NCBI GenBank assembly: GCA_963615165.1
Contig: CAVEGL010000001.1
Location: forward strand, 1-35,249
Direction: 5' to 3'
From: a bacterium
GTDB taxonomy: Bacteria > Patescibacteriota > Saccharimonadia > Saccharimonadales > Saccharimonadaceae
Length of the DNA: 35,249 bases
Positions 1-35,249 of this stretch are shown piece by piece. Below the pieces are notes generated by a model, which was not told where the DNA came from, searched no databases, and saw only the letters and a list, made by a program, of their open reading frames with translations. Within the stretch, counting starts at the first letter, position 1. The number at the start of each line of letters is the position of its first letter. The translations under genes and the position numbers were made by a program.

Positions 1-55
1 GCTTATCACTCGCCAAAGCGATACCTGCCATCAATCCGCCTGTCGCTGTCACCGC
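1..55 (+). repeat. Terminal direct repeat (assembly overlap), copy 1
   Basis: gcttatcactcgcc...gtcaccgc is identical to 35195-35249. Confidence 0.97.
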
Positions 56-100
56 AGACAAAGCCAGCACCGCCGCGCACCTTTTCTTATTCAACCTCAT
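1..100 (-). CDS. 5' part (signal/anchor) of the cell wall hydrolase that continues at 35194-34782
   Basis: ATG at 100 overlaps the stop of the upstream HTH gene (ATGA); MRLNKKRCAAVLALSAVTATGGLMAGIALASDKP joins in frame with ORF 34782..35246. Confidence 0.85.
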   Translation of the reverse strand, partial: MRLNKKRCAAVLALSAVTATGGLMAGIALASDK

Positions 101-330
101 TTTTTCTTCCCCCTATACAGCACATTCTCACTCAGCACCTCCGCCGGATCCAGATGCAGCACCTTACACAGCGCCACAAACTTCCCCACCGACATACTCT
201 CGGGATTTTTTAAATACATATACAGGCTGGATTTACTTATCCCTGCCTTAGCGCTCACCGCCTCCGCATTCATACCCTGCATCTGCAGCTCGCCTTTAAT
301 ACGGCGTTCAAACAAAATCCCGCTCGCCAT
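97..330 (-). CDS. Cro/C1-type HTH protein
   Basis: GGAGGTG RBS before ATG 330; HTH motif AEAVSAKAGISKSSLYMYLKNP. Confidence 0.85.
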   Translation of the reverse strand: MASGILFERRIKGELQMQGMNAEAVSAKAGISKSSLYMYLKNPESMSVGKFVALCKVLHLDPAEVLSENVLYRGKKK

Positions 331-361
331 AATCACACCTCCCAATTTCAATCAATTTATG

Positions 362-448
362 TTATAATTTACTCATTACATACTCATACAGCACCGCCCC
401 AGTAATTCCGCCGGCACAAGCAAGCAAAAAATTAACTACATAAACCAT
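362..448 (-). CDS. 28-aa hydrophobic peptide (not in ORF track)
   Basis: MVYVVNFLLACAGGITGAVLYEYVMSKL with AGGTG upstream; co-oriented with the early operon. Confidence 0.5.
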   Translation of the reverse strand: MVYVVNFLLACAGGITGAVLYEYVMSKL

Positions 449-481
449 TCATCTCACCTACCCAGAAAGGAGCACTAACCT

Positions 482-694
482 ATGAAAAAAGAAATCATCA
501 ATCACATTTTTACCGCCATCGGCACAGCCAGCGCCATCATCTGCTTATTAGATGCCATCCCTCGCTACAAATCCCTCTTCATCTTCCTTTTCGGAGTCAG
601 CATAGGCTATTTCCTCTGCCATTTCATCAATTACCGTAAGCGCAAAAGCTTAGAAGACGCTTTCTTAGATGGGTTAAAAAATCCTTACAAATAG
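482..694 (+). CDS. Small two-TM membrane protein (moron-like)
   Basis: AAAGGAG RBS; two hydrophobic segments; opposite to the surrounding early genes; extended -10 TGtTATAAT at 360-368. Confidence 0.75.
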   Translation: MKKEIINHIFTAIGTASAIICLLDAIPRYKSLFIFLFGVSIGYFLCHFINYRKRKSLEDAFLDGLKNPYK

Positions 695-697
695 CAG

Positions 698-904
698 CTA
701 CTCATCAAGCTCCTCATACAAACTCCCTACCGGCACTTCCAGCGCATCAGCAATAGCTTTCAGCGTCATCGCATTCGGGATCCTAATCCCCTTTTCAAAC
801 TGCACACAAGCAGCCTGCGTAATTCCCACCTTGGCAGCCACCTCAGCCTGCGTCATGCCCTGCTTTTCACGAACTCTTTTTAAATTTGCCGAAATTGATA
901 ACAT
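698..904 (-). CDS. cro: Cro-like XRE HTH regulator
   Basis: GGAGGTG RBS before ATG 904; LKRVREKQGMTQAEVAAKVGITQAACVQFEKG; divergent from cI. Confidence 0.85.
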   Translation of the reverse strand: MLSISANLKRVREKQGMTQAEVAAKVGITQAACVQFEKGIRIPNAMTLKAIADALEVPVGSLYEELDE

Positions 905-935
905 TTTTTCACCTCCAAAATATTGATCTAAAATA

Positions 936-964
936 TTGACAAATAAATATAACCATGTTAAACT
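936..964 (+). promoter_or_regulatory. sigmaA promoter for the structured RNA
   Basis: TTGACA(936-941)-17 bp-TAAACT(959-964) with extended TG. Confidence 0.8.
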
Positions 965-970
965 TTTATA

Positions 971-1340
971 AAGAGTAGCGATTGAGCGCTCAGTCGCTAC
1001 TCTTACCCTTAATGGGCGGAGAGGAGATGATGCTCTATGAGGCTTTCCTCCAAAGCATATTTTCGCTTTGCCCTCGCACTTTCTGATGATTGCCAATCAG
1101 CCAACCAGAGCTGACGCATTCATCCCCTCTCGCTTGGAGGCGAGTTTTACTCGACAGATCCGCAGCTGCAAATGATGGTGCACCTGTAGGCGATACTACG
1201 AACTTATCGCTTTAGCGCCTACCCACCGGTAGGTGCTTTAATACATCTGCAAGAAAGGAATCTGCGGAGTCCGGCTGACCTTTTCGTAGAAAGCCAGCCG
1301 TTAACTCTTCCACACCTTTTATAGTCAAAGGATGTGGGTC
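971..1340 (+). ncRNA. Putative ~370-nt structured RNA (possibly with a 25-aa sORF at 1037-1114)
   Basis: Starts at the predicted TSS with a 34-bp near-perfect palindrome; many nested helices; no long ORF. Confidence 0.65.
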
Positions 1341-1359
1341 ATTGTTAGAACACAGTTAT

Positions 1360-1388
1360 ATTATAATCTACTTTTAAGTAGAAATCAA
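1360..1388 (-). promoter_or_regulatory. Early lytic promoter (PR-like)
   Basis: Minus strand TTGATT-17-TATAAT; operator palindrome fills the spacer. Confidence 0.8.
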
Positions 1389-1421
1389 TGCTTAATTTTA
1401 ATTTTTCTACTTTTGTGTAGA
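1367..1421. promoter_or_regulatory. Two repressor operators TCTAC-N6-GTAGA
   Basis: TCTACTTTTAAGTAGA (1367-1382) and TCTACTTTTGTGTAGA (1406-1421) between cro and cI. Confidence 0.8.
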
Positions 1422-1455
1422 TAAAATATTTTATTTCTGTATAAGGAGAATTTAT

Positions 1456-1806
1456 ATGTTTTGGCAAAGATTTTATAATCTATGCGAGCAAAACAACAGT
1501 AAACCTAATTCTGTTGCTAAAAACCTTGGTTTTTCTACAGCTACCTGCACCCATTGGAAAGACGGCGCCGTCCCTAAAGCTGATGCTGTTGTAAAAATTG
1601 CTGATTATTTCAACGTTTCTGTGGACTACCTCTTAGGTCTAACCGACATTCCGGACACAAAAAAAGCCGTCGGCATCTCTACCGACAGCCCCGATGATAA
1701 TACGGAAAAAGCCATAGCCTATCTCAATTATCTTGCCCAAGCAAATCCGGATGTACTGCAAAAAGCCGCTGAGTATGCAAAATTTCTCGTTCAAGATAAT
1801 CAATAA
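1456..1806 (+). CDS. cI: CI-like repressor (XRE HTH, no S24 peptidase domain)
   Basis: MFWQRFYNLC...KIADYFNVSVDYLLG; AAGGAG RBS; upstream of integrase. Confidence 0.88.
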   Translation: MFWQRFYNLCEQNNSKPNSVAKNLGFSTATCTHWKDGAVPKADAVVKIADYFNVSVDYLLGLTDIPDTKKAVGISTDSPDDNTEKAIAYLNYLAQANPDVLQKAAEYAKFLVQDNQ

Positions 1807-1879
1807 ACATCTTCTTTTGCATGTCCGTCATTTGCTTATAGTATTTCATTACAATTCCGATCAATTCTTGCTCGTCCAT
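1724..1879 (-). CDS. 51-aa helical protein convergent with and overlapping cI
   Basis: Own promoter TTGAAT(1978-1973)-17-TATAAT(1955-1950); purine-rich RBS; MDEQELIGIVMKYYKQMTDMQKKMFIDYLERE. Confidence 0.55.
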   Translation of the reverse strand: MDEQELIGIVMKYYKQMTDMQKKMFIDYLEREILHTQRLFAVHPDLLGQDN

Positions 1880-2033
1880 TTTTCTCGCCCTCTCTTCGTG
1901 AAAAAACACACTATTATTGATACGGCTGCAACCCTTTCCTGTTAATTCCATTATAACGACATATATCAACATATTCAATAGATAAATTTATACATATTAT
2001 CCTAAAATATTACAAAAAGCAGAGGTGTAGCTC

Positions 2034-2126
2034 ATGAAAAAGATTTCGCTAATCATGATACTAATAACCCTCTGCTTTACTTTTTCTACCGTTGCTTTTG
2101 CTCATTCCGGCAATTTGGTACATTGA
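2034..2126 (+). pseudogene. Truncated secreted protein (signal peptide + HSG, YHYH-family-like N-terminus)
   Basis: GAGGTG RBS; MKKISLIMILITLCFTFSTVAFAHSGNLVH* stops just after the AxA cleavage site. Confidence 0.55.
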
Positions 2127-2174
2127 ATACTTACAGAACGGAATAAAATAACCTCATCGAAAGGAGTCCTCATC

Positions 2175-3233
2175 ATGCCCAAAGCAAAAAAACTCCCCAG
2201 CGGAAACTGGCGAGTCCAAGTCTATGCCGGCACCGACAGTACAGGCAAACGTATAAGAAAATCATTCACCGCCCCCACCAAAAAGCAAGCCGAGTACGAT
2301 GCCTCCCTCTGGCAGATCGAGCGCAAAGAAAAAATGTCAGGCAAACTCACCGTAGGACAAGCCCTTAAGCAATATATTGATAGCAAAGACAACATTCTCT
2401 CCCCATCAACCATAGCAGGCTATGAGAAAATCCGCCGCAATCACCTCTTGGAAATTCAACAAATATACATCTCTGACCTAACACACCTGCAAGCCCAAAA
2501 TGCCATAAATGCACTATCCCTAAACCATTCCCCAAAAACCGTCCACAATACCACAGGTTTATTTTATGCCGCCACCAAAAACTATACCACTGCCTTTGCC
2601 AACATCACCGTAAAACAAAAAGAAAAACACGAAATCCAAATCCCGACCGACGATGAAATACACCTGCTCTTAGATAATACTCAAGGCGAAATCAAAACCG
2701 CCATAGCACTTGCAGCCTTAGCAGGTCTCCGCCGCAGTGAAATATTAGCCCTCACCTGGAATAAAATAGATTTTGAGAAACGCCGCATCACCATTAATGC
2801 CGCCTCAATTCGCGGTAAAAATAATATACCGCAAATCAAAGCACCTAAATCTGTTGCAGGTTATAGACAGATACCTATATCAGATCCGCTTTATGAAGTT
2901 TTATCATCTTCCCCTAAAGAAACATCAAAACCTGTCAATCTATACGAATCATCAATCAATCGGCAATTCAATTCTATTTTGCAAAAACTCAATCTGCCTC
3001 ATTACAGATTTCATGACTTGCGCCATTATTACGCCTCCACCTTATTAGCAATAGGCATGCCCGATAAATATGCTATGAAACTTATGGGGCATAATTCTAA
3101 CAATACATTAAAGCAAATTTACCAGCATACCATGGCAGATAAAGAAAAACAATTTGAGCACGATTTGCTGGCGTATCAAAACAGCAAATTGCATTCTAAT
3201 TCGTGTGACATTTCGTGTGAACAAAACATCTAA
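2175..3233 (+). CDS. int: Tyrosine integrase
   Basis: GLRRSE, K(APKS), HDLRH, MGH and catalytic Y; N-terminal arm-binding segment. Confidence 0.96.
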   Translation: MPKAKKLPSGNWRVQVYAGTDSTGKRIRKSFTAPTKKQAEYDASLWQIERKEKMSGKLTVGQALKQYIDSKDNILSPSTIAGYEKIRRNHLLEIQQIYISDLTHLQAQNAINALSLNHSPKTVHNTTGLFYAATKNYTTAFANITVKQKEKHEIQIPTDDEIHLLLDNTQGEIKTAIALAALAGLRRSEILALTWNKIDFEKRRITINAASIRGKNNIPQIKAPKSVAGYRQIPISDPLYEVLSSSPKETSKPVNLYESSINRQFNSILQKLNLPHYRFHDLRHYYASTLLAIGMPDKYAMKLMGHNSNNTLKQIYQHTMADKEKQFEHDLLAYQNSKLHSNSCDISCEQNI

Positions 3234-3298
3234 AACTCTGCATTTTAGTATTAAATTTCGGAAGATAACACCATATTTTAGAATATCACAAGCAAACA

Positions 3299-3338
3299 AA
3301 AAGCCTTGCCTATCGCATTTGCGACAAACAAGGCTTTT
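3299..3338. terminator. Bidirectional terminator after int and the reconstituted tRNA
   Basis: aaaagccttg...caaggctttt inverted repeat. Confidence 0.7.
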
Positions 3339-3347
3339 ATTGTGCTA

Positions 3348-3367
3348 CGGAGAGAGGGGGATTTGAA
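3348..3367 (-). other. attP: attP core = 3' end of a tRNA-Ser
   Basis: Minus strand TTCAAATCCCCCTCTCTCCG is the T-loop, T-stem 3' side and acceptor 3' side of a GGAGAG-type tRNA-Ser; the rest of the tRNA is absent. Confidence 0.85.
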
Positions 3368-3427
3368 TCCCGTTTTTATTGCCTTATTATAGCTTTTTAT
3401 TGTTGTCTATGTGATATTTTGTGTGAA

Positions 3428-3583
3428 CTATTCCGTAAACTTGCGCATCAATATCTCGTGTGCTTCCTTGTACATATCAAATAAACCGTCGGCATACTTC
3501 CGCGCCATATTTCGCTCGCTCTCTGCCTCTGCGCTGTGAGCAATAGCTTTCCACTTCATTGCATCGGCATACAAATCATTCAC
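3428..3583 (-). pseudogene. Probable C-terminal gene remnant or small helical protein
   Basis: Open frame VNDLYADAMKWKAIAH...YKEAHEILMRKFTE*; no good RBS or upstream ATG; GC higher than flanks. Confidence 0.35.
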
Positions 3584-3596
3584 CTGTATGAATATC

Positions 3597-3785
3597 CTAT
3601 ATTTTATTTTCCTTCTTTTTATTATTTATTTCGGTATAATTTGAACATGTTGTTGAAAATGGTTTCTGTCTTTTTGCAATTAATTTTTCTGCATAACTAT
3701 CTGGGGTATAGTTCGCGTCTAGTTTTCCGATCGGGATATTTAATTCATCAAAAATGCGGTAATATTTGTTCATGATTTTCATCAC
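3597..3785 (-). CDS. Hypothetical AT-rich accessory protein
   Basis: GAGGTG RBS; 62 aa. Confidence 0.5.
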   Translation of the reverse strand: MMKIMNKYYRIFDELNIPIGKLDANYTPDSYAEKLIAKRQKPFSTTCSNYTEINNKKKENKI

Positions 3786-3814
3786 CTCACTATATACTAT
3801 ATTTTTTTATTCGC

Positions 3815-4432
3815 CTACTCTACCCACACTTTGCCGTCTACATAATCCACACTCACCTGCGCCAGCTTTTCTATATCCCGCAATTTGATATAATTCGACC
3901 CGTTCACATTCACCGCCTTAACCACCGTACACTTACCTGTTGATTTGCTCCACACTTGTAAATCTTTCACTTCCTGCATATCGTCCTCACCTCCCACATG
4001 ATCACCGATCCACGCCCACACATCAATCAAATCTTTCTCCGTCAAAGGGCTGCTCCCCTTAGCCGGATAGCGATAGCGCCCTTGATGCAGCTCCAAGTGT
4101 AAATGCGCGCCGTTCGCGTTCCCTGTCGCACCCATCACACCAACCTTTTGCCCAAGTTTGATACTTTGGCCAACCTTTACCGCCACGCTGGATAAATGCG
4201 CATACAAGCTCACCATACCGTCAGCGTGCTTGATGCACACATGATTGCCATAGCTCTTGCCATGCGCATTAATGCTTTCCACCACACCGTCAGCAATCGC
4301 GTACACCGACTTATCATCCAAACCCACTGCATCCGTACCGATATGCCAACCGCATTGCCACTTTCCCTCACGCCCAAAAGGACAGGTCACTTTAAACCTG
4401 CCCTTGAAAGGATAATCATAAATCATTATCAT
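3815..4432 (-). CDS. Endolysin, M23 peptidase
   Basis: HIGTD (HxxxD), YAHL, HLH motifs; C-terminal NGSNYIKLRDI cell-surface (Cu-amine-oxidase-N-like) segment. Confidence 0.9.
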   Translation of the reverse strand: MIMIYDYPFKGRFKVTCPFGREGKWQCGWHIGTDAVGLDDKSVYAIADGVVESINAHGKSYGNHVCIKHADGMVSLYAHLSSVAVKVGQSIKLGQKVGVMGATGNANGAHLHLELHQGRYRYPAKGSSPLTEKDLIDVWAWIGDHVGGEDDMQEVKDLQVWSKSTGKCTVVKAVNVNGSNYIKLRDIEKLAQVSVDYVDGKVWVE

Positions 4433-4481
4433 ACCTCCCTATTTTCCTTAAAATTTGTCGAAAAATATATTATACTTATCC

Positions 4482-4570
4482 GTACCGCCGGAATAGCGGT
4501 GAAAGGTAACAGTAGTTTTGTTGGAAACATTGTACACAGAAAAAGAGTCGCTTTCGAGCGGCTCTTTTTC
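4482..4570 (+). ncRNA. Candidate ~90-nt sRNA
   Basis: TATACT at 4471-4476, accgc/gcggt hairpin, linker, strong terminator; -35 weak. Confidence 0.4.
4539..4570. terminator. Bidirectional intrinsic terminator
   Basis: gaaaaagagtcgct-ttcg-agcggctctttttc. Confidence 0.9.
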
Positions 4571-4576
4571 GTTTAT

Positions 4577-7500
4577 CTAAAATCCATACCTTCTCGCCAC
4601 TGAAATATACTGCTCACTCGTCTTCCCGCTGTAGTATTCCTGCCAAATCACCTGCCGTTGCGGATTAGTCAAATCCTTACGGCTCGCCAAATACTGCGCA
4701 ATCGCCCGCTTATTCGCCTCCGTTTTATCGCTCGCTTTCGTATAGCGCTCACTGTTGGCGGATCGCAATTCCGCTATCTTCGCATTACTCTCCGCGTATG
4801 CCGTATAGTCTATCCCATACTTATCGCATTTCTCCTTACGCTTCTTCGCCACATCATAGTTACTGTCGGGAAACGCCTCTTTAATCGCAAAATAATTAGC
4901 CCAGCCCCCTGCATCTTTCAATTTTTCCGTAGTGCTTGCGCCTGCGTCATAGCTTATGTTTCTTCCCTTAAAAAATTCCTTATTCGCCATCTGCGCATTA
5001 TAGGTATAAATCTCTTTCACCGCTTTAGCCTTATCCTCATCGCTCATCGAGCGGTACACATTCGAGCGCATAAGCTCACTTACCGCCTGAAAATTATCCT
5101 GCCCATACTTCGTCTGATACTTCGTATACTCCTTAGCAGTCAAATAATAAGTCTTACTCTTTTTCCCGTCAGCCTTATAGGAAATATACTTACTCCCCAT
5201 CTTCGGCAGCACACCGCTCTCGCCCGAGGCTTCATACAATCTCTTTAATTCCTTATCCGTTGCTGTCTCTTTGTTAGAAGAATACGTCCCCGGCGAAAGC
5301 ATATTAAAGGCCGCCCTGCTGACTATATTATCACCTGCCTGCTTGCGCTCTCTGCCCCAGACGTCCACAGCCGCCTCACTTCTGTAGCTCAATCCCGGCA
5401 CTTTATTCATAAACTGTCGGCCTAAGCTCTCGCCTGTCTTGGTATATTTGCTGTCACTCGGCGCATAGGTAGAGCGCTTCGTCTCGTCAATCGTTCTGGC
5501 AAACTGCCCGGATAATGTCGGCACAAACTGCATCACATAGCTCGTCGCCGCGCTGGTAATCATATTACTGATTGCGCCCTCGTTGCCATAGCTTTCTAAA
5601 GCACTCTGCAAACTATCCATGCAGCTCATCTCCAGCACAGGATCCGTCACCTTGATTAATGCACTGCCGATATCTCTAAGTCCTACATTTTCGCCCTCCT
5701 CGCGGCTTGATATCTCGTCCCTCAAAGCAGCTCCCACAAATAAAGGCATCACCGCAGGCGCCGCCCAGTCTAAAGTATACGTTCCTCCACCGGGCAAGAC
5801 AATGGCATAGTTCTGCCCGCCGATCTGGTTTTCGTAATTCTGCTCGCGCTTGTTACCCTCATCATAGCCTGCCGACAAAAGCCCTGCCTCCGCCAGAAAA
5901 TACCCTAAAGCAACAATTCCCGTACCTGTCAAGCCTTGCGTAATCTCGTTAATCACCTGCGTAGCGGAGACATCGCCTTTTCTCAGCAGCTTTACCATAT
6001 CGCCCAAACCATTCAAAAGCCCCGCAGGCGAATACTCCACCCCTCTTTTTAAGATATTTAAAGGCGTTTTCTTAAACGGCATCAAGGCTTTCACCGCCAG
6101 CTGCCCGCCTTTTTCCAGCTTGCTGTCCGTCTGTTTATTTTCAAAATGATTAAGCGCGCTCGCTAAAGCATTCGCCTCCTGAAACGTCACCTTATACGCC
6201 TCATCAGCCGCATACCGTTTCGCTTCTTCGGCTCTGACACCGCCTCTCTCCATTTCTGCAGGCTTAATATTATTCGCTTTCATATAGTGACTTAAAGCAT
6301 AAATGTACTGTCTCCGCTTAAACCACGTATCCTCAGCGTCCATGGCATTCTCATTCCATTTGCGCGCCGTTTCTACAGGCTGCATGAGCTTAGTGGTAAA
6401 TATCTGACGGTTTCTTTCCGCTTGTCCTCGTTCGCCGTATTTATTGGACAAATCCGTTAAATACTTTCCGTCCGTCTCCCAATTCTTTGCGGCAAACTCT
6501 CTTAATTCCTTACTCACCGTACCAGCCGACTTCGTACGCGTGCCATTCTTGATGGCTGCACTCTCCACCACACCTGCCAGCTGGTCATTAATGCGGCTTA
6601 AACTCAAATTCAAAATATTGCCCACGATATTGCGGATATGTGTCCTGGGATTACCCAGCATCGCCAAGTAGCGCCAAGCATCAAACTTATCTTTCATCCC
6701 CACAGGCAATTGCTTTGCCATATCATCGATAATATAGCTTTGGATCGTCTCCATATTCCCACTGCTGTTGTTTTTATCGAGCATCATCTCCGCATAGCGC
6801 GGATTTAACTCCACTTGGCTTTCGCCTGTCAGTTCATACTTGCTGTTTAATCTGTCACGCAAAAGCACCATCTGGCGCAGTCTGCCCTCAGGCGACATCC
6901 GCTTCATCATGCTCAAAGCCTGCACGCTCTGCCCCATCTCCGTACCAATCATCGAGGCCAGTCCGATCATCTCTGTTACATCACTGGCTTTGCCCTCCGC
7001 CGAGGCTTTCACGATTAATTGCTCCAGTGTCGCTACATCTTCTGCCTTAATGCGCTCGTTCTTTTTATACTTCGCAAAAATCTCCGCCTTAGACTGCTCA
7101 TAGCCCACCTTAGCGATATTCGCATTCGCTTTCTCCTGCAATTTCTGATTGCTGACAGGCTCATAGACAAACTTACCGCTTGCGATATCGCTCGCCAAAC
7201 TATCCGCTATCTTATCCTTAGCCTCGCTTGAGACATTCTCGCTCTCCATCGCCGTGCGGACAAATCGGCGCGTCTTATCCCACTCATTCACCTGCTCAGG
7301 CACCGCCACATCAACCCTCGGCTCCATGCCCTCATCAATCCTGCCGTAACGGTCAATCAGCTCATTATATCTTTCGCCGTTAATACCGCCCTCATAACTT
7401 TCACCGGAAGTGCCACTTCCTTGACTTTCCTCACCCAGCGCATAGCGGATATCTTTCTTACTTGCGTCAAAAGTACCGCGATTACCCGTAGCCGACTTAA

Positions 7501-10500
7501 TCTGCGTAGGCTCCAATGCCACCCACACTGTATGTTTAGTATCCCCCAGCAAATTGCCGCCTGTATCCTTGATACCGTCATAGCCCATATCCAGCATAAT
7601 CTTTCGCGCCTTAGTCGGTACTTGCGTAGCCCAGCCGTCAGCCCCACGCTTAATATCCTCTACCCACTCTCTCAGCGGATAATCCTTTGTCCAATGTGCA
7701 CTATCGGCATCGGCAACCTTTCTTTCCTTACTCGCCTGATACTCCAATTCATTCAGCAAATCCTGCGGAAACGGCTTTGACGTATCAAGGGGATTTTTAA
7801 TATCCAGATACACAGGATATACCCCACCTGCACCTCTTGTATAGCTGTCCCAATCAAGCCCCATATCGTCAAGCAATTTCTCGAAAGTCGACTTTCCTTG
7901 ACTGTTGGTGCTGTAATTCCACCCATTATCCGCATAACCCAAACTTTCCATCAGCTTATACACATTTTGCAGATTATACTTACCGCCATTATAGCGCAAA
8001 CCTCGCAGCATCTTATCATACGGCGCATTTTCTCTCACATAATCCTCGAAATTCACGCCCATATCATCTTCCAGCCACTCATCAAACTTTGCCGCCTGCT
8101 CCTCAGTCAAGCGCACCTTGTCAATAGTATCCTTATACTCGCCTTTGGCATTTTTAAAACGATACTCACTGCCGTTTTCATAAGTCTCCATATTCCCCAG
8201 CTTATCTTTGGCATAGCTTGAAGCAATGTCGGGATTTTCCGTAAAATAAAAACCGCCACTTGTCGCTTTTTTTATATCCCATTGACTGCCGAACAAATTC
8301 GTATTGCCATGACCGCTATATACTACCTTGGGCGTACCGTCCTCATTCTTCACCACACTGTCTTTCATGAAATTCTGCAAATTCTCGTCACTGTTCGCCA
8401 GATACTTGCTGCGCTTCTGATAATCCTTTTCCCCTTTTGTGTCAAGCGCATATCTTTCCTCAAATTTTTTCGGTTTACTATTGACATTTTCAGCGAAATT
8501 GGGTATATTATCAATAGAAGCATGTTGACCCTCGATTGAAGTAGCGGTTTTTCCGTCTACAACGTAGGGTGATGCTTCTATTTTTTTATTTGCGTTTAAT
8601 TGTATACTGTAAACATATTCCCCATCCGTTTTTTTGCGCACATTAGCGACTAAATCATATACTCTGCCGTCAAACTGTACTTGTTTAACGAAATAATCCC
8701 AGCCAATCACATCTTCATGAGCTTTAGCGGTTTTTCCTATATCTTTTTTACTGCCATCATATCTTGCATTTTCAACTAATTCAAAAATGTCTCCGCTTGC
8801 GCCTGCATTAATCTTCGCATTATACCCTTGTTTATCGGATAATTTATCACCGTAAATGTTTTTCTTTAAATCGGCATCTTCAAATCTTGCGTAGTATGCC
8901 TCATTACCAATCATAAATTTAGCTGTTCTGCCCCTGTATTCATTGCGCATCAGATCTAAAAACTTCTCTTTGCGCTCTCTATAGGGCAGTTTTTTTATTT
9001 CATCAGGCGTTTCGTAAACCTCGATACCGTTCTCATTCGTACCTAAAAGCTGATACCTTGCATTTCTCTCCACCCCTGCCGGACTATACTCATCCTTATG
9101 CAGCTTCTCCAAACCATTCTCATACAACCGTCTCGCTTTTAAAAGCGCCGCATACTCTCTCGCTTCCTCGGCTTTCATGCTCTTTTTAGCCTTATAAACG
9201 GCGATGATTTCCTTAATCCGTTCGAGGACCTTAGCCGCCAGTGTACGGTCTTCCAAAAGCACCTGATTAATAGTCGCCTCATCAGTCAGCGCTTTCTCGA
9301 TAAACTCCGCGCCTATTTCCGCACGCGCGCCCTCTTCGTCCAATTCTACCCCGCTTTGGCGATATTTTTCGATCTTCTCGGCGATCATTGCCTCAGCGTC
9401 CTTACCTGCAAACGCCAGCTTCACAATCATATCATGCTCTTTCGTTCCCTCCATAGCATGATACAGCTCATGTGCCACAGTCACTTTCACGCCCTCATCC
9501 ATAGGGCGATTTTTATTGATATAGATAACTCCGTCCTTATAGTACGCTTTCTGCACCAGCGGACGATCTACATATTTCACCTGCATACGCGCCCTGACAG
9601 CCGCATCGCGAATAAACTGCTTAACCTTGCGCTCGTCCTCCGACTCCGTTTTCGGCTTCGTGCTGTCCTCACCTCGGAGCATTTCATCGAGTGCCTGCTC
9701 ATACGGAGTTTCTGCCTCATTCTGCGGCATCTTCCACTTACTCACCTGCTCATCGACCATCTGACGAATTTCTTCCTCGGTAAACGCACTTCTGTCAGCG
9801 TCGATCACCTCTTGCAAAGCCTCCGCTTCCTCCGCCTCGGCTTCTGTCAGCTCATGCCCGCGACGCTGGGCAATAGCATATATAGTCGCTTCAAACGCAT
9901 ACGGATCCTCGTTAAGCGGGTCAAACTCACCGTTCTCATACCGTGCTTGCTCCGCCTTATACCCATAATCCACAGCTCCCGCAATTCCCTCTTTCGTGCG
10001 AATATACTCCGCATTCGGCGGGATACGATAACCGTCACTTTCCGTCCCCATGGACAAATTTTGGTCAAACAATACCTCCAGCTTTTTCGCATTGGCGTTA
10101 TTTTCCCTGCCGCTATCCTCGATAATATCATCTAATGCCTTATCTATCTCTTTATAGCTTAAACCTATCTCATCGCGCGCTGTCACGATATCTTGCGAAG
10201 CAATCCTCCCATGACCGCCGACGAAAGCATCCGTATCTTTCAAACCGCTCTCGCCCTGCCCGAAATAGCGGTTAGGCTTCTGTGCCTCGCTCAGTTCCTG
10301 CCGCATACGCTTAGCCTCCGTCACATAGTACGGACGCACCTCGGGATTATCATAGCTAAACGCATTCATCTTGCGCGAGCCGACAGACTTATAATCTCTC
10401 TTATCGATGTGTTCGCTCTTGACAGACTGCTCACTTTCTGTTACAGTAGGATTAGAAGCAGCGGACACATGGGGCGCCTCGGGCGTATGCAGAGGGACAT

Positions 10501-12211
10501 CTTGCGATGTCATTCGGTACGTGTGGGGCTGCTTTGTTTTATACGCTGTTATGATTTGCAGTGCCTTATAACTATTATCCGGCACAGCTTCCACGACATA
10601 ATAACTGCCATTCACCCTTTTGGTGTACTTCAACACAGGTGCAGGATCATTATTCTTATCCATAAATTCGCTTGAATGTTCATTGCTCACAGCCACATCA
10701 TCATAATTATCCAATACGTATTGAATACGGCTTAAATCATCCAAATTAGACATACTTTTATCAGCCTGTCCGTTTTCACCGTGACGATTTAAAATATGAC
10801 TCACTCGTTCGTCTTTAATCTTATGCGTAAATCCGCTAACATCTATTCCTGTTAATTCTTTTATATCTTCCGCTGCTTCGCTTGTCGGCTTCGACATGGC
10901 AAAGTAGCGTTTTTTATTTACTTTATTTTTCACATCTTTTACAAATTGCAGCAGGCTACCATTTACTGATTTTTCATATTCAGCTTTTATTTGCGGCATA
11001 TCACTTTCTGTCGGAGTACGACGCACAACTACCTTTTGTCCCTCGCTATCAACACCTATTTGCCTTTTTAAGCCCTCGTTTTCTCTCGAGGTATTAATAG
11101 TCACTCTCTCGCCTTGCGCCTCCTGTGCGCCCGTCTGCTCACGCTCAGCCGCCTTTTTCTGCGCCCGATAGCCCAAAGCATTACTGCCGCCGCCTAAAAT
11201 ACCGCCCAACGCCGCCCCGATCGCCGCCTGATACGCCGCCTCGCTAAAAGAAGCATTCTCCGCCGCAGGATTATACGTCGCCCTCTGCAAAAACGGATCC
11301 GCAATCGCGCTCACAGCTTCCTCCGCGCCCTCGCCCGCAGCACCTTTCGCCGTGTTCAAAAGCACATTCTTCACCGAGTCATTCGGTGCCATCTTCATAG
11401 CCTTGTCCAGCACCCCACGGCCATAGAAACGGCTCAAACCGCCCGTCGCCTTTTCGATACCGGCCTCGAGCAATCCCGTACCTACACCGTATCTCGCCGC
11501 CTGTTCATGCGTCGCCCCCTCATCTAACGCCTGCCCATAGCCTTGCGCTGCCGCCTGCGCACCAAACGCCGCCAAACCTGCCACAGGATTCACCACACCT
11601 ACACCCAAAGACGGCAGCATATTGCCAAACGCCCCGCCTAAATTTTGCGCAAACTCGCCCACTTTCCCCAGCTCGTAGCGGTCATCCACCGCCTGCAAAG
11701 CTTTTTTCGACTTTATAGAGCGCACCAAACGCTCCGCATCTATAGCACGCTGTTTTTCCTGCTGCTCCGCCTGCGCCTGTGCCAAGCTTTGCTTATCACC
11801 AAGCCCCAGCTTTTTCTTTTGCAGCACACTCGCATACATATCCCGATCTTCCCAGGACATCTTCATCGGCCAGAAAGTCTGTACCTTACCGTACTTTTGG
11901 CGCATCTGCTCCATAAAACTGTCATAATCGACATTCTCACTCACCGCTTTTTCAGCGGTTTTCAAACCCTGCACCTTGCCAGTGCCTAAATCCGTCTTGA
12001 CAAAAGCTTTTGCGTTAGCAGCTGTGCTTTTCACACCCTCCTTAGCACCCACGCCGATACTCGCTAAAGTACCCTTGACGGCGTTATGACTCTTTTCCTC
12101 GCCCTCCTTGCGCGATGTCCAGCGTACGTCTCTGCTCGCGCGCAGCTTATCCTCGCGTGCCTCGCTCTTAGCCAGTGTCGCCAAAGCAATCTGTCTTTGT
12201 TCCTCAGTCAT
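4577..12211 (-). CDS. Giant polyvalent virion/ejection protein (PBECR-like RNase, zincin-like metallopeptidase, LPD3-like RNase fold, ART-PolyVal, helical C-terminus)
   Basis: HILNRHG...YYVVEAVP...IITAY; HELYH; YFVKQVQFDGRVYDLVANVRK...YVYSIQL; GFYFT...VYPVYLDIKNP...GYDGI...PTQIKSATGNRGTFD; RYLAMLGNPRTHIRN. Confidence 0.85.
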   Translation of the reverse strand: MTEEQRQIALATLAKSEAREDKLRASRDVRWTSRKEGEEKSHNAVKGTLASIGVGAKEGVKSTAANAKAFVKTDLGTGKVQGLKTAEKAVSENVDYDSFMEQMRQKYGKVQTFWPMKMSWEDRDMYASVLQKKKLGLGDKQSLAQAQAEQQEKQRAIDAERLVRSIKSKKALQAVDDRYELGKVGEFAQNLGGAFGNMLPSLGVGVVNPVAGLAAFGAQAAAQGYGQALDEGATHEQAARYGVGTGLLEAGIEKATGGLSRFYGRGVLDKAMKMAPNDSVKNVLLNTAKGAAGEGAEEAVSAIADPFLQRATYNPAAENASFSEAAYQAAIGAALGGILGGGSNALGYRAQKKAAEREQTGAQEAQGERVTINTSRENEGLKRQIGVDSEGQKVVVRRTPTESDMPQIKAEYEKSVNGSLLQFVKDVKNKVNKKRYFAMSKPTSEAAEDIKELTGIDVSGFTHKIKDERVSHILNRHGENGQADKSMSNLDDLSRIQYVLDNYDDVAVSNEHSSEFMDKNNDPAPVLKYTKRVNGSYYVVEAVPDNSYKALQIITAYKTKQPHTYRMTSQDVPLHTPEAPHVSAASNPTVTESEQSVKSEHIDKRDYKSVGSRKMNAFSYDNPEVRPYYVTEAKRMRQELSEAQKPNRYFGQGESGLKDTDAFVGGHGRIASQDIVTARDEIGLSYKEIDKALDDIIEDSGRENNANAKKLEVLFDQNLSMGTESDGYRIPPNAEYIRTKEGIAGAVDYGYKAEQARYENGEFDPLNEDPYAFEATIYAIAQRRGHELTEAEAEEAEALQEVIDADRSAFTEEEIRQMVDEQVSKWKMPQNEAETPYEQALDEMLRGEDSTKPKTESEDERKVKQFIRDAAVRARMQVKYVDRPLVQKAYYKDGVIYINKNRPMDEGVKVTVAHELYHAMEGTKEHDMIVKLAFAGKDAEAMIAEKIEKYRQSGVELDEEGARAEIGAEFIEKALTDEATINQVLLEDRTLAAKVLERIKEIIAVYKAKKSMKAEEAREYAALLKARRLYENGLEKLHKDEYSPAGVERNARYQLLGTNENGIEVYETPDEIKKLPYRERKEKFLDLMRNEYRGRTAKFMIGNEAYYARFEDADLKKNIYGDKLSDKQGYNAKINAGASGDIFELVENARYDGSKKDIGKTAKAHEDVIGWDYFVKQVQFDGRVYDLVANVRKKTDGEYVYSIQLNANKKIEASPYVVDGKTATSIEGQHASIDNIPNFAENVNSKPKKFEERYALDTKGEKDYQKRSKYLANSDENLQNFMKDSVVKNEDGTPKVVYSGHGNTNLFGSQWDIKKATSGGFYFTENPDIASSYAKDKLGNMETYENGSEYRFKNAKGEYKDTIDKVRLTEEQAAKFDEWLEDDMGVNFEDYVRENAPYDKMLRGLRYNGGKYNLQNVYKLMESLGYADNGWNYSTNSQGKSTFEKLLDDMGLDWDSYTRGAGGVYPVYLDIKNPLDTSKPFPQDLLNELEYQASKERKVADADSAHWTKDYPLREWVEDIKRGADGWATQVPTKARKIMLDMGYDGIKDTGGNLLGDTKHTVWVALEPTQIKSATGNRGTFDASKKDIRYALGEESQGSGTSGESYEGGINGERYNELIDRYGRIDEGMEPRVDVAVPEQVNEWDKTRRFVRTAMESENVSSEAKDKIADSLASDIASGKFVYEPVSNQKLQEKANANIAKVGYEQSKAEIFAKYKKNERIKAEDVATLEQLIVKASAEGKASDVTEMIGLASMIGTEMGQSVQALSMMKRMSPEGRLRQMVLLRDRLNSKYELTGESQVELNPRYAEMMLDKNNSSGNMETIQSYIIDDMAKQLPVGMKDKFDAWRYLAMLGNPRTHIRNIVGNILNLSLSRINDQLAGVVESAAIKNGTRTKSAGTVSKELREFAAKNWETDGKYLTDLSNKYGERGQAERNRQIFTTKLMQPVETARKWNENAMDAEDTWFKRRQYIYALSHYMKANNIKPAEMERGGVRAEEAKRYAADEAYKVTFQEANALASALNHFENKQTDSKLEKGGQLAVKALMPFKKTPLNILKRGVEYSPAGLLNGLGDMVKLLRKGDVSATQVINEITQGLTGTGIVALGYFLAEAGLLSAGYDEGNKREQNYENQIGGQNYAIVLPGGGTYTLDWAAPAVMPLFVGAALRDEISSREEGENVGLRDIGSALIKVTDPVLEMSCMDSLQSALESYGNEGAISNMITSAATSYVMQFVPTLSGQFARTIDETKRSTYAPSDSKYTKTGESLGRQFMNKVPGLSYRSEAAVDVWGRERKQAGDNIVSRAAFNMLSPGTYSSNKETATDKELKRLYEASGESGVLPKMGSKYISYKADGKKSKTYYLTAKEYTKYQTKYGQDNFQAVSELMRSNVYRSMSDEDKAKAVKEIYTYNAQMANKEFFKGRNISYDAGASTTEKLKDAGGWANYFAIKEAFPDSNYDVAKKRKEKCDKYGIDYTAYAESNAKIAELRSANSERYTKASDKTEANKRAIAQYLASRKDLTNPQRQVIWQEYYSGKTSEQYISVARRYGF
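8481..8509 (+). promoter_or_regulatory. Antisense sigmaA promoter inside the giant CDS (1)
   Basis: TTGACA(8481-8486)-17-TATATT(8504-8509). Confidence 0.75.
8513..8587 (+). ncRNA. Embedded antisense structured RNA 1
   Basis: 11-bp closing stem aatagaagcat/atgcttctatt, inner accct/agggt, gtag/ctac, cgg/ccg, then a T7 run. Confidence 0.7.
10419..10447 (+). promoter_or_regulatory. Antisense sigmaA promoter inside the giant CDS (2)
   Basis: TTGACA(10419-10424)-17-TACAGT(10442-10447) with extended TG. Confidence 0.7.
10454..10540 (+). ncRNA. Embedded antisense structured RNA 2
   Basis: aagcagc/gctgctt closing stem, cacatg/cgtgtg, hairpins gcgcc/ggcgt and gacatc-ttgc-gatgtc, U-rich tail. Confidence 0.7.
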
Positions 12212-12228
12212 TATTCCACCTCCGAAAT

Positions 12229-12264
12229 AAAAAAGATTGCTTACTCTCAGCGAATAAACAATCT
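12229..12264 (-). terminator. Terminator/attenuator just upstream of the giant gene RBS
   Basis: Minus strand agattgtttat...gtaagcaatct followed by a T run. Confidence 0.65.
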
Positions 12265-12283
12265 CCTCATCCTCAATATTTTT

Positions 12284-13702
12284 TTACATCATTCCGACAT
12301 ACAAAGCATACGCCTCATCCACACTTATACCGCTTGCTTTTGCCATATCGCGCACCTTCGTAGCCTCCGAAGCCGATAAATTATAGCTTTTCTCAATACT
12401 CTTTATCTCATTGGCATAATTATTTCGCGCATTGCTCGTTCGCTGTACTGTTTGACTGTCTTGCACCGTAGCCGCCTTAGCCACTTGTTGTACAGGCTGT
12501 TGATAGACAACGCTATCATCTGCATACCCACCATAACTATTTCCGCCCCCGCTCGATGCACTGCTTCTTGTGCTGCCTCCGCTGCTATAGCCGCTGTATG
12601 TCTGCGGCTCTAATGAGCGCAAATAATTCTGATACTGGCTTTGCGTCACCCCATACACCGTCTCAATCGCAGGCGACCAAATACCTAAACTCATTGCCGC
12701 ATCAGCCTTAGTTTTCGCCTGATTATAGTTAAGCTCCTCTTGATTTTGCTCCTGCTGAGCCGCCCACTCACGCTCATACCACTGATTCTCTAATTGCTGC
12801 TGCGCCAACCGGTCAGCATACTGCTGCGCCGCTAGGCGATTTTGATAGTCCTGCTGATACATATCCGCCAGCGTTCCCGCACCGCTTAAAGCCGTATCCG
12901 CATACGTCCCCGCCAAATCATTCAAATACTGCTGATAGTTATTGCTGATCGTATTCAAATTATTGCCGTAGTCCGCTGTGAGGGCAATATTTCCTTGCTC
13001 ACTATAGCCACTATCCTGCAAACCGCTCGCCGCATTCTGCTCATTCAAAGCTTTCTGCCCCAGCTTCATCGCCACATACGCCTGGCGCTTCTCCCGATCC
13101 GCATTCTCCGCAGCTAATCTCTTTTGCTCATCAATCCGATTTAGCTGTTCCTCTAAAGCCTTTGCGTAACTGTCCATATAACTCGAATATCCTAAATTCC
13201 CGCTTGAACTGTTTCCGTTTCCGACATAGTTTGTCCCGCCGTTTAAATTCTGCCCGTTATAAATATTCATATCCCCGCGGCCGATATTATTAAGCGTGCT
13301 TTTGAGCTTATTATACTCATCGCCGCCCACCAGATACTGCTGACTGCCCACCGTCATCCAGTCGCTCCCGGCGTCGTTCGCCTGATAGCCCAAGCGATTT
13401 AACTCCTTTTGGATATCTGCCGCCGACAATACATAATCCCCATTCGCGCTCTTGGTCCCGATTCGCCCCATCAGCTTCTCCACATATTCATCAGCCGCTC
13501 CTGCCTTTGTCGGATCTCCTCCCGCTTGCTTAATAGCATAACTCATCCCCGGCGTCACCTTATCCGCCGTATAATTATTCTTAAACGTCAACCCTCCCGA
13601 CGTCGTATATGTCCCGTTTCCGTTATCCTTAGTCGCACTCCCCGGAGTATAGCTCCACGACTGTTTATACTCATCTTTCGGCGTATTTATTTTATATGCC
13701 AT
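12284..13702 (-). CDS. Putative internal virion/ejection protein
   Basis: Q/A/N-rich coiled-coil with GLxxSGYSE motif and S/G-rich linker; directly before the giant protein. Confidence 0.7.
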   Translation of the reverse strand: MAYKINTPKDEYKQSWSYTPGSATKDNGNGTYTTSGGLTFKNNYTADKVTPGMSYAIKQAGGDPTKAGAADEYVEKLMGRIGTKSANGDYVLSAADIQKELNRLGYQANDAGSDWMTVGSQQYLVGGDEYNKLKSTLNNIGRGDMNIYNGQNLNGGTNYVGNGNSSSGNLGYSSYMDSYAKALEEQLNRIDEQKRLAAENADREKRQAYVAMKLGQKALNEQNAASGLQDSGYSEQGNIALTADYGNNLNTISNNYQQYLNDLAGTYADTALSGAGTLADMYQQDYQNRLAAQQYADRLAQQQLENQWYEREWAAQQEQNQEELNYNQAKTKADAAMSLGIWSPAIETVYGVTQSQYQNYLRSLEPQTYSGYSSGGSTRSSASSGGGNSYGGYADDSVVYQQPVQQVAKAATVQDSQTVQRTSNARNNYANEIKSIEKSYNLSASEATKVRDMAKASGISVDEAYALYVGMM

Positions 13703-13727
13703 CCGTATCCCCTCCTAAAAACCATAC

Positions 13728-13753
13728 AAAAAAGAGACGCTCTCACGTCTCTC
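13728..13753 (-). terminator. Terminator of the TA operon
   Basis: gagacg-tgagag-cgtctc followed by T6 on minus strand. Confidence 0.75.
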
Positions 13754-13850
13754 ATTTATCACGATAATGTGACCCGCACTGCACTATTTTAATAACATCA
13801 CCGTCAATCCTATATACTATCCTATTGCAGTCGTCAATCCTCCTGCTCCA
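13752..13850 (-). pseudogene. yoeB: C-terminal remnant of a Txe/YoeB toxin
   Basis: WSRRIDDCNRIVYRIDGDVIKIVQCGSHYRDK*; no start codon or N-terminus. Confidence 0.85.
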
Positions 13851-14034
13851 TATTCGCCTCCGAATAAAACGGATCCGCCGATACTTCAAAAGGTATTCTT
13901 TTCTCCCTGCACACCTTCGTCGCAAAAATCGTAAACGCCGTCGTCATCGACATCCCCATTTCCCTGCAGGTCTTCTCCATATTCTTTTTCAATTCTTCAT
14001 CCATCCGAAAATTAACCATAGCCTGAGCCATCAT
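13834..14034 (-). CDS. relB: RelB/DinJ antitoxin, C-terminally truncated
   Basis: VNFRMDEELKK...GMSMTTAFTIF...RIPFEVSADPFYSEANM; promoter TTGACA(14083-14078)-17-TATACT(14060-14055). Confidence 0.88.
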   Translation of the reverse strand: MMAQAMVNFRMDEELKKNMEKTCREMGMSMTTAFTIFATKVCREKRIPFEVSADPFYSEANMEQED

Positions 14035-14092
14035 TCATCACTCCTTTTTGCTATAGTATATACAATCGTAAAGCATTTGTCAATATATTGCT

Positions 14093-14203
14093 TTATATAT
14101 TTTCTATCTCATCCCTCAAACTCTCAGGCACCTTATCCATACTTATCTTGCCTTTCTCTAATAATGACCGATACGCCATAATTAACCGCTCCCTCGCACT
14201 CAT
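14093..14203 (-). CDS. 36-aa CD1375-like small protein
   Basis: MSARERLIMAYRSLLEKGKISMDKVPESLRDEIENI; ATGA coupled to the upstream gene; typical position after fibre genes. Confidence 0.7.
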   Translation of the reverse strand: MSARERLIMAYRSLLEKGKISMDKVPESLRDEIENI

Positions 14204-14442
14204 ACTCCCACCTCCGCCATATCTAATAACGCCTGCTCATACCCCGCCTGATAAGCCGCGCTTTGCTCAATATTTTTTTCCGAATCATCGTCGGCATCAA
14301 AAGCTTGCAAAAGTCTCTCGTACTCACTCTCGCTAATCTCAGCCAGATTCATCCCAAGATTGGCCTTTTCATGCACACACCGCTCAATATACTCCACCTC
14401 ATTAGCCTCATTCACCTTTTTATAATAATACATCACCATCAC
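14200..14442 (-). CDS. Hypothetical acidic protein (tail-fibre associated)
   Basis: ORF in the late operon with RBS. Confidence 0.7.
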   Translation of the reverse strand: MMVMYYYKKVNEANEVEYIERCVHEKANLGMNLAEISESEYERLLQAFDADDDSEKNIEQSAAYQAGYEQALLDMAEVGV

Positions 14443-14448
14443 TCCCCA

Positions 14449-14892
14449 TCAATAATACGCTATCTCATAGCTAACCACAACTGTAGTATAGCTCCCGCTT
14501 TTTGTATTCGTGTTAACTCCATAAATATCCAGCTTCTTCTTATCACTGTTGCGTTTAACATATAATTTTACATAAATGCTCTGGTCTGTATACTGTATCA
14601 TATCATTATCCGCGTCAAAACTGTTCCGCTTTACATCCGCCGCGTCAGACTCACTGTCAATTAATCCGTTTAAATAATAATTATTGGCAAAATCAAAGAA
14701 AAAGCAGCTGCATCTGGAATCTAATTGAATTCTAAGCGTAGCTATTTCTCCATCTGCCTCTATCGATGTTAAATATTTCGGCGTTGTCGTTTGCGAATAT
14801 AATTTCACTGATGTTGTCGTTCCTGTTTTCCAGCCCTTATAGGTCTTATTTCCTCCCGAGCCTCCTTGCCCATGTAAAAATGCTTCGCCCAT
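14449..14892 (-). CDS. Putative fibre/receptor-binding subunit
   Basis: MGEAFLHGQGGSGG N-terminus typical of fibre modules; lower GC than neighbours. Confidence 0.6.
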   Translation of the reverse strand: MGEAFLHGQGGSGGNKTYKGWKTGTTTSVKLYSQTTTPKYLTSIEADGEIATLRIQLDSRCSCFFFDFANNYYLNGLIDSESDAADVKRNSFDADNDMIQYTDQSIYVKLYVKRNSDKKKLDIYGVNTNTKSGSYTTVVVSYEIAYY

Positions 14893-14904
14893 ATTCTCAT
14901 CTCC

Positions 14905-15708
14905 TCATCTGATAACTTCTATTTGCAAGCTAATTGCTTGGGTCGGCTTTTCTTCAAAACAAGTAAAGGTAATCTTTCCTGCGCTTGTAATTGCCTTACC
15001 GACCATATTCCAAGCTTTCTTTTCTAAGATCGCCGTAGCATTGGTATCCGAATAAATCGGTGTAATATGCGGATTATCCGTAGCTAAAATCCCGCTTATC
15101 TCCACTTCCTGCGTATACGGCGCACTCGTCCCGCTCCAGCTGGTTGATAATGTCGCCGTATAGCTTGCTTTGGTCGGCACATTCGTCAGCTTCTCGCTAA
15201 CCGCGTCAAAAGCATCATTTACCGTCGCATTAGTATTTAATCCTAAATTTGTCACCACGCTGTCGCCCACATGGATCATCGCGATATTTTGCAGCCATGC
15301 TTTAGCGTTAGTTAAATCCAAAATCACCGATATCCGACAATTTTTTGCGAAAAATCCCGCCTGCCCCAGCACACTGCGGTTTCTACCGTCCACTATATCA
15401 AACGTATAACTGCCGATTTTTATTCCCATCATATTAAGCCCTGCCGCAGGCGTGACAAAACTTACAATCGTTCCATCCTTGATTTCGGCTCCATCAGGCA
15501 AAACTATATTTGCTACAGTGCTTGTACCTTTCAAAGTCGCGGATACCGCAATATAATAATCCTTATCGGGTATCACCGCTGCCCCATTCACCGCCTCCCC
15601 GGCCGCATTATGTGCCGTATAGCCTTGGAGCAAACTTTCCGCCGACACCGTATCCTCTGTCAAATCAATCAAAGTTTCTCCCGCGTATTCTACCTTACTG
15701 ACCGCCAT
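14905..15708 (-). CDS. Tail fibre-associated protein
   Basis: N-terminus paralogous to 15713..16288; C-terminus paralogous to 16874..17737. Confidence 0.7.
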   Translation of the reverse strand: MAVSKVEYAGETLIDLTEDTVSAESLLQGYTAHNAAGEAVNGAAVIPDKDYYIAVSATLKGTSTVANIVLPDGAEIKDGTIVSFVTPAAGLNMMGIKIGSYTFDIVDGRNRSVLGQAGFFAKNCRISVILDLTNAKAWLQNIAMIHVGDSVVTNLGLNTNATVNDAFDAVSEKLTNVPTKASYTATLSTSWSGTSAPYTQEVEISGILATDNPHITPIYSDTNATAILEKKAWNMVGKAITSAGKITFTCFEEKPTQAISLQIEVIR

Positions 15709-15712
15709 CACC

Positions 15713-16288
15713 TCACCCCGCAATCGTCACCGTTGTACCGCCTGCACTGTTTGGCGCCTCCACATAAGGAATAGCCTCCACCGTCACACTCGATAAAGCA
15801 TCATAGCCACTATCCGCCTGCACTGTTTGCGCCACACTCTTAGGTGTCACCGCCTTAGCCTGCAAGCTCACACCCTCGCCCGAATAGCTGCCCTCCACAC
15901 CTAAAATCGTCACACCTTGCTTAATATTCCCCGCGACGATTTTCGCCTGCTCCGTACTCGCAATTCCTACTTTGCCCGAGCCGTCATGATAGCCCTGCGG
16001 CACCGTATACTGCCCCGCTTTGGTACTTATCTCTCCTGCGACAGCTCCGTTGTTGGGCATCGTACCGATAAGCTTTTGTCCGCGCGCATAAGCTGTCTTA
16101 TTTTTCAAAATCTCCGCCACCGCCGCCGTCGCATCCTGAGTGTCGCTGTCAAAAGTACACGTCCCCACTACAGCCTCGCCTGATTTATCATGCGCCGTAT
16201 AATTCTTTAAAAGCTTATCCGCCGACACCGTATCGCCCGTCAAATCAATCAAAGCCTCACTGCCGTAAATAACCTTACTTACTCCCAT
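15713..16288 (-). CDS. Tail/fibre protein
   Basis: LIDLTGDTV, TVPQGYHDGSG, NIKQGVTILGVEG repeats typical of Bacillota phage tail appendages. Confidence 0.75.
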   Translation of the reverse strand: MGVSKVIYGSEALIDLTGDTVSADKLLKNYTAHDKSGEAVVGTCTFDSDTQDATAAVAEILKNKTAYARGQKLIGTMPNNGAVAGEISTKAGQYTVPQGYHDGSGKVGIASTEQAKIVAGNIKQGVTILGVEGSYSGEGVSLQAKAVTPKSVAQTVQADSGYDALSSVTVEAIPYVEAPNSAGGTTVTIAG

Positions 16289-16563
16289 TTTATAGCCTCC
16301 TCCGCCACATAGCAGGTCACTCCGCCCGCCTCATTCGTCACTTTATAAAAAGGTACCTTATCCACCGTCACATTATCTCTCATCGTCTTATCCTTAGTCT
16401 CCAGCACCTGTGCCTCATAGGCTCTAGGCACCGCCTCATACGGGCCATCGTAAACAGGAGCCGTGTAATTAAACACCGCCCCCGTCATACCACCCAAAGC
16501 CAGCTTTTGTTTATTTCGTGCTTCAGCGCTTAATCCCCCCGCATTGCGCATCCTCATCTTCAT
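16279..16563 (-). CDS. Hypothetical tail-associated protein
   Basis: YDGPYEAVP...NEAGGVT resembles the C-terminus of the next gene. Confidence 0.7.
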   Translation of the reverse strand: MKMRMRNAGGLSAEARNKQKLALGGMTGAVFNYTAPVYDGPYEAVPRAYEAQVLETKDKTMRDNVTVDKVPFYKVTNEAGGVTCYVAEEAIKWE

Positions 16564-16874
16564 ATCACTTCACCGCCTAATGTATCCAAAACCAAAACTC
16601 TATCCTTACTCGTCCAGTCCGTCCCACCTCCATCATATCTTACTAATATTTGCACCACTGCCGCCATATTCGGATAAAATTGCGCCGTCTCGCTCCCTGA
16701 GAGCTTCACCATCAGCACATTTTGATTGAGCTGCACATTCATATCCCCCAGCTTTTTCGTGAGGATTACCTCGCCTTTTTGCGCCAAAACCACCTTACAG
16801 TCTTTAATTGCCCCTGCCGTATCATCTAACACAAATTCCAGCACCTTATCTAAACCGCGCCTCATCTCCACCAT
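16560..16874 (-). CDS. Hypothetical structural protein
   Basis: TGATG coupling with the upstream gene; beta-rich 104 aa. Confidence 0.7.
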   Translation of the reverse strand: MVEMRRGLDKVLEFVLDDTAGAIKDCKVVLAQKGEVILTKKLGDMNVQLNQNVLMVKLSGSETAQFYPNMAAVVQILVRYDGGGTDWTSKDRVLVLDTLGGEVI

Positions 16875-17737
16875 CAGCGCATCACCTCCACCTGCAAATG
16901 CAAATCGCTTAGCGGCTTCTCCTCCAAGCAAACAAACAATATCCCGCCTGCCGCCGCCTGCGCATAGCTTATCTTGCCGTACTCCTTAACCTCAGCCAAA
17001 TAAGCATCGCTATCCCCCTGATAGCTTAGCCCGATATGCGGATAATCACTCGCTAATATCCCGCTCACCGTAGGAGAGGCTTGATAGCTGCTTCCCACCT
17101 GCGTCCAGCCTGTTTCCAGTAAAGTCACGCTTCTAATAAGCCTATCCATCCCCGCCAGCTTATTTTTCTCGGCATTCGTATAATCATTCGCGGATAATCC
17201 TTTTCCTGTTTCCTTATCCACCTTAGTATTAACTAAGCTTCTCACACTTTGAAACTCATTATAAATCGCCTGATTTTTCACCGGATTAGGAGAATTTTGC
17301 AGCACACTATCCACCACCACGCCGCCTGAAATACTCATATCCTGCAGCGCCTGATACACCCCGCCCGAGGTCACGGGATTAGTGCTGTTAATTATCGGCG
17401 TAGTATCAAAGCTAAGCACATCCTGCTTTCCATCCGCCGCCGTCTCAGCCGCCAAAGCTTTTGCTATCGCCTCGGCAAGCACCCCCGCCACATTCTTCGC
17501 CTCAGCACCATTTACACTCGCCCCGATTTCCCCCGCTCCCGTCAAGGCCATCAGCGCGTCAAGCACACTGTTAAACCGTGCAATCAATAAATTACTCAAA
17601 GCATCAAATCTTCCCTTTAAATCCTCCGCGCTCATCCCATCCGCCGAGGGCTTGTCGCTTAGAGAGCTCACCGTCTTACCCTCAGTATCTTTCGCCGTAA
17701 TCTTTAAATCATTAATAGAAATTTTAATCATCTCCAA
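16874..17737 (-). CDS. Tail fibre/spike base protein
   Basis: LSDKP...MSAEDLKGRFD N-terminus, STNPVTSGGVY and KVDKETGKGLSANDYT fibre motifs. Confidence 0.75.
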   Translation of the reverse strand: MEMIKISINDLKITAKDTEGKTVSSLSDKPSADGMSAEDLKGRFDALSNLLIARFNSVLDALMALTGAGEIGASVNGAEAKNVAGVLAEAIAKALAAETAADGKQDVLSFDTTPIINSTNPVTSGGVYQALQDMSISGGVVVDSVLQNSPNPVKNQAIYNEFQSVRSLVNTKVDKETGKGLSANDYTNAEKNKLAGMDRLIRSVTLLETGWTQVGSSYQASPTVSGILASDYPHIGLSYQGDSDAYLAEVKEYGKISYAQAAAGGILFVCLEEKPLSDLHLQVEVMR

Positions 17738-17804
17738 TCAAGTCCGTTTTTTTGGACACTATATTTTTTATAATAAAAGTATATCACATAAAGGAGGTGT
17801 CATT

Positions 17805-17924
17805 TTGCTTAACAGAATAAAATCGGCGTTTCTCTTTCTCTACCGTGTCTTTGATAAAATTTACAAATTTCGGATGAAATACTTTTACACATCCGTTTAT
17901 TTTCATTTCAAAGACGATGATTAA
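17805..17924 (+). CDS. 39-aa aromatic/basic moron peptide
   Basis: AAAGGAGGTG RBS, TTG start, TATAAT at 17769-17774; AT-rich insert opposing the late operon. Confidence 0.6.
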   Translation: MLNRIKSAFLFLYRVFDKIYKFRMKYFYTSVYFHFKDDD

Positions 17925-19834
17925 TTCTTAAACCTACCCGTCAGAGTATATAAAGCCTCAAAACCATACATTCCAAACGGTTCCGCCAAATTATTCGCAA
18001 ACTTAAACTGAATAAGCATAAAACGTTTCAATCTGCTGTCCGTCGCGATCACCACCGGCGACTCATCCGTGCGGAAAGTAAAGCGCGTAAAATCCACATC
18101 ATTAAAATCAAAAATATCCACCGCATTTTTCTCGCTCGTCACCCTGCGGCTAAGCCCCCTCGCCCGATAATACACCTCCACACTCGAGCGGCCGTAGGGC
18201 GCTAACATCACCGTCAAAGCGTCTAAATTCTTCCACTCATTCATCCGATCGAAATAAAAATACGGCGTACACCAGTAGCATTTCACCGCCTCCCCATCAT
18301 CTTGATAGGCATTATGACTCGCACTGTGCTCATTTGCCTTAAAAAAGCGCTTAATCTCCCCTGTCAGGGTACCGAAATATAAATTTCCGCCGTACTCCCA
18401 CCAAACCCTCGCCGAAATATTGTCCAACTTATACCACTCATACTGAAAACTCGACATCGGAGCATTACTCTCATACACCTTTTGCCGACCGTCAGCCGCA
18501 TACACCACCCCGTCTCCCAGCGACAAGTAATAATAATTCTCATACTCAATCGCACAAGCATTTCTTAAATCATACCTGCGCAAATCCTGATTAATAAAAT
18601 AACTCCGATTCTCCGCATACTTCTCAAACGTGATCTCCTGCGTTGTAATCGCATACACCCCGTCTGCCGTCAGATACACAGGCTCCCCCGCAAAATCGCA
18701 AAAAGCATATTTTGATACCGCTCCGTTAGAGTTAATCCCCGCTTTCACCGCAAATACCGCTTTAGAATTATAATCCAAACTCCCCGAAATCAAAAAAATA
18801 CTCGCGTCCTGCCCGTTATCTTCCTTATGCACCGCCAGATAGTCACTCACTCGGCTAAAGCCTATCACCTCCGAAGCATCAGCTCCCACCGTCAAATAAC
18901 TTTGGTTCGGAAAATACAATAAATCATCCAAACCGCTGTAATACACCTTATTCGGCTTCTCGGGATTACCGCTCAAAAATAAGCGGTTCGTATTACCGCC
19001 CACGCCGAAAAGCTTACCCACCGTACACTTATTAATCACCCCCGCGCCCTCGTTTTCCTTAGGCGCGACATAATAACCTATGCGCACATTATCCACATTC
19101 TTCGGCACATCGCTCACGCTTGATTTCGCAATCGTAATACACCCTTTACTCCTATCCGTCGCCGTAGGCGTAACAGCCGACCACTCGCCCTCATCATTCA
19201 CCTTTTCTATAACCAGCCACCCATCGGCAGCTATCTTCCCCTCGGGCACATATAACTCAAAACTATTATTTTCGCTATCTGGATTTATCACAAAATTAAT
19301 ATATCTCTTTCCCGTAAGGAAATTCACCTGCTCATACGTTGTTCCCCCGGGCGGCGCTTGATCAGCGTTGGCATTAATCAAAACCGTCGGGATAAACGCC
19401 TCATCCTCCGCTTTCTTAAGCTCTAAAGTATCGTCAAACTTTCCGTAAATGCGCATCGACTCGCCGTCAAAAAGCGCCAGCTTGCCGTTATACTGCACCC
19501 CATAACTTCTTTTATCCGCCATATCAGCCGCAACTTCCGCAAAAGTATTCGCCGTCATATCCCACTTTAAAAGCTTATTTCCCGCATGGACCAATATTAC
19601 TTCATCATCCGCCGTCTTCAAGCGATGAATACCGTTAATCCGCCCCTCGGCCGTAATAATAGTCTCATACCCCGTCCGTTTCACCGGCTTGCCCGCCAGA
19701 TCAGAAATGATATTCACACAGTCAATACTTCTGCCTTTAGAGACACTCACCTTAGAGTTAGCCAAATCCAAACCTTTAAAACTGTCCACATTCAAGCGAT
19801 ACTTCGTTCTGCCATTCGCGAAATAATTAGCCAT
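17921..19834 (-). CDS. Podovirus tail nozzle / DNA stabilization protein-like
   Basis: FKGLD N-terminus, NRLFLSGNP...YYSGLDD beta-propeller-like repeats; follows the adaptor. Confidence 0.75.
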   Translation of the reverse strand: MANYFANGRTKYRLNVDSFKGLDLANSKVSVSKGRSIDCVNIISDLAGKPVKRTGYETIITAEGRINGIHRLKTADDEVILVHAGNKLLKWDMTANTFAEVAADMADKRSYGVQYNGKLALFDGESMRIYGKFDDTLELKKAEDEAFIPTVLINANADQAPPGGTTYEQVNFLTGKRYINFVINPDSENNSFELYVPEGKIAADGWLVIEKVNDEGEWSAVTPTATDRSKGCITIAKSSVSDVPKNVDNVRIGYYVAPKENEGAGVINKCTVGKLFGVGGNTNRLFLSGNPEKPNKVYYSGLDDLLYFPNQSYLTVGADASEVIGFSRVSDYLAVHKEDNGQDASIFLISGSLDYNSKAVFAVKAGINSNGAVSKYAFCDFAGEPVYLTADGVYAITTQEITFEKYAENRSYFINQDLRRYDLRNACAIEYENYYYLSLGDGVVYAADGRQKVYESNAPMSSFQYEWYKLDNISARVWWEYGGNLYFGTLTGEIKRFFKANEHSASHNAYQDDGEAVKCYWCTPYFYFDRMNEWKNLDALTVMLAPYGRSSVEVYYRARGLSRRVTSEKNAVDIFDFNDVDFTRFTFRTDESPVVIATDSRLKRFMLIQFKFANNLAEPFGMYGFEALYTLTGRFKN

Positions 19835-20225
19835 CTATCTCGCCGCCCTCCGCAACATTCACCACATCGGTATACATACATCCCAAAGCCCGCACCTTAG
19901 CATTCTCATACATCGTCCCGTAATAATCCGCCAGCATTTGATTATCCTCCTCTCCTGCCAGTCTCGCCGACACACCCTTACTCACCACATTTAAAAGCAC
20001 ATAATTACTGTAATTAATCTCCTCATCCATCACGCTCACAAACGGCGCATCTAAAAGCATATCCAAATCATTCATCCGCCTGTAGCATTCCTCAGTGTTC
20101 AAACACTCCGCCAGGCATACATTCAAAATCCCCAAAAAATACTCACTCGCAATCGGATTACTCTCTTTCGTATGCCCTATCTGATTCAAGCACACCTTTA
20201 GTAAATCATCACCCGTCATCGTCAT
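19827..20225 (-). CDS. Putative head-tail adaptor
   Basis: Helical ~130 aa between capsid and nozzle. Confidence 0.6.
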   Translation of the reverse strand: MTMTGDDLLKVCLNQIGHTKESNPIASEYFLGILNVCLAECLNTEECYRRMNDLDMLLDAPFVSVMDEEINYSNYVLLNVVSKGVSARLAGEEDNQMLADYYGTMYENAKVRALGCMYTDVVNVAEGGEIDG

Positions 20226-20293
20226 ACCCCCTAATATAAAAAAGAGAATCATTTACTCTTGACGAATAAATAATTCTCTGGTAGAATAACATA

Positions 20294-20403
20294 TATAAAA
20301 GAGAGTTGCCGCAGGTGCTACCAACACCTACTTAGACGGTTTACTCCTCGGTTTTGGTGTTTGAAACAACCGCGACATTGGAGATGGGCGGTTGTTTCTT
20401 TTT
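20294..20403 (+). ncRNA. Type I antitoxin RNA
   Basis: TTGACG(20259-20264)-17-TGnTAGAAT(20282-20287); terminator gaaacaaccgc/gcggttgtttc + T run; convergent with the toxin. Confidence 0.8.
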
Positions 20404-20419
20404 GCATTAAAAAGAAATT

Positions 20420-20494
20420 TTACTTGTCAGACTTTGACAAGGTGATAATCCCGATAATCACCAACAAAAGCGTTAAAACTTCCATTGTTGACAT
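20420..20494 (-). CDS. Type I TA toxin, 24-aa holin-like hydrophobic peptide
   Basis: MSTMEVLTLLLVIIGIITLSKSDK; AGGAGGTG RBS; promoter TTGACG(20588-20583)-17-TGnTAAAAT(20565-20560). Confidence 0.85.
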   Translation of the reverse strand: MSTMEVLTLLLVIIGIITLSKSDK

Positions 20495-20622
20495 GAGCCT
20501 CACCTCCTCTGATGAGGAGCAAACCGCCTATGGTTAAAACCGAACAACTCTCTTCTGCTATTTTACCATATCTTACATATTTCGTCAATCTTTATTTAAT
20601 CTCACACTTTCCCTATGTACTA

Positions 20623-20646
20623 AAGAGGCACTTTTCAGTGCCTCTT
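20623..20646 (-). terminator. Terminator after the capsid gene
   Basis: aagaggcact-tttc-agtgcctctt. Confidence 0.8.
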
Positions 20647-20661
20647 ATTTTTTACCCTCTC

Positions 20662-21714
20662 TTACGAAATCGTGCTTGTAACCACGCCCGACGGGAAATC
20701 GCTGCCGTAGGCCACAGCCTTAACCACAGTCCCCGCTGCCAAGCCGCTTAATGCTGCGGAATACACCTTAGCCGACTTCGAGTAGCGCGGATCAGAGCCA
20801 TCGGTCGTATACTTGATGGAAGCAGCCCCGCTCGAAGCGATAGTAGTACTGCCGCCGGAGGTGCTGACAGTCGGGTCAGCCTGCACTTTACCGGACGCTA
20901 CCCCGGCATAAATACCCATCGCCCGAGTACCTAAGACAAACGCGTCAAAGTAATATCTCCCCTCCAGCAAAGAGCCATCCAATCCCGCTACCTCTTTCAA
21001 GATACGCTGAGTTTTAATCTTCACCGGCATAATCCCGCTGTTTTTATACATCACGATAAAATAGCAGTCCTCGGGCAAGTAGCTGTCAGGCACTTTAACT
21101 ACCGTCATATCCGCGATCTGACCAACCACGCCTTTACTCAGCGCCTTATTCGCCAAAGTATCCACCGCCAAAAACTCGCTCGACTGTCTGAGCAAATTAT
21201 ACATACTCGCCCCGATATACAAATAGCGGTTCTCCGCAGGCACCAAAGCATTAGTTAAAGCCGTCTCGGCGTTCATCAGCTCGGTCACGATAGTATTTTT
21301 AGTCGGCTTAGTGATACCCTTGACCGTACCCGCATTCACTGCATACTGCTTAAACGCATACTTATCCATAAACGGCACCACCTGCTCGTTCACTTCTAGC
21401 CCCAGCATCTTACCTGCCTCTTTAATCATCATCTGATCGCTGTCATTGCCGCGGTCAATCGTAATACTAAAGCCTTTATCCTGCGACATCGTCAGCTCTT
21501 GGATAGTATCCTCCATCTCAGTCGGCGTCCCGAAACGATTAGCCGTAGCCTTACGGTTATAATCATTCAGCTCCACCGTCACCGGAGTATAAATAGTTAA
21601 ACTTCTCACACCCGTTAAATCATACTCACCTGACACATTATTCTGAATATACGATGCATGGGTAAACTCCTGCAAAATCTTTTCTGTATACTTACTCGCC
21701 AAATTAATAGCCAT
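20662..21714 (-). CDS. Major capsid protein with C-terminal Ig-like (chitobiase/FN3-associated) domain
   Basis: MAINLASKY...LLEGRYYFDAFVL; C-terminal IKYTTDGSDP...VKAVA. Confidence 0.9.
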   Translation of the reverse strand: MAINLASKYTEKILQEFTHASYIQNNVSGEYDLTGVRSLTIYTPVTVELNDYNRKATANRFGTPTEMEDTIQELTMSQDKGFSITIDRGNDSDQMMIKEAGKMLGLEVNEQVVPFMDKYAFKQYAVNAGTVKGITKPTKNTIVTELMNAETALTNALVPAENRYLYIGASMYNLLRQSSEFLAVDTLANKALSKGVVGQIADMTVVKVPDSYLPEDCYFIVMYKNSGIMPVKIKTQRILKEVAGLDGSLLEGRYYFDAFVLGTRAMGIYAGVASGKVQADPTVSTSGGSTTIASSGAASIKYTTDGSDPRYSKSAKVYSAALSGLAAGTVVKAVAYGSDFPSGVVTSTIS

Positions 21715-21737
21715 AAAAAATCACTCCTTTTTTTCAT

Positions 21738-22577
21738 TTACCAGCGGCTCGCCATCAGTCCCTCGAGAAACGGATCCTTTTCCCCTCCGCTCATCTCAGG
21801 CTTAATGCTCGGCGCCGCACTCTCAATATTTTTCTTTTTCTGCTCATACTCGGCCAACTGCTTTTTCATTTCCTCGTTAGCCTTGCGCTCTTGTGTAAGC
21901 TGATGCCGCGCCCATGCGCCGTTAATATCCATGCCGTTGTTTAAATCGGCAATCATATCCGCAGGCAGCTCGGCAGACGGAAACTCCTTGATAAACTCCG
22001 GATTATTCATCACGAAATCCCCTACTCTCTGTCGAAATGCCGCCTGACGGCTCTCTGCTTCCTTGCGCTCCTGAGCAGCTTTCTCCTGCTGATTTAAGCG
22101 ATACTCCATCTCCGCCATCTTACGTGCGGAACTTTCGTTATACTCCCCACTCGCCAAAAGCTCCTGCGCCCTCTGACCGATAAGCGTCTCGTTAGCCCGT
22201 TGGTCAAGCGTGCTTAAAAAATCCTCCACACTCACCCCGCTTTGTCTGGCTAAACCCTCGATACGGTCATAACTCCCGCGCACCCTGTCATAGTCCAGCC
22301 CCTTTTGCGCCGTCCTAATCAATTCCTCGCGGTTTACCTTGACCTCCTTGCCCAAATATTTCAGCGTGTAGCTCTCCTCAGGCTCACTTGGTTTAGCGTC
22401 CTTTAGCTCGCCCTCGCCCTCATTGGCAGCTTGGTCATTTTGCTGTTTTTGTTCACTCTCACCCGCACCCTCAGCAGCTTCGCTTGGTTTAGCGTCCCCG
22501 CTCGGCGCGTCACTCTCTGTCATCGCAGTAATATCCGCCTCCGTTACATCAGCGAATAAACCCATACTCTCATCCAT
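21738..22577 (-). CDS. Scaffolding protein
   Basis: Acidic disordered N-terminus, LKYLGKE...AQKGLDYDR, C-terminal DPFLEG; between portal and capsid. Confidence 0.8.
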   Translation of the reverse strand: MDESMGLFADVTEADITAMTESDAPSGDAKPSEAAEGAGESEQKQQNDQAANEGEGELKDAKPSEPEESYTLKYLGKEVKVNREELIRTAQKGLDYDRVRGSYDRIEGLARQSGVSVEDFLSTLDQRANETLIGQRAQELLASGEYNESSARKMAEMEYRLNQQEKAAQERKEAESRQAAFRQRVGDFVMNNPEFIKEFPSAELPADMIADLNNGMDINGAWARHQLTQERKANEEMKKQLAEYEQKKKNIESAAPSIKPEMSGGEKDPFLEGLMASRW

Positions 22578-22615
22578 CTTCCATTCTCCTCTCGCCTTGG
22601 TTTAGGCAATTTTTA

Positions 22616-24172
22616 TCACATCATCGGCATTCCTGCCGCTTGTGCCTGCATTTGCATTTGTTGCTGCCGGATCTGCTTATCCTCAATCGATTTAATCAAA
22701 TCCGCTTTATTCTTGATATATCCGTCAGGAATACTCTCCAGATACGTCACTGCATCAGGGATAATCCCTAACCGCATCATATTATCCAGCGTTTGCACAT
22801 TCAAAAGCTCACTCCAGTAGCTCGCCGCGCCGATATCCACCTTTAGGCTCACCTGCTCAAAATCGATCTGTCCCAAATCTATCTCCTGCACAGCCTCCGC
22901 CTGCTCACCTGTCAAAGGATTCACCATAGGCACCTTCACCGCCAGCCTCGGCGCATAGCTTCTTTGAAACGCCAAAATAATATACACACAATCCTCAATC
23001 GTCTGGTAATAATCCAGCTTCTGCGCATTCAAAGGCTGCGCGCTCGCCTGCTGCACCGCAATAATCGCGCTTGTGTTATCAGGCTTCACATTTCCCAAAG
23101 CCGCATCATACACACCCAAACTATCCTTACTCTTTTGGATCGTACTCTCCACCAGCTCGATCGCCTGCGTATTCATCCCGCTCGGCGCAAAAGAAGCAAA
23201 CAAAGCCTGCTGCGGATTACCATTCACCGCAATAGCCTGCCCCACCTTATTACTCCATTTCGGGATCAATGTCGCGTCATACAAAAGCTTCGGAAAGGCG
23301 AAATTCTTCTGATACTCCATCGCCATCGCGTAAATCTTATTAATAAAAATCTGATTATTAATCTGCCCCGTAATCGGACTAATCCCGTGGTAGCTGTTCT
23401 TGTCCTTTTCCCAAGGAAACCAAACCAGCGGATAGCGTGTGACATTTAAACTTCTTTCGGGGATAATCACAACCTCTTTCGTACACATCAGCCAGCGGAT
23501 TACACCGTCCTCACCGCGCCAAAATTTTAACGCCGTATCCGTGTAACCGCTCGAAAGCTTATCCTCGTTATATCCCTCATACTCACCGCCCCCATCAGGC
23601 TTAATCTCCGCCCATTCCTTACAGCCGACACTCTTCGCATACTCTTTCAAACTCTCCGTAAATTTCCGCTGCTTGATGATAATATACGGCTGCTCCTCCA
23701 CCTCCGCCGTCCTTGCATCGCCAAAGACCACATCCGTGTTATTAATCAGCTGACAGTCCAAACGATTCTTCTGCGGATCCCAAAACCAATACATACACCC
23801 ATCGCCGTCCACCGCCGCATTCTGCACCAGCTGACGCGACTTATGGTTAAACTTCACCCGCTCAAACACATTATCTATCTTCTCCTGCAAAGCGTCCTCC
23901 AGCGCCTTATAAATATCACCCTCCGCGCCGAAATCCACACTTACGCCAATATCATCGCTCACCAATTGCCCGATAAAATACCGCACCGACGGCTTTAAAA
24001 TATTAAACACCGGCTTATCCAGCGAGGGTGCATTCACCCCCTCCCACTGCTTATCATGATAAAAGTTATTATTACGCTTCACATTCTCATAAAGCTTGAT
24101 ACTATACTTATAGTCATCATCTTTCGCGATCTCTTCGAAAATCTTCTTAGGCTCCGTGTTTACCCTCACCAC
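22616..24172 (-). CDS. Portal protein (P22-like)
   Basis: FYHDKQW...PVFNILKP, DNTSAIIAVQQA, Q-rich tail. Confidence 0.88.
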   Translation of the reverse strand: MVRVNTEPKKIFEEIAKDDDYKYSIKLYENVKRNNNFYHDKQWEGVNAPSLDKPVFNILKPSVRYFIGQLVSDDIGVSVDFGAEGDIYKALEDALQEKIDNVFERVKFNHKSRQLVQNAAVDGDGCMYWFWDPQKNRLDCQLINNTDVVFGDARTAEVEEQPYIIIKQRKFTESLKEYAKSVGCKEWAEIKPDGGGEYEGYNEDKLSSGYTDTALKFWRGEDGVIRWLMCTKEVVIIPERSLNVTRYPLVWFPWEKDKNSYHGISPITGQINNQIFINKIYAMAMEYQKNFAFPKLLYDATLIPKWSNKVGQAIAVNGNPQQALFASFAPSGMNTQAIELVESTIQKSKDSLGVYDAALGNVKPDNTSAIIAVQQASAQPLNAQKLDYYQTIEDCVYIILAFQRSYAPRLAVKVPMVNPLTGEQAEAVQEIDLGQIDFEQVSLKVDIGAASYWSELLNVQTLDNMMRLGIIPDAVTYLESIPDGYIKNKADLIKSIEDKQIRQQQMQMQAQAAGMPMM

Positions 24173-24399
24173 TCATCACCGCCCTGCTTAGAGCCGTCAT
24201 AATTCATCATATTAGCCCATTCCTTAGCCAATCTCTCTTTTTTGACTAATTCTTCCTTACTTTCACTTTCGCCTGTTTCAGCCCCATCTCTGCCGCTCTC
24301 AGGCGATTTTAAAATAAACCTTGCATACCAGCACGCCCAAAGCAAAGCGTTCAAGCTAATTACGCTCACAACCAAGCACACATCCAAAACAATGCTCAT
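24166..24399 (-). CDS. Small membrane-anchored protein
   Basis: N-terminal TM segment, C-terminal WANMMNYDG. Confidence 0.7.
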   Translation of the reverse strand: MSIVLDVCLVVSVISLNALLWACWYARFILKSPESGRDGAETGESESKEELVKKERLAKEWANMMNYDGSKQGGDEW

Positions 24400-24668
24400 T
24401 ATTTCTCATCCTTTCGCGGTTCACTGTAGCTTAGTGCCTGCGCGCTGTCCCCGACCCCCGCAGTCGTCGGATCCACAAACACACCCAATACCGCCAATGC
24501 CACACTCACCAGCATAAACGGATTACTCACCAAAGCCTTAGCTTGCGCAATCACCGCCCCCCATGAGGTAAACATATCCGCACTAACCCCCATCGCCGTC
24601 AGGATAATACCACCCAAAGAAACCCAAAACCACGGATTTTTCATGCGCACTTTAATGTTCATCTTCAT
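24399..24668 (-). CDS. Holin (phi LC3-like)
   Basis: NIKVRMKNPWFW...VDPTTAGVGDSAQAL. Confidence 0.92.
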   Translation of the reverse strand: MKMNIKVRMKNPWFWVSLGGIILTAMGVSADMFTSWGAVIAQAKALVSNPFMLVSVALAVLGVFVDPTTAGVGDSAQALSYSEPRKDEK

Positions 24669-24669
24669 C

Positions 24670-24903
24670 TCAATTCCTCCCCTTTTCCAAATCATCGATC
24701 CTATGATTAATCACCTTAATCTGCTCCTCCACCACCGGTAAACGCTTCGCAAAGCCGTTATGCTCACGCACTTCTCTCGTCAGCTCATCCAACTTGACCT
24801 CCGTCACTGCCTGCGCCTTATTATTCGCCAAAATTACACCTAAAAGAGTAATACCGCCTGTAATAACAGACGATACCACCGCCCCAATAACCGCATCCAT
24901 CAT
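24670..24903 (-). CDS. Holin-associated membrane protein (TM + coiled coil)
   Basis: TM then KLDELTREVREHN...EEQIKVINHRIDDLE. Confidence 0.8.
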   Translation of the reverse strand: MMDAVIGAVVSSVITGGITLLGVILANNKAQAVTEVKLDELTREVREHNGFAKRLPVVEEQIKVINHRIDDLEKGRN

Positions 24904-25847
24904 TTCACCTCTCTACGAATAATCACCGTTTTTTCCTTGTCCAGCCACTCCACATCACAGCCCAAAGCCTCCGCGATAAAGCGCACCGGCACCATCGTCC
25001 GTCCGTTCAAAATCTGCGCCGGCACATCAAGCGGCATATCCTTACCGTTTACCTTAGCATATTCGCCCTTAATCGGCAGCTCGATTAAATCCCATTTCTT
25101 CACTTCATCAACCATCGTCCACCCCTCCAATATCGGATAATCCCACGGCAGCACCGCAAAACCGTTAAGCCCCCACGTCTTACCCCAAGAGTTCTGGATA
25201 ACCACGCCCTCTTTAGCTATCCCCATCGCGCACACCTCATGACAGCCTCGAGCGCGCTCACTATCTTTCGGCAAAGGCAGCACCCAGCTTTCACGCGTCT
25301 TATAGTAAAACATGTTAAACGAGGGATAGACATTTAAGGTCAACGTAGCCGCCCCATGCTGATACACACAGTCCGCAATCTCGCTCAAATCATTCGTAAA
25401 CGCATAGGAATTAATCTTATTCTCCGCTGCTTTCGGAAACAAAGGCGCAAGCTTCGCCGAAATATCCGCATTAGGATACTTCGCCGACAAAGGCACTCCC
25501 TCGGGCAAATCATGCGCATAACAGATACCGTTCTTCCGCAGATTATCCAGCACCTTGCGCATATACCGCCCATCACCTGCATAGTCATCATCTGTCCGAT
25601 CGAAAAACGAGAAAATCGGCGCAAACTCATACCTACTCTTGCGCTCTCTTAATTCGTGATAAAACTTCGCCGCCGAAGCCGCCCACGCCGTACAGTCCCC
25701 CGCCTGCTGCCTACGCACAGGGCATAAAGCCGCAGGCATATACTCCGCAGGCCGCACACCTAAAGCAATATAATCCCGTGCCTGATAATCCCTCTCATCA
25801 GGCGGCGACACCTTAGCGCCATAATCATCACAAGTTACCTCCGCCAT
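24900..25847 (-). CDS. Papain-like C1 peptidase with Cu-amine-oxidase-N (stalk) domain
   Basis: QQAGDCTAWA, GCHEV, IQNSWG...WGLNG; C-terminal GRTMVPVRFIAEALG.DVEW. Confidence 0.88.
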   Translation of the reverse strand: MAEVTCDDYGAKVSPPDERDYQARDYIALGVRPAEYMPAALCPVRRQQAGDCTAWAASAAKFYHELRERKSRYEFAPIFSFFDRTDDDYAGDGRYMRKVLDNLRKNGICYAHDLPEGVPLSAKYPNADISAKLAPLFPKAAENKINSYAFTNDLSEIADCVYQHGAATLTLNVYPSFNMFYYKTRESWVLPLPKDSERARGCHEVCAMGIAKEGVVIQNSWGKTWGLNGFAVLPWDYPILEGWTMVDEVKKWDLIELPIKGEYAKVNGKDMPLDVPAQILNGRTMVPVRFIAEALGCDVEWLDKEKTVIIRREVK

Positions 25848-27177
25848 ACTCCAAAAACACCTCCAACTCGTCCTCATCGTCATAATCCTCAACATCTTTC
25901 AAATACCGCGGCACCCTCGCCTCCTCGGGCAGACACGGACGGCTCACGCAAAAATACCGCAAAGCATCCACATTATGCGTCAAATCATGCGGCTCTGTCG
26001 CTGCGTCCTCCACATCCTTTTCATCGTATTGTATTTGCGAAACATGCTTAATCAACAGCTTGCAATCCTCAAAAATCTTTAACCTGCTGCTCATTCTCCC
26101 GTCGGCTTGAGACGCGGCCTTTAAATACTCCCTCACCGCATACCACCCGGCGATACGTCCGGCTTTCACCTCAACTAACGGCAACCCATTCTCCGCAAAA
26201 ATCTCCGCACGGCTTCTGCCCGTCTCTTGACTTCTGCTCCATAAATCACTCGGCGCATACGTACAAGCAATCACATCATCACCATTTTTCAGCCTTATCC
26301 GCTCACACGCCGCCGAAATAATCAAATCAGGCACATTCAATTCCTTATACACATACGCATTACCCTCATAATCCACCGCAATCCATAAACACGCCAGCAT
26401 ATCCATACCATAGTCAAACACCCGATAGCGCTTCCAATCATGCGGAATATCGAACCCCTTAACCACATGCACATCACGCCTAAACTCCTTAAAGAACAAT
26501 CCATCGTACACATCCCATTCGCCCTCAAGCCATGCCCTGCGCCTATCGCCCGTATAGCTCTCCAGCTGCTTCACATACTCCCGATCGCTCTCCAAAAGCG
26601 CCTTATTATCATACACTGTCGCCTTAATTAACGGCAAATAATCCTTAGGGTCTTCACCCGACAAAAACTCTCGGTCTACAAACAACCTCTTCACCCAAGC
26701 ATGACCCACACCGCCCGGATTACACGTCAAATAAATCCTCTTCGGAAAATCATTCACACCACGCACACAAGCTTTCAGCGCATCAAAACTATCAAACTCA
26801 ATCTGCGTCGCCTCATCAATAAAAATCACATCATACTCCTGCCCTTGATAGCGCAGCAAATCCGCCCTATTCGCCAAATACCCAAACTGAATCACCGAAT
26901 TATTCGGCAGTCTCAAAGTCTTCGACGTATCATTATACCGCGCCACATCCTTTAAAAGCAGCCTTAAAGGCTCGATGTGATTCGTTCTCAATTCATCATA
27001 TGTCCTGCGGATAATCAAAATCTTAATTCCACCGTATCTTAATGCCAGCACCACCGCCTTATAGCGCACCGTCCAGCTCTTACCACCGCCTCTGGCGCCC
27101 CCATACGCCACATAACGATTAGTCGCCGTCAAAAACTCCTCCTGCTTCGGCTGAGGTTTACCTAATTCAATCCGCAT
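25828..27177 (-). CDS. terL: Terminase large subunit
   Basis: YGGARGGGKS, IFIDEA, TCNPGG, FDYG, HNVDALRY. Confidence 0.96.
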   Translation of the reverse strand: MRIELGKPQPKQEEFLTATNRYVAYGGARGGGKSWTVRYKAVVLALRYGGIKILIIRRTYDELRTNHIEPLRLLLKDVARYNDTSKTLRLPNNSVIQFGYLANRADLLRYQGQEYDVIFIDEATQIEFDSFDALKACVRGVNDFPKRIYLTCNPGGVGHAWVKRLFVDREFLSGEDPKDYLPLIKATVYDNKALLESDREYVKQLESYTGDRRRAWLEGEWDVYDGLFFKEFRRDVHVVKGFDIPHDWKRYRVFDYGMDMLACLWIAVDYEGNAYVYKELNVPDLIISAACERIRLKNGDDVIACTYAPSDLWSRSQETGRSRAEIFAENGLPLVEVKAGRIAGWYAVREYLKAASQADGRMSSRLKIFEDCKLLIKHVSQIQYDEKDVEDAATEPHDLTHNVDALRYFCVSRPCLPEEARVPRYLKDVEDYDDEDELEVFLEYGGGNL

Positions 27178-27565
27178 AGCGACTCACATCCTCAGGCAGT
27201 ACAATTTCAATCTTCGTATCCTGCGCCACCTCCGCCTTATCCGTCCACCTACACCAATTCTTCAAAGCAAAAATGCACATCGTCGCATTATACCTCCCCA
27301 AAGCCGCCCCCTCCGCCAGCACATCACTCTGCACCTGCTCAAAAGCACTTTTTATACTGGGGAAATATTTATTCAGCGCATTATAAATCGTCTTCCGATC
27401 CGCCTTTTCATAATTATCCTCCAGCCACCGACAAAACCCCGTCTGCGTCGGCAACCGTTTAAAACCATCATCCACCACCCAATCACAATACTCACGCCAC
27501 AAATCTAAAAGCCCATCGCCATTCTTCCACTTCCGCGGCTTCCCCCGCGACCTCTTCTCACTCAT
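27167..27565 (-). CDS. terS: Terminase small subunit
   Basis: Upstream of terL; RGKPRKW...IFALKNWCRWTDK. Confidence 0.85.
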   Translation of the reverse strand: MSEKRSRGKPRKWKNGDGLLDLWREYCDWVVDDGFKRLPTQTGFCRWLEDNYEKADRKTIYNALNKYFPSIKSAFEQVQSDVLAEGAALGRYNATMCIFALKNWCRWTDKAEVAQDTKIEIVLPEDVSRYAD

Positions 27566-27600
27566 CTTCATCACCTCCGCCAAAAAACCTCCCGCAAAGC

Positions 27601-27685
27601 AAAAGAGCACAAGCTCATCGCTTGTGCCCTCTCACCGAAAGGAGGTGTCTATATGAAAAGAAAACTCCGATATGTTTTAATCCAT
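27601..27685 (-). ncRNA. Short late-promoter transcript carrying an anti-Shine-Dalgarno sequence
   Basis: Between the late promoter and terminator gggcacaagc/gcttgtgctc + T4; contains CACCUCCUUU. Confidence 0.55.
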
Positions 27686-27691
27686 GCTAAC

Positions 27692-27727
27692 ATAATACCA
27701 CATAATCCACTCTCATACACTCTCATA
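27692..27727 (-). promoter_or_regulatory. Activator-dependent late promoter
   Basis: Extended -10 TGgTATTAT; tandem 10-bp repeat cactctcata (27708-27717, 27718-27727) in place of the -35. Confidence 0.7.
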
Positions 27728-27757
27728 ATCTTTTCAAAAATACTTTTATGTTCTCTC

Positions 27758-27786
27758 TTGACAATCGGTTAAACCCATACTATAAT
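27758..27786 (+). promoter_or_regulatory. Consensus sigmaA promoter of the moron cassette
   Basis: TTGACA-17-TATAAT; GGTTaAACC palindrome in the spacer. Confidence 0.9.
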
Positions 27787-27843
27787 ATACTTGTGGTTGA
27801 GAGAGATCACAAATAACGGGGCAAGACGAGAAAGGAGAACACA

Positions 27844-27978
27844 ATGGAAGAAATGGGAATGACCGACTTACAGTTCAAATCTTTTCTTAAACTTTTAATC
27901 AAACAACTCGAGGACGCTAAAACCGAAGAGCAAAAACAAGAAATCGTCCAGCAGTTAAAAGAAATGCTGCAAGGATAA
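27844..27978 (+). CDS. 44-aa soluble helical peptide (not in ORF track)
   Basis: AAAGGAG RBS; MEEMGMTDLQFKSFLKLLIKQLEDAKTEEQKQEIVQQLKEMLQG. Confidence 0.85.
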   Translation: MEEMGMTDLQFKSFLKLLIKQLEDAKTEEQKQEIVQQLKEMLQG

Positions 27979-28045
27979 AAAAATAGGTCCCGAATGGGAC
28001 CTACAACCGATAAGAGAAAGGCGGGCTTGCCACCGCCTCTTCTTC
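27977..28045 (-). ncRNA. Convergent ~70-nt antisense RNA
   Basis: TTGACA(28079-28074)-17-TGnTAAGGT(28056-28051); hairpin aggcgg/ccgcct; terminator taggtccc/gggaccta + T7. Confidence 0.7.
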
Positions 28046-28092
28046 TCTCAACCTTACCACATTCTTTACCCTTTGTCAAGCGAGGTGATATT

Positions 28093-28266
28093 ATGAGCAA
28101 AGATAATCCCACCGCCAAAGAAAAATACGATACTGCCAACACCCAGTTTATCGGCTTAAAATTAAATAAAAAAACCGACAGCGATATTTTAGCCGCCCTG
28201 GATAACAAATCCAAACAAACCGAAATCAAGCGCTTGCTGCGTATCGGTATCGCCGCCGATGTCTAA
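28093..28266 (+). CDS. 57-aa ribbon-helix-helix-like protein
   Basis: GAGGTG RBS; KYD..NT.FIGLKLNKKTDSDILAALD...KQTEIKRLLR. Confidence 0.8.
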   Translation: MSKDNPTAKEKYDTANTQFIGLKLNKKTDSDILAALDNKSKQTEIKRLLRIGIAADV

Positions 28267-28293
28267 AGCCTGCCCCATAAGCAGGCTTTTTTT
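28265..28293. terminator. Bidirectional terminator
   Basis: aaagcctgc-cccataa-gcaggctttttt. Confidence 0.85.
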
Positions 28294-28702
28294 ATCCGCA
28301 ATTCTTTACCACATTATACGCCTGCAAAGCCCATCCATGCAACCGATACACATGCTGTATACTATAGTGCATCACCTTAGCGATCTCCTCCCAATCCAAC
28401 CCCACAATATACCGATACACCAGCACATCACGCATACTCTCATTCTTGATCGCGCCGATGAGCGACATGGCACGTGCTCTTTCGTCCAAAAAAGTCTCAA
28501 TCTCCGCCGCCAAGCACTCTTTCAAACTCACCAATCGCCCCACCTGCTCCGCCAGCTTGTCCCCGCCTTGGGCTTTAGGCAAACCATCAGCCTTAGAAGT
28601 ACACCCCTCTAAAATACATTCTAACTCCGCAATCTCCTCCTCGCGGCGGCGCACCCTCGCCTTAGCCCGTCTCACCTGCCACAGCTCATCCTTAGCACTC
28701 AT
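28292..28702 (-). CDS. ArpU/RinA/DUF1492-like late transcription activator
   Basis: RDVLVYRYIVGLDWEEIAKVMHYSIQHVYRLHGWAL; last early gene. Confidence 0.88.
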   Translation of the reverse strand: MSAKDELWQVRRAKARVRRREEEIAELECILEGCTSKADGLPKAQGGDKLAEQVGRLVSLKECLAAEIETFLDERARAMSLIGAIKNESMRDVLVYRYIVGLDWEEIAKVMHYSIQHVYRLHGWALQAYNVVKNCG

Positions 28703-28876
28703 CTATTCTACCACCCTCATCAAAATTATACTCCAGTCTTCTAAACCATGCTCATCTCTACTTGGATAAACACCTACTACTTTGTAACCCCATCTCCCAT
28801 AAGAATCAAGTTTTTTCACGACATCTTTAGCTGCGGTAAAAGGGTCTACTGGTATAATCTGATACTCGAACTCCAC
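28703..28876 (-). CDS. 57-aa DUF4177-like protein
   Basis: GTG start with GGAGGTGGAG; FEYQII...LDSYGRWGYKVVGV...ILMR. Confidence 0.65.
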   Translation of the reverse strand: MEFEYQIIPVDPFTAAKDVVKKLDSYGRWGYKVVGVYPSRDEHGLEDWSIILMRVVE

Positions 28877-29245
28877 CTACTCCACCTCCGCCAGCCAATA
28901 TTCGATTTTGCATTTATGGCAATGATCACTTATGCAATACTCACTTTTAAAATTTTTGTCCACTACACACGGCTCAATACCTAAAACGCCGTCAAAATAC
29001 AATTGCGCATTCGGAAACATCTTTAAAAACTCGCTCTGTCGCGTTTTCTTTGGATGTTCGTCACTCCATTTTTGCACGGTTCTGATAGCAAATTCTGCCT
29101 CTTGAATACTCATCCCCTCGCATTCATCGCAAAACCAACTAACCAAACCTTGCTTTAAAGGGCATAAAACCTTTGGATCGGTTAACGATTGGCACATCCT
29201 GTTTTGCTCTTTAATAAAAGTTTTAAAATCATTGCAATCCGCCAT
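28877..29245 (-). CDS. Cys-rich hypothetical phage protein
   Basis: GAGGAG RBS; VQKWSDEHPKKTRQSEFLKMFPNA. Confidence 0.8.
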   Translation of the reverse strand: MADCNDFKTFIKEQNRMCQSLTDPKVLCPLKQGLVSWFCDECEGMSIQEAEFAIRTVQKWSDEHPKKTRQSEFLKMFPNAQLYFDGVLGIEPCVVDKNFKSEYCISDHCHKCKIEYWLAEVE

Positions 29246-29381
29246 TTTTTTTCTCCTCTCTTTCTTTAAAATATCTATCTTGCTTCTTATAGCTTTTCCA
29301 TAAAAGATACATATTTGCGCACGCAAGTATAATCGCCACACTCCAAAAAATATAAAAAGCAATTTTCATATCCACAGTCAT
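29229..29381 (-). CDS. 50-aa single-TM protein
   Basis: MTVDMKIAFYIFWSVAIILACANMYLLWKSYKK...; TGATG coupling. Confidence 0.6.
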   Translation of the reverse strand: MTVDMKIAFYIFWSVAIILACANMYLLWKSYKKQDRYFKEREEKKNGGLQ

Positions 29382-29644
29382 CATATCTCCTTATCTCTCG
29401 CCCGCTCTAACCGCCGCTCAATCTCCTTTTGGTAGCACTCCGGGCACACCGCATAGCCGAACCCCCACCTATCATGAATTTCCATCGACGTGTAGCACTC
29501 GCCGAAACGCATCTCCTTGCCACAGCCCGCGCAGTTGACGATTTTGTTCATATCATCTTCATACAATTTGCACTCCCAATCAGCAGGCACATCATACGGC
29601 TCATACTCGCCTTTTTCGTTATTCCACTTCTGCATCGTCATCAT
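29381..29644 (-). CDS. Zn-finger hypothetical protein
   Basis: CAGC...CPEC. Confidence 0.75.
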   Translation of the reverse strand: MMTMQKWNNEKGEYEPYDVPADWECKLYEDDMNKIVNCAGCGKEMRFGECYTSMEIHDRWGFGYAVCPECYQKEIERRLERARDKEI

Positions 29645-29939
29645 CCACCAGCTCCTCTATACTGAAATTGCACTCATCTTTCAGTACCGCCGTCATATCG
29701 TCCAAGCTTAAGCGCCCCTCATCTGTGCACTCCGCCAGATATGCGCCCTCTTTCACGATCCGTTTCAGCCTTTTCTCGCCAAAGCCGAAACTGTTGTGCA
29801 GGATGTAGCACATCAGCGTTAAGGTCTTACCCGTACCGGCATACACACCCTCGCTAAAGGCTCGCTTTATCTCGCCATTTACTATGGCGTTAATCTTCAT
29901 CGCTTCCAGATTAGCTTTTTTATTCTTCGCCGTGCTCAA
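29619..29939 (-). CDS. Hypothetical phage protein
   Basis: LHNSFGFGEKRLKR motif common in phage early proteins. Confidence 0.75.
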   Translation of the reverse strand: MSTAKNKKANLEAMKINAIVNGEIKRAFSEGVYAGTGKTLTLMCYILHNSFGFGEKRLKRIVKEGAYLAECTDEGRLSLDDMTAVLKDECNFSIEELVDDDDAEVE

Positions 29940-30249
29940 AGCTATACCCCCATTTCAAACACATCGCCATCACCTGTACACACTCGCAGGCGCAGGCAAA
30001 GGCTGCATCATATATCTCATCCAGCTTGTCTTGCTTGACTTGCTTATCATGCTTGACATCGATCCACAGTGCATACAGCATACTCTGAAATATACCCCGA
30101 TTCACACTCTGGCACATCTCCTCCGTCTCCTCTTTCAGCACCGCCCATGCCTCATGCTGGCTGTGAAAATTCCCATGTTGTATAATCGCCGTATCTTTCT
30201 CTTTCTCGGCGGCAAACTCTATACTGTCTTTACTAACCTCACAAATCAT
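29920..30249 (-). CDS. MazG-like all-alpha protein
   Basis: FHSQHEAWAVLKEETEE...ECVQVMAM. Confidence 0.6.
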   Translation of the reverse strand: MICEVSKDSIEFAAEKEKDTAIIQHGNFHSQHEAWAVLKEETEEMCQSVNRGIFQSMLYALWIDVKHDKQVKQDKLDEIYDAAFACACECVQVMAMCLKWGYSFEHGEE

Positions 30250-30267
30250 CGCTTTCTCCTCGCTTTC

Positions 30268-30591
30268 TTACGCTCCGTTTAAATTCAGTCGACAAAGACC
30301 GCTTTTGCCTATCGTCTTAACCTCAGCTTTCTTTGCACGTATCCTTGCCAGCTCCGCTTTAACCTCTGCCGTCTCCTCCCAAAACTCCGGGCATTCCTGC
30401 ACCACGTAAATATATGTTTCAACCCCGGCCTGCGCCTTGCGCTGACTCTCCCAATTCACACGCTTTTTCATAAACTTCGCCCCCTCGGGCATCGTGCGTT
30501 TCTTGCTAAACCAGCTGCATTGCACCTCGCTCAGCCCGCAAGCCCTGGCACAATCCCAGCAAATACTTGAAATCGGTTTTCCGCCTGTCAT
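30268..30591 (-). CDS. Cys-rich hypothetical protein
   Basis: SICWDCARACG...CSW...VQECPEF. Confidence 0.75.
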   Translation of the reverse strand: MTGGKPISSICWDCARACGLSEVQCSWFSKKRTMPEGAKFMKKRVNWESQRKAQAGVETYIYVVQECPEFWEETAEVKAELARIRAKKAEVKTIGKSGLCRLNLNGA

Positions 30592-30592
30592 T

Positions 30593-30991
30593 TCACACCT
30601 CCGCTATCTCTATCTCCACGCGCGGGTTATCTTTATCTGACAGCACCCTTGAGCCATCATGGCTTTTCACGATCGCGCTATTGTCATCCGCGATCACGCC
30701 GAATTTGACTAAGATATCACACGTCGCACCCAGTAAATTGCATAAATCCACCTTGCGCTTATTCGGCATATAGTACACGCATTTTAAATTTATCGGCACA
30801 TCGATATGCTGCTTTTTATCGCCGGTGATCTGCCTGCCGCAGTCCTTTTCGTATGCCTTATACGCTTTACTCGGCGCAATAAACGGCTTGTTTGTCTTTT
30901 GGTTAATCCAAATCTGCCCGCTGTTCTTCTTCGTCACCGGCGCACCGTATAGCGTTAGCTTTAACATTCTCTGCGACTCGTTCACGACCAT
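30593..30991 (-). CDS. rusA: RusA Holliday junction resolvase
   Basis: PVTKKNS, VDLCNL...DIL...GVIADDN, NPRVEI. Confidence 0.88.
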   Translation of the reverse strand: MVVNESQRMLKLTLYGAPVTKKNSGQIWINQKTNKPFIAPSKAYKAYEKDCGRQITGDKKQHIDVPINLKCVYYMPNKRKVDLCNLLGATCDILVKFGVIADDNSAIVKSHDGSRVLSDKDNPRVEIEIAEV

Positions 30992-31374
30992 TAGAACGGC
31001 ACCTCGCTCTCGCTAAACTCGACCTCCGTCCCAAAATCATCACCGCCGCTTTTCTCTTGCTTACCGCCGATAAACTCTACCCTATCGGCAACCACTTCCG
31101 TCACCCAGCGTTTTTTCCCATCTTCGCCGTCATAGGTGCGGATCTGCAAACGCCCCTCAATCGCGCACTGTCTGCCCTTTCCCAGATACTTAGCCGCATT
31201 CTCGCCCGACTTATTCCACACCACGATATTAATAAAATCCGCGTCCTGCTCGCCGTCCTTGGCATACGGCCGATTCACCGCCAAAGTAAACGTACACACC
31301 GCCGCCCCATTTGGCGTATAGCGCAAATCAGGATCCTTAGTCAGCCGCCCGATTAAAATAATTTTATTCACCAT
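30991..31374 (-). CDS. ssb: Single-stranded DNA-binding protein
   Basis: NKIILIGRLTKDPDLRYT...acidic tail ending VPF. Confidence 0.96.
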   Translation of the reverse strand: MVNKIILIGRLTKDPDLRYTPNGAAVCTFTLAVNRPYAKDGEQDADFINIVVWNKSGENAAKYLGKGRQCAIEGRLQIRTYDGEDGKKRWVTEVVADRVEFIGGKQEKSGGDDFGTEVEFSESEVPF

Positions 31375-31732
31375 ATTTCCTCCTCGCATTCAGCTCAATC
31401 AACGCCACCGCAGCAGCATAATCCTCACGATTCTCCTTATTCGCCCGCTTGTAAAAGCTGCACTTCTTCCGTGCACACACCAGCTCCAGCAAACCCTTAC
31501 ACGACTTCGTCTCACTGTCGTACAGCAAACAGCTCTTCATCACCTTACCGCACGGCTTAGGCCTCGCCGGTGTAACCTCCGCCGCCTTACACGCCTCACT
31601 CCACGAGCCGAAATATTTCCGCGCCGCATGATACAGCGAATCATCAGCCGTCGATTTCGCACAACCATACCTCTCAGCCAAAGCCCTAATCCCCTCAATC
31701 ACCGCAGCTTTATTCCATGTTCTGTTCTCCAT
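31364..31732 (-). CDS. Hypothetical protein with homing-endonuclease-associated-repeat-like motif
   Basis: W....I...AARKYFGSWSEACKAA plus Cys-rich C-terminus. Confidence 0.65.
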   Translation of the reverse strand: MENRTWNKAAVIEGIRALAERYGCAKSTADDSLYHAARKYFGSWSEACKAAEVTPARPKPCGKVMKSCLLYDSETKSCKGLLELVCARKKCSFYKRANKENREDYAAAVALIELNARRKYGE

Positions 31733-31739
31733 ATCTCAC

Positions 31740-32543
31740 TCACTCCGCTATATAGTTCAAATTTCTCTTTGCCGTAGGAAAACTATCCTGCGCCGACCTC
31801 GGAGCCGCCCTCATAGGCGCAACTTTCCCCTTATCCAGCTTATCCCACACAATTCCCTGATAGCCGTTAGCAATCGACAAATCAATAACATCCCTCACAG
31901 CCTTTTCGCCGTAATCATCGACCTTTTGCTTAATTAAATTCAATAGCTTATTAAACCCAATCTCTTGATAGGGCTTAGATCGCTCCTTGTGATGCCTTAG
32001 CCATTCGCAAACAGCGCCTTTCATCTCCGCCGAGAAACGTGCATCAGCATTCACCGCCTCGATTTGCAAATCCGTCACAGGCTTTTTGCCCTTGCCCGTT
32101 CCCCCTTGGGGGGTAAGGGGGGTATTATTATCTTTTTCATATTCATTATCATACTCATAATCATTATCATATAGGGTTTTTGAAAAACCACTTGGGTTTT
32201 TTCGGTTTTCGGAAAAACCGCTCGGTTTTTTCGGTTTTTCTTTCTCATCAGCAATAACTGCTTGGTTTTCTTCTTTCTCCGCATCCTTACGCGGACGGCC
32301 GCCCTTTTGCCCGTTCATTTTATTTTGTTCGCACTGCTCGCGATACTTCTCATTATTGCTGTCAATATCATCTTTAATCACACTGAAAAGCAGCTCCGCA
32401 CGCAATGATTGAAACTCTATTTCTTCACCCTCATCAGCATAAGCATAGATGGCGGTCAGCACTTCTCCGCGTTCCTCCATATCCAGTTTTTCGATTTGTT
32501 TTCTGTACCTCGTGAAAAGCAAAACAGTACCTTTCTCCGCCAT
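31740..32543 (-). CDS. Replication initiator (DUF6291 N-terminus)
   Basis: LDMEERGEVLTAIYAY...NGQKGGRP; low-complexity iteron linker; SIANGYQG. Confidence 0.88.
   Translation of the reverse strand: MAEKGTVLLFTRYRKQIEKLDMEERGEVLTAIYAYADEGEEIEFQSLRAELLFSVIKDDIDSNNEKYREQCEQNKMNGQKGGRPRKDAEKEENQAVIADEKEKPKKPSGFSENRKNPSGFSKTLYDNDYEYDNEYEKDNNTPLTPQGGTGKGKKPVTDLQIEAVNADARFSAEMKGAVCEWLRHHKERSKPYQEIGFNKLLNLIKQKVDDYGEKAVRDVIDLSIANGYQGIVWDKLDKGKVAPMRAAPRSAQDSFPTAKRNLNYIAE
32174..32270. repeat. Iterons / probable replication origin in the rep gene
   Basis: Clustered ggtttt/aaaacc units, e.g. gaaaaacc.ct.ggttttttcggtttt twice. Confidence 0.7.
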
Positions 32544-32554
32544 CTTCCTGCCTC

Positions 32555-33361
32555 CTACATCTCTATCTCATCGCCGATTTTTTCTAACTCCTCGGCTTCC
32601 ACCTCAACCGTCTTTTCTTCCATCAGAGCTTTCAGCAAATCTTTAAATCCCGCAAACTCACTCGTCTTAATTTCACTCGTCTTCGTATAGCCCAAAGTAT
32701 CCAACGCTCTTTTTACCGTCTCATTATCCGCTATCTTAAACAGCTCTTTCTGCTGGGCGCGGCTGATATACTGCACCACTTCCGTCTCAGGCAATTGCTG
32801 TTCCTCCGTCTCGATCTCTGATTGATCATACATCCCCTGAAACTTATCCGGGAAGCACTCGCGCAGCGCCTGCACGATTGCCACCTTGCGTATCATCGTT
32901 GCCGGCTTAGACTTCCACATACTATTCTGCTGGTCATACTCATCTAAACTTGCCGAGTTTTTAAACGCCGACTTCCAGCCCTTACGCTCCACCTCGCACC
33001 AGCCGCCGACCAGCTTTTCACCCGGTAAAACGATCGTCCCCTCACGCTCCAGATATTCACCCTTAGCCGTCGCCACGCCAATCCCCGCTCGCCAGCCCTC
33101 GCACTCCTCGATCTGCGCCGCTCTGCGCGTAAAGGCATCCTTGCCTACTACCGTGCTGGCAGGAGCTTTATCCGAATACTTGATCAAGTACGCTTCACGT
33201 AAGAAAGGATTAAGCCCCTGATACTTACACAGATTGATAAACATTGCCACTTCTTGATCACTCGGTCTGCCCGAGCCGTTCGTCAAATAATCCCTCACCG
33301 TCTGCGCGTCTAAGCTCACCTGCTGACCTCCGCATTCATAAACCGCCATCAATTTATTCAT
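32555..33361 (-). CDS. bet: Bet/RecT single-strand annealing protein
   Basis: LCKYQGLNPFLREAYLIKY...W.SKPATMIRKVAIVQALRECFP. Confidence 0.93.
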   Translation of the reverse strand: MNKLMAVYECGGQQVSLDAQTVRDYLTNGSGRPSDQEVAMFINLCKYQGLNPFLREAYLIKYSDKAPASTVVGKDAFTRRAAQIEECEGWRAGIGVATAKGEYLEREGTIVLPGEKLVGGWCEVERKGWKSAFKNSASLDEYDQQNSMWKSKPATMIRKVAIVQALRECFPDKFQGMYDQSEIETEEQQLPETEVVQYISRAQQKELFKIADNETVKRALDTLGYTKTSEIKTSEFAGFKDLLKALMEEKTVEVEAEELEKIGDEIEM

Positions 33362-33376
33362 ATCTCATCTCTCCTT

Positions 33377-33871
33377 TTATTTAATTCGCAAACTCTCGCC
33401 GCGTTCCTCAAGCACCGCAAACCGCGTATCGCCCTTTTCGGCTAATTCTCTCAAAGCATTTTTATCCGCCTCATACCTCACCTTGCGCAATTCCTCCGGC
33501 AAATCCTCCGCCTCCACCAACACTCTTAAAGGTGCAGCCCCGCCGTTCTTCTGGATACTTACGGTGAATATATCGCCCTTAATTTTCGTTTTACCGACCG
33601 CTTTCATTGCAGAGTATAAATTACCCTTAAGCCACTCCGCACGCTTCTTCACCGCCTGCTGACGCTCTCTCAAGCGGGCAATTTCCTCACCCATATTCTC
33701 GGCAGACCGTTCCATATCCTTAATAACCTTTGCATAATTCTCCGCCTTATCATCAATCGCCCCCTCGATACTGTCTAACGTATCGATCAGCGTCTGCTCG
33801 TCCGCATCTTCATCATATAGCAAGCTCAATAACCACGCATAATCATTACTCAACTCATATAAACTATTCAC
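33377..33871 (-). CDS. Siphovirus Gp157 family protein
   Basis: SLYEL...DTLDSIEGAIDDKAENYAKVIK...GESLRIK. Confidence 0.9.
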   Translation of the reverse strand: MNSLYELSNDYAWLLSLLYDEDADEQTLIDTLDSIEGAIDDKAENYAKVIKDMERSAENMGEEIARLRERQQAVKKRAEWLKGNLYSAMKAVGKTKIKGDIFTVSIQKNGGAAPLRVLVEAEDLPEELRKVRYEADKNALRELAEKGDTRFAVLEERGESLRIK

Positions 33872-33906
33872 TTGACACCTCTCCCTTTCTCATGCTATAC
33901 TTTACT

Positions 33907-33962
33907 CGGATATTTTTACTCTATCGCCCTTGTCGGAATGCCCGTTCCGCAGGGCGTTTTTT
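33907..33962 (+). ncRNA. Candidate ~55-nt antisense sRNA in the early operon
   Basis: TTGACA(33872-33877)-18-TGnTATACT(33896-33901); cgccct-cggaa/ttccg-agggcg hairpin + T6. Confidence 0.6.
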
Positions 33963-34106
33963 CGTTTCTGCCTCATTCAGCCGATCACACATCAGCTTGG
34001 CTAATTTCCTGCGCGGCCACGTCCCCAGCGCAAATTCTTTTTCACCGTTACGCCAGCGGACTATGCGCCACATCCCGCTTTCTTCATCGTGCCACGTGCG
34101 CCACAT
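33921..34106 (-). CDS. Hypothetical protein
   Basis: ORF in the early operon. Confidence 0.6.
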   Translation of the reverse strand: MWRTWHDEESGMWRIVRWRNGEKEFALGTWPRRKLAKLMCDRLNEAETKKRPAERAFRQGR

Positions 34107-34298
34107 CTACTTCACCGCCTTTAAAATCCGCGTTATCTTCCGCTTCACTCCCGGCTGACTCTGCGTATAATAATCATTAAAATTTGCTACATCATAGCAA
34201 AACAGCTTCGCCAGCGGGCATTCCGTCGTGATGCACTTTGGATAGTGCTCAGCGCACAGCTTGCCCTTTTTCGCCAGCAGCTCCTCGCTTAGCCCCAT
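34107..34298 (-). CDS. Hypothetical Cys-rich protein
   Basis: GAGGTGGG RBS; early operon. Confidence 0.6.
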   Translation of the reverse strand: MGLSEELLAKKGKLCAEHYPKCITTECPLAKLFCYDVANFNDYYTQSQPGVKRKITRILKAVK

Positions 34299-34407
34299 TC
34301 TTCCCACCTCTTTTTCTCTCGCACCTCGGGCAGACATACGGACCTATCTTGTCGTACTTGTCGCTCACACTCCATACCAGCCCGCATTTAATGCACGTCA
34401 GTTTCAT
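34249..34407 (-). CDS. Small Zn-ribbon protein
   Basis: CIKC...YVCPRC. Confidence 0.6.
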   Translation of the reverse strand: MKLTCIKCGLVWSVSDKYDKIGPYVCPRCERKRGGKNGAKRGAAGEKGQAVR

Positions 34408-34597
34408 TTTGTGCCTCTTCTTTTGTTTGCTGATACCAGCAAACAAACTGGTTAAGAAATTCTTCCTCGGTCATCCCTAATATTTTCTCAGCAAAATCGT
34501 GTATAATCGCCCCCAATTCTTCCGATAAATCGCCACCGGTACCGCGCATACTCACTTGAATATCATCATTTTCCAAAATCTCTGCTTTAATCATCAC
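34388..34597 (-). CDS. Hypothetical protein
   Basis: GAGGAGG RBS; coupled ORF. Confidence 0.65.
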   Translation of the reverse strand: MMIKAEILENDDIQVSMRGTGGDLSEELGAIIHDFAEKILGMTEEEFLNQFVCWYQQTKEEAQNETDVH

Positions 34598-34782
34598 TCT
34601 GCCTCCTCTTTGTTTAACTGTGCCGCGCGTGCCTCAGCCTCCGCCTTGGTTGCGTAACTCGCAAAATCCTCTTCGATATTTCCGCTGTGCATCACTTTCT
34701 GCACATCAAGCAATCTGTAGGCGGAATATTTCTTTTCCTCCGGCATCATCGGATTGCGCTTAACTTTCCACTCGCTTTTCAT
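34594..34782 (-). CDS. Hypothetical phage protein
   Basis: MKSEWKV..N...YRL.D...MHSGN.E...A.LN. Confidence 0.7.
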   Translation of the reverse strand: MKSEWKVKRNPMMPEEKKYSAYRLLDVQKVMHSGNIEEDFASYATKAEAEARAAQLNKEEAE

Positions 34783-35249
34783 CACTCTGCCCCCTTGTAA
34801 AAAATATGTCCGCCTATCCGGCACACTTCCTCGAAATCCTCAGCCCAGCTCGGCGTTACATAGTCCGCGTGGAAATACTCTGCACCGTCAAGGCTTAATA
34901 TCTCATAGTCGAAAACCGCCGCGACAGCTTCTTTCGTGTCTTGGCTGATTTCCCCACCATATGGGTAGGCAAACTGCTTGTCCGCCCAGATGACCTGCTC
35001 GACGCTTTGCCCGCGGTTGATGCAGCGATTATAAATCACCTCTGCTACAGCTGCCTGCCCCTCGAAACTCTCGCCTCGCGCCTCCGCAGCTACTACCCTT
35101 TCAATCATCTCCCGCTCCGCATCGGACAGGATCATCTTCTGCGTGGTCAACTCGACCACATACGGCTTGTCCGATGTCAATCTTACATTTGCAGGCTTAT
35201 CACTCGCCAAAGCGATACCTGCCATCAATCCGCCTGTCGCTGTCACCGC
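34782..35249 (-). CDS. SleB-like cell wall hydrolase (Hydrolase_2); 5' end wraps to position 100
   Basis: VAAEARGESFEGQAAVAEVIYNR...QF...YFHA...IGGHIFY. Confidence 0.9.
   Translation of the reverse strand, partial: AVTATGGLMAGIALASDKPANVRLTSDKPYVVELTTQKMILSDAEREMIERVVAAEARGESFEGQAAVAEVIYNRCINRGQSVEQVIWADKQFAYPYGGEISQDTKEAVAAVFDYEILSLDGAEYFHADYVTPSWAEDFEEVCRIGGHIFYKGAE
35195..35249 (+). repeat. Terminal direct repeat (assembly overlap), copy 2
   Basis: Identical to 1-55. Confidence 0.97.

Follow-up and report, generated by a model that had tools for sequence, protein, structure and literature searches.

A previously uncatalogued structured RNA is predicted to head the lytic transcript of a temperate phage, the entire circular contig of which (35,249 nt, with a 55-nt terminal repeat) constitutes the window analysed here. 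It sits between a cro-like and a cI-like gene (Table 1), and sequence and fold modelling suggest that it is most likely read from the CI-repressed lytic promoter PR (1388/1365) to end at the 971-1004 hairpin before cro. As the best explanation, held tentatively and at somewhat less than an even chance, it would be an immediate-early RNA that acts on its own, is ended by a leaky terminator, and is silenced in the lysogen by both CI and antisense transcription. Large phage RNAs of obscure function are an open problem, and most of them lack a regulatory context; the window RNA offers an on-switch in the CI-repressed PR, an antisense control, one- and two-unit forms, and paralogues marking the minimal fold, which render its role testable.

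Phage genes on the window, which are of Firmicutes type, encode an integrase, a terminase, a portal protein, a capsid protein and a phi LC3-type holin. Since the contig is a tetranucleotide outlier (r 0.76) among the 18 long contigs of its 794-kb bin, and the nearest relatives of the phage SSB are Bacillota proteins, the phage probably infects some Firmicute and not the organism of this small-genome bin, in which the contig is probably mis-binned. The structured RNA was found in none of 100 relatives of the host bin, 2 of 200 genomes of the family gave distant capsid matches only, and ARAGORN detected neither tRNA nor tmRNA on the 35-kb contig.

Table 1. Features of the cI-cro region of the window.
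Feature	Positions	Strand	Remarks
cro-like HTH gene	698-907	-	first gene after the RNA
Convergent promoter, TTGACA-17-TG-TAAACT	936-964	+	start ~971; predicted antisense RNA, aimed at cI
Terminal hairpin	964-1004	-	self-complementary loop, weak U run; also 5' hairpin of the antisense RNA
Structured RNA, short form	971-1353	-	~385 nt; start placed ~7 nt past the -10 box
36-codon ORF inside domain B	1009-1119	-	judged probably non-coding
Domain B	1014-1133	-	multi-branch junction, 18-nt closing helix
Terminator-like hairpin	1129-1148	+	could end a ~180-nt antisense RNA; competes with a domain B helix
Domain A	1159-1268	-	two outer helices around a nested rod or two local hairpins
Hairpin H1	1272-1300	-	present in each paralogous unit; X3 carries a compensatory change at 1272/1300
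5' part of short form	1310-1357	-	unit 1 remnant and hairpin 1310-1337
PR, lytic promoter, TTGATT-17-TATAAT	1360-1388	-	operator palindrome as spacer; from promoter scan
Two operator palindromes	1367-1382, 1406-1421		presumed CI sites; CI binding presumed
cI-like HTH repressor gene	1456-1806	+

A first-pass annotation, made from the letters of the sequence, had described a highly structured RNA of ~370 nt with a list of helices, all of which were located where it had placed them (tccgcag 1159/ctgcgga 1262, cctacc 1218/ggtagg 1228, and the final hairpin 1310-1337, among others), with a z-score of about -7 for the whole. Region 965-1345 folds at -147.3 kcal/mol on the plus strand (z -7.1) and at -152.1 on the minus strand (z -6.6), and none of 100 shuffles was as stable. 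With a cruder shuffle applied to both, the element reached -8.5, against z-scores from +0.5 to -4.8 for 22 control 380-nt windows of the contig. In the palindrome at 971-1004, 16 of the 17 pairs are Watson-Crick, the remaining one is T.G, and the loop is self-complementary. Taken from prediction, these values indicate that the structure of the element is real. Mutually exclusive pairs, previously read as those of a switch, do exist; all of them belong to a single domain that is 200 nt away from the terminal hairpin, which leaves a switch unsupported. The 450 nt said to lack a long ORF need some qualification, as the cro frame is open upstream to TTG 1096 in the window only (it is stopped in L145, the related phage introduced below) and ORFs of 25-41 codons occur on both strands. 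Judged by the substitution pattern and the protein search, the region is not a decayed gene.

The comparison with Rfam by Infernal, which had been proposed as a check on novelty, matched no family, so that the novelty stands: a search of the window against Rfam 15, including GOLLD and ROOL, gave 0 hits, the region by itself reached an E of 0.56 at best, and the best E for the longer form of the RNA in L145 was 1.1. Neither form had a blastn match beyond chance in INPHARED and PLSDB. In IMG/VR, the palindrome pattern retrieved 120 unrelated hairpins, none with blastn similarity, two exact motifs had 0 hits, two structural patterns had 4 and 2 hits, all of them chance, and the second HTH gene as query recovered no viral locus. 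Relatives of cI and of the integrase in the same database (17 and 80 loci) were without the RNA by blastn, nhmmer and, over 96 sources, a covariance model of 155 positions rather than of full length. The single match in GTDB was a chance one within a coding gene. Resemblances to RNase P, the tmRNA tag, group I/II introns, the T-box and attC were weighed by eye and dropped. No description of the RNA was found in the literature searched, and of the supplements of PMC10690425, which may hold a candidate motif, the 6 files covered contained none of 6 motifs. The best complementarity of the RNA to the rest of the phage is 13 nt long (E 0.17), not above chance.

Homologues are few and all of them close. 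Four sequencing runs (feces, two of wastewater, and a gut RNA library; X1, X3 and X4 are among them) each yielded one contig that aligns within 1002-1362 over part of its length and differs from the window at 7 to 15 positions; the contig of the gut RNA run (X4) is 199 nt long, covers 980-1178, and shows neither strand, ends nor level. Among 32 motif matches in JGI metagenomes, one was a homologue, in the related phage L145. Its element is 92.7% identical to that of the window over 934-1302, the best long match of both phages in the 8 kb compared, while long coding blocks are 71-83% identical. In the core (1010-1289), 271 of 280 positions agree (97%), against 18 of 65 residues (28%) in Cro, and at four-fold sites of two neighbouring genes 44 of 88 and 20 of 27 are identical; the high identity of the core could partly come from recent exchange. 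The arms of the terminal hairpin differ yet still pair in L145, X1 and X4, and the palindromic core is kept. The short ORF inside the element, in the form found in L145, is identical to the database entry DAU72921.1, so a deposited phage genome also carries the element. Protein clusters indicate that contigs of related phages number in the dozens. With the IMG/VR and GTDB searches giving no further copy, the family appears, from the sequences at hand, to be confined to one close phage group.

The strand on which the RNA functions was addressed with 24 distinct substitutions, pooled from L145 and the four run contigs and mapped onto the predicted pairs of the window. On the minus fold, 12 were unpaired, 8 pair-keeping, 2 compensatory and 2 pair-breaking, against 8.0 breaks expected under random placement with the same spectrum (P=0.0008, an indicative value, for the events come from related, non-independent sequences and the tested structure is itself a prediction from the window). 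On the plus fold, 9 of the 24 break a pair against 10.6 expected (P=0.29). These counts point to the minus strand as that of the RNA, and selection would seem to act on the minus-strand fold. In the long form of L145, helices of at least 12 bp hold 14 G.U against 1 A.C in the minus sense, and the ratio over all helices is 51 to 29 (34 to 25 in shuffles); the long helices of the window alone are equivocal (3 to 2), and the sole mismatch of the terminal hairpin 971-1004 favours the plus strand.

The opposite possibility, namely that the functional RNA is a plus transcript made in the lysogen from 936-964, or that this promoter is a PRE-like one for the establishment of cI with an incidental fold, draws on a near-consensus, conserved promoter whose start coincides with the base of the stable 971-1004 hairpin, on the terminator-like site downstream, and on the z-score of the plus fold. 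Excerpts of PMC5001618 describe lambda PR and PRE as convergent and 320 bp apart. As the plus fold is broken at the rate of chance and the long helices of L145 carry their G.U pairs in the minus sense, it is the least probable of the explanations weighed here, and a very improbable one. The proposal of the first-pass annotation that the RNA has its own promoter and is expressed in the lysogen is not supported, the favoured minus fold being one that starts at PR and the plus promoter being predicted to make the antisense; an antisense brake on the lytic leader, which it had also suggested, is a role that this promoter would fit.

Both promoters that had been noted as firing head-on were recovered, the plus one at 936-964 and the minus one at 1388-1360. 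Because a promoter scan gave 8 hits, near the shuffled mean of 6.6, the case for them rests on conservation. Both boxes of the plus promoter are retained in L145, with an altered spacer. Consensus equivalents of PR with other operators stand in the same place, two in L145 and one in X3 (at a loose contig end), and hence the RNA appears, by sequence comparison, to go together with PR in no fewer than three immunity types. In L145, positions 2615-3463 contain a pair of cI-like genes, both equipped with a PR and an operator. Downstream of the distal PR, the initial ~130 nt of unit 1 are joined to the end of a short cI of 75 residues, an arrangement reminiscent of a half-completed exchange of immunity cassettes.

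The long form in L145 measures about 790 nt and comprises two homologous but diverged units in tandem (local score 107.5, attained by 0 of 300 shuffles, whose maximum was 103), and the window aligns with unit 1 at a score of 114 against 92 for shuffles. Each unit begins with H1, continues with domains A and B, and closes with a terminal hairpin whose palindromic core is shared by the two. Across H1 and domain A, 12 of 41 pairs are changed on both sides and still paired, and 92.7% of cells pair against 31-55% in slid controls, figures inflated by the derivation of the structure from the same three sequences. Domain B resembles its counterpart in unit 1 in sequence only, the pairing differing from one unit to the other. 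Unit 1 has a closing helix of 27 bp (5 G.U, no A.C), followed by a hairpin and a U run, and folds at -170.5 on the minus strand against -130.4 on the other; this predicted layout would be that of a free-standing RNA gene, and the long closing helix is absent from unit 2 and from the window form. The terminal hairpin of the window, at -18.8 kcal/mol with a weak U run, is a probable leaky terminator as modelled, and that of unit 1 reaches only -7.4.

As the window retains unit 2 plus 33 nt of unit 1 (1327-1357, 88% to L145 3753-3784), its short form is the product of a deletion, and it is a natural variant, since X3 shows the same form with a compensatory change. Hairpin 1310-1337 is absent from L145, and 1310-1357 is unchanged in X3. 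Copy number varies from one unit to two, with a partial third in L145, and a single unit appears to suffice. Variable copy number, a narrow distribution and a conserved stretch flanking a swapped cI/operator cassette would also suit a selfish or neutral folded insert, spread by recombination beside the immunity cassette and without a role for the phage. We regard such an insert as improbable: nothing nearby matches a transposase, a reverse transcriptase or a ribozyme, the element always starts at PR, and its structure is maintained across diverged units.

A weightier alternative, close behind the preferred reading though less likely than not, is a cis-acting leader that sets how much transcription from PR reaches cro; it would be an attenuator responding to a signal or an RNA-polymerase-modifying antiterminator of the put or conAn2 kind. 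Lying directly after PR, the RNA has the place and the strand expected of a 5' leader, hairpin 971-1004 is the first terminator-like site of the PR transcript, every unit ends in a hairpin and a U run, and the tandem units of L145 resemble tandem riboswitches; the indifference of the RNA to the type of CI and Cro would suit host RNA polymerase as its partner. According to excerpts of PMC8191782, conAn2 regions, which act as RNA antiterminators in mobile elements of Gram-positive bacteria, measure about 260-600 bp and lie near the start of the controlled operon, and the window RNA, like conAn2, EAR and HK022 put, comes early in a controlled transcript. Against this, upstream pairing of the 5' arm of the terminal hairpin gains ~5 kcal/mol, versus -17 to -19 for the hairpin, and the pairing partners differ between the window and L145, so that the conserved competing antiterminator of a riboswitch or attenuator is lacking. 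A strict scan of the minus strand from cro to 28197 found no terminator; a relaxed scan from cro to 29711 found 8 weak hairpins in coding DNA, and a strong terminator at 28004-27983 closes the early region. Unlike conAn systems, the phage has no ConAn1-type partner among 27 proteins scanned with Pfam (mostly of the early region, many of them without a family), no plasmid match, and no run of terminators in the early operon, and its fold is far stabler than the conAn2 stems (-10 and -6 kcal/mol in the same excerpts). An antitermination element on the minus strand, as once proposed, has the strand right, but neither a convincing antiterminator helix nor, for ~8 kb, a clear early-operon terminator was found. 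Were the RNA cis-acting, a temperate phage of Firmicutes type would possess a large RNA antiterminator or attenuator, of which no case was found in the literature searched.

Most related switches have short leaders, which also speaks against a cis-acting one. HTH pairs could be placed in 34 distinct cI-cro gaps (99 loci), and 24 of the 32 others span just 141-223 nt, so this type of switch needs no long cis element; three of the longer gaps, when examined, contained missed genes. Of the 24 related switch regions compared, 15 seem to have their promoters back-to-back and 3, including L193, face-to-face, and 6 are unclear. Between PR and cro, L193 (867-1240) has two short ORFs for hydrophobic peptides of 38 and 36 residues, together with a hairpin and the same convergent promoter; the ORFs have no PHROGs family at E<0.04, and the content looks type I toxin-antitoxin-like, which suggests that the slot is a position for cargo. 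L219 (4190-4310) and L229 (4114-4250) share a different conserved leader of ~120 nt after PR, unrelated to the window RNA.

Convergent antisense promoters belong to the geometry of clostridial type I toxin-antitoxin modules. In the window, too, such a promoter runs over a short ORF, and the minus transcript might be the mRNA for a 36-residue peptide, the domain B helix sequestering the ribosome-binding site and the plus RNA serving as antitoxin. The Shine-Dalgarno-like run, the ORF stop 4 nt before the hairpin and the convergent promoter reproduce the layout seen around the small hydrophobic ORF of L193, L145 has kept the frame open (annotated as DAU72921.1), and excerpts of PMC6563280 give a short ORF and a 3' hairpin for the clostridial modules. 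Unlike those of such modules, the peptide is charged and not hydrophobic, and a search of 1.84 billion representatives returned nothing beyond its own 92% relative, with no PHROG matched either; the paralogous unit 1 has no corresponding ORF, and 3 of the 5 changes within the ORF alter an amino acid. This origin is accordingly assigned a low probability.

Among known systems, GOLLD and ROOL are large multi-junction RNAs of phages and prophages, GOLLD rising during lysis and palindromic loops mediating self-association (excerpts of PMC12286853 and PMC12990946). The long form of L145, with each unit ending in a self-complementary loop, is like them in size; unlike them, the window RNA has no Rfam match, occurs in a phage without tRNA (GOLLD and ROOL are often beside tRNA arrays), has a unit of 350-420 nt, and is embedded in the cI-cro switch, where CI controls it and an antisense promoter opposes it. 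Promoters head-on to the lytic promoter and pointing toward cI are found in lambda (PR/PRE) and in the noncontiguous operons of S. aureus (excerpts of PMC5001618 and PMC11087260), as in the window, where, unlike in both, the convergent promoter is upstream of cro, looks activator-independent, and has a structured RNA filling the gap. The window RNA thus fails membership in each of the families tested.

With no terminator to pass between cro and 28197 by the strict scan, a weak competing helix, and a 36-codon ORF that has neither a distant relative nor a counterpart in unit 1, a free RNA is preferred by a modest margin over the cis-acting leader. The mechanism starts from the observed fold, conservation, substitution strand bias, promoter and operator geometry and tandem paralogues, from which we infer start sites, termination, timing and action in trans. 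A non-coding RNA gene would occupy the first position of the lytic transcript, and once CI leaves PR, upon induction or infection, RNA polymerase would make an RNA of ~385 nt (about 790 nt in L145). Most or many transcripts would stop or be trimmed at the 971-1004 hairpin, releasing a compact folded RNA that acts alone, and read-through would supply cro and the early genes. In the lysogen, CI would repress PR as a first lock, and as a second the promoter at 936-964 would make a complementary RNA and oppose PR by interference. Because the RNA is nearly constant while CI, operators and Cro are swapped, its partner is most likely a conserved host factor or defence protein. A more specific proposal, a new class of trans-acting immediate-early phage RNAs that would counter a host factor or a defence system by acting as decoys or by assembling into particles, and be carried as interchangeable, tandem-duplicated, antisense-silenced cargo between PR and cro, is considerably less probable.

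Several other loci of the window deserve mention. Inside the lytic operon and on the plus strand, 482-694 is a membrane-like ORF of 70 residues, absent from L145 and without a PHROG or Pfam family, which is a candidate accessory gene expressed in the lysogen. A large polyvalent protein of 2544 residues with PBECR3, ART-PolyVal and weak LPD3 domains is encoded at 4577-12211, and at 13752-14034 a type II pair is broken, its RelB-type antitoxin being followed by no more than the C-terminal part of a YoeB-like gene. The early/late boundary at 27500-28290, which includes the strong terminator mentioned above, has a locally stable fold (z -4.8) and a plus-strand promoter at 27758 with 12 of 12 consensus positions.
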